Shown here piece by piece: positions 1 through 64,000 of a stretch of DNA of 64,000 nucleotides. The stretch is from Polyangiales bacterium (GTDB taxonomy: Bacteria; Myxococcota_A; Polyangia; Polyangiales; Polyangiaceae): the NCBI GenBank assembly GCA_038231275.1, contig JBBRLQ010000020.1:81685-145684 (forward strand). The letters are read 5' to 3'. Below the pieces are notes generated by a model. The model did not search any database. It was not told the DNA's origin and saw only the letters and a list, made by a program, of their open reading frames with translations. Within the stretch, counting starts at the first letter, position 1. Each line of letters starts with the position of its first letter. The position numbers were made by a program, and so were the translations under genes.

Positions 1-456
1 AAGGGCACCACGGTGCGCGTGCACCTCCTGGCGGCGACCGCCGGAGAGACAGCGCTCGCGCCGGAGACTTCGCGTCGACGGCCTCTCCCGCGCCTGCGCA
101 TGCTCGTCATCGACGACGAGCCCGCCCTCGTGTCGTCGCTGCGCGCGCTGCTGACCGACGAGCACGAGATCGTGACGGCGGTGACGGGGAGCGACGCGTG
201 CGTGCTGCTCGACCAGGGCCCCGCCTTCGACGTCGTGCTCTGTGACCTCATGATGCCGGGAATGACGGGGATGGATGTCCATGCGCGCATGACGGACACG
301 CGGCCCGAGGTGCTTCCGCGCTTCCTCTTCATGACCGGCGAAGCGTTCACGCCGCGCGCCACGCAGTTCGTCGCGTCGGTGCCGAACAAGGTCCTCCGCA
401 AGCCGTTCTCGATCGAGGAGCTCATGACGGCCCTCGGCGATCTCGTCGCTTCCTAG
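1..456 (+). CDS. C-terminal part of hybrid sensor histidine kinase/response regulator (end of HATPase + receiver domain), truncated by window start
   Basis: Frame open from base 1 (KGTTVRVHL, end of HATPase_c); receiver motifs LVIDDE, VVLCDLMMPGMTG, FMTG, KPF. Confidence 0.85.
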   Translation, partial: KGTTVRVHLLAATAGETALAPETSRRRPLPRLRMLVIDDEPALVSSLRALLTDEHEIVTAVTGSDACVLLDQGPAFDVVLCDLMMPGMTGMDVHARMTDTRPEVLPRFLFMTGEAFTPRATQFVASVPNKVLRKPFSIEELMTALGDLVAS

Positions 457-490
457 AGCAAGCGTCGTTACTACGTAACGCTTGCTCTAG
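453..490. terminator. Perfect 13-bp inverted repeat (hairpin) overlapping stop codon
   Basis: CTAGAGCAAGCGT (453-465) / ACGCTTGCTCTAG (478-490); no U-tract. Confidence 0.45.
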
Positions 491-612
491 CCTTCAGGTG
501 GATCGCTCCAGTCGTTTGCCCGCCACGGTCAAACGACTTCCGCTTTAGTCCTCGCGCGACGGACGCGGCACGTTTCGGCCATTGTTCTCCTCGACGGGGG
601 GAGGAGGATGCC

Positions 613-2706
613 ATGGGACGCCGCGTGCGTTTCTGCGTGGGTGCGTCGGTCTGCGTTGCGGTCGCGATCCTGGGGGCGTGCGTCACGCGCCCGACGGTGT
701 CGAGCAAGCCGAGCACGAAGGACGTCGTTCAAATCCCGATCTTGTCGAAGAGGATCTCGAAGATCGATCTCCTCTTCGCGATCGACAACTCCGCATCGAT
801 GGGGGACAAGCAGACGCTCCTCCGAGATGCCGTTCCGGATCTGATCACGCGGCTCCTGGTGCCGCTGTGCGTCGACCCCGACGTGCCTACGACCGTCCTC
901 GGCGCGTCGGTGAACGGCGCCTGCGACAAGGGGGAGATCGAGTTTCCGCCGCTCACCGATCTTCACGTCGGCGTGGTGAGCTCGTCGCTCGGCGGCCTCG
1001 GGTCGGGCGCGTGCGCTGCGGCGTTCCACGATCCGACGCTCCCGCAGGCCGAGTGGCACAACGACGATCAAGGGCACTTGATCGCGCGAAGCGGCGCGGG
1101 CGCGGCGGGCGCGAGGGCGCTCTTGGCATGGACGCCGGCGGCCGGTGAGCCGAGCACGTTCATCGCGGCGTTCCAGGACCGCGTCAGCGGCGTCGGCGAG
1201 TATGGCTGCGGCTTCGAAGCGCAAGAAGAGAGCTGGTACCGCTTCCTCGTCCAGCCTGATCCCTACGCGACCATCGACACGTCGTCGGGACGCGCCGTCT
1301 TCGCCGGCGTCGACGAGGAGCTGCTCAAGGAGCGGCGCGATTTCTTGCGACCGGACTCGCTCGTCGCGATCGTGCAAATCACCGACGAGAACGAATCGAC
1401 CGTCGATCCGCGCTCGCTCGGGGGACGAGGGTTCCGGATGCTCGATCCGGACGGAGGCTCGGCCCCGCGCGCGACGGCGGCGTGCGCGAAAGATCCGAAC
1501 CTCCCGGCGTGCAGCTCGTGCGGGTCCGACGAGAACGCCGGGCTACCCGAGTGCGCGACGCGGACCGCGGGCGACGACGTCCCGAACGTGCGCTTTTTCC
1601 ACATGAAGCAGAGATTCGGAGTGGACCCGATGTACCCGGTGGCCCGGTACACGCGCGGCCTCGGCGTGGCGCCCGACGCGACGGGGGCGGCGCTCGACGT
1701 GCCCAATCGCGCCGGCACGAGCTGCACCAATCCGCTCTTCGCGGCGACGCTTCCCAGTGGCGCGAAGGACGATCTCTGCGCGCTCGCGCGAGGCCCACGC
1801 GCTCCTGGTCTCGTCTTCTACGCGGCGATCACCGGCGTCCCGAGAGACCTCCTGCCCGCGACCGGCGTGCCGTCGGTGGACGACTGGACCAAAATGCTCG
1901 GCGCGGATCCGCTCCGGTACGACTTCACGGGCGCCGATCCGCGGATGCTCGAGTCGATCGCCGTGAGGCCGGGCGTGGCCGGCGATCGCGACACCGGTGG
2001 TCAAGACTTGCAGTATGCATGCACCTTCCCCCTCGCCAAGGCACGCGCGTGCGATGCGAATGACATCGCGTGCGACTGCAAGAACGGCGGCCCCCTCTGC
2101 GACCCTGCGAACGGCGCCGTGCAGGTGCGCGCGAAGGCGTACCCCGGCGTGCGGCACCTCCTCCTCGCGCGCTCGCTCGGACAGAACGGCGTCGTGGCGT
2201 CGATCTGTCCGGACGACACCACCGACGCGTCGGTGGAGAACGCCCGCTTCGGGTACCGGCCCGCGATGCGATCGATCGCCGAGCGACTCGGCGCAATCCT
2301 CGCGGCCCAGTGCCTCCCGAGGCCGCCGCGCGCCGACGCCTCCGGTCGGGTGCCGTGCTTGGTGCTCGAGGCGATGACCGGCGACGCGATCGGCGACGAC
2401 GCGTGCGACAGGCCTGCGCAAGGGCTCACGCGCGCCGATCCCGCCGTGCTCGCCGCGTTTCGTCGCGAGCACGCCGCGGCGCACGAGGATCTCTCGACGG
2501 TCGCGCTCTGCGAGAAGACCCAGCTCGTGGAAGCGGGTGGGGCGCGATGCAGCGACGATCCTCGCGCAGGGTGGTGCTATGCACGCGGGCCTGAGGCCCT
2601 CCGCGCGACACGCCAGAAGTGCCCGGAGGCGATCGTGTTCTCGCGGACGGGACAGCCCGCGTCGGGCCACACGGTCTACCTCCAATGCATCGAGCAAGCG
2701 GACTGA
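613..2706 (+). CDS. Cys-rich myxobacterial lipoprotein with vWA/MIDAS-like domain
   Basis: GGAGGA RBS; lipobox ILGAC; IDLLFAIDNSASM (DxSxS) and ITDENE motifs; many Cys. Confidence 0.75.
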   Translation: MGRRVRFCVGASVCVAVAILGACVTRPTVSSKPSTKDVVQIPILSKRISKIDLLFAIDNSASMGDKQTLLRDAVPDLITRLLVPLCVDPDVPTTVLGASVNGACDKGEIEFPPLTDLHVGVVSSSLGGLGSGACAAAFHDPTLPQAEWHNDDQGHLIARSGAGAAGARALLAWTPAAGEPSTFIAAFQDRVSGVGEYGCGFEAQEESWYRFLVQPDPYATIDTSSGRAVFAGVDEELLKERRDFLRPDSLVAIVQITDENESTVDPRSLGGRGFRMLDPDGGSAPRATAACAKDPNLPACSSCGSDENAGLPECATRTAGDDVPNVRFFHMKQRFGVDPMYPVARYTRGLGVAPDATGAALDVPNRAGTSCTNPLFAATLPSGAKDDLCALARGPRAPGLVFYAAITGVPRDLLPATGVPSVDDWTKMLGADPLRYDFTGADPRMLESIAVRPGVAGDRDTGGQDLQYACTFPLAKARACDANDIACDCKNGGPLCDPANGAVQVRAKAYPGVRHLLLARSLGQNGVVASICPDDTTDASVENARFGYRPAMRSIAERLGAILAAQCLPRPPRADASGRVPCLVLEAMTGDAIGDDACDRPAQGLTRADPAVLAAFRREHAAAHEDLSTVALCEKTQLVEAGGARCSDDPRAGWCYARGPEALRATRQKCPEAIVFSRTGQPASGHTVYLQCIEQAD

Positions 2707-2731
2707 GCAGAAGTCGTTTGAGCGGCGCCGC

Positions 2732-3661
2732 TCACGGGCACGTGCCGACGACCCTGCCCATCCACGTCATCCCAGTGAACGGCCCTTCCCATTTCCCGCC
2801 GGGCGCGCCCGTGTACTCGCGCACGTTGACGCCCTTCTGCGATATCGAGCAGGACATCGATCCGAACGCGCCGGGGGCTTGGTACATGAAGTACTTGTGC
2901 TGCGCGACGAGCCGCAGCGGCGGGAAGATCTCCGCGCCGCGCCAGGTTTGCGTCGCGCTCGCGCCGTCGAGATCGCCCTGGAAGAGCACGGCCCCGGGCT
3001 TGTCGCACGCGGCGTCGCTGTCGAGGATCGCGACCTTGCCCGGCGTCGTGAAGAGCTCGATGCGCGACGCCGCGACGTCGATTTGCGGAACGTACTCGAA
3101 TGCCGCGCCGCTCCCGCCGCAGTTGGTCGCGGGAGGCGAGGTGATGTTCACGCCTTCGCCGCACGCGCCGTAGGAGCTCGTCGCTTGAGGAGACGGATCG
3201 CCGGTAAAGGAGCAGGAGCCCGCGTTGACGATGCACGCGTTCGTGACGTGCCATCGGCCCCCGCCGCCAGCGATCGCCTGGCAGACCGCGGTGCCCACGC
3301 CGTTCAGACAAGGAAACGTACGACCCTCGCCGATGCGGCTGGGGTTGCTAGGCCCACAGCATCCCCCGCCGCCAGTGCCGCACGTCGCGCCCTCGACCGG
3401 ATCGGGCTCGGGACCGCCATAGCAACCAGGCGCCGCGCAGGACCACGTCCCTGATCGGCACGAGCAGAACGAGCACCCGTACGTACACTGGAGCCCCTCG
3501 GCGGAGCAACCTCCGGCCGCCGGGGTCGCGGGGCAGCCGGCGGAGTTGCCGTCGGAGCCGCCGTCCGCCGCGTCGCTCCCGACGCCGACGACCGAGCCAC
3601 CGCACGACGCCAAAACCGGGAGGAGCAGCGGCGCAGAGAAGAGGAGGGCCAGGAGGCGCAT
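2732..3661 (-). CDS. Cys-rich lipoprotein, unknown function
   Basis: Signal peptide with lipobox LASC, DAADGG linker, Cys-rich repeats. Confidence 0.7.
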   Translation of the reverse strand: MRLLALLFSAPLLLPVLASCGGSVVGVGSDAADGGSDGNSAGCPATPAAGGCSAEGLQCTYGCSFCSCRSGTWSCAAPGCYGGPEPDPVEGATCGTGGGGCCGPSNPSRIGEGRTFPCLNGVGTAVCQAIAGGGGRWHVTNACIVNAGSCSFTGDPSPQATSSYGACGEGVNITSPPATNCGGSGAAFEYVPQIDVAASRIELFTTPGKVAILDSDAACDKPGAVLFQGDLDGASATQTWRGAEIFPPLRLVAQHKYFMYQAPGAFGSMSCSISQKGVNVREYTGAPGGKWEGPFTGMTWMGRVVGTCP

Positions 3662-3674
3662 GCCGCTCCCAAGG

Positions 3675-3689
3675 GCAAGCGCCGTTCCA
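3675..3689 (-). promoter_or_regulatory. Sigma54-type -24/-12 promoter
   Basis: Minus strand TGGAACGGCGCTTGC (GG-N10-GC), upstream of ATG at 3661. Confidence 0.6.
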
Positions 3690-3774
3690 GCAGTGTTCTA
3701 GCCGCGATCAGCCTGCTTATTCGCTATTTTGCGTCGTCAGCGCTGTGTCGACGTGTGCCGGGGCGGCTCTGCGG

Positions 3775-4656
3775 TCAGGCCGCGCGCTTCTCGGGCATCG
3801 GCGCACGCGCGAGGTGAACGTCCATCTGCGGGAACGCGATCACGATCCTCTTCTCGCGGAACGCGCGCAGGATGCTCTCGCGAAGCATCGAGCAGTGTCG
3901 TCGATGGCCCCACGGATCGTGCATCCAGACCGAGACCTCGTAGACGAGCGCGGAGTCGGCGAAGGCGTTCAAGAGCACCAGCGGCGCGTACTCGAGATCG
4001 CCCCCTTTGTGCGTCTTCGCGACCTCTTCGAGGGTCGCGCGGACGAGGGCGGGATCCGAGTCGTAGGCGACGCCGACCGAGACGGCGACGCGGATGAGCG
4101 AGTCGTGCAGCGTGAGGTTTTTGATTGGCTGCTGCACGAGCACGCCGTTGGGGACGAGGATGTCCTCCTCGAAGAGCGTGCGTACTCGGGTCGCCCGGAT
4201 GCCGAGGTTCATCACGCGGCAATACTGGCCGTCGATCTCGATGATGTCGTCGATCTTGATCGACTGCTCGACGAGCAAAATGATGCCCGACACGAAGTTC
4301 ACGGCGACGCCCTGGAGCGCGAGGCCGATGCCCACGGCGAAGACGGCGGTGGCGGCGATGACGGCGCGAAGATCGATGCCGGCGGTCTCGAGGGCGACGA
4401 TGACGGCGACGACCATGAGGACGTAGCCGATGAGGCGCTCGATCGAGCGCATGCGACGCCCCTCGGCGATCCCGCGTCGTACGAGCGCGCGGTGCATGAC
4501 GTACCGGAGGACGCGCGACGCGCCGAACGCGCAGGCGAGGATGAGTCCGATCGCCAGGAGCGTCGCGGGCGTGACCGGACGACCACCCAGCTCGAAGAGC
4601 CTGAACCCAAGGACTTCCCACACCATGCCCTTCACGATCGGGATCGTCGCACCCAT
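3775..4656 (-). CDS. Small-conductance mechanosensitive channel (MscS family)
   Basis: Three TM segments, GIGLALQGVAVNFVSGIILL, IGIRAT-like LGIRAT, VPNG, VGVAYDSD, IAFPQMDV. Confidence 0.9.
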   Translation of the reverse strand: MGATIPIVKGMVWEVLGFRLFELGGRPVTPATLLAIGLILACAFGASRVLRYVMHRALVRRGIAEGRRMRSIERLIGYVLMVVAVIVALETAGIDLRAVIAATAVFAVGIGLALQGVAVNFVSGIILLVEQSIKIDDIIEIDGQYCRVMNLGIRATRVRTLFEEDILVPNGVLVQQPIKNLTLHDSLIRVAVSVGVAYDSDPALVRATLEEVAKTHKGGDLEYAPLVLLNAFADSALVYEVSVWMHDPWGHRRHCSMLRESILRAFREKRIVIAFPQMDVHLARAPMPEKRAA

Positions 4657-4740
4657 GGGCGGCGCGGCTCAAATTCCTGGAGATCCGACGCCCACGCACG
4701 CCCCTCGCTTGGGGCCGCTGGGCACGATATAAACGCGCAC

Positions 4741-5688
4741 ATGGCGCGCAGGCCCGTAGCGATCATCGGTGGAGGCTCATGGGGGCTGGCGCTCGCGGCT
4801 GCGGCGTCGCGCACGGGGGAGACGATGCTCCACTCGCGCCGGGCGCTCAACGGCAGCCTCCCCAAGGGCGTGACGCAGGCCCGGGATTTTCGGGAGATCG
4901 GCAAGGAGGCGCGCACCATCCTGCTCGCCGTGCCGTCCGAGATCGCGCGCGTCGTGCTCCGCGAGCTCGGCGATCACCTCGACGGGCGTCACTTCGTCGT
5001 CCATGGCGTCCGCGGCCTCGCCGGCAACTCCATGACGCGAATCAGCGAGGTCGTCCGCGAAGAGACCCCGGTTCGCCGCGTCGGCGCGGTCGGCGGCCCT
5101 GCGCTCGCGGAGGATCTGCTCGCCGGACGGCCGAGCGTGATGGTCTGCGGCTCGCATTTCCCCGAGGTGAGCACGGCGCTCCGCGAGGCGCTGGGCTGCA
5201 ACACGCTGCGCCTCTACACGACCGACGATCTCGTCGGGCTCGAGTGGGCGAGCGCGCTCGTGGGCTGCCTCGCGATCGGCGTCGGCTACGCGCAGGCGCT
5301 GGGCCTGAGCCCGGGGCTCGTCGCCGCGTACATCTCGCGATCGGTCACCGAGGCGTCGAAGATCGCGGCCGCGGCAGGGGGCGACGAGCGAACCCTCCTC
5401 GGGCTCGCCGGCTACGGCGACTTGCTCGCGTGCGCGGGGCAGACCGAGCGCCCCGAGGTCCTCGTCGGCCGTGCGCTCGCGCAGGGCACCCCGCTCGTCG
5501 AGGCGATGCGCGGGATCAAGACGCGGATCGAGGCCGTCGACCTCATCCCGCGCGTCGCGGCGTTCGCGGAGTCGAGCAAGGTCAGCTGCCCGATCTTCCA
5601 TTCGCTGCGCGACGGCGTGCTCGCCGCGAAGGCCACCGAGGACATCGTCCAGACGCTGATGACCGCGCCGATCGAAGATCGCGGCTGA
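4741..5688 (+). CDS. gpsA: NAD(P)H-dependent glycerol-3-phosphate dehydrogenase-like protein (catalytic motifs degenerate)
   Basis: IIGGGSWGLALA Rossmann motif, LAVPS, GGPALA, DLVGLE, GLAGYGDLL; ATG at 4741 within ORF 3745..5688. Confidence 0.75.
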   Translation: MARRPVAIIGGGSWGLALAAAASRTGETMLHSRRALNGSLPKGVTQARDFREIGKEARTILLAVPSEIARVVLRELGDHLDGRHFVVHGVRGLAGNSMTRISEVVREETPVRRVGAVGGPALAEDLLAGRPSVMVCGSHFPEVSTALREALGCNTLRLYTTDDLVGLEWASALVGCLAIGVGYAQALGLSPGLVAAYISRSVTEASKIAAAAGGDERTLLGLAGYGDLLACAGQTERPEVLVGRALAQGTPLVEAMRGIKTRIEAVDLIPRVAAFAESSKVSCPIFHSLRDGVLAAKATEDIVQTLMTAPIEDRG

Positions 5689-5711
5689 TCTCCGGCCGCG
5701 CGCCCCATCCC

Positions 5712-8700
5712 ATGCGTCCCGTCACGCTCCGCACGCGCATCCTCGTCCGCGAGCTCGCCAGCGGCGAGGTGCTGGCCATCCCGGTCTGCGATCCCGCGCA
5801 CGCCAGCTTCGGCGGCGAAGAGGACGCGCTGCTCGAGCAGTCGATGTTCCTCTCCGAGCACCTCGCGCGCGCGAGGCCGGAGACCGTCGCGCGCTTCGCC
5901 ATACCGGAGGGCACACGTTTGCATATTACACGCGTCCTCGTCCCCCGCGAGGAGCTGCCGCACGCCGTCGCGGTCACCCAGCCGATCGAAATCCCGAGTG
6001 TCGTCATCCCGTCCACCGCGCGCGCGAAGAGCGACGCATGGGTGGTGATCGTGCCGCTCGACTACACGTTCTTCGTCCCCGCGGGCGAGGACCTGGACGA
6101 GGCCGTGAAGAGCGAGGTGCTCCGCCTCGTCGCCGCGGAGGAGGCGGGCGCGACGCACTACCTCGGCCTCTTGCCGGGCGTTCACGATCGCCTCGAGCCG
6201 CTCGACGTGAGGATCGATCGCTCGTCCGACGGACCGGCGGGGCGCGCGGCGTCCCATCGCAAGGCGATCGCGCAGCGCGAGAAGCGCAAGCACGCGGTGC
6301 TCGTCCTCGAGTCGGTCGCGACGCCGCTGCATCAAGACGAGGCGCGCGCGCGGCCGATGCTCGGACGCGACGCCGACGCCAAGCTCCTCGCGGGCATTCT
6401 GGGCGGCGACGAGCGGCAGAGCGTGGTCCTGGTCGGCGAGCCGAAGGTCGGCAAGACGGCGCTCTTTCGCGCGTGGCTCGCCGCCGAAGTGGAGGCCGGA
6501 CGTCCGCGCCTCGTGTACGCGACGAGCGGCGCGCAGCTCATCGCGGGAATGAGCGGCCTCGGGCAGTGGCAAGAGCGCGTTCGCCGCGTGATGGACGCCG
6601 CGCACACGCTCGACGCCATCCTCTACTTCGACGATCTCGCCGATCTCTTCAGCGAGCGGGCGCACGGGATCGATCTCGGCGGCGCGATGAAGCCGTGGTT
6701 GGAGGAGGGCAGAGTGCGCCTCGTCGGCGAGCTCGCCAAAGATCGCGCGGAGGTGGTCGAGAGCCGCCACGTCGGCTTCTTCTCGTGCACCAGCCGCATT
6801 CGCCTCGAGCCGATGTCTCCGGTGCAGGCCCTCGTGGCCCTCCGCGCGCACGCCGCGGCCGACGGCAAGCACGAGCCGCACGCCGTTCAGGTCGCCGACG
6901 ACGCGCTCGTCGCGATTTGCGATCTCGCCGAGCGGTACCTCCCCTACGAAGCGTTCCCCGGAAAGGCGGCGCGCTTGTACGACGATCTGCGCGCGAGCCA
7001 AGAGCTCGGGAGGAGCCGCGCAGAGGGTGCACCGGCGCCCCGACTCTCGGCCGGCGACGTGTTCGATTGGTTCAGCGTGCGCACCGGCGTGCCGCCGTTC
7101 CTCCTCCGCGACGACGCGGCGCTCCGGCAGGAGTGGATCGCCGCGCATTTCGATCGACGCTTGATCGGGCAAGATGACGCGAAGGCGCGCGTGCGAGGCA
7201 CCATCGCCGTCGTGAAGGCGGGGCTCCAGCCCGCGGGAAAGCCGCTCGCGACGTTCCTCTTCGTGGGCCCCACCGGCGTCGGCAAGACGGAGCTCGCGCG
7301 CGCGACGGCGGAGCTGCTCTTCGGCCACGCCGATCGCCTGGTTCGCTTCGACATGAGCGAGTACACCGACCCGTGGGCGGCCGAGCGCCTGATCCGCGGC
7401 ACCGAGCGCGGCGACGGTCTCCTCACGCGAAAAGTGCGCGAGCAGCCGTTCTCGGTCGTGCTCCTCGACGAGATCGAGAAGGCCCACCCCGCGGTGTTCG
7501 ATCTGCTCCTCCAGGTGTGCGGCGAAGGGCGCCTCACCGACGGGCGCGGAAAGACCGCGTACTTTCACAACACGATCCTCATCATGACGAGCAACCTCGG
7601 CGCCGCGCACCGCAGAGGCGCGGTCGGCTTCGAGGGGACCGGCGCGTCCGACGACGGGTACTACGTGAAGGAGGTCGAGAAGACGTTCCGGCCGGAGATG
7701 GTCAACCGGATTGATCGCATCGTCGCGTTCCGGACCCTCACGCGCGACGAGATCCGCGCGGTCACGCGCCTCACGGTGGAGCGCGTGCGCACGCGGCGCG
7801 GGCTCGCCCAGGGCGCTTTGGAGCTCGTCGTCTCCGACGCCGCCCTCGCGCACCTCGCGGAGCGCGGCTTCAGCGACGCGTACGGCGCGCGGGCGCTGCG
7901 GAGGCACGTCGAGGATCACCTCACCACCCCGGTCGCGCGCCTCCTCACGAGCCTGACCCACGGCGGCGGCCGCGACATCGTCGACGTGCGAACGGCCGAC
8001 GAGCCCGAGTACGAAGGCACCTCGAACCTCGTCACGCGCGCGTCGTCGGGCGGCCTCGTCTTCTCGCTCCTCGGCAAGCCGCGCGGCCTCACGGCGCCGA
8101 TGACCAGCGTCTGGGCCCTCTCCGAATTGCGGCGCGAGCTCCAGAAGTACATGCGCCTCGACCGCGTGACCGAGCTCAAGGCGCAGCTCGAGTTCGTGAT
8201 CGCGCAGCTCAGCTACGGGGAGCCGGGGAAGAAGAAGAAGGGGTCGGAGCTCGCGCGCGCCGGCTCGGAGGTCGGCCGCCTCTCCTCCGAGCACCACAAG
8301 CTCCACGAGGTGTGGTCGGCGCTCGAGGGCGCGTACACGGATCTCCAGAGCGCCGAGGAGCTGGGCTTCGCGGCCTTCTTCGCGGGCGAGCGCTTCGACG
8401 CGCTCCTCGAGGAGGCGCACGCGATCAAGGCGCGCTTCCGCGCGGGGCTCCTCCAGGCGCTCACGTGCCGCGATCCGAAGCGCTTCGGCGTGACGCTGCT
8501 CCTCCAGGAGCTCGACGACGGCCGCGCGTTCGACGCCTGGCTCGCGCCGCTCCTCGACGCGTGCGACGCGCGAGGCTGGGAGCTGGAGCTTCACGTCGAC
8601 GCGAACACCAAGGAGGATCGCGCGGGGACCAAGTGGCCCGAAGCGCGCCGCTGGGGTCCGCCGCGAACCGCCAAGGCGTTCAAGGACGTGCTCGGGGATC

Positions 8701-9245
8701 GGGGTCGAACCTTCAAGAACGTGCTCCTCCGGGCGCGCGGGCCGAGCGTCGGCATCCTCCTGGGACTGGAGGGCGGCCTCCATCGCTTCCACGACGTGCA
8801 CCCCGACGTCCGCCCCTGCCACATGCTCGCGATGCGCATCGCCTTTCGCGCGACGCTCAAGGACGACGACTGGCTCTCGCCGACGATCGCGCCGCCTCTA
8901 CCCGCCGCCGCCGATCACGCGCGCCGACAACAACCCACGCGCGAGGTGCTCGCCAACGAAGGGGTCGTCCACGTCTTCGCCAAGCGCGCGGTCCTCAAGA
9001 TCCCGCTCGCCGACTACTGGTCCCGCTTCGACGAGATCGCGCTCGAGCACCTGCTTCTCTTCGAGACGCGCGACGATCTCGATCGCGACGTGACCCTCGC
9101 CGCCATCTTCGAAGACGAGTGGGACGACGTCACGGAGCTCGTTCGCCAAGGGCACCTCATCGAGGCGAACAAGCGGTACCGCGAACGCGCGGGAGTCGGG
9201 CTCAAGGAGGCGAAGGACTACGTCGACTCGCTGAGGGGCAGCTGA
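5712..9245 (+). CDS. ClpA/ClpB-like double AAA+ ATPase 1 with C-terminal release-factor-like and L7/L12-like regions (~1177 aa)
   Basis: D1 Walker A GEPKVGKT; D2 GPTGVGKTE, DMSEY, LLDEIEKAHP, GRLTDG, IMTSNLG, YGARALRR; ATG at 5712. Confidence 0.85.
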   Translation: MRPVTLRTRILVRELASGEVLAIPVCDPAHASFGGEEDALLEQSMFLSEHLARARPETVARFAIPEGTRLHITRVLVPREELPHAVAVTQPIEIPSVVIPSTARAKSDAWVVIVPLDYTFFVPAGEDLDEAVKSEVLRLVAAEEAGATHYLGLLPGVHDRLEPLDVRIDRSSDGPAGRAASHRKAIAQREKRKHAVLVLESVATPLHQDEARARPMLGRDADAKLLAGILGGDERQSVVLVGEPKVGKTALFRAWLAAEVEAGRPRLVYATSGAQLIAGMSGLGQWQERVRRVMDAAHTLDAILYFDDLADLFSERAHGIDLGGAMKPWLEEGRVRLVGELAKDRAEVVESRHVGFFSCTSRIRLEPMSPVQALVALRAHAAADGKHEPHAVQVADDALVAICDLAERYLPYEAFPGKAARLYDDLRASQELGRSRAEGAPAPRLSAGDVFDWFSVRTGVPPFLLRDDAALRQEWIAAHFDRRLIGQDDAKARVRGTIAVVKAGLQPAGKPLATFLFVGPTGVGKTELARATAELLFGHADRLVRFDMSEYTDPWAAERLIRGTERGDGLLTRKVREQPFSVVLLDEIEKAHPAVFDLLLQVCGEGRLTDGRGKTAYFHNTILIMTSNLGAAHRRGAVGFEGTGASDDGYYVKEVEKTFRPEMVNRIDRIVAFRTLTRDEIRAVTRLTVERVRTRRGLAQGALELVVSDAALAHLAERGFSDAYGARALRRHVEDHLTTPVARLLTSLTHGGGRDIVDVRTADEPEYEGTSNLVTRASSGGLVFSLLGKPRGLTAPMTSVWALSELRRELQKYMRLDRVTELKAQLEFVIAQLSYGEPGKKKKGSELARAGSEVGRLSSEHHKLHEVWSALEGAYTDLQSAEELGFAAFFAGERFDALLEEAHAIKARFRAGLLQALTCRDPKRFGVTLLLQELDDGRAFDAWLAPLLDACDARGWELELHVDANTKEDRAGTKWPEARRWGPPRTAKAFKDVLGDRGRTFKNVLLRARGPSVGILLGLEGGLHRFHDVHPDVRPCHMLAMRIAFRATLKDDDWLSPTIAPPLPAAADHARRQQPTREVLANEGVVHVFAKRAVLKIPLADYWSRFDEIALEHLLLFETRDDLDRDVTLAAIFEDEWDDVTELVRQGHLIEANKRYRERAGVGLKEAKDYVDSLRGS

Positions 9246-9247
9246 CG

Positions 9248-12200
9248 ATGCACGTCACCGTCCCGGTCTATCAGAAGCGCGCAGGCCAGAACCTGGAGTG
9301 GATCACGCTCGGCCTCGGCACGCACACCAAGACGCGGGCCGGCACCAACGCGCAGAAAATCCAGGAGAAGCTCACCGACGATCTGCGCCGCGCCGCCGAG
9401 GGGGCTCCACCGCGCGATCTCCCGTCGTTCCAGCTCAAACGCGGGACTCGCCTCGAGCGCGTGCGCGTCGAGCTCGTGTTGAAGAGCGAGGGACAGAAGC
9501 GGAAGCCCTCCGGTCTCGTCCCGGTGATCGTCGAGCCGCGCGAGGCCGGCGACGGCGCGCGCTTCGTCATCGCGTACCACCCGGCGCGTCAAAGCGAGTG
9601 GTTCCCCGTCCGCGAGGGACAGACGCTGGCCGAGCAAGCCAAGGCGTTCTTCCAAAAGGCGTGGGCGGGCCTCGACGACGAGGCGCTCGGCCTCCTCTGG
9701 TCGAACGGCCGCGATCTGCTGAAAATTCTAGCGTTCTCCTTTCGCCCGCGATCGCTGCTCGACGAGCTGCCCGACAAGAAGAAAGGCATCTGGGACGATC
9801 TCGACGCGGATCCGGCGCGGCAGAAGCAGAAGAAGGCGCCGGCCGGCATGCAGGTCTTGCCGCGGCTCGGCGTCGATCTCACCGCGCGCGCCGAGACTCG
9901 CCGCGACCAGGCCAGGCCGCGCCCGCCCTACCGCGAGCAGCTCCAGAGCCTCCTCTCTGCGGCGAAGAAGCAGTCGACGCTGCTGGTCGGCGCGCACGGG
10001 GTCGGGAAATCGACGCTGCTCGATCAATGGATCTTGGATCTGATGGAGGCGGAGGACTTCCCGTCGCACCGGAACCTCGACCGCGTGACCCACGTGTGGT
10101 CGCTGGGCGGCAAGCAGCTCATCGCCGGGATGTCGTATGTCGGCGATTGGGAGAAGCGCTGCGTCGATTTGCTCGAGGACGTACGCGGTCGCAAGGTGGT
10201 CCTCATCGTCCACGATTTGCACCTTTTCGGGCAGATCGGCCGCGCGCGGGACAGCGATCGCGCGCTCGCCGATTTCTTCCGCGGGCCGCTCGCGCGCGGG
10301 GAGATCGTCCTCGCCGGCGAGTGCACGGCCGAGCAGCTGCGGCGCCTCGAGGAGGACGCGCCGGCCTTCGCGGCGCTTTTCGCGCGCGTCTTCGTCCGCG
10401 AGGCGACGAGCGAGGAGACCTTCCGCATGATGGTCGGCACTGCGCGGCGGCTCGAGATGGAGAGGAACGTCACGTTCGACGCGTGGGCCTTCCAGACGAT
10501 CCTCGAGCTCGGCGCCGCGCTCTTCCCGTCGCACGCGCTGCCGGGAAAGGCCATCGACATGCTCGAGCGCCTCGCCCACGAGCACGACGCGGAAGAAGGC
10601 GACGATGCGACCGACATCGACGGCGATCTGGTCACCGATCACTTGACCGAGCGCACCGGCCTCCCGTACCGCCTGATCTCTCCGGGCGGCACGCTGAAGC
10701 AGAGCGACGTCGAGGCAGCGCTCGCGCTGAAGGTCATGGGGCAGCCCGAGGCGGTCGCGGCCGCCGCCGATGTCGTGGTGCGCGTGCGCGCAGGGCTCAC
10801 GGATCCGAAGCGTCCTTACGCCGTTCATCTGTTCACGGGGCCGACGGGCACCGGCAAGACCGAGCTGGCGAAGGCGCTCGCCGAGTACCTGTACGGCGGG
10901 CCGTCGCGCCTCCTCCGGCTCGACATGAGCGAGTTCGGCTCCGCAGACGCCGTCGCGCGTCTCATCGGCGACGCGTGGACGCCGGACGGTCTCCTCACGA
11001 GCGCGATCAAAGAGCAGCCGTTCAGCGTAGTGCTCCTCGACGAGATCGAGAAGGCGCATCCCGCGGTGCACAACCTCCTCCTCCAGCTCTTCGACGAGGG
11101 CCGCCTCACCGACGCGGCGGGCAACGCGGTGAGCTTCCTCCAGTCGGTCGTGGTGATGACGTCGAACCTCGGCGCACGCACGCGGCCGCCGATGGGGTTC
11201 ACGGAGGCGCCCGATCAAGTGATGCTCGAGATCGCGCGCGCGGTGCGCGAGTTCTTCCCGCCGGAGCTGTGGAACCGCATCGATCGCGTCGTGCCGTTCC
11301 GGCCGCTCTCGCGCGAGGTCGCGGTCGACGTGGCGCAGAAGGAGCTCGCGAAGCTCCTCGGCCGACGCGGACTCGCCGATCGCAACATCTTCGTCCACGC
11401 CAACCGCGCCGTGGTCGAGCGGGTCGCCGCCGACGCGTTCCGCCAAGAGGACGGGGCGCGCTCGCTGAAGCGCTTCCTCGAGGATCGCATCGGGTCGCGC
11501 CTCAGCGAAGAGATCGCGAAGGCCCCCAACGCGGCGCTCCAGGTCGTTCGCCTCTTCGACGGTGAGGACGGCTTCGTCCTCGAGCACGAGCCGCTCGTGG
11601 AGGCCGAGCCGTGCGGAGATCGTTTCGCGCTCGAGCCGCTCCTCGAGCTGCCCTTGGCGGACCTCCAGGCGCGCCTCCCGGAGCTGGTGACGAGCCTCGA
11701 CGAGATCGAGAAGAGCCCGCGTTTCCTCGCGATCGAGCAGCAAATCATACGTCTCCTCGCCGCCCGGCGCGAGGGACGGGTCGACGCCGGCGACACGATC
11801 TTCGATCTGGATTGGACGCGCGCGAGCCTGAAGGCGTTCCGCGACAAGATCGAGCGCCTGAGCGTCGCGTCGCGCGATCTCGGATACGAAGAGCTCGAGG
11901 CGCGGCAGTTCGGGACGCAAGAGGTCGAGGTCGGCGGCGCGCTCGTGCGCATGCGCGTCCTCTCACGCCTCGGCGAGCGAGACTCGGCGCGCGCCATCAC
12001 GCGGCGTGAGCTCCTCGAGTGCTTCGCGCAGGTGCAGTTCCTCGCGCGGGCGCTGGGGAAGGTGCATGACCCCACGCAGCACGCCGTGAAGGTGGAGGTG
12101 CTGCCGATCGGGAGCGCGGCGTCGCTCGCGAAGTGGCTCGCGGCAGCCTACGCGGGAAAGTGGGGGCAGCTCGCCGGCTACGCGACGCTCGCGCGCGGGA

Positions 12201-12658
12201 CGGCGCTCGAGGGAACCGACAAGCGCCACCTCGCCGTCGCGCTCGAGGCGAAGCCGGACCTCATCGTGCTGCGCATCCAGGGCATGTGCGTGCGCGACTT
12301 CGCGGAGCTCGAGACCGGCACCCACGTCTGGCAAGGCGCGACGACGGCCCCGGAGCTGGTGCGCGTGCGCGTGCTCACCGACGACGGTCGCCCGCTCGCC
12401 GATCACGTCGAGGAGCACCGGCGGCGGCGCGACGCGTTCGAGAAGGCCGCGATCGCCCCGGGGCGCGAGGCCGAGAACCCGTCGCGCCTCCTCCCGATCG
12501 CACGCACGATCCGCTTCGATCCGCCGCGCGCCGGCCTGGCCCCGCTCGCGCTCGAGGATTTCGCGATGGGGCACGGCGGGACGTTCCACGTGAAGACGAT
12601 CGCCGAGGCGCTCGGCACGCTGTGGCTCCTTCGCATGACGCGGGAGGCGCGCGCATGA
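9248..12658 (+). CDS. ClpA/ClpB-like double AAA+ ATPase 2 with C-terminal release-factor-like region (~1136 aa)
   Basis: D1 GAHGVGKS; D2 GPTGTGKTE, DMSEF, LLDEIEKAHP, GRLTD, MTSNLG, GARSLKR; ATG 2 nt after previous stop. Confidence 0.85.
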   Translation: MHVTVPVYQKRAGQNLEWITLGLGTHTKTRAGTNAQKIQEKLTDDLRRAAEGAPPRDLPSFQLKRGTRLERVRVELVLKSEGQKRKPSGLVPVIVEPREAGDGARFVIAYHPARQSEWFPVREGQTLAEQAKAFFQKAWAGLDDEALGLLWSNGRDLLKILAFSFRPRSLLDELPDKKKGIWDDLDADPARQKQKKAPAGMQVLPRLGVDLTARAETRRDQARPRPPYREQLQSLLSAAKKQSTLLVGAHGVGKSTLLDQWILDLMEAEDFPSHRNLDRVTHVWSLGGKQLIAGMSYVGDWEKRCVDLLEDVRGRKVVLIVHDLHLFGQIGRARDSDRALADFFRGPLARGEIVLAGECTAEQLRRLEEDAPAFAALFARVFVREATSEETFRMMVGTARRLEMERNVTFDAWAFQTILELGAALFPSHALPGKAIDMLERLAHEHDAEEGDDATDIDGDLVTDHLTERTGLPYRLISPGGTLKQSDVEAALALKVMGQPEAVAAAADVVVRVRAGLTDPKRPYAVHLFTGPTGTGKTELAKALAEYLYGGPSRLLRLDMSEFGSADAVARLIGDAWTPDGLLTSAIKEQPFSVVLLDEIEKAHPAVHNLLLQLFDEGRLTDAAGNAVSFLQSVVVMTSNLGARTRPPMGFTEAPDQVMLEIARAVREFFPPELWNRIDRVVPFRPLSREVAVDVAQKELAKLLGRRGLADRNIFVHANRAVVERVAADAFRQEDGARSLKRFLEDRIGSRLSEEIAKAPNAALQVVRLFDGEDGFVLEHEPLVEAEPCGDRFALEPLLELPLADLQARLPELVTSLDEIEKSPRFLAIEQQIIRLLAARREGRVDAGDTIFDLDWTRASLKAFRDKIERLSVASRDLGYEELEARQFGTQEVEVGGALVRMRVLSRLGERDSARAITRRELLECFAQVQFLARALGKVHDPTQHAVKVEVLPIGSAASLAKWLAAAYAGKWGQLAGYATLARGTALEGTDKRHLAVALEAKPDLIVLRIQGMCVRDFAELETGTHVWQGATTAPELVRVRVLTDDGRPLADHVEEHRRRRDAFEKAAIAPGREAENPSRLLPIARTIRFDPPRAGLAPLALEDFAMGHGGTFHVKTIAEALGTLWLLRMTREARA

Positions 12659-14934
12659 GCAAGAAGAGCCTTCGCGTGTATTTCGTCGACCACGGCGTCG
12701 AGAAGAAGTCCGGCATGCTCCTCCGCGTGTGGGACAACTTCTTCGACCGCCCGCCGCCCGCCGCGTTCGGCGCGAGCGAAGCCGACATCCTGGAGCAGCT
12801 GGAGCAGCAGCTCGCCGAGCTCGAGGCAGAGACCGCGGGCGAGCTCGAGCGCTACCTGTGGGACGAGACCTTCGCGACGCGCGAGGTGCGCATCGTCGTG
12901 CACCCGCGCTCCTCGATCAAGAAGCGCGCAGTCATCGGGAAGAAGGAGATCCCGATGACGCTGACGTATGCATACTGCAAGCTCCCGGGCGGAGGCTTCC
13001 GCGTGATGGTGCCGCGCTTCGGCGGGTGGTTCATCCTCGAGGATCTCGCGCTGGCCCCCGAGGTGCTGCGCCACGCGGTGTCGAGCTGGCTGCTCGGCGA
13101 GAACCCGCGCTGGGTCTACGACTTCCGTCACGAAGGCGAGGAGGTCGTTCGCGAGTGGGCGCCGGCGATCTTGAAGCGGACGCCACCGCGCGCGTCCACC
13201 GAGGCCGCGGGCGACGCGATGCCGACGACCGCGCAGGTCGCCGAAGAGCTCGTCGAGCGCGCGGCGAAGGGGAAGCTGCCGATGCCGGTCGGCGCGTCCC
13301 CGGAGCTCGCGCGCGCGACCAGCGATCTCGCGAAGCTGCCGCCGACGTCGATCCTCCTCGTGGGCCCCAGCGGCGTCGGCAAGACGGCGTGGGTGCGCCG
13401 CGCCGCGCATCTGTTCGTGACCTGGCGACGGCAGCCGAACAAGAAGGCGCCGCGCATCTGGGCGACGAGCGCGGACCGGATCATCGCGGGGATGGTCTAC
13501 CTGGGCCAGTGGCAGGAGCGGTGCATCGCGCTGGTGCGCGAGCTGTCGCACGAGGGGGACTACCTCTACGTCGATCGCCTGGCGCCCCTCCTGCGGCCGC
13601 AGCCCGACGGCTCCAGCATCGCGGACTTCCTCGAGCCCGCGCTGGCGGCGGGCGAGCTCAGCCTCATTGCAGAGTGCACGGAATCGGAGCTCGAACGCAT
13701 GCTCCGCGAGCGCCCGACGCTGGTGGGTCGCTTCTCGCTCGTGCGCATCGCCGAACCGTCGCAAGAGGCGGTGCTGGAGCTCGTGGGCCTGTACGCGCAG
13801 AAGCGCGGCGGGACGGCGCTGCACGCGTCCAGCCTGAAGCGAATGGTTCGTCACCTCGCGTCGTTTCAGCGGTCGACCGCGTTTCCGGGAAAGGCGATTC
13901 GCTTCGTCGACTGGCTCGCGAAGGAAGGGGCGAACAAGACGCTCTATCCGCGCGACGTCTCCGAGGCCTTCTCGCGCTACTCGGGGCTCCCGCTGGAGCT
14001 GATCAGCGACGACTACCCTGCCAGCGCCGAGGCCCTCGCCGGAGCGCTCAAGGCGCGCGTCGTCGGGCAGGACGAGGCGTGCGACGCGTGCGGACGAATG
14101 CTCGCGCGCTTCAAGGCGATGATGACCGATCCCGAGCGACCGACCGGGGCGCTGCTCTTCGTCGGCCCCACCGGCGTCGGAAAGACCGAGCTCGCCAAGC
14201 AGCTCGCGCGCACGACGTTCGGCGACGCGAAGCGGATGATCCGCCTCGACATGAGCGAGTACATGCTGCGCGGCGCGGCGAATCGGCTGCTCGACACCTC
14301 CCCGGGCGTGCGGAGCCTCGCCGCGCAGGTGCACGAGGAGCCGCTCTCGCTCGTGCTGCTGGACGAGATCGAGAAGGCGCACCCCGAGGTGTTCGATCTT
14401 CTCCTCGGCGTGCTCGGCGAGGGGCGCATGACGGACTCGAGCGGGCGCCTCGTCGACTTTCGCGGGACGATCGTGATCATGACCTCGAACCTCGGCGTGA
14501 CCGATCGCATGCCGGTCGGCTTCGGGGACGCGCTGCCCGGAGATTTCCTGCGCCACGTCCGCGCGCATTTTCGGCCGGAGCTGTGGAACCGCATCGACCA
14601 CGTCTTGCCGTTCCGGCACCTCGCGAAGGAGGACGTCGCGCGCATCGTGGATCTCGAGATCGCGGCGCTCGGCGCGCGGACGGGGCTCGTGCGGCGCGCG
14701 GTGCGGCTCGAGGTGAGCGTCGCCGCGCGGGCATGGCTCGCCGAGCGCGGGTACCACCCGACCCGCGGCGCCCGTCCGCTCAAGCGGCTCATCGAGGAGC
14801 GCGTGATGACGCCGCTGGCCGCGCGCCTCGCCGCCGAGACGGCGCTGAAGGACGGCGTCGCGCGGGTCGTCTGCGAGGGCGAGGGCGAGAGCGGGGCGGC
14901 GCGCGGCCCCCTGATCACCTTGACGTTGGGCTGA
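12655..14934 (+). CDS. ClpA/ClpB-like double AAA+ ATPase 3 (~759 aa)
   Basis: D1 GPSGVGKT; D2 GPTGVGKTE, DMSEY, LLDEIEKAHP, MTSNLG, GARPLKR; ATGA overlap with previous stop. Confidence 0.85.
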   Translation: MSKKSLRVYFVDHGVEKKSGMLLRVWDNFFDRPPPAAFGASEADILEQLEQQLAELEAETAGELERYLWDETFATREVRIVVHPRSSIKKRAVIGKKEIPMTLTYAYCKLPGGGFRVMVPRFGGWFILEDLALAPEVLRHAVSSWLLGENPRWVYDFRHEGEEVVREWAPAILKRTPPRASTEAAGDAMPTTAQVAEELVERAAKGKLPMPVGASPELARATSDLAKLPPTSILLVGPSGVGKTAWVRRAAHLFVTWRRQPNKKAPRIWATSADRIIAGMVYLGQWQERCIALVRELSHEGDYLYVDRLAPLLRPQPDGSSIADFLEPALAAGELSLIAECTESELERMLRERPTLVGRFSLVRIAEPSQEAVLELVGLYAQKRGGTALHASSLKRMVRHLASFQRSTAFPGKAIRFVDWLAKEGANKTLYPRDVSEAFSRYSGLPLELISDDYPASAEALAGALKARVVGQDEACDACGRMLARFKAMMTDPERPTGALLFVGPTGVGKTELAKQLARTTFGDAKRMIRLDMSEYMLRGAANRLLDTSPGVRSLAAQVHEEPLSLVLLDEIEKAHPEVFDLLLGVLGEGRMTDSSGRLVDFRGTIVIMTSNLGVTDRMPVGFGDALPGDFLRHVRAHFRPELWNRIDHVLPFRHLAKEDVARIVDLEIAALGARTGLVRRAVRLEVSVAARAWLAERGYHPTRGARPLKRLIEERVMTPLAARLAAETALKDGVARVVCEGEGESGAARGPLITLTLG

Positions 14935-17900
14935 TGGATCCCCTCGACGACGCGCCCGACGGGCATTGGCTCGGATCTCTGGAACGGCACGATTTGCGGC
15001 GATTGCTGGGTGCGCGATCGCTCGCCATCGCGCTCGCGAGCCACCTCCGGTACGCGTCCGCGCCGCGGCGCGAAGGGGCGGACGTCGTCGCGGCGGTGAC
15101 CGACGACGGCGCGGCGACCGACGAGACGTTCCAGGTCGCCCTGCGCATCGACGCCGACGGCGCGCTGGTCGGCAAATGCTCGCGGTGCGCGGCGCTGTTC
15201 GGCCCATGCGTGCACGTCGGCGTCGTCGCGGTGGACCTCGCGTGCTCGACGCCGATGCGCGAGGCGCTGCTCGCACGCGAAGGGACGAGCACGATCGCGG
15301 ACGGAGCGCCGGCGCGGCGTCGAGGGCTGCACCTCGAGCTCCAGTTCGACGGCGCGCTCGGCGCGTGGGTGGCCCCGGCGGCGCAGCCGATGCCCCTCGA
15401 GCTCGCGGCGGGACCTGCGACGGTCGCCGAGACCGGCCCCGGACGCGCATACGGCGATCGACGCGACGCGCCGGGAGGTCCAACGCTCTCGATCCTCGTC
15501 CGCCCGCGCGGCGAGAAGCGGCTCCTCTCGGGCCGCGAGATCCAAGAGCTCTGCGCGACGGTCGGCAAGCTCCTCCCTCGCGATCGGCGCGTCCTCGAGC
15601 ACGCGCGGGATCGCGGCAACAAGAAGGCGGTCTTCGCCGCCGGCGTCGAGGCGTCGTTGGCGCTCGAGGCGATGCGCCTGCACGGCGCGGTGATGACGAC
15701 CGGGGGAAAGACGGTGCTTCGCTTCCGCGCGATGCCGGTGAGGCCGGTGCTGCGCCTCGGCCGCGACGCGCCCGATCTTCCACACGGCTTCGACGCCCTC
15801 TCGTCGTTCTGGGTCACCGCCGACGGCGGCGCGTCGTTTCCGTTCGCGGAGACAACGCTGTTTCCAGGGCCGTTCCCGTACTTGTGGACGCGCGCCGGCG
15901 CGATTCACCCCGTGCCACCCGACGTCGATCTGGACTTCGCGCGCCAGCTCGCGCGCGCGCCGATCCTGTTCGTGCCGCCCGGCCGCCTCGCCGACGCGGG
16001 CACGCAAATCCTCCGAGCGACGCGCGGGCGCGGGGTGTCGGTGCCATCGCACGAGGTCTTCGGGCTCCCGCCGCTCGAGCCGCCGCGTGTCGTCCTTCGC
16101 CTCGAAGGAGAGCCGCTCGCGGTGGTGGGGACGCTCACCGCGCACTACCGCGGGCGCGCGATCTCGCTCGTCCCTTCGGATCCGTCGGCGCCCGAAGATC
16201 GACGGGACCTCGACGCCGAGGCGCGCGCCGTCGCCCTGGTGGCCCACGTCGCCGACGCCGACGCGAGCGAGGAGCCGGTCTCCGCGCGCGGCGAGCAGGC
16301 GATCGCGTTCTGGCGCGATGGGCTCCCGCACATCCGATCGGCCTACGATCCGCGGATCGAGGTGGAGCTCACGCCGCGCCTCGCGGGCATCCGTGTCGGG
16401 GCGCCGCTGACCGGGCGCGTTCACGTGGTGCTCGAGGGTGACTGGCTCAAGACGCGCCTCGATTTTGCGGCCGGCGATTTGCCGGTGGAGCTCGATCGCG
16501 TTCGCACCGCGCTCGCGAACAAGCAGCGGTGGGTCGAGCTCGACGACGGGACGCTCAGCCGCATCGAGTCGCAGATCGAGTCTCTCGTCGACGAAGCCGG
16601 CGCCGTCATGGGCAAGGCAGCCGAGGCGCTCCTCCCCTTCCACCAGCTCGGGCGGCTCGAGCGATGGATCGACGCGAACGACGGGAGGATCGACGCGGCG
16701 ACCGCAGCGCTGCGAAGGCGCCTGCGCGCGCTCTCGGTGGCGCCGGAGCCGCAGCTTCCACGCGGCCTCGAGGGAACCCTGCGGCCGTACCAACTTCACG
16801 GCCTGGCGTGGCTTCAGTTCCTCGAAGAGCTCGGCGCCGGCGGGATCCTGGCCGACGACATGGGGCTCGGAAAGACGATCACGACCCTCGCGTTCCTCCT
16901 TCGCCAAAAAGAGGCGCGCGGCGCGGCGCCGGCCCTCGTCGTGTGCCCCACGTCGGTGGCGACGAATTGGCTTCGCGAGGCCGCGCGCTTCACGCCGTCG
17001 CTCTCGCTCCTCCTCTTCCATGGCCCCTCGCGCGACGCGACCACCCTCGCAAAGGTCGACGTCGCGGTGACGACGTACGCGATCCTCCGCGCGGACATCG
17101 ACGCGCTCGCGAAGATCCCGTTTCGCACGGTGGTCCTGGACGAGGCGCAGAACATCAAGAACCCCGAGAGCGCCACGACGCGGGCGGCGGCGAAGCTCGC
17201 AGCGAAGACGCGCCTGGCGTTGTCGGGCACGCCGATGGAGAACCGCCTGCGCGAGCTCTGGTCGCTCGCGTCGTTCGCGAACCCTGGAATCCTCGGCGCG
17301 CCGCGCGCGTTCGAGACGCGCTTCGAGCGACCGCTCACCACCGATCGCGCGGCGCCGGTGGCCGCCGAGCTCCGGGCGATCGTGCGTCCGTTCCTGCTGC
17401 GTCGAACGAAGGCCGACGTCCTCACCGAGCTTCCGCCCAAGACCGAGATCGATCGCGTCGTCACGCTCACCACAGCGGACAAGCGCATGTACGACGCCCT
17501 CGCGCACACGCTCCGCGATGGCCTCACCGAGGACGTGCGCGCGCGCGGGCTGCGGGCGGCGTCTTTGTCCGTCTTCACCGCGCTCACGCGCTTGCGGCAA
17601 ATGGCGTGCGATCCGCGGCTCGTGGACCCGAGCCTCGTCGCGGTGGCGAGCGCCAAGCGCGAGGCGTTCCTCGATCTCGTGCGCGAGCTCGTCGCGGAGG
17701 GGCGGCGCGCGCTGATCTTCTCGCAGTTCGTGCAGCTCCTCACGCTGTGGCGCCGCGATCTCGACGAAGAGCGGATCCCGTACGCGTACCTCGACGGCGC
17801 GACGACCAAGCGCGACGAGGTGGTCCGCCGCTTCCAGGAAGGGACCGCGCCGCTCTTCCTCATCTCGCTCAAGGCGGGCGGCGTCGGGCTGAACCTCACC

Positions 17901-18419
17901 GCGGCCGACACGGTCATCCACTGCGATCCGTGGTGGAACCCCGCCGTCGAAGACCAGGCGACCGATCGCGCATACCGCATCGGGCAGGACAAGCCGGTCA
18001 CCGTGGTCCGCCTCGTCGCGCGCGGCACGATCGAAGAGAAGATCCTGGCGCTGAAGGCCAAGAAGCGCGACCTCGTCGGCTCCTTCATCGGCGACGACGG
18101 AGGCGCCTTGGCCGGCATCACAGAGGACGATCTGCGCGCGCTCCTCGGCGACGCGGAGCTCGCCGACGACGACGGCACCGGCGCGCCGGAGGACAAGACC
18201 GACGCCCTCGCGACGATGACCGAGGTGCTCGACGAGGAGTACTACGCGCTCGTGAAGGAGGCGCGGAGGTGGCTCCTCGAGGTCGGGCGCTTCGAGAGCG
18301 CGCTCGCCGAGAAGCTCGACCTTCCCGAGTCCTTCGCCACCCGCCTGGCGCAAGGGCTCCCGTTTCCATGCTCCCGCGGCCTCGGCGATCGCCTCCGGGC
18401 CCGCCTTCGCGTCGCGTGA
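14934..18419 (+). CDS. SNF2-family helicase/ATPase with N-terminal SWIM-like Zn finger (~1161 aa)
   Basis: CSRC...CVH; LRPYQ, LADDMGLGKT, LDEAQNIKN, LSGTPMEN, LKAGGVGLNLT, DPWWNP, QATDRAYRIGQ; TGATG overlap. Confidence 0.9.
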   Translation: MDPLDDAPDGHWLGSLERHDLRRLLGARSLAIALASHLRYASAPRREGADVVAAVTDDGAATDETFQVALRIDADGALVGKCSRCAALFGPCVHVGVVAVDLACSTPMREALLAREGTSTIADGAPARRRGLHLELQFDGALGAWVAPAAQPMPLELAAGPATVAETGPGRAYGDRRDAPGGPTLSILVRPRGEKRLLSGREIQELCATVGKLLPRDRRVLEHARDRGNKKAVFAAGVEASLALEAMRLHGAVMTTGGKTVLRFRAMPVRPVLRLGRDAPDLPHGFDALSSFWVTADGGASFPFAETTLFPGPFPYLWTRAGAIHPVPPDVDLDFARQLARAPILFVPPGRLADAGTQILRATRGRGVSVPSHEVFGLPPLEPPRVVLRLEGEPLAVVGTLTAHYRGRAISLVPSDPSAPEDRRDLDAEARAVALVAHVADADASEEPVSARGEQAIAFWRDGLPHIRSAYDPRIEVELTPRLAGIRVGAPLTGRVHVVLEGDWLKTRLDFAAGDLPVELDRVRTALANKQRWVELDDGTLSRIESQIESLVDEAGAVMGKAAEALLPFHQLGRLERWIDANDGRIDAATAALRRRLRALSVAPEPQLPRGLEGTLRPYQLHGLAWLQFLEELGAGGILADDMGLGKTITTLAFLLRQKEARGAAPALVVCPTSVATNWLREAARFTPSLSLLLFHGPSRDATTLAKVDVAVTTYAILRADIDALAKIPFRTVVLDEAQNIKNPESATTRAAAKLAAKTRLALSGTPMENRLRELWSLASFANPGILGAPRAFETRFERPLTTDRAAPVAAELRAIVRPFLLRRTKADVLTELPPKTEIDRVVTLTTADKRMYDALAHTLRDGLTEDVRARGLRAASLSVFTALTRLRQMACDPRLVDPSLVAVASAKREAFLDLVRELVAEGRRALIFSQFVQLLTLWRRDLDEERIPYAYLDGATTKRDEVVRRFQEGTAPLFLISLKAGGVGLNLTAADTVIHCDPWWNPAVEDQATDRAYRIGQDKPVTVVRLVARGTIEEKILALKAKKRDLVGSFIGDDGGALAGITEDDLRALLGDAELADDDGTGAPEDKTDALATMTEVLDEEYYALVKEARRWLLEVGRFESALAEKLDLPESFATRLAQGLPFPCSRGLGDRLRARLRVA

Positions 18420-18468
18420 CGCCGCTTGCGAGTGGCCTCCCGGCGGGTTCGGCGCTACGTGTAACCGG

Positions 18469-19680
18469 ATGAAGAGCTCCCTTATCCTGGCCCTCGGTAC
18501 CGCCGCTGCGTTCACCCTCACCGTCTCTGCAGGCTGCAGCAGCTCGAGCTCCGGCAACCCCGTCACACAAGGCGACGCCGGCGGGAACGACGGCAACGTG
18601 CAAGAGGACACGGGCGGCGGCGACACGTCGACGGGGGGTGACACGGGCGCCGACGCCGGCGACCTGACGACACCGATCACCGGGCTGACCGACAAGACGT
18701 GGACGTGGGTGCCCTTCGCAGGCGCCATCTGCCGCGACGGCTCGCCCACCGGCATCGCCGTCAACACGAACCCCGGCGCCACGAAGGTGATGCTCTTCCT
18801 CGAGGGCGGCGGCGCCTGCTTCAACGACTTCACGTGCGTCCGCAACCCGGCGACGTTCGGCAGCGCCGAGTTCGACAAGTGGAAGGCGGCGAGCCACCCC
18901 GGCCTCATGGACCGCGCCGACGCCGCGAACCCCGTCAAGGACTGGAACATGGTGTACGTGCCGTACTGCACGGGCGACGTGCACGCCGGCAACAATCCCA
19001 ACGGCCAATCCAACGACGGCGCGCGCCAGCAGTTCGTCGGCTACACGAACATGGCGCGCTACCTCAAGCGAATCGTCCCGACCTTCGCGAGCTCGACGCA
19101 AGTGCTCCTGACCGGCGTCAGCGCCGGCGGCTTCGGCACCCTCGCGAACTACGAGCAGGTCCAAAAGGCGTTCGGCGCCGCACCGGTCGACATGCTCGAC
19201 GATTCGGGCCCGCCCTTCGAGGACCCGTTCCTCGGCGCCTGCCTTCCCGACCAGTTCCGCTCGCTCTGGAACCTCGACGGGACCTTCATCCCGCTCTGCG
19301 GCGCCGACTGCGCCGGGGCCGATGGCGGGATCAGCAACTACCTGACGAAGTACATGAAGCACGTCACCACGACCTACCCGAACCGCAAGTTCGGCTTCAT
19401 GGACTCGCTCAACGACGGAACGATCTCGTACTTCTTCGGCTTCGACTCCAACGGCTGCACCGGCCTCACGCAAAAGACCGAGGCGGAGTTCACGGGCGGG
19501 CTGAACGACGTGCGCACGCAGCTCGCGTCGTCGGCGAACTTCGGGACGTTCTACTTCACCGGCACCGACCACACGACGCTGAGCTCGCCCACGTACGACA
19601 CGCGCACGGCCGGCACGACCAAGCTCAGCGACTGGGTCACCGCCTTCGTCGGCGGCACGGTCAGCCACGCCGGCCCCTAA
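18469..19680 (+). CDS. Pectinacetylesterase/Notum-like lipoprotein (alpha/beta hydrolase)
   Basis: Lipobox SAGC; CRDGS, LEGGGAC, YVPYCTGDVHAG, GVSAGG nucleophile. Confidence 0.85.
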   Translation: MKSSLILALGTAAAFTLTVSAGCSSSSSGNPVTQGDAGGNDGNVQEDTGGGDTSTGGDTGADAGDLTTPITGLTDKTWTWVPFAGAICRDGSPTGIAVNTNPGATKVMLFLEGGGACFNDFTCVRNPATFGSAEFDKWKAASHPGLMDRADAANPVKDWNMVYVPYCTGDVHAGNNPNGQSNDGARQQFVGYTNMARYLKRIVPTFASSTQVLLTGVSAGGFGTLANYEQVQKAFGAAPVDMLDDSGPPFEDPFLGACLPDQFRSLWNLDGTFIPLCGADCAGADGGISNYLTKYMKHVTTTYPNRKFGFMDSLNDGTISYFFGFDSNGCTGLTQKTEAEFTGGLNDVRTQLASSANFGTFYFTGTDHTTLSSPTYDTRTAGTTKLSDWVTAFVGGTVSHAGP

Positions 19681-19688
19681 CCTTCATT

Positions 19689-22415
19689 TCAGAGCTTGGC
19701 GGCGGTGCCGACGCGGGAGCGCAGCTCGGTCGCGGCGGAGCCGGCACACCAGGAGAGGAGATCGCCGCGCTTGTTGGCGAGGGTGAGGTCGGCGATGCGT
19801 CGTGTGTCGGCCTCGCCGGTCATCTGGGCCATCGCGACGGCGAGATCGCCGCATGCCAGGAGGCCGGCGCGGTGCGCGGTCAGCTCGACTCCGCGAACGT
19901 AGGCGGCGAGATCCATCCGACCGCCTCGATCTTCGAGGGACGCCACTGCTCTTGCCAGCGCGTCTTTGGCGGCGCCGTCGGGATCGAGGCGCGCGCCGAG
20001 ACGCTTGGCGCCCTCCTGGATCGGCTTGGAGGCAGGCATTTTCGGCATCGCGAGCTTCACGGCCGCGAGGACGAGCGCGCTGAGATCGGCGACGCTCGGG
20101 TAGAAGACGAGCGCGTAGTGCTCTGGGCGGTAGTACGTGAGGTGGCGCGCGGCGAGGAACGCGAGCTGCGGAACGGCGAGGCCACTCGTGACTTGGGGGC
20201 CTAGCGCGGTCGCCGCGATCGGGCTCTGCACGGCCGCGACGCCGCCGGGAACGTCCGGGACGACGTACAGGTCGGGCAGCTCGACACCCAAGAGCTGCGC
20301 CGCCCACGCGAACGAGCGCACGACCGACGCGGTGCTCTCCTTCGCCTGCCGCGCGCCCTCGGGGAGCTCGACGAGCCGATTGGCTGCACGGAGCTCGCTC
20401 GTGCGCATCGCAATCGCCGCAGGCAAGATCGCGCGCAGGATGTCGCCGACCTCCGCGTCGACGCCCGGCGCGGCCAGCTTCTTCCACGCAGCGTCATCGA
20501 GCGGCGCCGCGGGACGGAGGCTCCCGCTCGTGGCCTTCACTTGCTCGAGGTAGAGCTCGTGATCGACCTCCGCGGCGCCGAGCTCGGTCAGCGCGACGGC
20601 GCTAAGCCACGCGCGATCTGCGCGCGACGCGCGGACGTGCAGCTCGAAGAGACGCTTGTAAGTGGCGGCGCGCGTCGGCGCGTGACGCGCGGTCTCCTCG
20701 AGCTCGCGCGTGGCGGCGTCGGCGTCGCCACGCGCGAGGAGGAGCTCTGCGAGCATCGCGCGCGCGTCTCCGTCGGACGGCGCGCACGCCAGCGACGCCC
20801 GGTAGGCCTCGATCGCCCCCGCCTCGTCCTTCAATCGATCGCGCCTCAGCACCGCGAGGCGCTTGCACACCTCGGCGGCCTTCGCCCGCTCACCGCGCAC
20901 GACGAGACCCTCGGTCACGACAAGCAGCTCCTTCGCCAGCGTCTCGTGCTCGTCGCGACGCGTCCGCACGGCGACGAGCGCGAATAGAGCACGCTCATGC
21001 GTCGGATCGTCGGCCAGCGCACGCGCCAGGATCGTGCAGCCGCGCGCGTCGTCGCGGAGGCGTCCCAACGTCACGTCGGCCTGCAAAAACCGCAGCTCCG
21101 CGCGCGCCGCCCCTGCCGCGTGCTCGTGATCCCCCAGCTCGGCGAGCGCTCCGAGCGCGCCCGCGAGCTTCGCCCAGTCTCCGGCCTTTTCGTAGAGGAG
21201 GCGCAGCTTCTGAAGAACGCCCGCGTCGCGCGGCACCAGCTCGTGCGCGTCCTCGAGGACACGAACGGCGCGCGGGCCGTCGCCCAGCTCTTTCTCCGCG
21301 ATCCCCGCGAGCTTGAACAGCTCGTCGGCGCGTCGCTTCGGATCGGCCATCGTCGCGGCGAACGACGCGCGAAAATCCGCCGCGCGTCGGAAGTCCCTGA
21401 GCTCCGTCGACAGCGCGACGAGCGCCTCGAGCGACCGCGCGTGGCCGGGTGACTCCTTCAGCGCCTTCTCGTAGTTGAGCTCCGCCTCGCGAGATTTTCC
21501 CTGCGCGCGCTTCACCTCGCCGAGGTACGCGTAGATCGACGCCTTCGCCGCGGAGTCCTCGGCCCCTACGACGAGCAGCGCGCGCTTGTACTCCTCGATG
21601 GCGCGATCCCACTGGCCCTTCTCGCGCGCCTCGGCGGCCGCGAGCAGGATCGGATCGAGCGCCGGCAAGACCATCGGGCGCAGCGAGCGGTGCGGCTCCG
21701 ACGGCGGCGCGCGCATCGACGACGGCGGCGCGCGCATCGACGGCGTGGCCGGGGGAATCGGCGCGGCGTCGAGGACGACGTCGGTCGCTCCCTTCAGCAG
21801 CGCGAAGGCCGGAACGCGCGACGCGAACCCGGCGTCCTCGCGGATGCGCTCGTAGACCCGTGACGCGACGACGTCACCGCGATCGGTGCGCAGCTCGGGT
21901 CCGTCGAGTAGCGAGAGGTAGAACCGCGTGAGCGGCCACTCGTCAGCCGCGCCAGCTCCCTCCGGCAGCGCGTGCGCGCCGACCAGCAGGCCTGCGCCGC
22001 TGTCACGAACGCCGAGCGCTCCGGCAGCCGCGTCGACGTGCTCGGCCGCGCGCATGACGTCGTCCGACATGCCGTCGTGGCGAAGATCCATCACGAAGAA
22101 CGCCTCGCGGGGGCTCTGGACGGCGATCACGTCCCCGAGAACGCCGAGCGGAACGGTCGCGTCGTCGCTTTTCCCCACTCGAATGCGCAGGACGCCGTCG
22201 TCGTCGAGGCGGGTCGACGCCGCGAGGTAGACGAGCACCGTGTCGTCTCCTCCGGCCATCCCCGCCGCATCGGCGACCTGGCCGCCGAGCCGCGCGGTCG
22301 TCGCGAGGTTGATGACGCTCCACCCCGACAGCGCGAGCCGCTCACGCAGCGAAGCGACGGGCGCGGGGATCTCCTCGTCGGGCAGGGTCGGCGCGATGAC
22401 GAAGGCGACGCGCAT
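19689..22415 (-). CDS. Large TPR protein with N-terminal inactive caspase-like domain
   Basis: TPR-like helices (AIEEYKRAL, AELNYEKAL, AIEAYRASL); N-terminal DDTVLVYLAAS...FFVMDLRH; C-terminal TAHRAGLLACGD. Confidence 0.7.
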   Translation of the reverse strand: MRVAFVIAPTLPDEEIPAPVASLRERLALSGWSVINLATTARLGGQVADAAGMAGGDDTVLVYLAASTRLDDDGVLRIRVGKSDDATVPLGVLGDVIAVQSPREAFFVMDLRHDGMSDDVMRAAEHVDAAAGALGVRDSGAGLLVGAHALPEGAGAADEWPLTRFYLSLLDGPELRTDRGDVVASRVYERIREDAGFASRVPAFALLKGATDVVLDAAPIPPATPSMRAPPSSMRAPPSEPHRSLRPMVLPALDPILLAAAEAREKGQWDRAIEEYKRALLVVGAEDSAAKASIYAYLGEVKRAQGKSREAELNYEKALKESPGHARSLEALVALSTELRDFRRAADFRASFAATMADPKRRADELFKLAGIAEKELGDGPRAVRVLEDAHELVPRDAGVLQKLRLLYEKAGDWAKLAGALGALAELGDHEHAAGAARAELRFLQADVTLGRLRDDARGCTILARALADDPTHERALFALVAVRTRRDEHETLAKELLVVTEGLVVRGERAKAAEVCKRLAVLRRDRLKDEAGAIEAYRASLACAPSDGDARAMLAELLLARGDADAATRELEETARHAPTRAATYKRLFELHVRASRADRAWLSAVALTELGAAEVDHELYLEQVKATSGSLRPAAPLDDAAWKKLAAPGVDAEVGDILRAILPAAIAMRTSELRAANRLVELPEGARQAKESTASVVRSFAWAAQLLGVELPDLYVVPDVPGGVAAVQSPIAATALGPQVTSGLAVPQLAFLAARHLTYYRPEHYALVFYPSVADLSALVLAAVKLAMPKMPASKPIQEGAKRLGARLDPDGAAKDALARAVASLEDRGGRMDLAAYVRGVELTAHRAGLLACGDLAVAMAQMTGEADTRRIADLTLANKRGDLLSWCAGSAATELRSRVGTAAKL

Positions 22416-22443
22416 GGACAGAGGAGCTTACGACAAAAACCGC

Positions 22444-23316
22444 TCACGCGAAGCGGACGACGAGCAGCGCGTGATCGGAGTCGGTGGTCGTGGGTCCGTC
22501 GGGATCCAGGGTCGAATGATCGCGGAGGCTCGCGTTGAGGAACGCCGCTTCCCTCGCCCGCGCAGCGAGCTCGGCAGACGCGAGGATGTGATCGAGCTGC
22601 TGCTTGGCGCCGCGGTGGAGGATCGAGAAGCGCGCGTCCATCGGCACCGTCGCGTCGCATGCCACCAGACTCCGACCGCACACGATGCGAACCGGGAGCG
22701 AGGAGGGTCCGTCGTTCATATCGCCCACCACCGCCACCTTCGCGGCCGAGTCGCTCGCGAGGAGCCCATCGACGATCCCCCGCACGAACAGGGCCTCGGC
22801 CGCGCGCGCCGCCATCGCTCGGAGCATCCCCTCTGCGTACTCTCGTTCGGTCGCCGGCAGGATCGGAAGCTCGGCGCCATCGAGGAGGGGCACCGGCCGT
22901 CCCGACTTGAAGTGCACGACGAGGAGATCGACTTCCCCCAACCCCGGCGCCCGCACCTTCGCCTGCACGATCCCGCGGCGCAGCGGGATTCTCGGCCCGA
23001 ACGGCGTCCGATCGTTCACGCCGAACCTCGGGAAGGGAAGCTCCGCGGCGGTGTGGATTCGGCTCGTCACGATCGGCAGACGCGAGATCAGCGCGTTGCG
23101 GATTCCACGCTTGTCCGCCGGCCCGACGACCTTCGCCCCGTACCCAAAAGGCCCCACGCGCAAGAGGAGCGCCGAAAGCGCCTCCTCGGACCCCACCTCC
23201 TGCAGGCCGACGACATCGGCGTTCGCCTCCTCCAGATGCAACGCGAGGTCGTCAATCTTGGCGCGGTCCGCCTCGAAGAAGTCTTTCACGTTGAAGGTCG
23301 CGAGGCTGAGCGGCAT
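22444..23316 (-). CDS. Endonuclease/exonuclease/phosphatase family protein
   Basis: LATFNV, VVGLQEV, VHFKS, VGDMND, LDHIL, SDH; ATG at 23316. Confidence 0.9.
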   Translation of the reverse strand: MPLSLATFNVKDFFEADRAKIDDLALHLEEANADVVGLQEVGSEEALSALLLRVGPFGYGAKVVGPADKRGIRNALISRLPIVTSRIHTAAELPFPRFGVNDRTPFGPRIPLRRGIVQAKVRAPGLGEVDLLVVHFKSGRPVPLLDGAELPILPATEREYAEGMLRAMAARAAEALFVRGIVDGLLASDSAAKVAVVGDMNDGPSSLPVRIVCGRSLVACDATVPMDARFSILHRGAKQQLDHILASAELAARAREAAFLNASLRDHSTLDPDGPTTTDSDHALLVVRFA

Positions 23317-23356
23317 GAGGTGGCTCCGGGGCCCATTCAGGCTATCCTCTTTCTTC

Positions 23357-24295
23357 ATGGAACCGCTCTCGGAGGACAACCTACGCTGGCTCGTTTCCCG
23401 CTTCGCCCACCTGATGGCGAAGTACGGCGACGTCATCGGCACGCCCGATCTCGTCCTTCCCACGGGAGAGTTCTTCCCCGACGAGTTCACGCTCGATCCC
23501 GACGGCGTCCTTCGCGTCGCCAAGCGCCTCCTCTCGTATGCGCCGGTCGGCGAGGGTCTCCCGTTCGGCGTCGCGTTCCTCGAGGCAGGCGACAAAGCGC
23601 CGAGCGGCGGCGGATGCAGCAGCGGCGCGTGCGGAACCGGCGGCAGCGGCGGCGGCGCAGACACGGCGGGCGGCACGTTGCTCGAGAGCGACGACGGCTA
23701 CGGCATCACCCTCGCCGTGGCCGACACCGGCAACCCCACGCTCATGACGACGGCCCTGGCGCGGGGCGTCGGTGCGATCGTGCTCTCGGAGGCCGGAGAA
23801 GAGGCCGATCCGGAGCTGATCGGCGGAATGAGCGAGCTCACGGCGAGCGTGATCGGCTTCGGCGTGCTTCTGACGAGCGGCGCCTACGTCTACGGCAAAT
23901 CGTGCGGCGGCGTGCGCATGCGTCAGGCGACGCACCTGACCGTCGACGAGCACGCGCACCTCCTCGCGCTCTTCTGCCGCGTTCACGACAAGAAGCCCGG
24001 CGCCGCGCGCGCGCACCTCGAGACGACGCAGAAGGAGGCCTTCGAGGGCGCCCTTGCGTGGGTCGACTCGAACCCCGAGATCGTCGCCGCGCTCCAGTCC
24101 CATCCCGAGACGCTGACCGACGGCCTCTTCTCGATCGCCGCGCCCAAGGGCCTGCTCGGCCGCCTGTTCGGCAAGAAGGCCACGACGCCCGACGCGATCG
24201 CGCCGAAGTCGAAGCGCCCGCCCCGCACCGAGGCCGAAGAACGCCGCCTGGCCGAGGCGCGCGCCCTCGTCGAAGAAGCGCTACGTACACGATAA
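23357..24295 (+). CDS. Hypothetical protein with CSSGACG and KSCGG motifs
   Basis: Typical codon usage and globular composition from ATG 23357 within ORF 22604..24295. Confidence 0.7.
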   Translation: MEPLSEDNLRWLVSRFAHLMAKYGDVIGTPDLVLPTGEFFPDEFTLDPDGVLRVAKRLLSYAPVGEGLPFGVAFLEAGDKAPSGGGCSSGACGTGGSGGGADTAGGTLLESDDGYGITLAVADTGNPTLMTTALARGVGAIVLSEAGEEADPELIGGMSELTASVIGFGVLLTSGAYVYGKSCGGVRMRQATHLTVDEHAHLLALFCRVHDKKPGAARAHLETTQKEAFEGALAWVDSNPEIVAALQSHPETLTDGLFSIAAPKGLLGRLFGKKATTPDAIAPKSKRPPRTEAEERRLAEARALVEEALRTR

Positions 24296-24370
24296 GACGG
24301 CGCACATCGCGGACCAGTCCGGCAGCTGCGTGAGCAAGTAAGCCCGACTCGTCGTATTCTCGCGGTCCTC

Positions 24371-26062
24371 ATGGATCGCCTCGCGCCCGTCGCGCCGTCG
24401 GACGAAATCGATCTCTACGTACGCACCTACACCTCTCTGCTCCGGTCGACGGGCGAGGTGCGGGTGCGCGCATTGGAGGAGGCCCACGCGTACAGCACGT
24501 CGGCGCTCCATCCAGGCGCGCTCGCGCCGGAGCTCGACGCGTCGGCCTTCGCGTACGCCGCCGCGCGTCTCCCGGCGACGATGATCGCCACGCGCCACGT
24601 GATCCTCGGCCAGTCGCACGAGCTCTTCGAGGCAGCCGGCTTCGACGTGCGCACGTGGGCGATGGTGCGGACGCGCGGGCGACGGCGGCCCCTGCGCTAC
24701 GACGGCAAGAGCACGCTCGCCGTGTTCATCGCCAGCGTGAGCGACATCGACGATCTGGTGCCCATCGTGACGGCCTACCAGATCGAGTGGAACAAGATGC
24801 ACGCGCTCCTCCGCGGCGCGTCGTTCGAGCGCGACGGCGCGGTCGACGCCGGTGTCGTGCGCGCCTCCTTCGGAGTCGACGAGGCGGTGTGGCAGAAGAT
24901 CGTCGACGCGTTCGGCAGCGCGCTTGCCGATGGGCTTCGGGCGATCGCCGCCGGACCCTTGGATTTGCGGCTCCGAATGCTCGCGGCGTCGTACTCGCAG
25001 TACCAGCGCTCGGCGCAGAGGTGGTGGAGCGGCGTGGAGCCGACGTACATGCGCGCCGCCGAGCCGCGACGCCCTGCCGTCTACTTCGTGTCGTCGAACA
25101 CCCACGCGGTGGCGAACTTGCTCGGCGGCTACGCGCGCGCCAAGCAGGAGGACATCGCGGCCTACGCGCGCGCGAAGAACCCCGAGGGCCTCGCCGACAA
25201 GGTCGATCAGGTGCTGGCGAGCGAGGACGACGCCGAGCGGTCGAGCCTCCTCTATTACCTCCTGCGCGGGTATATCCACGACGGGCCGACGGCGCGCATG
25301 CGCGAGGTCCGCGAGTTCGAGGCGCGGTGCGGGCTCGTGCACCTGTCGGAGCCGGGCCACATCGACGTCGACGCGCAGCTGCTCGATCTGTCGAAGGTGC
25401 GCGCCGAACAGCTCGATCCGCGCCTGCGCGTGCCCGGGCTGGAGCGCCTCGCCAAGAGCGACGCAGTGATTCTGAACATCGACTACCCGCTGGGCATGGC
25501 GGCGTACCACCTGCTCTCGCGCATCGGGCAAGGCGTCGGTGAAGTACGCGGCGTCTACGTGATGGGCAAGGCGGCGACCTTGAACGGCCGCGTCGGCGAC
25601 GTGTCGGTGAGCGGCGCGGTCTACGACGAGCACTCGCGCAACACGTTCATGTTCAAGAACGCGTTCCACGCCGATCACGTCCGCCCCTACCTGCGCTTCG
25701 GCTCGGTCTTCGACAACCAGTCGGCGCTGACGGTGCGGAGCGCGTTCCTCCAGAACAAACCGTACATGGGCACGTTCTACCGCGACGGGTACACCGTGCT
25801 CGAGATGGAGGCCGGACCGTTTTTGAGCGCGATCTACGAGCTGGTGTATCCCTCGCGCGTTCCCACCAACGAGATCGTTCAGCTCGCCGACAAGACGCCG
25901 TTCGATCTCGGCATCCTGCACTACGCGAGCGACACGCCGTACTCACGCCGGCAGTCGCTGCTCTCCAAGAGCCTCTCGTACTTCGGCGTCGACGCGACCT
26001 ACGCGTGCGCGATCGCGATCGTGCGGAGGATCTTGCAGCGCGAGGTCGAGCGCGCCGGCTGA
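24371..26062 (+). CDS. Conserved hypothetical protein with C-terminal nucleoside phosphorylase/AMP-nucleosidase-like fold (DUF6909-like)
   Basis: MGKAATL, LEMEAGP, YASDTP motifs in PNP-superfamily order. Confidence 0.6.
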   Translation: MDRLAPVAPSDEIDLYVRTYTSLLRSTGEVRVRALEEAHAYSTSALHPGALAPELDASAFAYAAARLPATMIATRHVILGQSHELFEAAGFDVRTWAMVRTRGRRRPLRYDGKSTLAVFIASVSDIDDLVPIVTAYQIEWNKMHALLRGASFERDGAVDAGVVRASFGVDEAVWQKIVDAFGSALADGLRAIAAGPLDLRLRMLAASYSQYQRSAQRWWSGVEPTYMRAAEPRRPAVYFVSSNTHAVANLLGGYARAKQEDIAAYARAKNPEGLADKVDQVLASEDDAERSSLLYYLLRGYIHDGPTARMREVREFEARCGLVHLSEPGHIDVDAQLLDLSKVRAEQLDPRLRVPGLERLAKSDAVILNIDYPLGMAAYHLLSRIGQGVGEVRGVYVMGKAATLNGRVGDVSVSGAVYDEHSRNTFMFKNAFHADHVRPYLRFGSVFDNQSALTVRSAFLQNKPYMGTFYRDGYTVLEMEAGPFLSAIYELVYPSRVPTNEIVQLADKTPFDLGILHYASDTPYSRRQSLLSKSLSYFGVDATYACAIAIVRRILQREVERAG

Positions 26063-26090
26063 AGCACGCCCGACACCACCAACCACCGGC

Positions 26091-27806
26091 CTACATCTTC
26101 GCGCGACGACGGAGCGCGACGAGCGCGAGGCCAACGAGCGCGAGCCCGCCGAAATCGCCGGGCGCCCGAGCGGGCGAGGTCGAGCAGCCGCTGCTGCTGG
26201 AGCCGCCCCCGTTGTCAGGCGTGGCGCCGTTGCCCGCGTCGGTCGCGACGACCGGCGGCGCATGACCGGCGTCCGGGACCGGCGTAGTAGAGACGCCCGA
26301 GTCGTCGCTGGGGCTGCCCGCGTCGTCGCCCGGCGTCACGCCAGAATCGGCCTCCGGCGGCGGCGCGACGCAGAGGTTGGTCGTCGTATCGCACCGCTTG
26401 GGCGGCGCGCAGTCGGCGTTCTTCGTGCACTCTACGCACGTGCCCTTCTTGGGTCCCGCGGCCGTGAAGCACGCGCCGGGCGTGCAGTCGGTGTCGTCGG
26501 AACAAGCGCGGCATACGTGGGTGCCCGTGTCGCAGATCGGCGTGCCGCCCGAGCACTGCGCGTTGCCGGTGCACGCGTTGCTGGCGCACGAGTCGTCGGT
26601 GTCGTCGTTCGACTTGATGCACGTCGCCCCGGCCGCGCACGGCGCGGTCGCGGTGCACGCGACGCACTGGCCGAATTTGTGGTTCGTCGAGTCCGTCTCG
26701 CAGACCGGTCGCGCGCCGTTGCACGCGACCACGTTGTCGGCTGCCGTGCATGCGCGGCAACCGGCGATCGCGGGTGAGCTCCCGTCGCAGATGATCGTCG
26801 GCGACGTGCCGATGCACGCGCCGCGCGAGTTCGACCATTGCTTTTGCACGGTGTAGCCGGCGACGACGGTGTCGGAGCTGGAGCCGCTCTCGCAGATGTC
26901 GCCGATCTCGCCCTGGTTCTTGTCCGTCGAGTACCAGTACCAGGCGGACGGTCGAGCGATGGTTGCGACGCTCGACGGTACGAGGCCGACCTCGGTGTCC
27001 GTGATCGCCTCGACGAGCTCGTGTGAGTGGATGCTGGTGGAGGTGTTGAAGCCGAAGCCGCAGTCGGGGTGGACACCGTAGGGGACGCTGAGTCCCTTGT
27101 AGACGATGGTCGAGTGGTACGCGCCGAACTTGACGCAGGACTGATCGCTGCCGAGCGAGATCGTGACGCCGGGCGGGAAGTCGAACATGTAGATCGAGTT
27201 CACGTTGCCCGCGGCGTCGGTGACGGGCGCGGGCAATTTCCCGGCGTTGAGCTGCGCGGCGAGCTCGACGCCGATCTGATCGTCGATGATGGATGTCGGC
27301 GTGAGGCTCGGCGTGATCGTCACGCTGCCGCCGAACGTGCCGCGGCCGATGCGCTGCCCGGAGCCCTTCGCGCCGTCCTGCCCGTTCAGGCCGAACGTGT
27401 CGTACTCGGCGAGCCAGTCCATGTACACGCTGTTGGTGATCGCCGTGTAAAAGCCGCCGATGCCGTTCTTGAGCGTCGTGTTGACGCTCGGTCCCCAGTT
27501 GACGGCGATGACGTGGACATTGCTGATCACGCGCCCACCCCAGTACGTGAGGAGCTGATTGGGGGCGCTGACGATCGGCGCTGACGTACCGGGCGTGACC
27601 GAGGCGCGCCCGCGACGCGGCGCCACCGTGCCGTCCGGCAAGCGCGCAGGTTGCGCTTAGCGCGGGAGCGGGCGTTCGGTCTCGAGCGGCGTGGCCGTCG
27701 TGCCGATCGCCTCCGTCGACGTCTGCGGGCGCGCCGCCTCGCTGGAGCAAGCCGCGGCGAGCAACACCGCAGCGGGGGCGGCGACGAACGAGCTCCTCGA
27801 GATCAT
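26091..27806 (-). pseudogene. Cys-rich surface lipoprotein with MYXO-CTERM-like tail, interrupted by in-frame TAA at 27657-27659
   Basis: GGAGG RBS + lipobox AAAC from ATG 27806; same frame continues after TAA; SHELVEAITD motif; C-terminal SSSGCS..TM..RRR. Confidence 0.7.
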
Positions 27807-28019
27807 GCGAATCCTCCAAAGGCGCGACGACATGGGGGTCCCGACGCGCGCGCGCGCAGTCTGGCCGTGGCCGCGCCGCTGTCCAGGAAGAACGCGCCGG
27901 CGGAGGTACAAAGCGCCCCGACCTTGCGCCGCCGCTCACGCAGATTCCGTGTTGCGTGAATCTTTCTCGTGCAGCTACAGGACGCCTCTCCCGTGCCGTT
28001 CTCGGGACCGAGGTCTCCG

Positions 28020-28871
28020 ATGAAGACGATCGCGTGCGCGCTGCTCCTAGGCCTTGCGAGCTGCGCCGGCACGCCGCGCGCGAGGCCTGTCCCTGCGCCG
28101 TCCCATGATCTGATGACGCAACCGCGCGACGAGGCGATCTCGCCGACGACGCCGACGCGGGGCGCTTGCACGGACCACACGACCGCGGAGTGCATCGCGA
28201 TGGCGCACGATGGCGAGCAGCACACCGAGCTCGGAATGCAGGGCGCGTTCCCCGCGGCCGTGTACGCGCACGTCTCGTCGCGCCTCGACGTCGCGTGCGA
28301 GGGTGGCGATCTCCTCGCCTGCGCCGAGCTCGGCCACATGTACGCGTCGGGGATCGGCGTCGCGGTCGACAAGGGCCGCGCCAACGACCTCTACCAGCGC
28401 GCCTGCGACGGCGGTGAGCCCGAGGGCTGCGCGCAGCTCGGCCGCGCCTACCTCGAAGGCTCCGGCGTCGCCGCGAACCCCGCCCATGGGATCATGCTCC
28501 TCGAAGGCGCGTGCACGCACGTCAATGGCGAGGCCTGCTTCCGGCTCGGCGAGCAGTTCGCCAGCGGCACGCTCGTCCCGAAGTCGCCCTCGCGCTCCGC
28601 CGAGCTCTTCGGCGCCGCGTGCGAGCACGGCACAGCCATCGCGTGTGTGCGGCTCGCCGAACAGGTCGCGCGCGGCGACGGCGTCGCGAAGAGCCCCACG
28701 CGCGCCGCAAAGCTCTACGATCGCGCGTGCGTCGCGGGGAAGGCCTACGCGTGCGGCGAGCTCGCCGAGCTCTACGCGCGCGGAGACGGCGTCCCCCGCG
28801 ATCCCGCGCGCGCGCGCGAGCTCTCGACGCAAGCCTGCAGGGCCGGCTACGTCATGGCGTGCGCGAAGTAA
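28020..28871 (+). CDS. Sel1-like repeat lipoprotein
   Basis: Lipobox LASC; repeated ACxxLGxxYxxGxGVxxD motifs. Confidence 0.9.
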   Translation: MKTIACALLLGLASCAGTPRARPVPAPSHDLMTQPRDEAISPTTPTRGACTDHTTAECIAMAHDGEQHTELGMQGAFPAAVYAHVSSRLDVACEGGDLLACAELGHMYASGIGVAVDKGRANDLYQRACDGGEPEGCAQLGRAYLEGSGVAANPAHGIMLLEGACTHVNGEACFRLGEQFASGTLVPKSPSRSAELFGAACEHGTAIACVRLAEQVARGDGVAKSPTRAAKLYDRACVAGKAYACGELAELYARGDGVPRDPARARELSTQACRAGYVMACAK

Positions 28872-28945
28872 CCTCTCGCACATCGCGAGGCGCCGAGAGG
28901 CGAGTGGGGGAGGCTCGTCGCGACGGCGACGAGGGGCGAAGCCCC
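28872..28945. repeat. Multi-hairpin REP-like/terminator element between convergent genes
   Basis: CCTCTCG/CGAGAGG, CTCGTCGC-GACG-GCGACGAG and GGGGC-GAA-GCCCC stems. Confidence 0.45.
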
Positions 28946-28955
28946 GCTAGGCGGC

Positions 28956-30383
28956 TTAGATGTGGCGAACGTACTCGAAGTCGACGGGGCGCCCCTTGAT
29001 GCCTTGCTTGGGCGCGCCGATCCAGTTGGCCATCTGCGTGTGGTCCGACACCGGCTTCTGCATCAGGCTCTTCACGTACGCCTTGTCCGCATCGCTCGGC
29101 AGCCACGCGTCCTTCTGCGCGTCCCACTCCTCTTTCGTGAGCAGCTTGCCGTTCGGATCGGCGCTCACCCCCGAGTAGATGCCGATGTGCCGGTGGAAGC
29201 GCCGGTGCGGGAGGGTCAGCTTGAAGCCGATGCCATGCGCCTCGATCGTCCGGTTCCATTTGTCGACGCCGCGCTGGCAGTCCTCGACGTACGCGTCGCG
29301 GAGCACTTCGTTCATGGCGTTGCGGAGCGGCACGTCCTCGCGCACGAGCTTGCCGTCCTTCACGACGTCGACGCCGTACGTCCCCTCGAGCGCGCGATGA
29401 TCCTCGTGCTGCTCCTCCTTCGCGCGCCCCTTGATGCCCGTCGCGAACGACGCCGCGGCATTCGACGAGATCTCGCCGCCGAACAAGTCGAGGCTGAGCG
29501 AGTACCAGAGGTTCAAGTACTTCTGCATCGTCGGCAGATCGATGAGGCCGAGCTTGCGCACGTCGTCGGGGTGATCTTTCTTGTGCTCCTTCATCTGCCC
29601 CGCCGTGCGATCGACGACGCGCAGGATGCCCGTCTCGCCGACGAACATATGGTGCGCCTCCTCGGTCAGCATGAACCGCGTCGTGCGCGAGAGCGGATCG
29701 AACGAGCTCTCCGCGAGCGCGAGGAGCTGGAATTTGCCGTCGCGATCGGTGAAGAACGTGAACATGAAGAACGAGAGCCAGTCGGTGCACGGCTCGTTGA
29801 AGGCGCCGAGGATGCGCGGCTTGTTCGGATCGCCGCTGCGGCGCTTCAGGAGCTCATCGGCCTCCTCGCGGCCGTCGCGTCCGAAGTACGTTTGGAGCAA
29901 ATAGACCATCGCCCAAAGGTGACGGCCCTCTTCGACGTTCACCTGGAAGAGGTTGCGCAGATCGTAGACGCTGGGGCACGAGTGGCCGAGGAGGCGCTGC
30001 TGCTCGACGCTGGCCGGCTCGGTGTCACCTTGCGTGACGATGAGACGGCGAAGCGCGTTGCGGTGCTCGCCGGGGACCTGCTGCCAGACCGGCTCGCCGA
30101 AGTGATCGCCGAAGCCGATCGTGCGATCCTTCACCGGATCCGCGAGAAAAATGCCCCAACGGTAGTCGGGCATCTTCACGTAATCGAAGTGCGCCCACCC
30201 GTCCGACGCGACGCTGATCGCGGTGCGCAGGTAGACGTCGTCCATGTTGAAGTCGCTCGGGCCCATTTCCTTCCACCAGGAGATGAACTCGGGCTGCCAC
30301 GCCTCGAGGGCGCGCTGGAGCTTCTTGTCGCCCGACAGGTTGACGTTGTTCGGGATCTTCTCGTCGTTCATCACGCTGCTCAT
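28956..30383 (-). CDS. boxB: Benzoyl-CoA 2,3-epoxidase subunit B
   Basis: KIPNNVNL, WAHFDYVKMPDYRWGIFL, QGDTEPASVEQQ, di-iron EEGRH and EEAHH motifs. Confidence 0.95.
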   Translation of the reverse strand: MSSVMNDEKIPNNVNLSGDKKLQRALEAWQPEFISWWKEMGPSDFNMDDVYLRTAISVASDGWAHFDYVKMPDYRWGIFLADPVKDRTIGFGDHFGEPVWQQVPGEHRNALRRLIVTQGDTEPASVEQQRLLGHSCPSVYDLRNLFQVNVEEGRHLWAMVYLLQTYFGRDGREEADELLKRRSGDPNKPRILGAFNEPCTDWLSFFMFTFFTDRDGKFQLLALAESSFDPLSRTTRFMLTEEAHHMFVGETGILRVVDRTAGQMKEHKKDHPDDVRKLGLIDLPTMQKYLNLWYSLSLDLFGGEISSNAAASFATGIKGRAKEEQHEDHRALEGTYGVDVVKDGKLVREDVPLRNAMNEVLRDAYVEDCQRGVDKWNRTIEAHGIGFKLTLPHRRFHRHIGIYSGVSADPNGKLLTKEEWDAQKDAWLPSDADKAYVKSLMQKPVSDHTQMANWIGAPKQGIKGRPVDFEYVRHI

Positions 30384-30384
30384 C

Positions 30385-32079
30385 TCAGCACCGCCTCCAG
30401 TCGAACTCGGGTCGCTCGGGCCTTCCGTAGAGCGTCAACGCGCCGCGCTCGCCGACCGCGTTGGGGCGCTGGAAGATCCAGTTTTGCCAGGCCGACAGGC
30501 GGCCGAAGATCTTCGTCTCCATCGTCTCCGGTCCGCCGAAGCGGAGCGAGGCTTCCATGCCGGTCATCGCGTCGGGTGACATGCTGGCGCGCTCCTCGAA
30601 GGCGATGCGCACCTCGTCGTCCCAGTCGATGTCGTCGGGCGCGAAGGTGACGAGGCCCGCCTTCATCGCGGCCGTCGTGTCGATCTCGCCGGCGGTCTCC
30701 AGCACGCGGGTCACCCGCTCCGGCTCGCGGAGGAAGCGCGACTGGAGGCGCGTGAGGCCGTTGGGCATCGGGAGCGGCCCGGCGTTCATCGGGGAGACCG
30801 CCATCGTCACGCCCTCCTCGTCCTTCATGTAGACGCGGTCGCTGGCGAGGGCGAGCTCGAGGAGCGAGCCCACGAAGCACGATCCCGGCTCGGCCAGCGC
30901 GAAGAAGCTCTTCGACGTGATGTCCATGCGCTTGAGGACGCGCTTCATGTGGAGCGTCACCTCGCGCACGAGGCCGTCGTCTTTGTTCTTCGCGAGGAAC
31001 GCATCGGCGGCGAGCACCGCGGCGTGGTCGCCGGTCGTCTTCACCGCGACGACCGCGATCGTCGGCCGGTTGAAGCGCAGCTCGAGGAGCGCGTCGTCGA
31101 GCTCCCGGAACGCGCGGAGGACCCACGCGCCGCTGCCCGCCTTCGCGAGCTCGTCGACCGACTGCGGCTCTTTGCCGTCGGGCGCGCGAACGGTGAGGGT
31201 CGCCTTGCGCGCCTGCGGATCCAGCGCCAAGGACACATATTTGTATTCTACACTGTTCTCGCCTCGCTTCGCTTCGAGCGGCGCGAGAGCGATCGGCGTG
31301 AACGACTTGCGCTTGCTCCGCGCGACCATCGCGGCCGCGCGGCGCGCGATCGCCTCGTCGAACTTCGCCTTCGCGGGCGCCTCGTCGATGAGACCCCACT
31401 CGACGGCGCGCTTTCCGCGCACCCCCTCGGCGACCGTGGAGAAGACGTCGGCGAGATCGCGGCGGACCTTTCGCTTGTCGACCAGGCGCGTGAGGCCGCC
31501 GGTGCCGGGGAGGACGGCGAGGAGCGGCGCCTCGGGGAGGCTGACCGCGCTCGATCCGTCCTCGGCGAGCACGATCTCGTCGCACGAGATGGCAAGCTCG
31601 TAGCCGCCGCCGCTCGCGGTGCCGTTTAGCGCCGCGAGGGTGGGGACGCCGCTCTCGGCCGCCATCTCCTCGAGATAGAGGCGCGTCTCGTTGGTGAACT
31701 TGCAGAAGTTGACCTTGAAGCCGTGCGTCGAGCTGCCCAGCATGTAGATGTTGGCGCCCGAGCAGAAGATGCGGTCCTTGCCGCTGGTGATGACGAGCGC
31801 CTTCACGTCCGGGTGCTCGAAGCGAACACGCTGAATCGCGTCCGCGAGCTCGACGTCGACGCCGAGATCGTACGAGTTGAGCTTGAGCGGGTAGCCGTTG
31901 GGAGACGACGTCGGTCGCAGGCCCTGGTCCTCCTTGATGTCCATGACGAGGCGCGCCACGCCGCCGCCGTCGCCGGCGCCGTTCTTGGCGGGCGGCAGCT
32001 CGAGGCGCCAGTGCACGTAGCGGTCGGGGTGGGTCTCGAAGCGGACCGGCTCTTGCGAAGGATTTTCGTGGGCGCCCAT
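30385..32079 (-). CDS. boxC: 2,3-epoxybenzoyl-CoA dihydrolase
   Basis: LKLNSYDLGVDVELADA, FCSGANI, KVNFCKFTNETR, GRLSAWQNWIFQRPNA. Confidence 0.95.
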   Translation of the reverse strand: MGAHENPSQEPVRFETHPDRYVHWRLELPPAKNGAGDGGGVARLVMDIKEDQGLRPTSSPNGYPLKLNSYDLGVDVELADAIQRVRFEHPDVKALVITSGKDRIFCSGANIYMLGSSTHGFKVNFCKFTNETRLYLEEMAAESGVPTLAALNGTASGGGYELAISCDEIVLAEDGSSAVSLPEAPLLAVLPGTGGLTRLVDKRKVRRDLADVFSTVAEGVRGKRAVEWGLIDEAPAKAKFDEAIARRAAAMVARSKRKSFTPIALAPLEAKRGENSVEYKYVSLALDPQARKATLTVRAPDGKEPQSVDELAKAGSGAWVLRAFRELDDALLELRFNRPTIAVVAVKTTGDHAAVLAADAFLAKNKDDGLVREVTLHMKRVLKRMDITSKSFFALAEPGSCFVGSLLELALASDRVYMKDEEGVTMAVSPMNAGPLPMPNGLTRLQSRFLREPERVTRVLETAGEIDTTAAMKAGLVTFAPDDIDWDDEVRIAFEERASMSPDAMTGMEASLRFGGPETMETKIFGRLSAWQNWIFQRPNAVGERGALTLYGRPERPEFDWRRC

Positions 32080-32111
32080 GAGTGAGGGGATCCTAGCCCG
32101 CAGGAGGCTCG

Positions 32112-32163
32112 TTGCAAGTAGTATAATGCACTTGTTGTGTATCTATCGTGCACTATAATGCAC
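32112..32163. promoter_or_regulatory. BoxR/BzdR-type operator and divergent promoter region
   Basis: TGCA-N6-TGCA at 32149-32162; TATAATGCAC direct repeat at 32122-32131 and 32154-32163; AT-rich. Confidence 0.7.
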
Positions 32164-32165
32164 AC

Positions 32166-32963
32166 ATGAAGTCTGCCGCGCGGAGGGCCCCCCTCCTGAC
32201 CGACTTGGGATGGGCCATTCGCGCCGCCCGGTCCGCCCAACAGATCTCGAGCCGCGAGCTCGCCGAGCGCGCCGGCGTGAGCGCGCGCTTCCTCGTGCAG
32301 CTCGAGGGTGGCAGCGGCAACATCTCAGTCGCCCGCCTGAACGACGTCGCGCATGCCCTCGGCAAGACCCTCAGCCAGCTCTTCAGGGAGGTCGAGCTCC
32401 ACGGGAATCCCTCGATCACCGGGACTGGCAAGGGGCGGAGGGTCATCGCTCTCCTCGGCCTTCGCGGTGCCGGAAAATCCGCGGTCGGCGCCCAGCTCGC
32501 GAGGCAGATGAAGGTTCCCTTGGTCGAGCTCGACCAGCTCATCGCCAAAGAGGCGGGGATGGATCTGACCACGATCTTCGAGATGCACGGAGAAGAGTAC
32601 TTCCGGCGCCTCGAGGCGATGACGCTCCGACGCTTCCTCGAGGCCGAACCCGCGGCGGTGCTCGCGACCGGCGGCTCGATCGTGATGCACCCCGAATCCT
32701 ACGTCCTCCTCCGCGAACGGACGATCACCGTCTGGCTCAAGGCTCGGCCGCAGGAGCACTGGGATCGCGTCGTCGCGCAGGGCGACGGGCGTCCCATGAG
32801 CGGCCGCCCCGCCGCGATGAACGAGCTTCGGCGCTTGCTAAAGGAGCGGACTCCGCTCTATGCCCAGGCGGCGATCGTCGTCCCCACGTCTAAGGTCACC
32901 GCCTCCGCCGCCGCGGACCTCATCGTCCGGCACTCGCGGCCTTTCATGGAGAAGGAATCATGA
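32166..32963 (+). CDS. boxR: XRE HTH + shikimate-kinase-like benzoyl-CoA-responsive repressor
   Basis: [58 protein letters not shown]. Confidence 0.88.
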
Positions 32964-34516
32964 ACGTCCTCGAGAGCTACTTGTCCGGGAAATGGGTTCG
33001 TGGCAACGGCCGCGAGGCCACGCTGCTGAACCCTGCGACGGAAGAAGCGCTCGCGAAGACCTCGACGGAGGGGCTCGATTTCGCGGGCGCCCTCACCCAT
33101 GCGCGCGACAAGGGGGGGCCGGCCCTCCGCGCGATGACGTTCGAGGCGCGCGGCGAGATCTTGCGCGCGATGTCCAAGGCGATCCACGCGCACCGCGACG
33201 AGCTCATCGGCCTCGCGATCGCGAACGGCGGCAACACGCGCGGCGACGCGAAGTTCGACATCGACGGCGCGATCGGCACGCTCGCCTGGTACGCGGACCT
33301 CGGCAAGGAGCTTGGCGCGACGAAGATCCTCCCCGACGGAGACGATCTCCAGCTGGGACGTGGCGCGCGGCTCTTCGGCCAACACGTCCACGTGCCGCGC
33401 CATGGAGTCGCGGTCCACGTCAACGCGTTCAACTTCCCCGCGTGGGGCCTCGGCGAGAAGGCCGCGACGGCGATCCTGGCGGGAATGCCGGTGGTCTCGA
33501 AGCCGGCGACGAGCACGGCGCTGGTCGCGTGGCGCCTCGTTCAAATCCTCGTCGAGACCAAGGCAATCCCAGAAGGCGCGCTCTCGTTCATCGCGGGGAG
33601 CACCGGCGATCTTCTCGAGCATCTCTCCGGCCAGGACGTGCTCGCCTTCACGGGTTCGAGCGTCACCGGCGCGACGCTCCGCGGAGGCAAATCCGCGATC
33701 ACGAACAACGTCCGCGTCAACGTGGAGGCCGACAGCCTCAACGCCGCGGTGCTCGGTCCGGACGTCGAGGGCGGCTCCGACGTCATGAACCAGTTCTTGG
33801 CCGATGTCGTCCGCGACATGACGCAGAAGACCGGCCAAAAGTGCACGGCCATCCGCCGCATCTACGTGCCGCAGGCGAAGGTGGAAGAGGTGGTGGAGGC
33901 GATCCGCGAGCGTCTCGCCGGCGTGAAGGTCGGCGATCCGTCGCGCGAGGACGTCACGATGGGCCCGGTCGCCACCGCGCAGCAGCTGAAGGACGTGCGC
34001 GAAGGGATCGGCAAGCTCGAGGCCGCCGGCAAGATCGTCTTCGGCAGCAAGACCGAGGTGACTGCGCTCGGCAGCACGGGAAAAGGCTATTTCCAGAGCC
34101 CGGTGCTCGTTCTCTCGACCGCGCCGCGCAAAGACGACGCCGTCCACAACCACGAGGTCTTCGGGCCCGTCTCCACGGTCGTCGCGTACGACGGCACCGC
34201 CGCGCGCGCCGCGGAGCAGGTCACTTGGGGCGGCGGAGGGCTCGTGTCGAGCGTGTACTCCGACGACAAAGCGTTCTTGGAAGAGACGGTGCTGGGGATC
34301 GCGCCATTCCATGGGCGCGTGACGATTGGCTCGTCCAAGATCGCGACGCAGGCCGTTCCCCCCGGGATGGTGCTGCCGATGCTGGTCCACGGCGGACCAG
34401 GCCGCGCGGGGGCCGGCGAAGAGCTGGGCGGCCGCCGCGGGCTTGCATTCTACATGCAACGCACCGCGCTACAGGGCGATCGCGCGATCCTCCAGGCTTT
34501 GTCGGGGAAGCGCTGA
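32960..34516 (+). CDS. boxD: 3,4-dehydroadipyl-CoA semialdehyde dehydrogenase (PaaZ-like ALDH)
   Basis: [58 protein letters not shown]; box context. Confidence 0.88.
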
Positions 34517-34520
34517 CGTT

Positions 34521-34561
34521 TCCGTCAGGAGCGTTTCGCTCCGCTGCGCTTCGCTCCACTC
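34521..34561. repeat. REP-like intergenic repeat, copy 1
   Basis: TCCGTCAGGAGCGTTTCGCTCCGCTGCGCTTCGCTCCACTC; near-identical inverted copy at 44970-45011. Confidence 0.75.
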
Positions 34562-35943
34562 TAGTCGTCGTCGGACGGCGGGAAGCGGCTCTCGAGACGC
34601 GCGCCCGCCTTCGGCAAGAGCAGGCGGACGATCGAACGCTCGTACTTTCGCTCGCGGACGTTCCACTCCGACAGGTCGACGCGCATTCCCGCGTCGTCGC
34701 CGAAGAGGATGCGGATCTCCGGACGGAGAGGATCGCGGGAATTCACGCGTGTCACCATCGCCGGGTGGCCGTCGGTGAGCTCGACGACCATGCCCGGCGA
34801 GAAGATCCCTATCGCGCGTACCGCGACGTCGAGCCACGCCTTGTCGAAGTAGCGGCCGGCCAGCATCGTCGCCGCGCGGACGGCCGCTTCGGGCGCGTCG
34901 GAGTCGGTGGTATCGCCTAGCGGGATGCGGACGCGCTCGATGTAGTTGGCGATCGACACGATGCGCGTCCCTTCGTGCGGGATCGAGCCCTCCAGCGCGG
35001 GATAGCCGCGCCCGTCGACGCCGCGATGGTGATCGAGCGCGGTCGCCACCCACAGCGCCGGGCAGCCCCCCTCGAGGAGCGCGCGCGCGCCGAGGAGCGG
35101 GTGGTGCCGCGCGTACCGTAGGCCACGCTCGTCGAGAAGCGGCTCGGGTACGCCCTGGAGCGCAGCGGGCAAGAGCAGCTCACCGACGTCGTGGAGGAGC
35201 GCTGCGCAGGTGACCTCGACGGTGATGGCCGAAGACAAGCGCCCCTCGCGCGCGATCGCGGCGCTCATGACGGCGACGTTGGTGCAATGGCCGGCGAGAT
35301 CGAGCGCACCCTCGTCGAAGCGTCGCGTCCGGAGGGCAAAGCGGCGCCCGTCGACCGACTCCACGATGGACGACGCGACGCCGCGCACGAACGCGAGATC
35401 GATCGGCGCGCGGCCGCGGATCCGGAGGCCCACGTGCTCGAGGATCTTCACGACGAGCGGCTCGATCTCGCGGTGCGAGCGTTCTTCGCGATCGTAGTCG
35501 GAGCGATCGACGTCGCGGAGCGCGACGAAACGGACGAGCACGTGGCCCAGCGTGCTCGCGATGCGATCGCGGGCAGCGCGCGGATCGGCAGCATTTCCGG
35601 CCTCGGCGAGGCTCTCGGCGAGCGTCGTCATCTCCGGCTTCTCGATCCCTTGCAAGAAGACGAGGCACTCGATGCCGTGGCGGGCGAGCGCGTCGAGGAA
35701 GCCCGGCATGCGCGTCCGCAGCTCGGGCATCGGGCGGTCGTTCACCACGAGCTCGCCCTCGACGAGCGCGACCACGATCTCCGAGATGCGCGCGAGCACC
35801 CGCGCGAACGTCGCGGTGGCGGACTCGTCCGCCCGATCGATCGACGGATGGCCCGCCGGGTATTGCGCACGCGACACGATCGCCGTGAGGAGCCCGTGCA
35901 GCGCCTCGACCGCCTCGCCGGCCTGCGTGCGAGTGTCAGTCAC
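34561..35943 (-). CDS. HD-GYP domain protein
   Basis: HCTNVA, ALLHDVG, HHRGVDGRGYP; GTG start at 35943 overlapping the upstream gene. Confidence 0.8.
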   Translation of the reverse strand: MTDTRTQAGEAVEALHGLLTAIVSRAQYPAGHPSIDRADESATATFARVLARISEIVVALVEGELVVNDRPMPELRTRMPGFLDALARHGIECLVFLQGIEKPEMTTLAESLAEAGNAADPRAARDRIASTLGHVLVRFVALRDVDRSDYDREERSHREIEPLVVKILEHVGLRIRGRAPIDLAFVRGVASSIVESVDGRRFALRTRRFDEGALDLAGHCTNVAVMSAAIAREGRLSSAITVEVTCAALLHDVGELLLPAALQGVPEPLLDERGLRYARHHPLLGARALLEGGCPALWVATALDHHRGVDGRGYPALEGSIPHEGTRIVSIANYIERVRIPLGDTTDSDAPEAAVRAATMLAGRYFDKAWLDVAVRAIGIFSPGMVVELTDGHPAMVTRVNSRDPLRPEIRILFGDDAGMRVDLSEWNVRERKYERSIVRLLLPKAGARLESRFPPSDDD

Positions 35944-38059
35944 GGCCTTCCTCCATCGCCTTCTCGCACGCCTTGCGCACGCGCCACGTCGCCGATTGGA
36001 GGCCCTTCTGGAAGAGCGTCGGCGCGCTCGCGGCGCGCGATCGACGTAGCCCTTCGGCGGCGCGCTCGCGCAGCTCGGCCGAGAACGCGCGCTCGATGAG
36101 CCCGCGCGGCTCGAGGAGACGATAGAGCGCGGCAGCCGCCTCATCGCTCGGCGACTTTCCGAGCGCCTCCAAGGCACGTCGCCGTAGGTCGTCGCTCTGG
36201 TTCTCGTCGAGGATGCTCGCTTCGATCGAGTGCGCAGCGGCGGCGCTCATCACGACCTCGGCGAGCCCAGCGATCGCCGTCGCGCGCACCTCTTCGGACG
36301 CGTCGAGCAGCATCGCCGAGAGGAAATCGGAGGCCCGCGGCTCGGTGGCCATCGTGCGCATCGCGCGCGCGACCTCGAGCCGGACCTTGGGGTGCGGATG
36401 ACGCGCGACCTGCGCGAGCTCGTGCGCGCGCATGCCGACGCGGGCGCCGAGGATCACCATGTTGCGGACGACGAACCAATCGGTGGACGCCAGGCGCGGC
36501 TTCACGTGGGGCACGACCGCAGGACCGACGCCCGCGAGGATCTCGAGGAGCGCGCGCCGGAGCTTCCGGCTCGTCGTCTTTTCCAAGACCGCGAAGAGCT
36601 GATCGGCGCGCGTGGGGGCCGCGAGGCGCAGGAACGGCGTCAGCTCCTCGAGGCGCTCGTCGTGCCGCTCGAGATCGGCGAGCATGAGCGGCGCGGCGTT
36701 TCCGCGCACGATCGCGGCGAGCGCGCCTTGTGTAGCAGCGATCCAACGCGCGTCGTCGACCGCCGTGAGCGCGCGCGCGACGCCCAGCGCCCCCGAGATG
36801 CGACCTATCTTGACGAGGGCAACGGCCAGCCCCGGCGCGCGCGCGGCGACGTCGGCAAAATCGACGAGGCGCGCGCCGAGGAAGCCGAGATCCGTCGCCA
36901 CCCGGTGATCCAGCGCGTCGAGCCGAACACCCTCGAACCCCTCGGCGGTCGGCGGGCGACCGGCCGGGTGCGCACGAAACGCCGCGCGCTCGTCGCGGAT
37001 CCGCGCCGCGATCTGGGACAGGACCGCGCGCTCGAAGCGGTACATGTCACCGTCGCGCGGCGGCTCGGCGAGGCCGGCGATGACCTCGTGGGTCGCCGGC
37101 TCGTCGAGCGGCAGGTCGTAGAGGAGGCGCGCCAGCTTACGCAGAACCTCGATGCGCGTTCCCGCGTCGGGCACCACGGCGCGGAGCGCGAAGTAGAAGC
37201 GATCGAGGTGCGCCGCGTGGAAGCGGACGCTCGGCAGGCAAAGCAGCGCGAGCGCGTGGGGGCCGAGCGTCGCGAGGACGTCGGAGAGAGGTCGCCTCGC
37301 CGCTGCGTCGAGCGCCGCGAAGCCGAGGACCACGCGATCGCGCGCCTCCGGTCCGAGCTCCTCGAGCACGCGGACCACCTTGGGCTTCAACGCGACGCCG
37401 CTCTTCGCCTCGGTCTCCGCGACCAGATCCGCGAAGCCGGCCAGCACCTGCGCCAACGCCCGCTGCGGCTCGGCTTGCTCGAACATTCGCGCCAAGAGCT
37501 TCGGCTCGTCGAGAAGCTCCACAAGGTCGGCCTGGGGTGCCGGGCGCCGGTCCTCGACGCCGCGGAGCAGCGCGAGGAACAGATCCCGCAGGCGGCGGAT
37601 GCGACGATCCTCGGCGCGCTCCTCGTCGAGCACGTCGTGCGCCAGCTCCTCCACTTGGACGCGCACGACGCCGCGCTGCACCGTCAGCGCGCGCATGCCG
37701 CCGCCCGCGAAGACATCGTTCACCGGCATCACGGCGATCGCCATGAACGCGGTGAGCTCTTCGAGCGTCACGCCGGAGAGGAAGCGCACGAGCACCACCC
37801 CGCGCTCGTGAAAGTACGGCGCCATCCTCGCGCGGAGGCCGGGATTCGTGGCGTGGACGGTGCCGATCGTCAGGGCGTCCTTGAAGACGCCGAGCGTCAC
37901 ACTTCCGGTCGCGCGCAGCGCCGCGCTGAGGCCCTCGAACGCTTTGGTGCCAGTGACCATGCTGACGGGATGGCCGACGGAGTACTGCGCCGCGCGGCCG
38001 ATCCACTGCCACAGATCGAGCACCCACTGCTCGTCGGACGGGGGCGCGATGCTCGGCAT
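35936..38059 (-). CDS. HEAT-repeat protein
   Basis: DWFVVRNMV, HPKVRLEVARA, EEVRATAIAGL, WRVRKAC repeats. Confidence 0.8.
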   Translation of the reverse strand: MPSIAPPSDEQWVLDLWQWIGRAAQYSVGHPVSMVTGTKAFEGLSAALRATGSVTLGVFKDALTIGTVHATNPGLRARMAPYFHERGVVLVRFLSGVTLEELTAFMAIAVMPVNDVFAGGGMRALTVQRGVVRVQVEELAHDVLDEERAEDRRIRRLRDLFLALLRGVEDRRPAPQADLVELLDEPKLLARMFEQAEPQRALAQVLAGFADLVAETEAKSGVALKPKVVRVLEELGPEARDRVVLGFAALDAAARRPLSDVLATLGPHALALLCLPSVRFHAAHLDRFYFALRAVVPDAGTRIEVLRKLARLLYDLPLDEPATHEVIAGLAEPPRDGDMYRFERAVLSQIAARIRDERAAFRAHPAGRPPTAEGFEGVRLDALDHRVATDLGFLGARLVDFADVAARAPGLAVALVKIGRISGALGVARALTAVDDARWIAATQGALAAIVRGNAAPLMLADLERHDERLEELTPFLRLAAPTRADQLFAVLEKTTSRKLRRALLEILAGVGPAVVPHVKPRLASTDWFVVRNMVILGARVGMRAHELAQVARHPHPKVRLEVARAMRTMATEPRASDFLSAMLLDASEEVRATAIAGLAEVVMSAAAAHSIEASILDENQSDDLRRRALEALGKSPSDEAAAALYRLLEPRGLIERAFSAELRERAAEGLRRSRAASAPTLFQKGLQSATWRVRKACEKAMEEGRD

Positions 38060-38080
38060 CGTACCCGATCATACATCGCG

Positions 38081-39094
38081 TCAGGTCTCGCGGGGGTCCG
38101 TGGAGCAGACTCGATTGCGCCCCAGCGATTTTGCCCGGTACATGCGCTCGTCGGCGCGCTTGACGAGGGCCTCGGCCGGCGCCGCCTTGTCGCACTCGCC
38201 CAGGTCGGCGACCCCGATGCTGACCGTCGCCCGGAGCGTCTCGCCGGCGTGAGGGACCGCGAGCCTTTCGACGTTCAGGCGAATGCGCTCGGCGAGGAGG
38301 AACGCCAGCGCGAGCGGGGTCTCTCGGAGGAGCAGCGCGAACTCTTCGCCGCCGTAGCGCGTGAGCATGTCCTCCGCCCGCACCCGGTCCGCGATCGCCT
38401 GCCGAATGGCGCAGAGGAGCAGATCGCCGCCCGCGTGGCCGTGCGTGTCGTTGACGCTCTTGAAGTGGTCGACGTCGATCATGAGAACGCCGAGCGAGGT
38501 CCCGTGGCGACGCGCGTAGCCGACCTCCAGCTCGAGGCGCTGGAAGAAGTAGCGACGATTGAACGCGCCGGTCAACGGATCGCGCGTCGAGGCCTCGTAG
38601 AGGCTGCGCAGGAGCCCGTCCTCCACGTCGTCGAGCCAGCCGATCTGCACGACCGCCGACGGGCCGAGGTGGATGCGATCGCCGCTGTTCAGAGGGACGA
38701 AGGCGACCGGATCGCCGTTCAGGATGGTCCCGTTACGCGAGTCGAGATCCTGGACGAAGAGGAGGCCGTCGCGGTGAACGATGCGGCAGTGCTCGCGGCT
38801 GACGCCGCTGTCCTCGATACGGATGTCCGCGGCCTCTGAGCGTCCGAGGATGTACTCGGGTTTCTCGTCGAGGGAGACGACCCTGCCCGCGTGGATGCCC
38901 GACATGACCGTGAGGCGCGGGCGCCCGCGCGAGCGCGTCGCGACGGGAACGAGCGTGGTGCTCGAGCCCTGCTCGTCGTCGCCGTCGTCCCACTGGCGGT
39001 AGACCGCGAACGCGGCGCCCGGCGTCGCGAGCTGGATGCCGGACTCGGGCCGCTTCGGGATCGGCTTGGCCTTCGCCTTTCGCCCCAGCTTCAT
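38081..39094 (-). CDS. FHA-GGDEF diguanylate cyclase
   Basis: FHA LGRS...VSREH...SRNGT; DPLTGAFNRR, IDVDHFKSVND, RYGGEEF. Confidence 0.92.
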   Translation of the reverse strand: MKLGRKAKAKPIPKRPESGIQLATPGAAFAVYRQWDDGDDEQGSSTTLVPVATRSRGRPRLTVMSGIHAGRVVSLDEKPEYILGRSEAADIRIEDSGVSREHCRIVHRDGLLFVQDLDSRNGTILNGDPVAFVPLNSGDRIHLGPSAVVQIGWLDDVEDGLLRSLYEASTRDPLTGAFNRRYFFQRLELEVGYARRHGTSLGVLMIDVDHFKSVNDTHGHAGGDLLLCAIRQAIADRVRAEDMLTRYGGEEFALLLRETPLALAFLLAERIRLNVERLAVPHAGETLRATVSIGVADLGECDKAAPAEALVKRADERMYRAKSLGRNRVCSTDPRET

Positions 39095-39510
39095 CGGGTC
39101 GCACCGTCGGTGACGCTACGGAGCTCGACGAGCTTGCGATCGCGCAGCTCGAGGAAGCAGTCGTAGACGTCGAGTCGCGGGAGATCGACCGCCGCGGCGA
39201 TGACGGCGAGCGTCGAGCAATCGTCGACGTGCAGAAGCAGGAACGCGGCGCGGTGATCGAGCGCGGCGGGCCGCACGCCGGTGCGGACCGGAACGATCAT
39301 GTCGAGCGGCATCGCGACGCGCATGAACGTCCCGCTCGCGACCTCGCGGACGTGGAGCGGCGGCGCGAGCGTCGGACGCGACGACGGAGGAGCCTCTTTA
39401 CCCTCCGCGAGCTCGATGAGGCGCCCGTCCGGCAACACCCGAAACTCACCGGAGCGGAGCTCGCTCGGCGAGAAGGTCGTCTCGGCGTTGGAGCGTGACG
39501 GATTGCCCAC
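39091..39510 (-). CDS. Hypothetical protein (possible C-terminal winged helix)
   Basis: GTG at 39510 inside ORF 39091..40110; overlaps next ATG; LDHRAAFLLLHVD...LRDRKLVEL. Confidence 0.6.
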   Translation of the reverse strand: MGNPSRSNAETTFSPSELRSGEFRVLPDGRLIELAEGKEAPPSSRPTLAPPLHVREVASGTFMRVAMPLDMIVPVRTGVRPAALDHRAAFLLLHVDDCSTLAVIAAAVDLPRLDVYDCFLELRDRKLVELRSVTDGATR

Positions 39511-39523
39511 GCGAGCATCTAGA

Positions 39524-39538
39524 GCAAGTCGCGCACCA
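39524..39538 (-). promoter_or_regulatory. Sigma54-type -24/-12 promoter
   Basis: Minus strand TGGTGCGCGACTTGC (GG-N10-GC). Confidence 0.55.
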
Positions 39539-39652
39539 CCCCCGGAAGCGGCCCGCGCAGCGTCATTTCGGGGAGTTGAATGGTCGCGGCCGCTGCCACA
39601 GTCGCGTCCCGGTCCAATCCCACACGGGCCTTTGTGGACCGAGAGGAGACGG

Positions 39653-40447
39653 TCAGGGCGCTTGCCATTGGAGGGCGTAGGCCCCTTCGTGCGCGTGAAA
39701 TCCTCGGAAAATCGCGACGGTCGCGGCGTCGGAGGCGAGACCGTCGGCGCCGAGGTGAAAGCTCCCGTCGGCCGCGGCGCCGTTGCCCGCCAGCGTCGAG
39801 AAGTCGCTGACCGCGTCGAACCAACGCGCCGGCTCGACGCGCACCACGAGCGTGCCGCCGGGCTGCGTAGAGAAGAGGACGGGGATGTCGGTGACCTGGC
39901 GCAGCGCGAGGAGCGGCGACTCGCCGGGCGTCGCGGGGCTCGCGGGCGTGAGCCACGACGAATCGATCGGCAACGCCCCCGCGAAGGGCACCGTCGTCTC
40001 CGCGCGCGTCGCGGTGCCGGCCACTTCGAGGATCGGCGTCGCGTCGTCGCCGCCGTCGGGCAAGAGCCACACCTCGCCGGTCTGCGCGACCTCGGCGACG
40101 CCTTCTCCATCGACGCCGAAGGGAACGGGCGAAGGGGAGAGCGCGTCGACCGTCACCTGCGCGAGCACCTGCGCGATGTAGCGCCCGCTCGAGTAGCCGC
40201 CGGTGGAGCGGCTCTGCGAAATCGGCACCGCGTGGTTCACGTACACCGGTCCCACGCGAAGCCGCGCGCGCGTGAGCGTCACCGACCATCCACTCGGCGT
40301 CGTGAAGGTGTACGCGCCGCCGCTCGCGCCATCGGTCCCGCGCGCCACGGCGTGGAACGCGAACACCTGGCTGCCGGTCGATCCGGAGCAACCGATCCCG
40401 AGGGCGAGGCCGATCGCGAGCACGACGCCGATCGTGAGCCGCTTCAT
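39653..40447 (-). CDS. Lipoprotein co-transcribed with TonB-dependent receptor
   Basis: Lipobox GIGC; overlaps stop of receptor gene. Confidence 0.75.
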   Translation of the reverse strand: MKRLTIGVVLAIGLALGIGCSGSTGSQVFAFHAVARGTDGASGGAYTFTTPSGWSVTLTRARLRVGPVYVNHAVPISQSRSTGGYSSGRYIAQVLAQVTVDALSPSPVPFGVDGEGVAEVAQTGEVWLLPDGGDDATPILEVAGTATRAETTVPFAGALPIDSSWLTPASPATPGESPLLALRQVTDIPVLFSTQPGGTLVVRVEPARWFDAVSDFSTLAGNGAAADGSFHLGADGLASDAATVAIFRGFHAHEGAYALQWQAP

Positions 40448-42975
40448 CCGCCCACCTCCGGAAAGAAGATCGTGAGCGTCAGCATGAACGTGCGCGGCGC
40501 CCCCGCCGTGAAGTGCCGCGCGGCGACGAGCGTCGGGTACGGCTGGCTGTGGAAGTCCGACACGTAGTTGAACTCGCCGAGCCGGTAGCGCCGATCGAGG
40601 AGGTTCTGCGACGAGAGGCCGATCTGGTAGCGCGTCCAGCGCGCCGACGCGCCGACGTCGACGGTGAAGATCGTGTCGCTTCGTTGCCCATACGGCAGCG
40701 CGCGGCGCCCGACGTAGCCGAGGCCCGCCGACAGCGTCCCGCGCACGTCCCGCCCTGCGATCGAGAAGAGATCGCCCGACACCGCGGTTTCGCTACGCAG
40801 AACGAGATCCGGCACGTACGGCAAGAGGAGCCCGGTGTCGTCGTATTTGGCCTTCACGGCGGTGACGTTGATCGCCTGATCGATCCACGAGCCGGTGAGC
40901 CTCCCCTCGCCCATCCACCCAGTGCGCGACGTGCCGCCCGCGAGCACGTTGCGCCCCGAGGTCTCGCTGAAGACGAGGTCCTTGTCGACGTGCGTGCCGA
41001 AGAAGACGCTGCGCGCGCCGAGGCGCATGTCGCGGAACGTGCCGGCGTACACGATGCCGCCCTCCGCGGCGTCGACGCGCGCGAACGGGGTCTTCGTGTC
41101 CTGCGTGACGTACACGGGATCGACGGTGCGCGCGCCCATGCCGTAGCTCGCGGCGAGCGTCAGGCCGGAGAATGGACCGAGGAGCACCGTCGCGCGCGGC
41201 TGCGCGAGGACGCTCGACGTGCTGCTGCGCGTGTTGGGCTCGCGGTAGCCGCTGCGGTCGAGCGACTGGCACGGCTGATCGACGACCGCGCCGCGAGCGT
41301 CGGGAGGCGCCGCGCAGTGATTGTTCACGTCGTACGTGAAGAGATCCCCGCGCACGCCGCCGCGCACCGTGATCCAGTCGATCCCGGGCTTGACGCTCGC
41401 GTCGGCGAACATGCCAACGTTGGTCATGACCGCCGACGAGTCGAGCTCCTTCGTGTACGGAACGAGCGTGCCGAACCGATCGCGCTGCTGCGTGCCGGTG
41501 ACGTCGTCCACGCGCGCGAGGTAGCCGAGCTCGAGCTCCTGCGGCACACCGAACAAGTCCGCCTTCGTCCGCGCCGAGCCGCGCGCGCCGATCGTGTTCA
41601 TCGTCGTGTCGAGATCGATGAGATCGCCGCGCGGATCGTGCGGGCTCTGGAATGCGCCCTGCGTATCGAGCAAGAACCCCGTAAAATTCTCGCGCAGGCG
41701 CATCGTGCGGTGCGTGACGAAGACCTGCTGCGCGAGCGTCGTCTGCCCGGTGCGCGACGCGACGTCGAACGCGATCGACGCGCGCGAGGCGTCGCCTCCT
41801 TGCGTGGCGTCGTACGTGTCGTAGAAACCGGCGCGACCGACCTGCTCGTCGTCGGCGCGCAAGACGCCCGCCGAGCCGTAGTGCGTCGCGTACGCGGTGC
41901 CGAGGAGGCGAAACGTCGTCTTCGGCCCGAGCTTCCCCTCGTACTGCGCCATCGCCGTGCCGCGCTGGGCGCGACGGTTCTGCCCGAAGCCGTCGGTCTT
42001 GTAGATCTCGGCGCCGCCGAAGGTGTGCGTGCTCTCTTTGGGCGGCCCCCACAAGAGGAGCGCGCGGTGCGTGCCGAACGATCCGAACCCGTACTGCGCC
42101 GTGAGCCCGCGCTCCGCGAGGCCCAACGTGTACGCGGCGCTGCCCGCGACGGCGAAGTTCCCTTGGCGCGGATCGTACGGTCCTTCGGTGACGCGCAAAG
42201 ACTCGACGAGCTCCGGCAAGATGAAGTGCGTGTCGGCGTAGCCGCTCCCGTGCGGGTTGCCGACGTCGTTGATCGGCATGCCGTTGAGCGAGAACTCGAT
42301 GTCCTGCCCCTCGCGCGCGTCGAAGCCGCGGAGGAAGACCTGCTCAGCGTGCCCTTCGCCGCCTTCGTTCGAGAGGAACACGCCGGGCGCGAGCTTCAAG
42401 AGCTCCTGCGCGTTCTTGCGCGGGACGGCGCGGAGCTGGCCGATCTGGATGTCGATGTCGCTCGCGCCGTGGCTCGCCGGGCGCGAGACGCCGGAGACGG
42501 TGACCTCGTCGGGCGCCGCGTCCTCGATGCCGGGCGTGCCCCCTTCGGCGCCGGTGGCGGGCTTCTTCTTCGGCCGCTTCTCGGCCACGTGCACGTCTCC
42601 ATGCGCGTGCGGTGGTGCGCCGGCGACCGCGGGCGGCGAGAAGTGAAACGGAATGTGCACGCGCGCGCGGACCGCGACGCCGTCACGCAGCGCCGGGCGA
42701 AACACCCACTGCTTGGCCGCTTCGAGCGCCGCTTCGTCGAAGCCGTGACCGACCGGCTCGGTGATGGTCGCCTCGAGCACCTTCCCGGTCTTGTCGATCA
42801 CGACCGTGACGATCACCGTCGTGTCGAGCTCCTCCCCCGCCGGATACATCGCGTCGACGTGCGAGATCGGATCGGGCGCCGTCACGTGCGCGGGCTGCGC
42901 GAGCGCGATCGGCGACGTGGCCAGCACGGCGAGCGCGGCGACAGAGAAGGTGCAGGCGCGGGCGCGGCGGCGCAT
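40444..42975 (-). CDS. TonB C-terminal domain fused to TonB-dependent outer-membrane receptor
   Basis: GHGFDEAALEAAKQWVFRPA (TonB_C); plug FLRGFDA...GPYDPRQGNFAVAG; C-terminal GAPRTFMLTL. Confidence 0.88.
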   Translation of the reverse strand: MRRRARACTFSVAALAVLATSPIALAQPAHVTAPDPISHVDAMYPAGEELDTTVIVTVVIDKTGKVLEATITEPVGHGFDEAALEAAKQWVFRPALRDGVAVRARVHIPFHFSPPAVAGAPPHAHGDVHVAEKRPKKKPATGAEGGTPGIEDAAPDEVTVSGVSRPASHGASDIDIQIGQLRAVPRKNAQELLKLAPGVFLSNEGGEGHAEQVFLRGFDAREGQDIEFSLNGMPINDVGNPHGSGYADTHFILPELVESLRVTEGPYDPRQGNFAVAGSAAYTLGLAERGLTAQYGFGSFGTHRALLLWGPPKESTHTFGGAEIYKTDGFGQNRRAQRGTAMAQYEGKLGPKTTFRLLGTAYATHYGSAGVLRADDEQVGRAGFYDTYDATQGGDASRASIAFDVASRTGQTTLAQQVFVTHRTMRLRENFTGFLLDTQGAFQSPHDPRGDLIDLDTTMNTIGARGSARTKADLFGVPQELELGYLARVDDVTGTQQRDRFGTLVPYTKELDSSAVMTNVGMFADASVKPGIDWITVRGGVRGDLFTYDVNNHCAAPPDARGAVVDQPCQSLDRSGYREPNTRSSTSSVLAQPRATVLLGPFSGLTLAASYGMGARTVDPVYVTQDTKTPFARVDAAEGGIVYAGTFRDMRLGARSVFFGTHVDKDLVFSETSGRNVLAGGTSRTGWMGEGRLTGSWIDQAINVTAVKAKYDDTGLLLPYVPDLVLRSETAVSGDLFSIAGRDVRGTLSAGLGYVGRRALPYGQRSDTIFTVDVGASARWTRYQIGLSSQNLLDRRYRLGEFNYVSDFHSQPYPTLVAARHFTAGAPRTFMLTLTIFFPEVGG

Positions 42976-42980
42976 TTTTC

Positions 42981-43010
42981 TTAGGTACAACTAAGTATTA
43001 CCGTCGTCAA
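42981..43010 (-). promoter_or_regulatory. Sigma70-like promoter with overlapping DtxR/MntR-like palindrome
   Basis: TTGACG-N17-TACCTA on minus strand; TTAG-GTACAA-CTAA at 42981-42994. Confidence 0.6.
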
Positions 43011-43096
43011 CCCCTCGCGCGGGGGCCGGTGGGGCGTTCCGCTACGAAAGGTAAAGGACCTCGCGCACGCGCTTTCGAGCGGCGTATCGTACGTGC

Positions 43097-43441
43097 GTGT
43101 CGAAGGTCGCCTTGCTCCTCCTTCCCCTTCTCGCCGCGTGCGCCACCGTGCAGGTGACCGGACCGGAGCCCGAAGACTCTGGCCTCAGCGGTCCGTGCAG
43201 CTCCGAGACGCTGGTGCTCTGCGAAGCGGGCGCGGCCGGCGCGCCAGGCTGCGCGTCGGATCCCGACGCGGGCCATTACCAGGGGCTCATCCCGGGGAGC
43301 CGAAGCTACCCGGCTGGATGCGTCGTCAATTTTCCCGACCCGCGCCCACTCCAGCAGACCGGCGAGTGCGCGCTGGCCGCGCAGTGCACGTGCACCGATC
43401 CGTCACGCGCCTCGGGCACGCAGTGGACGTGCGTGCGCTGA
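43097..43441 (+). CDS. Small Cys-rich lipoprotein
   Basis: Lipobox LAAC; eight further Cys. Confidence 0.65.
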   Translation: MSKVALLLLPLLAACATVQVTGPEPEDSGLSGPCSSETLVLCEAGAAGAPGCASDPDAGHYQGLIPGSRSYPAGCVVNFPDPRPLQQTGECALAAQCTCTDPSRASGTQWTCVR

Positions 43442-43522
43442 CGTCGGCCGCCGCGTTGGCTCTGCGATGACGAACCCGGCCGGCCACCCGATTCGCCCGT
43501 CGCCAGCCTCCCTCACCCGCCC

Positions 43523-43891
43523 TCACCCCATGGCGTAGAAGAACTCCTCGCGCACGATCTTGTCGTTCTCGACGGTGAAGAGCGCGGCCTCCTCCATCTG
43601 GAAGCGGCGGCTGCTCGGCTTGTTCGTCACGTCGTAGGAGAAGCGCACGATGAACTTGTTGCCGTGCGGCCACGGGCCATCGACCTTCGCGCTGTGAATC
43701 TCGTGCTCGCTCATCCACTGCTTGCCCTTCTCGGCCACGCCCTTGAGTCCGCGTGTCTCTGCCGACTTGCCGGGAGGCGCGCCGGCTTCCACGCTGACGA
43801 CGTCCGGCGAGAACAAGGTCTCAAGTGCGACGTGGTTTTGGTGGGTCTGGCACAGCTCGACGTACTTCTTCGCGATCTCGATCGTGGTCAT
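43523..43891 (-). CDS. SnoaL-like/NTF2-fold protein
   Basis: GGAGG RBS; LFSPDVVSVEA, EEAALFTVENDKIVREEFFY. Confidence 0.85.
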   Translation of the reverse strand: MTTIEIAKKYVELCQTHQNHVALETLFSPDVVSVEAGAPPGKSAETRGLKGVAEKGKQWMSEHEIHSAKVDGPWPHGNKFIVRFSYDVTNKPSSRRFQMEEAALFTVENDKIVREEFFYAMG

Positions 43892-44045
43892 GAGAGGCCT
43901 CCTTGGCTTGAACCGGCTCAACCTGGCCGTGCGGCCTTCGAACGTCAACCCACCGGGAGGACCGGCGCGTACGCATCCTGACAGGCGTGTGTCAGCGTAT
44001 CGCCCGCGCACCTCTGGGTTTCGGCCCGTGGTAGAACCGCTCGCC

Positions 44046-44336
44046 ATGAACGATCTCACCGGCCGACGCGCGTTCGTCGCCACCTCGCTCGTTACCGGCT
44101 TCGCGCTCGCCGTGACGCCGATCAGCGCGGACGGCGCGGACTCGGGCATCCCGGCCGCGCACGTCGACATGATGAAGGCGGAGCTCGCGGCGGCGAACAA
44201 TCCGTCCGAGATCGTCCTCTATCCGGACACGCCGCACGGGTTCAACGCCGATTATCGGCCGTCGTACCGCAAGGCCGCGGCCGACGACGCGTGGAAGCGC
44301 ATGCGCGACTGGTTCGCGAAGAACGGCGCAACGTGA
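44046..44336 (+). pseudogene. Dienelactone hydrolase family gene with large in-frame internal deletion
   Basis: Tat-like leader RRAFVATSLVTGFALAVTPISA joined directly to C-terminal GADSGIP...YPDTPHGFNADYRPSYR; only 96 aa. Confidence 0.75.
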
Positions 44337-44971
44337 TCGAAGCGGGCGCGCTCCTCTTCGACATGGACGGCCTCATGGTCGACAGCGAGCCGCTGTGGTT
44401 CGAGGTCGAGAAGGACTTCGCGCGCGCGCGCGGCGGCGACTGGACCGACGCGCTCGGCGACGCGTGCGTCGGCAAGGGGCTCCTCAACACGATCCGCGTG
44501 ATGGGCGAGGTGTTCCACTTCGAGGTCCACGAGACGGCGATGCTCGACGAGATCATCGACGCGTTCATCGCGCGCGCCGCCGAGCTGCGCCTCAAGCCCG
44601 GGTGTGCAGAGCTGCTCGACGCGATGCACGGGCGCGTGCCCGCCGCATGCGCGTCGTCGTCGCACAAGCGCCTCGTCGAGAAGGTCCTCACGCAGACGGG
44701 CATCGCGCGCTACTTCGACGCGGTAGTCACCGGCGACGCGGTCGCGAATCCGAAGCCCGCGCCCGATGTCTTCCTCGCCGCGGCCGCCCGGCTCGGCGTC
44801 GTTCCCGCGCGCTGCGTCGTGCTCGAGGACTCGATGGCCGGCGTCACCGCGGGCCGCGCCGCTGGGATGCGCGTCATCGCAGTGCCCGAGCACGATCCCG
44901 CAGCGTTCGTCGCGATGGCGGACGTCGTCGTGAAGGATCTCTTCGAGGCGCGCGCGCAGCTCGGGCTCTGA
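44333..44971 (+). CDS. HAD family phosphatase (beta-PGM/YniC-like)
   Basis: FDMDGLMVDSE, ASSS, KPAPD, LEDS; GTGA overlap. Confidence 0.9.
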   Translation: MIEAGALLFDMDGLMVDSEPLWFEVEKDFARARGGDWTDALGDACVGKGLLNTIRVMGEVFHFEVHETAMLDEIIDAFIARAAELRLKPGCAELLDAMHGRVPAACASSSHKRLVEKVLTQTGIARYFDAVVTGDAVANPKPAPDVFLAAAARLGVVPARCVVLEDSMAGVTAGRAAGMRVIAVPEHDPAAFVAMADVVVKDLFEARAQLGL

Positions 44972-45011
44972 GTGGAGCGAAGCGCAGCGGAGCGAAACGA
45001 CTCCTGACGGA
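44970..45011. repeat. REP-like intergenic repeat, copy 2 (inverted)
   Basis: Reverse complement equals copy 1 with one extra T. Confidence 0.75.
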
Positions 45012-45059
45012 GAGGCGTGACCGGCTTTTCCGGTCACGCCTTGAACGCCGCGCCGGGCG

Positions 45060-45779
45060 TCACTTCGTGCAGAGGCGAATGTGGCCGCCCGGCACCCGAT
45101 AGTCCGGCACCGCGACCTCGGCGCACGTGAGGCCGGTCTGGCAGAGAAACAGGTTGTCGCAGAGCTCCCCTTCCTTGCTCAGATAGGGGACGGGCTCCGT
45201 CGGCCCCGGATCGCCACTGACGAACCAAAGGTCCGAGCCGCTGAAGGTGTGGAACCGCCGCGGGCTGACCTCGAAGTCGATCCGCACGTCGAGGATGTTC
45301 TCGTTCATGTGGAGGTACACGCCGCGAACGCTCGACGGCGTGGTGTCGGTCCCCGAAACCAGGCCACCAACACTCGCCGAGTAGAACGTGTAGGTGCCGA
45401 AACCCTTGCCGGTGAGGTCCCGCGCGAAGCCGCCATTGCCGTCGGGGTTCAAACCGAACCAGTGGCCGTCTTCGAGAAATTCGATGCCCTCGTGCGCCGT
45501 GAATGCGAACGGGGACTCCTTGAAAAAATTGCACGTGAACCACTGGCCAACGAGCGCGCGAGAGAAGGCGGCCGCCGTCTCCGGCTGCTCCGCTTGCCCG
45601 TGGCCGCCCCCGCACCGTGCGGCGACGTCGACAGGCCCACCGGGACCTCCGCCCGACGCGCCGCTCGACGCGCCACCGGATGATCCGGACGCCCCTCCGC
45701 TGCTCGTGCCCGCTTTGCCGCCGCACCCCCACACGACCACGACCACCGCCGCGACGGAGACCAGCGCCCCGGGCCGCAC
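45060..45779 (-). CDS. Lipoprotein, unknown function
   Basis: Lipobox VWGC, SSGG linker, C-terminal Cys cluster. Confidence 0.7.
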   Translation of the reverse strand: MRPGALVSVAAVVVVVWGCGGKAGTSSGGASGSSGGASSGASGGGPGGPVDVAARCGGGHGQAEQPETAAAFSRALVGQWFTCNFFKESPFAFTAHEGIEFLEDGHWFGLNPDGNGGFARDLTGKGFGTYTFYSASVGGLVSGTDTTPSSVRGVYLHMNENILDVRIDFEVSPRRFHTFSGSDLWFVSGDPGPTEPVPYLSKEGELCDNLFLCQTGLTCAEVAVPDYRVPGGHIRLCTK

Positions 45780-45783
45780 GGAC

Positions 45784-47928
45784 CTACGCCGGCCCCTTCA
45801 CCGTGCAGAAGCCGCCGATGCAGCGCGTGCCCAGGGCAGCGTCGCAGCAGTCGCCGTCGCCCGTGCATTTCTCCGATGTCTGCGAGCAGCCCGCTTGCGG
45901 CGGCTGGCACACCTTCGGCGATTTGGGATCGTTCGGATCCTGCGGGCGGCAGAAGCCGTTGCAGCACTCGTCGCCGGTGTCGCACGTCGCGCCGTTCGCG
46001 CGGCACGGCTCGAGCGCCCACGCGCCGCGCTCGTTCTTCGTGTCGGACTGGTTCGGCAGGTAGAACGGCGGGTGGCTGGGATCGACGCCGGCGCCCGCGG
46101 TCGTCGAGATCGCGGCGACCCACAGCTGCTTCCGCGCGTTCGCGCCCTGGTAGACGTTGCCGTACTCGCGGATGCTCGTGAACACGATCCAGAAATAACC
46201 GCCGGCGGTCACCGGGAGCGGGAACGGCTCGTAGTTGCGCTCGGCGTCGATCGCCGCGTTGCCCGCGTTGAGGATCGCGAGCGGAAGGTGCTCCTTCGTC
46301 CCCGCCTTGATCATCGAGAGGTGCCCGGTCGACGTGTCGAAGCTGCTGTTGGGTCCCCAGGTCGGCAGCATCATGTCGTAGCTCGTGAGGTAGTTGTTCC
46401 CCTCTTGCAGGACGATGAAGTTCGGGTCGGGCAAGAAGTTCACGAACTTGGTGACGAGGCCACTCGCGCCGTTGTCGAGGAGGTTGACGCGGTTCGAGAA
46501 CGTGAGCGTGTTGGTCGCGGCATTCACGTTCAGGTCCATGACGCTGATCGAGCGGCTCGGGGTGCCGAACGCCGGCGTCTCACCGGGGCCGTTGGTGAAC
46601 GCGTAGTGCTTGCTGTCGGAAGAGATCGACGGAACGAGCGCCGCGACGTTCGCGCCGAGGCCGACCACTGTGGCCGGGGTGAGCGTCTTGTTCACGTCGT
46701 CGATCTTCCACGCTTGCTGGTTCACGCCGCCCCAGAAGTTGTTCTGGCTGCGCATGACGTACTGCCCGTCGGGCGTGAAGTTGCCGAAGGAGAGGCCGCG
46801 CGAATCGCCGCCCAGCCCTGCCGGCGAACCGGTGATCTGGGTCGCCGAGCCGTTCGCGCCGACGTTGTACACGCCGGCCTGCGCCGCGAAGGTGGCGTCG
46901 TCGGCGCCCGTCGACAGGCGCGTTCCGTTCGCCGAGACCGAGTGGCACACGACGCAGCCGGGAATGAGGAGCTGCGCGGGCTGACGGACGCCGGGCTTCA
47001 CCGAGTAGAGGCCATTTTGCGGCGTTTGGTACGTCATGTAGTAGACGGAGCCCTTGAGCGACGCGGGCGCGACGATGATCGACGTCTTCGCCGGACCGTA
47101 CGCCTGCCCGGCCGCGGCCTTCGTCACCGCGACCTCGAGCTTCGTGCCGCCCGCGGTCTGCATCGCGCCGTCCCAGATGTCCTGCGGGATGCTGAACTGC
47201 GGGGTCCCTGCAGTCTGCACGTGAATCAGACCTTCCCAGCTGAAGTGCGGCGCCGTCATCGCGATCTTCGCGTCCTCGGGCGGCACGCTGCCGGGGCTGA
47301 ACTGGAGGAGCGGCGCCGTGAGGCCGCGCGGCATGACGGTCTGATCGTACGGGTAGAGGATCTTCGTCACGTTGGCGCCGCCCGGATCGGGCTGCGGAGG
47401 ACCGCCGAGCGCGCCGGTGTTTCCGCCCGACGGGCCCGGATCGCCCGGCCCTTGGAGCACGGTCTCGGCGAGCTTCACGTCGACGACGAGCTTGGCCGTT
47501 GCCTTGAGCGAGCCCCACGTCACCGTGACCGCGACGTTCCCGCCGACGATGCCGGTCGTCGTGAAGGCGCCGCCGTTCGTGATGTCACCCTGCGCGTACG
47601 TGTCGAGCGACCAGGTCACTTGGCTCGTCAGCGGCGCGCCGTCGAGCGTGGCCGCGAACGCCTGCTTCACCGGGGTCTTCTTGTCGATGATGATGACGTT
47701 CGCGGTCGTGGGGGTGACCGCGAGGACGTGACCTCCGATGCCACCGTCCCCGAGGAGCAAGCCACCGTCATCCCCGGAGCCGCCGCTGCTCCCGTCACCG
47801 CCGCCGTCACCGTTGCCGTCGTTGAACCCAGAGGGAGGGCTGGTGCTCCCGCATGCCTGCAGGGCCGCGACGAGCAACGCGAGGAGAACGACGAAGAACC
47901 AAGAAGCGCGCGCCGGCCGTCCGCTCAT
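45784..47928 (-). CDS. Myxobacterial lipoprotein with Ig-like and TolB-like beta-propeller regions and Cys-rich tail
   Basis: Lipobox LQAC; CVVCHSVS; WIVFTSIREYGN, QLWVAAI, DPSHPPFYLPNQ; C-x-CC repeats. Confidence 0.75.
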   Translation of the reverse strand: MSGRPARASWFFVVLLALLVAALQACGSTSPPSGFNDGNGDGGGDGSSGGSGDDGGLLLGDGGIGGHVLAVTPTTANVIIIDKKTPVKQAFAATLDGAPLTSQVTWSLDTYAQGDITNGGAFTTTGIVGGNVAVTVTWGSLKATAKLVVDVKLAETVLQGPGDPGPSGGNTGALGGPPQPDPGGANVTKILYPYDQTVMPRGLTAPLLQFSPGSVPPEDAKIAMTAPHFSWEGLIHVQTAGTPQFSIPQDIWDGAMQTAGGTKLEVAVTKAAAGQAYGPAKTSIIVAPASLKGSVYYMTYQTPQNGLYSVKPGVRQPAQLLIPGCVVCHSVSANGTRLSTGADDATFAAQAGVYNVGANGSATQITGSPAGLGGDSRGLSFGNFTPDGQYVMRSQNNFWGGVNQQAWKIDDVNKTLTPATVVGLGANVAALVPSISSDSKHYAFTNGPGETPAFGTPSRSISVMDLNVNAATNTLTFSNRVNLLDNGASGLVTKFVNFLPDPNFIVLQEGNNYLTSYDMMLPTWGPNSSFDTSTGHLSMIKAGTKEHLPLAILNAGNAAIDAERNYEPFPLPVTAGGYFWIVFTSIREYGNVYQGANARKQLWVAAISTTAGAGVDPSHPPFYLPNQSDTKNERGAWALEPCRANGATCDTGDECCNGFCRPQDPNDPKSPKVCQPPQAGCSQTSEKCTGDGDCCDAALGTRCIGGFCTVKGPA

Positions 47929-47961
47929 GTGCCGAAAATAGCACGCGCGGCGGCGGTGGGC

Positions 47962-48702
47962 TTACCCGTTCAGGGCAAAGCGCGCGATCGTCGCGACGTC
48001 GACGATGACTCCGCGCGTCGAGAGGAACGCGGCGTAGCGGTCGGCGATGTAGGCAAGCGCGTTCTCGTCGGCGCTCCGGAAGGCGTCGCCGTTCACCGGA
48101 TCGACGAGCTCGAGGACGCCCATCCAGCGGGGGCCGATCGACACCGGCGCGGCCATGACGGCGCTCATGTGACCGAGCTCGGCGAACCGAGCGATGCCGG
48201 AGACCGACACATTTCGGAGGTTCGTCCACGAAAACGGCCGCCCACCCGGCATGAGCAGGCGAATTAGGGGGTCGCGCGCGTCCTGGCGGGACAGGATCAT
48301 GCTGTCTTTCGCCTCTCCTTTCGCCGTCGCGACGACGAAGCTGCGTTTGGACGAGTCGTACAGATGAACGAGCGCCGAGCGCGTCGGGATGGTCTTCGCC
48401 AGCACGTCCAGCACGTACTCGGCCCCCTCGAGCGCGTCGCCGAGCAGCTCGAGATCGTGGATCCGATCGAACAGAACCGGGATGAGATCCTGCGTCGGCA
48501 CACGCTGCGACATCGGCGGTGGAGTGCTCTTCGGGCGCGCGGCGGGGCGCGGGACGTTTGGCTTGGCCTCTTCGACCAGCGCGAAGTCCGCGTCCGAGAG
48601 GCTCTCGATGCGCGGACGCGGCGGCGGGGGCGTCGGTACCGCGCACGGACCGGGACGAGGGATTGAGCCGGGACGCACAGTGGAGGCCGAAGCGTTGCTC
48701 AT
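47962..48702 (-). CDS. GAF domain protein
   Basis: AVMAAPV...MGVLELVD...FRSADENALAYIA. Confidence 0.75.
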   Translation of the reverse strand: MSNASASTVRPGSIPRPGPCAVPTPPPPRPRIESLSDADFALVEEAKPNVPRPAARPKSTPPPMSQRVPTQDLIPVLFDRIHDLELLGDALEGAEYVLDVLAKTIPTRSALVHLYDSSKRSFVVATAKGEAKDSMILSRQDARDPLIRLLMPGGRPFSWTNLRNVSVSGIARFAELGHMSAVMAAPVSIGPRWMGVLELVDPVNGDAFRSADENALAYIADRYAAFLSTRGVIVDVATIARFALNG

Positions 48703-48846
48703 GCCCGGGGAGAAGAGCAAGACGCGTTCCTCACGTTTTACGCGGAAAAATTCGGCAGTTCATGAGATTCGCGACGGCAACATTCTGCCGCTTGCCCGAG
48801 GATCGGCAGACTCTTGCCTGCCGTCGGTCGGGAGAACGGGCCAACG

Positions 48847-49560
48847 TCACCCCAAGAAGCCGAAGACCAGGTTCAGGGTGAGCGCCACGATCGCCGTGTT
48901 GTAGAGGAAGCTCAGGATTGAGTGGACGAGGACGTCCCGCCGAACGATCCGGTTGGTGACGCTGACGTCGGACGTCTGGAAGCACATGCCGATGACGAAA
49001 GCGAAGTACGCAAAGTCGCTGTCGCACGGAGCCTCGTCGCCCGGAAACACGAGGCCCCCTTCTCCGCCGTCCCCGTCCCCCTCGTCGCGGTAATAGAGGT
49101 GCGCGTAGCGGAAGGTGTACGCGGTGTGGGTGACCGCCCATGACGCGGCGACGGCGAGGAAGCACATCCCGACGAGGAGATCGGCCATGCCGCCGGTGAG
49201 CGTCTTTGCGTGGCGCATGGCGAACGTCGCGGCGAAGAGGCTCACCGCCGCCGTGAGGACCACGGTGGCCATCACGAACGTGCGACCCGGATCCTCCGAG
49301 CCCGCGCGGCGTCGTGTCTCTTTCGGATCTGCGGTCGCGATGATTGTCCACGACAGCGAGAGGAGGACGAGCGCCCCTACGTCCCAGCCGCCGACGAAGC
49401 GTCCGGCCCAGCTCAGGTCTTTGGGCATCCCCAGCATCGCGCCGACACCGAAGATGACGGCCAGAACCAGCCTCCCTCGGGCCGATCGCGGGTCGTACCA
49501 AGGAAACGCGAGCGACGCGTCGTCGCCCGCACCCGTCGGTTTCGAGGAGGCCTCGGTCAT
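48847..49560 (-). CDS. DUF1345-like membrane protein
   Basis: HTAYTFRYAHLYY, FPG, DFAYFAFVIGMCFQTSDV, HSILSFLYNT. Confidence 0.85.
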   Translation of the reverse strand: MTEASSKPTGAGDDASLAFPWYDPRSARGRLVLAVIFGVGAMLGMPKDLSWAGRFVGGWDVGALVLLSLSWTIIATADPKETRRRAGSEDPGRTFVMATVVLTAAVSLFAATFAMRHAKTLTGGMADLLVGMCFLAVAASWAVTHTAYTFRYAHLYYRDEGDGDGGEGGLVFPGDEAPCDSDFAYFAFVIGMCFQTSDVSVTNRIVRRDVLVHSILSFLYNTAIVALTLNLVFGFLG

Positions 49561-49612
49561 GCCGCGCACTTCTCCTCGACCCCGTGAACGTGGAAGGGGA
49601 ATGAAAGGGGGG

Positions 49613-49685
49613 TGGAGCCGAGGGGGATCGAACCCCTGACCTCATCCATGCCATGGATGCGCTCTCCCAGCTGAGCTACGGCCCC
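49613..49685 (-). tRNA. tRNA-Ala(GGC)
   Basis: GGGGCCGTAGCTCAGCTGGGAGAGCG...GGC anticodon...GGTTCGATCC...CGGCTCCA; G3:U70 pair; CCA not encoded. Confidence 0.97.
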
Positions 49686-49806
49686 TGAGACGAGGGCATC
49701 TCTACTTCGAAGTCCCCGCTGTGTCTCGTGTTTTTTACGGCGTTCGCCGAAAACGGCGGAGATTCGGAGGGATCGGCGCGGCACGCAGGACGAGAATGGG
49801 CGGCCA

Positions 49807-52800
49807 TCAGCCCTTCACGCCGAGGCGCTTCATCATCTTCTGGAGGCCGAAGCGCGAGATGCCGAGCATCTCGGCGGCGCGCGTCTGGTTGCCCGCGGTC
49901 TTCGCGACGGCGTCGCGGACGAGATCGGCCTCGAGGGCGTCGACACGCGAGCGGAGATCGGTGCCGCGACCGCGGGAGGCGCCGATGGCGGAGCGCCCGA
50001 CATCGGGAGAGAGATCGGCGACGTCGATCGAGCCCTCTGCGAGGACGACCGCGCGGCGGATTTCGTTCTCGAGCTGGCGGACGTTGCCGGGCCACGGAAA
50101 GCGGACGAGGCGATCGAGGGCGGCGCGCGTGACCTTCACGTCGCGGCCGGGGGCGTGGCGCGCGAGGACGTGGGTGACGAGGAGCGGGATGTCCTCGGGG
50201 CGCTCGCGCAGCGGCGGTACGCGGAGCTCGACGACGGCGAGCCGGTAGAAGAGATCCTCGCGGAAGGTGCCCGCCTTCACCATCGCGCCGAGATCGCGGT
50301 GCGTGGCGGCGTCGACACGGACGTCCACGTGGCGCGAGCGCTCGCCTCCGACCGCGCGGACCTCTCCGTCCTGAAGGACGCGCAGGAGCTTGGTCTGCAT
50401 CGCGGGGGACATCTCGCCGATCTCGTCGAGGAAGAGCGTGCCGCCGTCGGCCGCGTCGAAGAGGCCGGCGCGCGTAGACGAGGCGCCCGTGAACGCTCCC
50501 TTGACATGCCCGAAGAGCGTCGACTCGAGGAGCGGCTCGGGGACGGCCGCACAGTTTTCGCTGACGAAGGCGCGACGACCGCGGGCGCCGTTGGCGTGAA
50601 GCGCGCGCGCGACGAGCTCCTTGCCGGTGCCGCTCTCGCCGACGAGGAGCACCGGCACGTCGCTGGCGGTCACGCGATCGGCGAGGCGGAGGAGCTCGCG
50701 CATCGGTGCGCTTCGTCCGACGATGGCGTCGTAGGGGAAGCGTGTCGCGTCGCCGCGCGCGGACACGAGCTCGGCGCGCGTGGCGTCGAGCTCGGCGTCG
50801 CGCTGGGCGAGCATGCGCGTGACCTCGGCGCGTGCGCGGGCCTCTCGGCGAACGGCGCGCTTCAAGAGGACCTGGTCGCGCGCGTCGGCCAGGGCGATGG
50901 CGGCCTGGCTCGCGACGAGGCGAACCCAGGCGAGCTCGCGCGGCCCGAAGGCTCCGCGACGCGCGCGATCGTCGAGGTACACGACGCCGAGTGTCTCGCC
51001 GCGCGCGACGAGCGGAACCGCGAGGACGCTGCGCAAACGGAGCGCGTGGACCGACGCGTGGAGATCGCCGATCTGCGCGTAGGCGTCGGTCGCGACGACG
51101 GCGTCGCCCGTTTCCATGGCGCGGCGCGCGATGCCTTGCGAGAGCGCGAGCTGCTCGCCGACGAGATCACGGCGGGCGAGGTTACGGGCGGCGCGCGGGA
51201 CGAGGCGACCGTCGGGCGCGCGCAAGAGGAGGAGGCCGCGCTCTACGCCGGTCCACAGCACCATCGTGTCGAGCACCTGCTCGAGGAGCGGACGAAGGCG
51301 ATCGCGGGACGCGAGGGCGCGGACGATCGCATCGAGCTGGGCGATCTGGCCGGGCAGGAGCTCGGTCTCTCCTTCCATCGTGCCGACGCGCGCCCACGGG
51401 ACCTGCGCGAGGGACGAGGCGAGCTCGGCGGGCGTGCCGTCGCGCAGCGTGCGGGCCGCGACTTGACGGAGGACCTCGAAGCGGCGGGCGGCGTCGCCGT
51501 CGGCGCGCGACTCGGCGAGTCGAACGGCCGCGTCGAGGGCGGGGCCGCGTGAGCCGAGCGGCGCCGCGATCGGGAGGAGCGCGCGAAGCGCGGCGAGGAC
51601 CTCTGCGCCTCCGTTCGGATGCGTCCCCGCGTGGATCGCCGCGGCGCGCGCGCCCCACCATTCCCAGCTCGCCGAAGGGCCTACGCGCGTCGCGTCGCCG
51701 TCGCCCGCGCGGACGCGATCCTCGGCGATGGCGTCGGGCGCCCACACGAGCAAGCGCGCCGCCGCGCGGAGGCGATCCTCGTCTTCCGCCTCGGCGAGCT
51801 CGCGATCGGCGGCGATCGCTTCTTCGCGCGCGCGCGAATCCCCCGCGGGACGCGATTCGACGACGGCCCACCGCGCGTACGCGTGCGCGCGCATGTCGCG
51901 CGTGAGGATGGCGAGGCGCTGCGCTTCCCGCGCGGCCTCCTCCGCCGCGTGCGTGGCCCCGACCGCCGCGAGCGCGCTCGCCCGTGACAACCATGCGCGC
52001 GCGACGAATCCCGGTCGACCTAGGCGCTCCCACAGGAGCGCGGCGCGCGTCGCGCTCGCCAGCGCGCGGTCCATGCGCCCCGCGTCGGCAGCGGCGGCGG
52101 CCTCACCGGTCGCGTACGTCGCCTCCTCGATGACCGCGCCCGCGTGCGTCGCGAGCTCCACTGCGCGCCCGTAGGCGCCGAGGCTGGCGGCCGCGTCTCC
52201 GCGCGCGTGGTGGAGCATCCCCAATGTCGCCTCGAGGCGCGCGCGCTCGGCCGGCTCGCGCGCCTCCGCCAGCGCGCCTTCGACGACGCGAAGGCCCACG
52301 TCGTAGGCGCCGCGACGGTACGCCACGAGACCGCGCACCTCGGCGGCGGCCGCGCCACGCGTGGATTCCGCGAGGATTTGTGCCCGATCCGTGTCGCCTC
52401 GGTCCCACGCCACGCGCGCAGCGAGCGCCGTCGCGCCGGCGCGTTCGGCGCGCTCCGCCGCGTCGTCGAGATCTCCGCGACGACGCGCGAGCTCGGCCTG
52501 AAGCGCCACCGCGTCGTCACCGACCTGCCGCGCGACCGCCGCCCACGCGCGCCCGATGTCCCCGCGCCGCATGAGCGCGCGCGTGACCTCGAGGACGATC
52601 GTAGGCGGCGCGCGACCCTCCGCGACGGCGTCCTCGGCGAGCGCGATCGCGGCGGCGTCGGGCAGTGGACGCACGAGCTCGCGCGCCAGCCACGCCCACC
52701 TGTCGTCGCCTTCGGGCGGCGCGCGACGGGGAGCCGAGGCTCCATTGCCCTCGACGTCGTCGCGCGTCCACGCTGCCAGCGGGACGTGGCGCGCGAGCTC

Positions 52801-53838
52801 GACCAGACGCGCCGCGAAGGTCCCCTCGTCCTCCGCCGACATGACGGGCCACGTCGCCGCGCTCGGCCCCACGAGCGCCACGACCCAGCGCGCGCGCCCG
52901 ACCGCGCCGAGCGGCGCGATCGGCCCTGTCCCGCCGCGCCCGAGCTTCGCTTGCCACGCGCACGCCTCGTCGATCCACGCGCGAACCGGCTCTCCGATCG
53001 CCGCCGCCGCGCGCGCCCCGTCGCGGATCTCGTGCGCGCGCAGGCCGAGGTACGCGCGCTTCACGACGGCGACGCGCGCACGCGCTTCTTCTTCGTCGTC
53101 GACGACGAGCCCCAGGACGCGGGCCGCCCGATCCGCCGCCCACGCCGCGCTCGGCCGCGCGCCGGGAGCTCGCGCGGTCATCGCCTCGGCCCACAGCGCC
53201 GGCTCACCGCCCGCGCCCGCGAGGATCTCTTCGAGCACGACACCGAGCGCATGGATGTCCGACGCCAGTCCCACCTCACCATCCTCGCGTGTCTCGGGCG
53301 CCAGGTACCGTGGGGTGGCGCCGCGCAGCCCTTCGCCGACGCCAGCGGACGCGCTCAAATCGATGAGCGTCGCGCCGCGCTCCTCCGGCACGTCGTGCGA
53401 GGGCGCGCGCTCTCGCGGCGCGAGGACGATGTTCCCCGGCTTGACGTCCCCGTGTCGAACCCCCGCCGCGTGCAGCTCGGCGAGCCCGCGTCCCACGCCG
53501 TGCGCGACGATCGCCGCCAGCCTCCGGCGCTCCTCGGCCGTTCCTCCACACCGCCCCTCCAACACGCTGCCCGGCGACCATGCGAGCGCCACGAAGATCG
53601 CGCCCGCGACCACACCGGCATCGAGCGCTTCGGGCCCCCAGCGCCGCCCGACGCGCGCCACGAGCTCCGCCTCGTGCAGGGCGAGCGCGCCGTCCTTCCC
53701 CACCTTGATCGCCGCCTCGCGACCGTCCGCCCGTCGCGCGTGAAGGACGGACGCGGCCGCCCCTTCGCCCGCCTTCTCGACGATCGCCCAGCCGAGCCCT
53801 GCCAACGCAGTTGCCGTGGGGTCGATCGGACTCTTCAC
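49807..53838 (-). CDS. Ser/Thr kinase-like + TPR + GAF + sigma54 enhancer-binding AAA+ + Fis HTH fusion
   Basis: [71 protein letters not shown]. Confidence 0.9.
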
Positions 53839-53874
53839 CCCATAAAATGAGGCGATTTTGACCCGAGTGTCAAC

Positions 53875-55005
53875 TCAGTTGCCGCAGCTCATGCCCACGT
53901 CGACGATGTCCGTTCCGGTCAGGACCATCACCGAGGCCGAGCCGTCGGACTTCATGACCTTGAGCTCGTGCACGCTGCCGGTGTTTCCCGGCCTTCCGAG
54001 CCAAAGCGACGCGACGCGTCCGTCGGGCAGGACGCACGGTGAGTTGTCGTCGGTCTCGGTCGGCGGCGAGAGCTTCACGGGCGACTTGGTGCCGCGCGCG
54101 ACCTTCCAGATTTGCTCGGACGGCCAGTCGGCCTCGAAGACGAAATCCCCCTGCGGCGTGTAGTCCGGGTGGTGGAGGGCGTGCGTGTCCGCATGGTCGG
54201 GCCCGTCGCTCGGCGCGAGGACCACCTGGAAGCCGGTGCCGTCGGTCCGCACTTCGCACATCGAGGTCGGTGGCTGCGCGTACAGATCGGCGCCGCAATC
54301 GAAGACCGCGCGCGTGCCGTCGGCGGCGATGCTCACGTCGTGGTGGAACGCGAACGACGAGTCGGCGGTGAGGAGCACCGGAGCGCCCCACGCGGAGCCC
54401 GTCTTCTTGATCGCGTAGAGATCGACCGAGTGCGGGCCGCCCTTCGCGGGGTACACGATGACGCCGCCGCCCGCGGAGACGGCGGGCCGCGCATCGGCGA
54501 GTTGGAGCGACGCGCCGGACGGCTTGATCTCACTTCCCGCGGTGACGAGTCCGGTGAACAGCGAGAGGCAGCTCCCGTTCCCGCATCCGAAGCGCGTGCC
54601 GCTCGTCACGAGCCAGTCGCCGTCCTTCGACGATCCGACGTAGTTGTCGGTGCCCGGTGAGATGCCGTTCATGATGCTCGACGCGTCGTCCACCGCGCCG
54701 CCGACCTTCGCCGTCACGCGGTGCCACGTGCCGTCCGGCATCCGCAGCGTCACGCGCCCATCACCGCGCGGCAGGGGAGCGTCGAATACGGCGTCGGACC
54801 CGGCGTCGAGGAGCGCGCCGTCCGGACCATCGAGCGGGCCGTCGGTGTGACCGCCTTCACCGCTGGATCCGCTCGACCCGCTGGATCCGCTCGACCCGCC
54901 GTCCCCCGTGCCGCCCACGGGCGCGTCCGCGCTCGACCCACACGCCGCGAGCGCGACGAGGGCAGAGACGGGCGCCGCCGCGCTGAGCAGCCGAAGGACT
55001 CGCAC
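53875..55005 (-). CDS. TolB-like beta-propeller lipoprotein
   Basis: GTG 55005; lipobox LAAC; GSS linker; PAVSAGG, SIAADG, PDYTPQG repeats. Confidence 0.7.
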   Translation of the reverse strand: MRVLRLLSAAAPVSALVALAACGSSADAPVGGTGDGGSSGSSGSSGSSGEGGHTDGPLDGPDGALLDAGSDAVFDAPLPRGDGRVTLRMPDGTWHRVTAKVGGAVDDASSIMNGISPGTDNYVGSSKDGDWLVTSGTRFGCGNGSCLSLFTGLVTAGSEIKPSGASLQLADARPAVSAGGGVIVYPAKGGPHSVDLYAIKKTGSAWGAPVLLTADSSFAFHHDVSIAADGTRAVFDCGADLYAQPPTSMCEVRTDGTGFQVVLAPSDGPDHADTHALHHPDYTPQGDFVFEADWPSEQIWKVARGTKSPVKLSPPTETDDNSPCVLPDGRVASLWLGRPGNTGSVHELKVMKSDGSASVMVLTGTDIVDVGMSCGN

Positions 55006-55007
55006 CT

Positions 55008-55199
55008 CTAGAACCGAATTCCGTTCTCGGCGCGGTGCTTCCACCAGCGGTAGGCGAGCAGCACCGTGGGCACCGCCGCGACGACCGCCGCCACTGGAGG
55101 CGCCAGCACTCCGAGCGCGACGGTCCCGGCCACAGCCGCCCCCGCGACGAAGCCCTTCCGCTGCGACTCCGCGACGATTTCCTTGCGCGTCTTGCTCAT
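55008..55199 (-). CDS. Small membrane protein (63 aa)
   Basis: GAAGG RBS-like; two hydrophobic segments; stop abuts next gene. Confidence 0.65.
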   Translation of the reverse strand: MSKTRKEIVAESQRKGFVAGAAVAGTVALGVLAPPVAAVVAAVPTVLLAYRWWKHRAENGIRF

Positions 55200-55281
55200 G
55201 GTGCCTTCCTACAAGGTGCACACCTCCCGCGCGCGGCGCAAGGTGACGCTCGAATTTCAGCGGTTACGAGGTGCAGCACCC

Positions 55282-55998
55282 TCACTGCGCGAGGGCCCGC
55301 AGCTTCTCTTCGTCGATCGCTACGGCGAAGTCCCACCCGACGCAACGCGTACCAGGCAGCTCTGCCGCCAGCTTCTCCGTGAACTTTCGGAACGCGTCCT
55401 CGATGCTCTGCCCTTGGTACGCCATACCGATGACGCCGACCGACTCCCTCGTACGAACCGAGTAGAGCGACGCCGAGATCTCGAACACATTGCGATCGAT
55501 GCGCCGCGCGGCCGAAGGCGACGACGGCGTGCCGCTACGCCCGCGCTGTCCTGTCGCGAAACGATTGGACGAGGGCGGCGCTCGCCCGACCGCGCCCGCG
55601 GGGATCGGTTGTGGCGGCCGGCCCGCGATCGTGAAGAGGACGATCAGGTCCGACTTGGCCATCGGCGCGAACTCCGCGAGGATCTCGTCGGTGACGCCGC
55701 TCGCGCGCGTCGTGTCGTCGAGCGTGGCGACGAGACTCGGCGACGCCTCGACGAGGCGCGGGCCAATCGCGATCTCGCAGGAGCTGCCGCCGAGCGGCGC
55801 CGAGAAGCGAGCACCGAGCGCGTCCCAGGACTCGGGGTTCATGCGCCCGTCCTTGAAGATCCCGAAGACGCTCACCGTGCGCGGCGGCGCGTAGGTCGGC
55901 GCGTAGCGAACGTCGAAGGACGTGTCTCCGCCGCACGCGACGAGCGCAGCCGACGCGATCAGCACGGTTCGCACGATCCCTACGAGTGGACGCCGCAT
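55282..55998 (-). CDS. Lipoprotein, unknown function
   Basis: Lipobox LVAC; ATG 55998. Confidence 0.65.
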   Translation of the reverse strand: MRRPLVGIVRTVLIASAALVACGGDTSFDVRYAPTYAPPRTVSVFGIFKDGRMNPESWDALGARFSAPLGGSSCEIAIGPRLVEASPSLVATLDDTTRASGVTDEILAEFAPMAKSDLIVLFTIAGRPPQPIPAGAVGRAPPSSNRFATGQRGRSGTPSSPSAARRIDRNVFEISASLYSVRTRESVGVIGMAYQGQSIEDAFRKFTEKLAAELPGTRCVGWDFAVAIDEEKLRALAQ

Positions 55999-56101
55999 CG
56001 GTCGGGCATCCTCACAAATCGAAGGGCCGCCGACAAGCGCAAGGAATGCGGAACGGAATGCTTTGACGAAGCATCCCGCCCGGCGTGATGCTCCAGGGGT
56101 C

Positions 56102-57895
56102 GTGCGCAGAAGGATCGAATCGCTTCTCGCCCTTCCGCGCAAGCTGACGACACAAACGTTCCCGATCGCGACGGCGCTGCGCCGCACGTTCGCGGCGGGC
56201 TACGGCGTGAAGGAGGCGCGCGCGGATCTGATGGCGGGCATCGTCGTCGGCGTCGTCGCGCTGCCGCTCTCGATGGCCCTCGCGATCGCCGTCGGGGCAC
56301 CGCCACAGCACGGGCTCTACACCGCGGTCGTGGCCGGCGCGGCGATCGCGTTGACCGGCGGGTCGAAGTTCCAGATCGCCGGTCCCACCGCGGCGTTCAT
56401 CGTCATCCTCGAGCCGATCGTCCGGCAGTTCGGCCTGAGCGGGCTCCTCACCGCCGGACTCATGGCCGGGGGGCTCCTCGTCGCGATGGGCGTCGCGCGC
56501 CTCGGTCAGCTCATTCAATTCATTCCCCACCCGGTGACGACGGGATTCACCGGCGGCATCGCCGTCGTCATCGCGACGCTGCAGGTCCGTGACGCGCTCG
56601 GCCTCCAGATCGCCGAGATGCCGGAGAGCTACGTCGGAAAGCTGACCGCCCTAGTGAAGGCGCGCGGCACGGCGTCGCTCGCGGAGGTCGGGATCACGGC
56701 GCTCACGCTCGCGCTCCTTCTCGGCCTTCCGAAGGTGATCAAGCGTGTTCCGGCGCCGCTCATCGCGCTCGCTGTGGCGAGCGCCGTCGCGGTCGGGTTG
56801 GCACACCTGTTCCCTTCGTTTCACGTCGCGACGATCGGCTCCAAGTTCCACACCACCGTCGGCGACACGGTGTACGCGGGCATCCCTCCGCTTCCACCGC
56901 GCCCGATCGTGCCGTGGGGCCAAGGGCACTTCACCCTCGCGATGGCGCGTGAGCTCTTCCCCGCCGCGTTGACGATCGCGATACTCGGCGCCATCGAGTC
57001 GCTCCTCTCCGCCGTCATCGCCGACGGCATGACCGGCAAGCGCCACGACCCCAACGCCGAGCTCGTCGGCCAGGGCATCGGCAACATCCTCGCGCCGTTC
57101 TTCGGGGGCATCGCCGCCACCGGCGCCCTCGCGCGCACCGCGACGAACATCCGCGCGGGGGCGAAGTCGCCGTTCTCCGCGGTCGTTCACTCGGCGGTCG
57201 TGCTCCTATCGATCGTCTTCCTCGCGCCGCTCGTGGCGTACGTGCCGATGGCGTCGCTCGCCGGACTCCTCCTCCTCGTCGCCTGGAACATGTCGGAGCG
57301 CCGCCATTTCAAGCACATCTTGCAAGTTGCGCCGAAGAGCGACGTCACGGTGCTCCTGACCTGCTTCTTCCTCACGGTGTTCTTCGACATGGTGAAGGCG
57401 GTGGGGGTCGGCGTGGTCCTCGCGGCGCTCCTCTTCATGAAGCGGATGGCCGAGCTCACACAAGGACGACTCGGCCTCGCGGGAGAGGGCGACGGCGACA
57501 CCGATCGGGATCTGCCTCAGGGCGTCGTGCGCTACGAGATCGCCGGTCCGCTGTTTTTTGGCGCTGCGCAGCACGCGATGGGGCAAATCGAGCGTCTGCG
57601 CCCCGACGTGCGCATCGTCCTCCTCGACCTGTCGCGCGTGCCCGCGATCGACGCGACGGGCCTCGTCGCGCTCGAGAGCGCGTGCGACGCGCTCTACAAA
57701 GCGAAGCGACGCGTCATCATTTGCGGCCCGCTGCCCGAGCCGCGCCGGGTCTTCGACAAGGCGGAGCTGTCGCAGGCGTACCTCGCGGCGGGCATCGACG
57801 AAGGGAGGACGCTCGCACGCGATCTCATGCAAGCCGCGGCCGATGACGCGCCGCCGTCCCGCTCGCAGATCCCCCCGCCTCCGAGCGCGGCCTGA
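56102..57895 (+). CDS. dauA: SulP/SLC26 family transporter (DauA-like) with STAS domain
   Basis: DLMAGIVVGVVALPLSMALAI, GPTAAF, GAIESLLSA, ATGALART, GPLFFGAA, IDATG. Confidence 0.85.
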   Translation: MRRRIESLLALPRKLTTQTFPIATALRRTFAAGYGVKEARADLMAGIVVGVVALPLSMALAIAVGAPPQHGLYTAVVAGAAIALTGGSKFQIAGPTAAFIVILEPIVRQFGLSGLLTAGLMAGGLLVAMGVARLGQLIQFIPHPVTTGFTGGIAVVIATLQVRDALGLQIAEMPESYVGKLTALVKARGTASLAEVGITALTLALLLGLPKVIKRVPAPLIALAVASAVAVGLAHLFPSFHVATIGSKFHTTVGDTVYAGIPPLPPRPIVPWGQGHFTLAMARELFPAALTIAILGAIESLLSAVIADGMTGKRHDPNAELVGQGIGNILAPFFGGIAATGALARTATNIRAGAKSPFSAVVHSAVVLLSIVFLAPLVAYVPMASLAGLLLLVAWNMSERRHFKHILQVAPKSDVTVLLTCFFLTVFFDMVKAVGVGVVLAALLFMKRMAELTQGRLGLAGEGDGDTDRDLPQGVVRYEIAGPLFFGAAQHAMGQIERLRPDVRIVLLDLSRVPAIDATGLVALESACDALYKAKRRVIICGPLPEPRRVFDKAELSQAYLAAGIDEGRTLARDLMQAAADDAPPSRSQIPPPPSAA

Positions 57896-57898
57896 GAA

Positions 57899-58729
<831 letters not shown>

Positions 58730-58843
58730 CGGCGCGGTTCGCGTCGTCCTCACGTTCGTGGTGCCGCTGGGCCTCAAGACGACGGCGCCGGCGCAGGCGC
58801 TGGGGCACGACACGTCGGCGAGCAGCTGACCGAGCCTCGTCGC

Positions 58844-60103
58844 CTAGAACCCGTTCAGCTCCGACCAGAACGGCGCCGGGCCGGCGAACGCCTCGTCGAG
58901 AAGCGCGGCCACGTCGGGATCGCCACCGATCACGCCGTCCATCCACATCGCGCGCGCGCGCGTGGCCCCGGCGTACACCTGCGAGAACGCGCCGATGGAC
59001 ATCGCGAGTCGCGCCTTGGCCTTGCGCGCGCGCACAGCGGTCGCTCCCGATGGACCGAACGTGAGATCGAAGCTTGCGGTCTGATCGGCGAAGACCGGAT
59101 CGCTCAAATCGACGCCGACGAGGCCGCGCGCGCCGCTCCTTGCCGGTCCCGGGTGCAGAGCGAGCGCGCGTCGGAGGTCGACGACGCGGAGCATGGCCCC
59201 CGCGAGGACCTGTCCGACGATCTGGTGACGCGCGCAATCGGCGGACTCGACGGCGTGCCCGCGACCGGTGAGCGCTGCGGGCCCCTCGCCGCGCGGAAAC
59301 GCGACGTGAATCCGCTCGAATTGCTCGCCGAGCGCGTGCAAAAACCCGTAGAGCGCGCTCCGGCCATCGGGGGTCGCGGCGACGAATTCCTTCACCATCA
59401 TGTCGGACGCGATCTGGTTCGGCTCGCCGCGGGTCTCGTAGAAGAGGTACCCGTCGATCGCGCCTCCGGCCGCGCCACGCCCACGGGACGGCCGCACGCA
59501 GACGACGCCGTCCTGGATTTTCCCGAACACGCGCGCGCGCCACCAGTTGGTGGTGCGGACGAGAGGCCCGGTCCGGCCCGCGCGCCATCGGTCGTAGCAA
59601 TCGGCGAGCGCCGGAAGATCCTTCTCGGGATCGAGCCTGCGCACGTGACGGCGCAGATCGCTCGGTCTCAGCTGCGTGGGGGGGACGACGAACATCTCCG
59701 GCCAGTCGACGCGCGCGTAGCCGAATTTTTCGTAGAACGGCGCGGAGAACGGGTAGAGCGCGCTCAGCGGCTCACGACGTTTGCGCATCCGCGCGAGGAG
59801 CCCTCGCATCAGGCGGTCCACCGCGCCGCGTCGACGGTGCTCGGGCGCGCACGCGACGACCGTGATCCCCGGGCACGACACCTCGGCCCCGGCGAGCATC
59901 ATGGTCATCTTCGCAGCGGTCGCCTGCGCGGCGAGGACACCGGCATCCTCCGCCACGAGCGTCTCCCCGTGAAGGACGTGCTCGCTCTTGGCGTAGTACG
60001 CCGCGACGTACTTCGGGTCCCCGAGGCGGAAGGCTCGGATGAAGCCCGCGGCGAGGGCTTCGGACTCTTTGGCGGGATCGGCTGTGCGGATCGTCAGCGA
60101 CAC
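58844..60103 (-). CDS. Eis-like GNAT acetyltransferase with SCP2-like C-terminus
   Basis: VACAPEHRRRG, SALYPFSAPFYEKFGY, MLRVVDL. Confidence 0.88.
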   Translation of the reverse strand: MSLTIRTADPAKESEALAAGFIRAFRLGDPKYVAAYYAKSEHVLHGETLVAEDAGVLAAQATAAKMTMMLAGAEVSCPGITVVACAPEHRRRGAVDRLMRGLLARMRKRREPLSALYPFSAPFYEKFGYARVDWPEMFVVPPTQLRPSDLRRHVRRLDPEKDLPALADCYDRWRAGRTGPLVRTTNWWRARVFGKIQDGVVCVRPSRGRGAAGGAIDGYLFYETRGEPNQIASDMMVKEFVAATPDGRSALYGFLHALGEQFERIHVAFPRGEGPAALTGRGHAVESADCARHQIVGQVLAGAMLRVVDLRRALALHPGPARSGARGLVGVDLSDPVFADQTASFDLTFGPSGATAVRARKAKARLAMSIGAFSQVYAGATRARAMWMDGVIGGDPDVAALLDEAFAGPAPFWSELNGF

Positions 60104-60182
60104 GCGCGCGATGCTACCACCGCCATCACCGCCATCCCCTCCCCCACCTCGATCAAAATCGAGACGCGGAGGGACCGTCGGA

Positions 60183-60374
60183 TCAGGCCGAGCGCTCTTC
60201 GTACGCGAGGATGTGCTCCAGCGCGTCCGTCATCGCCAGGGCCAGCTGGCCCTCGGGCGCGTCCGCCTTCTGCGGCGTCGCGGCCTTCATCCGGCGACCG
60301 GAGGCGGGACGAGACACTCCGGAGGACGGGGTCTCTGCTTCTTGCGTGCGTCGTGCGGCGGCGAGGGTTCGCAT
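60183..60374 (-). CDS. Possible small protein (63 aa)
   Basis: ATG 60374 downstream of AT-rich promoter-like tract; fills an otherwise empty intergenic gap. Confidence 0.35.
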   Translation of the reverse strand: MRTLAAARRTQEAETPSSGVSRPASGRRMKAATPQKADAPEGQLALAMTDALEHILAYEERSA

Positions 60375-60641
60375 GTGATCCAATTTGTACAGATAGCCTT
60401 AACCGACAGGGCTTGGTGAACTTTTCGGCGACTTTCCGTACGTACGGACCGGAAGAAGCGGCACTTAAGGGCTGCGAGAGTGGAAGCATTAGCGCTTCTC
60501 AATCCAGGTGCCAGTCTCATCTTCACCGTTCTTCGTTCTCGCGCGCGTTGCGTGCGCGAGAACCGGCGTGGTCACCTCGGGTGCCACGTGGTCTACGCGA
60601 ATTCTTTGATCTGGAGCTTTTTGACAGACCAGTAACGCGCC

Positions 60642-61247
60642 ATGATCATGCGCATGGAAGCTCCCCATGATCGACGCGCCGTCGTTCGCCGCAAGGATCG
60701 CGCGGCGTACGACTGGCCCGCCATCTTCGGCATTCTCGACGAGGCCCTCCTCTGCCACGTCGGATTCACCGTCGACGGGCAGGTCTTCGTCCTCCCAATG
60801 GCGTTCGCGCGCGTCGGCGAGACGCTCTACTTGCATGGCGGCGCGGCCAGCCGGATGCTCAAGGTCCTCCGCCACGGTGTACCCGTATGTGTGACGGTCA
60901 CCCTCCTCGACGGGCTCGTCCTGGCCCGTACCGCGTTCCACCACTCGATGAACTACCGGAGCGTCGTGGCGTTCGGCACCGCGCGTGAAGCCGAGGGAGA
61001 GGAGAAGGATCGTGCGCTGACGGTGCTGGTCGATCGCATGGACCGCGACCGTTCGAACGTGGTGCGCGCCCCGAACGCGCGTGAGCTCGCCCTCACGCGC
61101 GTCCTCGCGGTGCCCATCGAGGAGGCGTCGGCGAAGTCTCGGACCGGCGGCCCGATCGACGACGCGGCGGACTTGGCGCTCGACGTCTGGGCCGGCGTCA
61201 TCCCGCTCTGCACCGTCGCGATGGAGCGCGTGCGCGACGGCGGCTAG
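60642..61247 (+). CDS. Pyridoxamine 5'-phosphate oxidase-like FMN-binding protein (NimA-like)
   Basis: LCHVGF, LYLHG, DGLVLARTAFHHSMNYRSVV, SAKSRTG, WAGVIPL; start may be 60654. Confidence 0.9.
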   Translation: MIMRMEAPHDRRAVVRRKDRAAYDWPAIFGILDEALLCHVGFTVDGQVFVLPMAFARVGETLYLHGGAASRMLKVLRHGVPVCVTVTLLDGLVLARTAFHHSMNYRSVVAFGTAREAEGEEKDRALTVLVDRMDRDRSNVVRAPNARELALTRVLAVPIEEASAKSRTGGPIDDAADLALDVWAGVIPLCTVAMERVRDGG

Positions 61248-61259
61248 ACTGGCGCTGCG

Positions 61260-61682
61260 ATGCTCGATCCGCTCGTCGTCACCGCCAACGTCACCATCCC
61301 GGCGCGCGATCTGTCGTGGCTCGCCGTGCGCGCGTCGGGGCCGGGAGGGCAGAACGTTAACAAGGTGTCGACGAAGGTCGCGCTCACGTTCGATCTCGCG
61401 GGGACGGCCGCGCTCGAGCCGGCGACGAAGGCGCGCTTGGCGGAGGCGTTTCCGTCGTACGTGGACGGGCGCGGGCAGCTCACGGTGACGAGCCAGGCGA
61501 CGCGCGAGCAGCCGAGGAACCTCGAAGACGCGCGAAGCAAGCTGCGCGAGATGATCGCGCGCGCGCTCGTCGTGCCGAAGAAGCGCAAAAAGACTCGCCC
61601 CACGAAAGGCTCGCAGCGCCGCAGGCTCGAGGCGAAGCATCACCAGGGCGACAAGAAGCGCGATCGACGAACCGTCGAGTAG
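61260..61682 (+). CDS. arfB: Alternative ribosome rescue factor B (peptidyl-tRNA hydrolase)
   Basis: RASGPGGQNVNKVSTKV, QPRN, basic tail KKRKKTRPTKGSQRRRLEAK. Confidence 0.95.
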   Translation: MLDPLVVTANVTIPARDLSWLAVRASGPGGQNVNKVSTKVALTFDLAGTAALEPATKARLAEAFPSYVDGRGQLTVTSQATREQPRNLEDARSKLREMIARALVVPKKRKKTRPTKGSQRRRLEAKHHQGDKKRDRRTVE

Positions 61683-61816
61683 ACGCCGCCGGACCCTGCT
61701 CGTTTCGCTCGTTTCGCTTGTGCACGCGCTGCGCCCGATGTCCGCGGTCGCGGGCGCTCGTGCAGCCGCTGCGCAGGCGCGCACGGGACGACGGGCACTT
61801 GTGAGCTCGGAATGCG

Positions 61817-61832
61817 CGGCAGACGCCTTGCA
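61817..61832 (+). promoter_or_regulatory. Sigma54-type -24/-12 promoter
   Basis: CGGCAGACGCCTTGCA (GG-N10-GC) upstream of ATG 61845. Confidence 0.55.
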
Positions 61833-61844
61833 CTTGGTCGGGGC

Positions 61845-63200
61845 ATGAAGAAGACGGCAGGGTTCGGGATTCTCTTGGCGAGCGTGGCGAGCGGTTTGGT
61901 GGCGAGCGCATCGATCACCGCGTGCACGGCGGACTCGTCGAGCGGCAGCCCCGATGGCGGGACGGCGGACGCGCAGACCTTCGACGCGGCGGTGCCCGAC
62001 ACGGCCACGGGGACCGGACCGGACGCCGCAGGACCCGACACCGCGCCGCCGCCGGCCGACGACGCAGCTCCTCCTCCTCCTCCTCCTCCGCCTCCTCCGC
62101 CGCCTCCGCCGCCTCCCGTCGACGCAGGCAAAGACGCGGCAGACGCGGGTGTGATCGTCGGCTGCATCCCGCAAGAGGTCTCGACGCGCTACGACGCGAC
62201 CTGGCTGTTCGGCAAAGGCTGCCGCGCCGACTGGAACGGGTCGAACCAGGTGACCTTCTCGCTCAGCAACGTCGTCTTCACCGGCTTCGAAGGGACGATC
62301 GCCGCGGCCAACGCCGTCACCGGCCAGCTCTTCGCGGCCTCCGACGGCATCAACCTCTACGACGGCACCGGCACCAAGACCAACACCACATCCCTCGGCG
62401 CCACCGCGTCCGCGTCTCAGCCCGTGGCGTTCATCGGCAAGCCGGGCAGCACGTCGGACTTCTACATCGTCACGAACGCAGGAGCGGTCGGCGGCACTCC
62501 TCCGGCGGGATTCTACGTGACGCCCCTGCCGTGCGGCCAGCTCACGCCGTCGGGCGCGCCGACGCTGCTTGCAGGGACCGAAAGCTTCACCGAGGCGCTC
62601 GCGACGGTTCGGCACGCAAACGACACCGATCGATGGATCCTGGGCGTGGCGCCGACGGGCATCGCGGTCCTCCCGCTCACCGCGACCGGGTTCGGCGCGC
62701 CGGTGATCTCGCCATGGGGTGGCGTCATCACGGGGGCGAACGCGCTCCAGCGCGCATTCATCTCGTTCGCGCGCGACCGCCACACGTTCGCCATCACGCT
62801 CGAAGGGCTCGGTCTCCTGACCGGAACGTTCGACAACGCGCTCGGCACCGTCTCGAATTTGAAGAAGATCGCGCTGCCGCTGAACACGTACCTCTACAGC
62901 GCGGCGTTCTCGCCCGACGGCAGCAAGCTGTACGCGTCGGAGTGGGCCGGGAAATACTGGCAGGTCGATCTCGGCGCGCTCGCTGGCGACGCAGGGACTG
63001 CCGTGACCGACCTCGGGACCGCCGGCGGCGCGCTCCGCCTCGCGATCGACGACAAGCTCTACCTCACGACCTACGGCCAGGCGACGCTGACGGTCATCCA
63101 GAACCCGAACGCCGCGGCGGCGCTTCTCCAGACGAGCGCGGTCAACCTGCCGAGCGGCTGCACCGCGACGTACGGCTTCCCAGGCATCGGCGACCTCTAA
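61845..63200 (+). CDS. Lipoprotein with poly-Pro linker and beta-propeller domain
   Basis: ITAC lipobox; run of about 16 Pro; YSAAFSPDGSKLY, LAIDDKLY. Confidence 0.75.
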   Translation: MKKTAGFGILLASVASGLVASASITACTADSSSGSPDGGTADAQTFDAAVPDTATGTGPDAAGPDTAPPPADDAAPPPPPPPPPPPPPPPPVDAGKDAADAGVIVGCIPQEVSTRYDATWLFGKGCRADWNGSNQVTFSLSNVVFTGFEGTIAAANAVTGQLFAASDGINLYDGTGTKTNTTSLGATASASQPVAFIGKPGSTSDFYIVTNAGAVGGTPPAGFYVTPLPCGQLTPSGAPTLLAGTESFTEALATVRHANDTDRWILGVAPTGIAVLPLTATGFGAPVISPWGGVITGANALQRAFISFARDRHTFAITLEGLGLLTGTFDNALGTVSNLKKIALPLNTYLYSAAFSPDGSKLYASEWAGKYWQVDLGALAGDAGTAVTDLGTAGGALRLAIDDKLYLTTYGQATLTVIQNPNAAAALLQTSAVNLPSGCTATYGFPGIGDL

Positions 63201-63208
63201 CGCACTAA

Positions 63209-63603
63209 CTACACGGCGGTGCAGAAGTGAGCGCTACAGGAGCCGTTTCCTCGGGTGAGCGTCCTCCGATCCGAGTCCGAATGGACGAATGAGATCAAAA
63301 ATTGGGATGATCCGTCGACCAAACGGGCAGCAGTCGTTGTGGGACGCGGTTCTCTTCGGTGCATCCGACCCGCGTGCGCTGATGGATCCAGTCCTTCGTC
63401 GGGTCGATGAGATCCTCGACGACGAGCTGCTCGTCGACGGTGTCCTCGAGCGGATGCGCGGGCGCTTTCCTCAGAGCTCTCGGCGAGGGCGCCGCGGCAC
63501 GCCCGCGGAGACCGTGCTGCGGATGTTGGTGCTCAAGCACGTGAGGAACTGGAGCTACGAGCAGCTCGAGTGGGAGGTCACTGGCAAACCTCCGAGCGCG
63601 TGA
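63209..63603 (+). mobile_element. Truncated IS (ISNCY/IS5-like): probable left end plus N-terminal transposase fragment 63289-63603
   Basis: LRRVDEILDD...GRRGTPAETVLRMLVLKHVRNWSYEQL is a transposase N-terminal motif; ORF stops after 104 aa; CTACACGGCGGTGCAGAAGT end-like sequence. Confidence 0.75.
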
Positions 63604-63834
63604 TCCCGCGTCCACGGTACGCGCCTACCGTAGTCGGGCCGCGCGGGTCGTCGCAGGGACGACAGTGCGTCGTCGGGCCACCGACGAGCGCCGTCGGGCA
63701 CAACCTCGGTCGGAGGTGTCGCGCGGCGCGCACAGCGTGTGCGCGCCGCTACACGACGCTTCCGCATCTACCCCGTACTCGCGCGGAGTTGCGCAGCGGG
63801 TCGCATCGGCTCGGTTCGTGCTCAACGTTGGTGC

Positions 63835-64000
63835 ATGCGGTACCGCTTTCCTTGCCTTGTCCTGGTTCCCCTGCTCCTCGCGTGGTCAGCGCACGCGCTG
63901 GCCGCGGAGGGGGCGCCCGTGCATGCAGCGACCGACGAACCGGAGGATGCGCCGCCTCGACGCTTCGTGCTCTCGCTCGAGGCGCTGGGTCTCCTCACCG
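63835..64000 (+). CDS. Secreted/outer-membrane protein, N-terminal part (runs off window)
   Basis: MRYRFPCLVLVPLLLAWSAHALA signal peptide; frame open to window end; GG-N10-GC at 63808-63821. Confidence 0.55.
   Translation, partial: MRYRFPCLVLVPLLLAWSAHALAAEGAPVHAATDEPEDAPPRRFVLSLEALGLLT

Follow-up and report, generated by a model that had tools for sequence, protein, structure and literature searches.

A diverged, RF2-derived arm on the second ATPase of a three-gene Clp-type operon in a Polyangiales bacterium

The window analysed here, a 64,000-nucleotide stretch of a Polyangiales genome, contains three adjoining ATPase genes on the forward (+) strand, on which all features given below lie. 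ATPase 2 (9248..12658; 1136 aa) consists of a HicB-like N-terminal region, a degenerate AAA+ module (D1), an intact AAA+ module (D2) and an RF2-derived arm, and ATPase 1 (5712..9245; 1177 aa) has the same layout. ATPase 3 (12655..14934; 759 aa) is armless and ends 55 aa beyond its D2 sensor-2 motif, in agreement with an earlier note on this DNA, which had it stop right after D2. Only 2 nt separate the ATPase 1 stop from the ATPase 2 start, and the ATPase 2 stop and ATPase 3 start overlap as ATGA. An SNF2 gene overlaps the ATPase 3 stop; with matches in 0 of 118 loci, it was excluded from the system. No stand-alone GGQ partner adjoining the trio was seen in the 118 loci, and 96 loci (ORFs ≥120 aa) revealed no conserved flanking genes, whether for translation, effectors or defence. 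Near the operon, searches for Rfam families and a sigma-70 promoter gave no match, and PADLOC returned generic, partial AAA-domain matches only, none of them on the arms. The source genome also encodes ClpP, intact RF1 and RF2 and, 46 kb from the trio, an ArfB-like gene that keeps the GGQ domain and drops others.

The ATPase 2 tail is read from 11642-12658 (+), the 3′ end of the 1136-aa ORF. Release-factor-like motifs had been proposed for its last ~340 residues, and all quoted strings were located: HAVKVEVLPIG (12080-12112), LAKWLAAAY (12125-12151), AGKWG (12152-12166), IVLRIQGMCVRDFAELETGTHVW (12263-12331), VRVRV (12359-12373), IARTIRFD (12497-12520) and LEDF (12551-12562). The tail lacks GGQ, as also proposed, and so does the whole protein. 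Taken by itself, the motif carries little weight: ExGxH turns up in 4.8% of 20,000 shuffles and G-x9-ExGxH in 0.34%. In a 103-row alignment of the family, conservation is high at G1012 (96%), E1022 (90%), G1024 (100%), H1026 (94%), R1086 (100%) and D1104 (97%). Searches of the tail against Pfam, NCBIfam and PDB sequences gave no release-factor match; neither the window tail nor any of 43 tail rows passed the Pfam PCRF or RF-1 cut-off, and a PDB search with the tail or its profile returned no release factor. The full-length profile returned Clp chains from the PDB, and the PCRF cut-off was passed by 5/5 single-gene Clp-RF2 relatives. Against the genome's own release factors, a tail HMM gave marginal yet in-register matches. 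The tail is matched by 170 clusters (50% identity), whose full-length members retain it entire, and viral contigs matched generic Clp cores only, with the tail reached in none of the 80 matches listed.

The predicted fold is that of a release factor. The AlphaFold model of the tail has a pLDDT of 92.9, and the arm model aligns with E. coli RF2 (1gqe) at a Z of 13.8 and an rmsd of 4.9 over 262 residues; its domain 2/4 superposes at an rmsd of about 3 over about 140 residues. A Foldseek search, one of the checks that the earlier note had suggested, placed release factors first: among the matches listed above rank 50, all were RF1, RF2 or mtRF1 (best E 1.4e-5). In a wide fold search, four release-factor chains scored Z 11.9-13.6, and the next match was a helical bundle at Z 8.5. 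Family conservation, together with the modelled fold, makes the release-factor likeness of the tail real, and the arm is predicted to contain an RF1/RF2-type domain 1 bundle and a domain 2/4 alpha-beta superdomain.

The arm spans aa 802-1135 (11651..12652) and aligns to E. coli RF2 residues 6-364. In the model, a helical bundle equivalent to domain 1 (aa 803-935; 11654..12052) includes a beta-hairpin not found in RF1/RF2 (aa 888-905, predicted strands; 11909..11962), whose R901-x-R903 motif is conserved (R901 in 95% of 84 rows, R903 in 91% of 81 rows). H945 is another conserved feature of the ATPase 2 arm with no release-factor counterpart. The domain 2 equivalent (aa 946-1044; 12083..12379) retains ExGxH, with the next Arg gone and a shorter stop-codon loop that lacks SPF/PxT. 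One helix and a linker (aa 1045-1083; 12380..12496) occupy the place of the GGQ domain 3 of release factors and are followed by the domain 4 equivalent (aa 1084-1129; 12497..12634), which includes the conserved R1086 and D1104.

These losses extend across the family. The E-to-R spacing has a median of 65 in ATPase 2 tails (41-84, n=102) versus 129 in RF1 (n=28) and RF2 (n=16); the ~64 residues missing from the arm are the GGQ domain 3. A GGQ string occurs in 5/100 tails: in four it lies outside the region, and one row has it in the linker. The SPF/PxT stop-codon motif is present in 0/100 ATPase 2 arms, and ExGxH[RK] in 0/100 versus 51/51 RF1/RF2 sequences. The Arg of ExGxHR is retained in 26/38 ATPase 1 arms, and in the Myxococcus-type trio only 4/17 position-2 arms still have ExGxH itself. 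The arms are net acidic, as in release factors. Because the GGQ domain and stop-codon loop are gone, the ATPase 2 arm cannot be a working release factor. Of the two arms, that of ATPase 2 has lost more invariant release-factor residues and is thus the poorer candidate for binding the A site.

The arm of ATPase 1 (aa 802-1119; 8115..9068) keeps ExGxHR, and its model matches RF2 (6szs) at Z 13.1 and rmsd 8.7 over 273 aligned residues. At the end of ATPase 1, an accessory helical hairpin (9123..9236) weakly resembles the L7/L12 C-terminal domain (PF00542, E 0.03-0.11; PRK06771, E 1.5e-5; both below cut-off) and is present in 11/36 orthologues. The tails of ATPases 1 and 2 are alike in predicted fold; with this likeness and the RF2 match, the reading of the earlier note withstood the refutation that it had set, a predicted fold unrelated to both PCRF and the ATPase 1 tail. 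Pairwise BLAST between the two tails gives an E of 3.1. Profile comparison matched tail 2 to tail 1 (90.4%, E 1.4e-6), tail 2 to single-gene Clp-RF2 fusions (97.7%, E 1.4e-12) and these fusions to RF2 (99.95%, E 5.9e-38); the highest values from block-shuffled controls were 55.7% and 4.5%. Direct profile matches of the ATPase 2 tail to RF1/RF2 were weak (25% and 20%), and hhalign against a three-sequence release-factor profile gave 1.9%, so that deeper profiles were required. The single-gene fusions are closer to prfB (E 3e-32) than to prfA (E 2.5e-10). By these profile comparisons, the two tails are remote homologues joined to RF2 via the single-gene fusions, and both come from one ancestral Clp-RF2 fusion, derived from RF2 rather than RF1. 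The earlier note had read the same signal in two paralogues as strengthening a release-factor mimic. Both tails are indeed RF2-derived and GGQ-less; given one ancestral fusion, they do not count as separate lines of evidence, and the proper term for them is derived homologues, not mimics. The loss of the ExGxHR Arg in ATPase 2, mostly kept in ATPase 1, also argues against a simple mimic. Between subunits and subfamilies, the arms diverge fast.

The ATPases carry two tandem AAA+ modules of the Clp clade. In a motif census of 34 ATPase 1, 74 ATPase 2 and 40 ATPase 3 rows, the D1 Walker B DE is found in 0/34, 0/74 and 0/40 rows and the D1 Arg fingers RR in 0, 0 and 1 rows, respectively, so D1 looks catalytically dead in all three subunits as judged by motifs. 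In D2, Walker A/B, the Arg finger and sensor 2 are present in all or all-but-one row of each subunit set. The GYVG pore loop of D2 is present in 0/148 rows, and the loop is shortened; because GYVG is absent in every subunit, ClpA-style threading is doubtful. An aromatic D2 pore residue occurs in 59/74 ATPase 2 rows, 0/34 ATPase 1 rows and 0/40 ATPase 3 rows, and the shortened loop of ATPase 2 (10955..10999), with the aromatic W577, is the only one in the trio to carry it. An IGF-like loop, MGF in ATPase 2 (11192..11200), is predicted to dock ClpP, and its GF is kept in 21/34, 65/74 and 39/40 rows of ATPases 1, 2 and 3. No match to a Clp_N domain was found, and the N-terminal regions align to a HicB/UPF0150-bearing relative at 91-94%. 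Division of labour among the subunits, as the earlier note had suggested, is supported by these subunit-specific motif states.

The long-long-short trio is found in this order in 13/15 fetched loci and in 8 loci outside Myxococcota, recurring in several phyla. In a D2 tree, subunits cluster by operon position, with 5 changes versus a shuffled mean of 73.6. This subtype is patchy (17/401 genomes of the phylum), and in one genome ATPase 2 stands alone at its locus. Third subunits are mostly without an arm, and erosion is greatest in the arms at position 2.

In Myxococcus xanthus, MXAN_4823-4825 belong to the same three-gene family, a link made through M. vastator by gene order and by lengths that are identical (1149/1127/836 aa). 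They differ in forming a sister subfamily whose position-2 arm is eroded further, and the gene table consulted annotates them only as ClpB or ClpA/B family. According to PMC6617876, chloramphenicol raised this trio by log2FC 3.57/2.67/2.61 and 1.47/2.17/1.92. The induction concerns the sister subfamily, not the window trio itself. Chloramphenicol raised 625 and 297 genes, 101 of them in both states; with so many genes raised, the induction of the trio is unspecific.

Compared with known systems, the arm shares with RF2 (PrfB; PCRF PF03462 and RF-1 PF00472) the domain 1 helices and domain 2/4 in the same order. Unlike RF2, it has no GGQ domain 3, no SPF loop and no Arg after ExGxH, carries the extra domain 1 hairpin and is fused behind a double AAA+ motor. 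The trio has in common with ClpA/ClpC, the class-I Clp/Hsp100 partners of ClpP, two AAA+ modules, an intact D2 and an IGF-like loop; unlike them, it has the HicB-like region instead of Clp_N, a D1 without catalytic Glu and Arg fingers, no GYVG, three co-encoded paralogues and an RF2 arm, and it scores about 300 bits, far below NCBIfam cut-offs. PrfH keeps the GGQ domain and drops others. Like the arm, the rescue factors PrfH (a weaker fold match, Z 7.5) and ArfB are release-factor paralogues minus a domain; the loss in the arm is the reverse, with the GGQ domain gone and the others retained. Chloroplast PrfB3 is, as described in PMC5897788, an RF2 derivative that lacks SPF and GGQ and has taken a new job, as has the arm, but it is a stand-alone plant protein that stabilizes petB RNA, with no ATPase, and a shared origin is seen only via RF2. 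The archaeal and eukaryotic Dom34/Pelota and ABCE1, which act as a pair, serve as a working analogy for the trio. They differ in combining proteins of unrelated fold, the aeRF1 family and an ABC ATPase, as separate proteins, where the arm is an RF2 derivative fused to a Clp AAA+ motor. According to PMC6514570, Pelota, a release-factor paralogue without catalytic activity, recycles stalled ribosomes, and the ABCE1 ATPase starts subunit splitting. That paper (Burroughs and Aravind 2019) makes no mention of Clp. Clp-RF2 fusions and the arms of the trio are undescribed in the literature searched; the study of M. xanthus Clp proteins by Yan et al. (2012) lies outside it and may mention them.

Our best explanation, tentative and held at a little under an even chance, is that the trio forms a mixed, ClpP-docking Clp ring whose RF2-type arms would tether it to stalled ribosomes. 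A heteromeric trio is likely from coupled paralogous genes in conserved order and complementary motif states. In such a ring, D1 would serve as the scaffold tier and D2 as the motor. The principal hold on the ribosome would come from ATPase 1, with ExGxHR and sometimes the L7/L12-like hairpin; ATPase 2 would add the second, remodelled arm and the sole aromatic D2 pore loop; and the armless ATPase 3 would contribute a D1 pore Tyr. The ring may remodel or split stalled ribosomes, or deliver to ClpP the stuck chain or else a ribosomal factor, and would perform no peptidyl-tRNA hydrolysis. In its favour we count the predicted fold, the profile links to RF2, the conserved gene order, the D2 tree, the ClpP, RF1 and RF2 of the genome and the chloramphenicol response of the sister trio. 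We count against this explanation that in ClpA the tail after D2 sits on the ClpP side of the ring and not at the substrate entrance. Further points against it are the invariant basic residues lost from ATPase 2 arms, the erosion of Myxococcus-type position-2 arms, the lack of conserved translation neighbours, the unspecific induction in the sister subfamily, the missing GYVG loop, the locus with ATPase 2 alone and the weak direct profile match to RF1/RF2. A fuller analogy, possible but on the doubtful side, would make the three-subunit motor a bacterial counterpart of Pelota-ABCE1, with dead RF2 arms recognizing stalled ribosomes, D2 ATP hydrolysis splitting or stripping them and ClpP taking the product. 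On this reading, the trio would represent a so far undescribed route of ribosome quality control in myxobacteria, planctomycetes, verrucomicrobia and acidobacteria.

Other roles for the arms draw on the same observations. Recruitment off the ribosome, as protein-binding or regulatory appendages for ring assembly, activity or adaptor choice (the middle domain of ClpB and ClpC is such an appendage), would fit the lost invariant Arg residues and codon loop of ATPase 2, the new conserved features with no release-factor parallel (RxR hairpin, H945), the fast divergence of subunits and subfamilies and the lack of neighbouring translation genes. We consider it unlikely, as the full domain 1 and 2/4 layout is retained in two subunits across phyla, ExGxHR and the L7/L12-like hairpin are present in ATPase 1 proteins (26/38 and 11/36), and the sister trio is induced by chloramphenicol. 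Patchy spread with copies in distant phyla, rapid arm divergence and the HicB/UPF0150-like N-terminal region could instead point to a conflict system, the arms being baits that capture release-factor-directed toxins or phage proteins and then activate the ring and ClpP. This is improbable: a bait should resemble host RF2, from which the arms have drifted far, no conserved effector or defence neighbour was found at the loci, and PADLOC matched generic AAA domains rather than the arms.

Binding of specific RNAs by the ATPase 2 arm, which would link RNA-protein complexes to an ATP-driven remodeller, is suggested by the RxR hairpin, by PrfB3, which binds the petB 3′ UTR (PMC5897788), and, as no more than a lead, by a PrfB3 cluster that scores 0.83 among the Atlas look-alikes. 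It appears quite improbable given the net acidic arms and the lack of a structured RNA family near the operon. That the ATPase 2 arm is a jobless, decaying relic of the ancestral fusion would agree with mostly armless third subunits and eroded position-2 arms; with the tail kept whole in full-length members of the 170 clusters, invariant core residues, subunit-specific conserved features and a confident model, we regard it as very improbable. An active release factor or stop-codon reader has the fold in its favour and almost no likelihood beyond that, the GGQ domain being deleted, SPF/PxT lacking and normal RF1/RF2 and an ArfB-like gene already present in the genome.

The present analysis contributes a predicted fold for the arm that has diverged furthest, motif counts for each subunit and the link to MXAN_4823-4825. 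Bacterial ribosome rescue relies on tmRNA, GGQ-bearing factors and a few splitters, and the bacterial Clp/Hsp100 motors known are rings of one subunit type. Because the sister operon is chloramphenicol-responsive and lies in M. xanthus DK1622, which is amenable to genetics, the idea of a ribosome-tethered ring is testable at once. Should the arms prove non-ribosomal, they would still offer a clear example of a release factor put to use as a protein module. If the preferred explanation is true, the trio would be a naturally occurring heteromeric Hsp100 whose subunits divide the roles, and proteolysis would be coupled directly to translation by an undescribed route, through a conserved Clp of three subunits with RF2 arms that lack GGQ.

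ATPase 2 (9248-12658, + strand; 1136 aa) is the middle of three tandem double-AAA+ Clp-type genes in the window, between ATPase 1 (5712-9245, +; 1177 aa) and ATPase 3 (12655-14934, +; 759 aa). A gap of 2 nt separates ATPases 1 and 2, and ATPases 2 and 3 share an ATGA overlap. The earlier note had read the last ~340 residues of ATPase 2, the arm or tail that follows D2, as diverged and release-factor (RF)-like. All the motif strings that it quoted were found, GGQ is absent as claimed, and the positions that it singled out coincide with the conserved residues (G1012 96%, E1022 90%, G1024 100%, H1026 94%, R1086 100%, D1104 97%) in a 103-row alignment of the window tail, 5 close relatives and 97 listed clusters, short fragments excluded. 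The ExGxH motif by itself is weak evidence, as 4.8% of shuffles contain it, and the RF relationship escaped Pfam, NCBIfam and a PDB sequence search as well as a pairwise BLAST between the two tails. A full HMMER scan matched the ATPase 2 tail to 170 clusters (E ≤ 0.001); full-length members among the 150 listed span 1026-1240 aa with the tail at the C-terminal end, and the nearest named relatives are myxobacterial. As leads only, the ESM Atlas placed PCRF clusters on top (0.90, 174 shared features; 10/10 best named matches concur) and holds a 62-member cluster with ClpB_D2-small and PCRF, so the Clp-RF architecture is detectable by automated annotation.

An AlphaFold2 model of ATPase 2 residues 760-1136 (pLDDT 92.9, pTM 0.89) was submitted to Foldseek, the check that had been proposed, and every match listed above rank 50 was RF1, RF2 or mitochondrial RF1, with E-values down to 1.4e-5. 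A second, Foldseek-independent structure search gave four RF chains at Z 11.9-13.6, with helical bundles next at 8.5. The alignment with Escherichia coli RF2 runs from one end to the other (Z 13.8, rmsd 4.9 over 262 residues); for domain 2/4 alone, the rmsd is about 3 over about 140 residues. With domain 1 included, the model lies at rmsd 4.9 from free crystal RF2 and about 10 from ribosome-bound RF2, the predicted domain orientation being unreliable. The ATPase 1 tail model (pLDDT 91.5) has identical element order and top matches, and the two tail profiles align (90.4%, E 1.4e-6, 215 columns; ten block-shuffled controls ≤ 4.5%). Both arms are predicted to adopt an RF fold.

Related genomes also encode single-gene fusions, in which one Clp ORF carries an RF2-type end. 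The five tested all passed Pfam PCRF (5/5), and the fusions match RF2 more closely than RF1. Profile comparison scores the ATPase 2 tail against these fusions at 97.7% (E 1.4e-12), with shuffled controls reaching no more than 55.7%, and directly against RF1/RF2 at 25% and 20%. The spacing from the ExGxH glutamate to the IRxY arginine is 129 in RF1 and RF2; in ATPase 2 its median is 65 (range 41-84, n = 102), and six fusions have 47, 47, 71, 91, 96 and 122. Judged by sequence, domain 3 (the GGQ domain) grades among the fusions from degenerate and without GGQ to wholly absent. Those at L142:8317-11913, L148:9135-11957 and L141:8444-11278 retain such a degenerate domain and represent deletion intermediates; the L142 fusion also has HEAT repeats in its N-region. 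The ATPase 2 arm is therefore a genuine descendant of RF2 that has lost domain 3, rather than a convergent mimic.

The motif counts cover 34 sequences of ATPase 1, 74 of ATPase 2 and 40 of ATPase 3, which are related and non-independent; two ATPase 1 rows without a D2 anchor were dropped. Given in the order of ATPases 1, 2 and 3, the D1 Walker B DE (0/34, 0/74, 0/40) and GYVG (0/34, 0/74, 0/40) are missing throughout, the D1 Arg pair occurs once (0/34, 0/74, 1/40), and almost every sequence keeps its D2 motifs intact. The subunits differ at the D1 pore Tyr (0/34, 37/74 plus 4 Phe, 39/40), an aromatic residue in a shortened D2 loop (0/34, 59/74, 0/40) and an IGF-like GF (21/34, 65/74, 39/40). 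Arg/Lys follows ExGxH in 51/51 RFs, 26/38 ATPase 1 arms and 0/100 ATPase 2 arms. SPF/PxT is absent from all arms examined, the ATPase 2 arm has an additional hairpin with a conserved RxR, and 11/36 ATPase 1 sequences end in a weak L7/L12-like hairpin. Homologous HicB/UPF0150-like N-terminal regions replace Clp_N in all three proteins (5712-6299, 9248-9853 and 12655-13227, all +), recognized through a Chloroflexaceae fusion (L168) that begins with a HicB/UPF0150 domain and whose N-terminal region aligns with theirs (91-94%). The motif counts support the suggested division of labour: ATPases 1-3 differ in a fixed, complementary manner, as would be expected of a mixed ring.

Within the phylum, at least 17/401 genomes have a full-length tail-profile match (divided between two contigs in one case), a lower bound because four candidates were scored per genome. 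Among 15 loci retrieved, 13 carry the three genes in order as a long-long-short trio (two, L119 and L129, with broken frames), a contig end truncates another, and the last has only ATPase 2. This lone ATPase 2 orthologue (L125:8702-12439) has no partner within the 20 kb examined, and a trio of the other subfamily lies elsewhere in its genome (L131). That second subfamily, also myxobacterial, shares the gene layout, and trios also occur in Myxococcus, Archangium and Enhygromyxa. A GTDB scan by D1 motif found at least 137 stretches, 80 of them examined, with complete trios at no fewer than 8 loci in Planctomycetota, Verrucomicrobiota, Acidobacteriota and a Selenomonadaceae bin. The window's myxobacterial subtype in an acidobacterial genome (Thermoanaerobaculia bin, L188/L189) suggests transfer.

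A D2 tree was built from 143 rows by a quick method with SH-aLRT support alone, with duplicates and many incomplete loci excluded and six canonical Clps as the only outgroup. In it, trios and single fusions share one branch (support 100), and rows cluster by operon position (5 changes versus 73.6 on shuffling). Neither position 2 nor position 3 forms a single branch, and support for position 1 is just 38. Three third subunits retain a 250-270 aa arm, so three arms per trio are likely ancestral. Third subunits with a shortened RF-type arm and ExGxHR lie at L135:5435-8728, L137:13525-16602 and L153:9173-12226.

No conserved flanking gene was found among ORFs of at least 120 aa at 96 loci. The start of an SNF2 helicase gene (14934-18419, +) overlaps the ATPase 3 stop (TGATG); this gene occurs in 0/118 related loci. 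Upstream of ATPase 1 lie genes for an MscS channel (3775-4656, -) and glycerol-3-phosphate dehydrogenase (about 4714-5688, +); an MscS-looking, unannotated flanking-gene cluster is shared by the window and three more trio loci (L137, L140, L220). An ArfB/YaeJ-like gene (61260-61679, +; 139 aa, GGQ, basic C-terminal tail, Pfam RF-1 above cut-off) lies 46 kb from the trio. Elsewhere the assembly has two SmpB-like motif matches and two RF1-type genes (C2:335537-336652, -, and C130:678-1583, +), the latter truncated by the end of a short contig that may be contamination.

A Myxococcus xanthus transcriptome study (PMC6617876) reports that chloramphenicol induces MXAN_4823-4825, an operon for three Clp ATP-binding subunits (log2FC 3.57/2.67/2.61 at 8 h and, after adaptation, 1.47/2.17/1.92), among 625 and 297 raised genes, 101 common to both; its authors interpret this as general proteolysis. 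We tie this operon to the trio family by lengths and gene order, not DK1622 sequence: its proteins of 1149, 1127 and 836 aa (Table S1, PMC11423568) equal exactly the M. vastator trio ORFs (1149, 1127 and 836 aa), and an 885-aa Clp 4.8 kb beyond that trio compares with MXAN_4832 (884 aa). The response concerns the sister subfamily, not the window's own trio.

We tentatively favour a model in which ATPases 1-3 would form one ClpP-docking ring, with D1 as a scaffold tier and D2 active, and both arms would tether the ring to stalled ribosomes without releasing the peptide. ATPase 1 would be the main ribosome anchor, and ATPase 2 would supply a remodelled second arm and pore loops. Three points mainly speak against this tethered ring: RF-invariant residues are eroded in position-2 arms, no GYVG loop is present, and translation neighbours are lacking. 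A regulatory, non-ribosomal role for the arm is possible, though rather unlikely. That the arm serves as conflict bait seems improbable, and binding of RNA, as PMC5897788 describes for PrfB3, slightly more so. We very much doubt that an arm with invariant G1024 and R1086 is a relic, and an active release factor lacking GGQ is scarcely conceivable.

The ATPase 2 arm falls outside RF1/RF2, keeping the predicted fold but without GGQ and the codon loop, and ATPases 1-3 fall outside ClpA/ClpC proper, keeping the fold but with D1 dead and neither GYVG nor Clp_N. In the open-access full-text literature, the scope of our search, we found no description of Clp-RF2 fusions or trio arms, and the available part of PMC6514570 makes no mention of Clp. 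The Clp trio with RF2-derived arms is a real, conserved and apparently undescribed variant.
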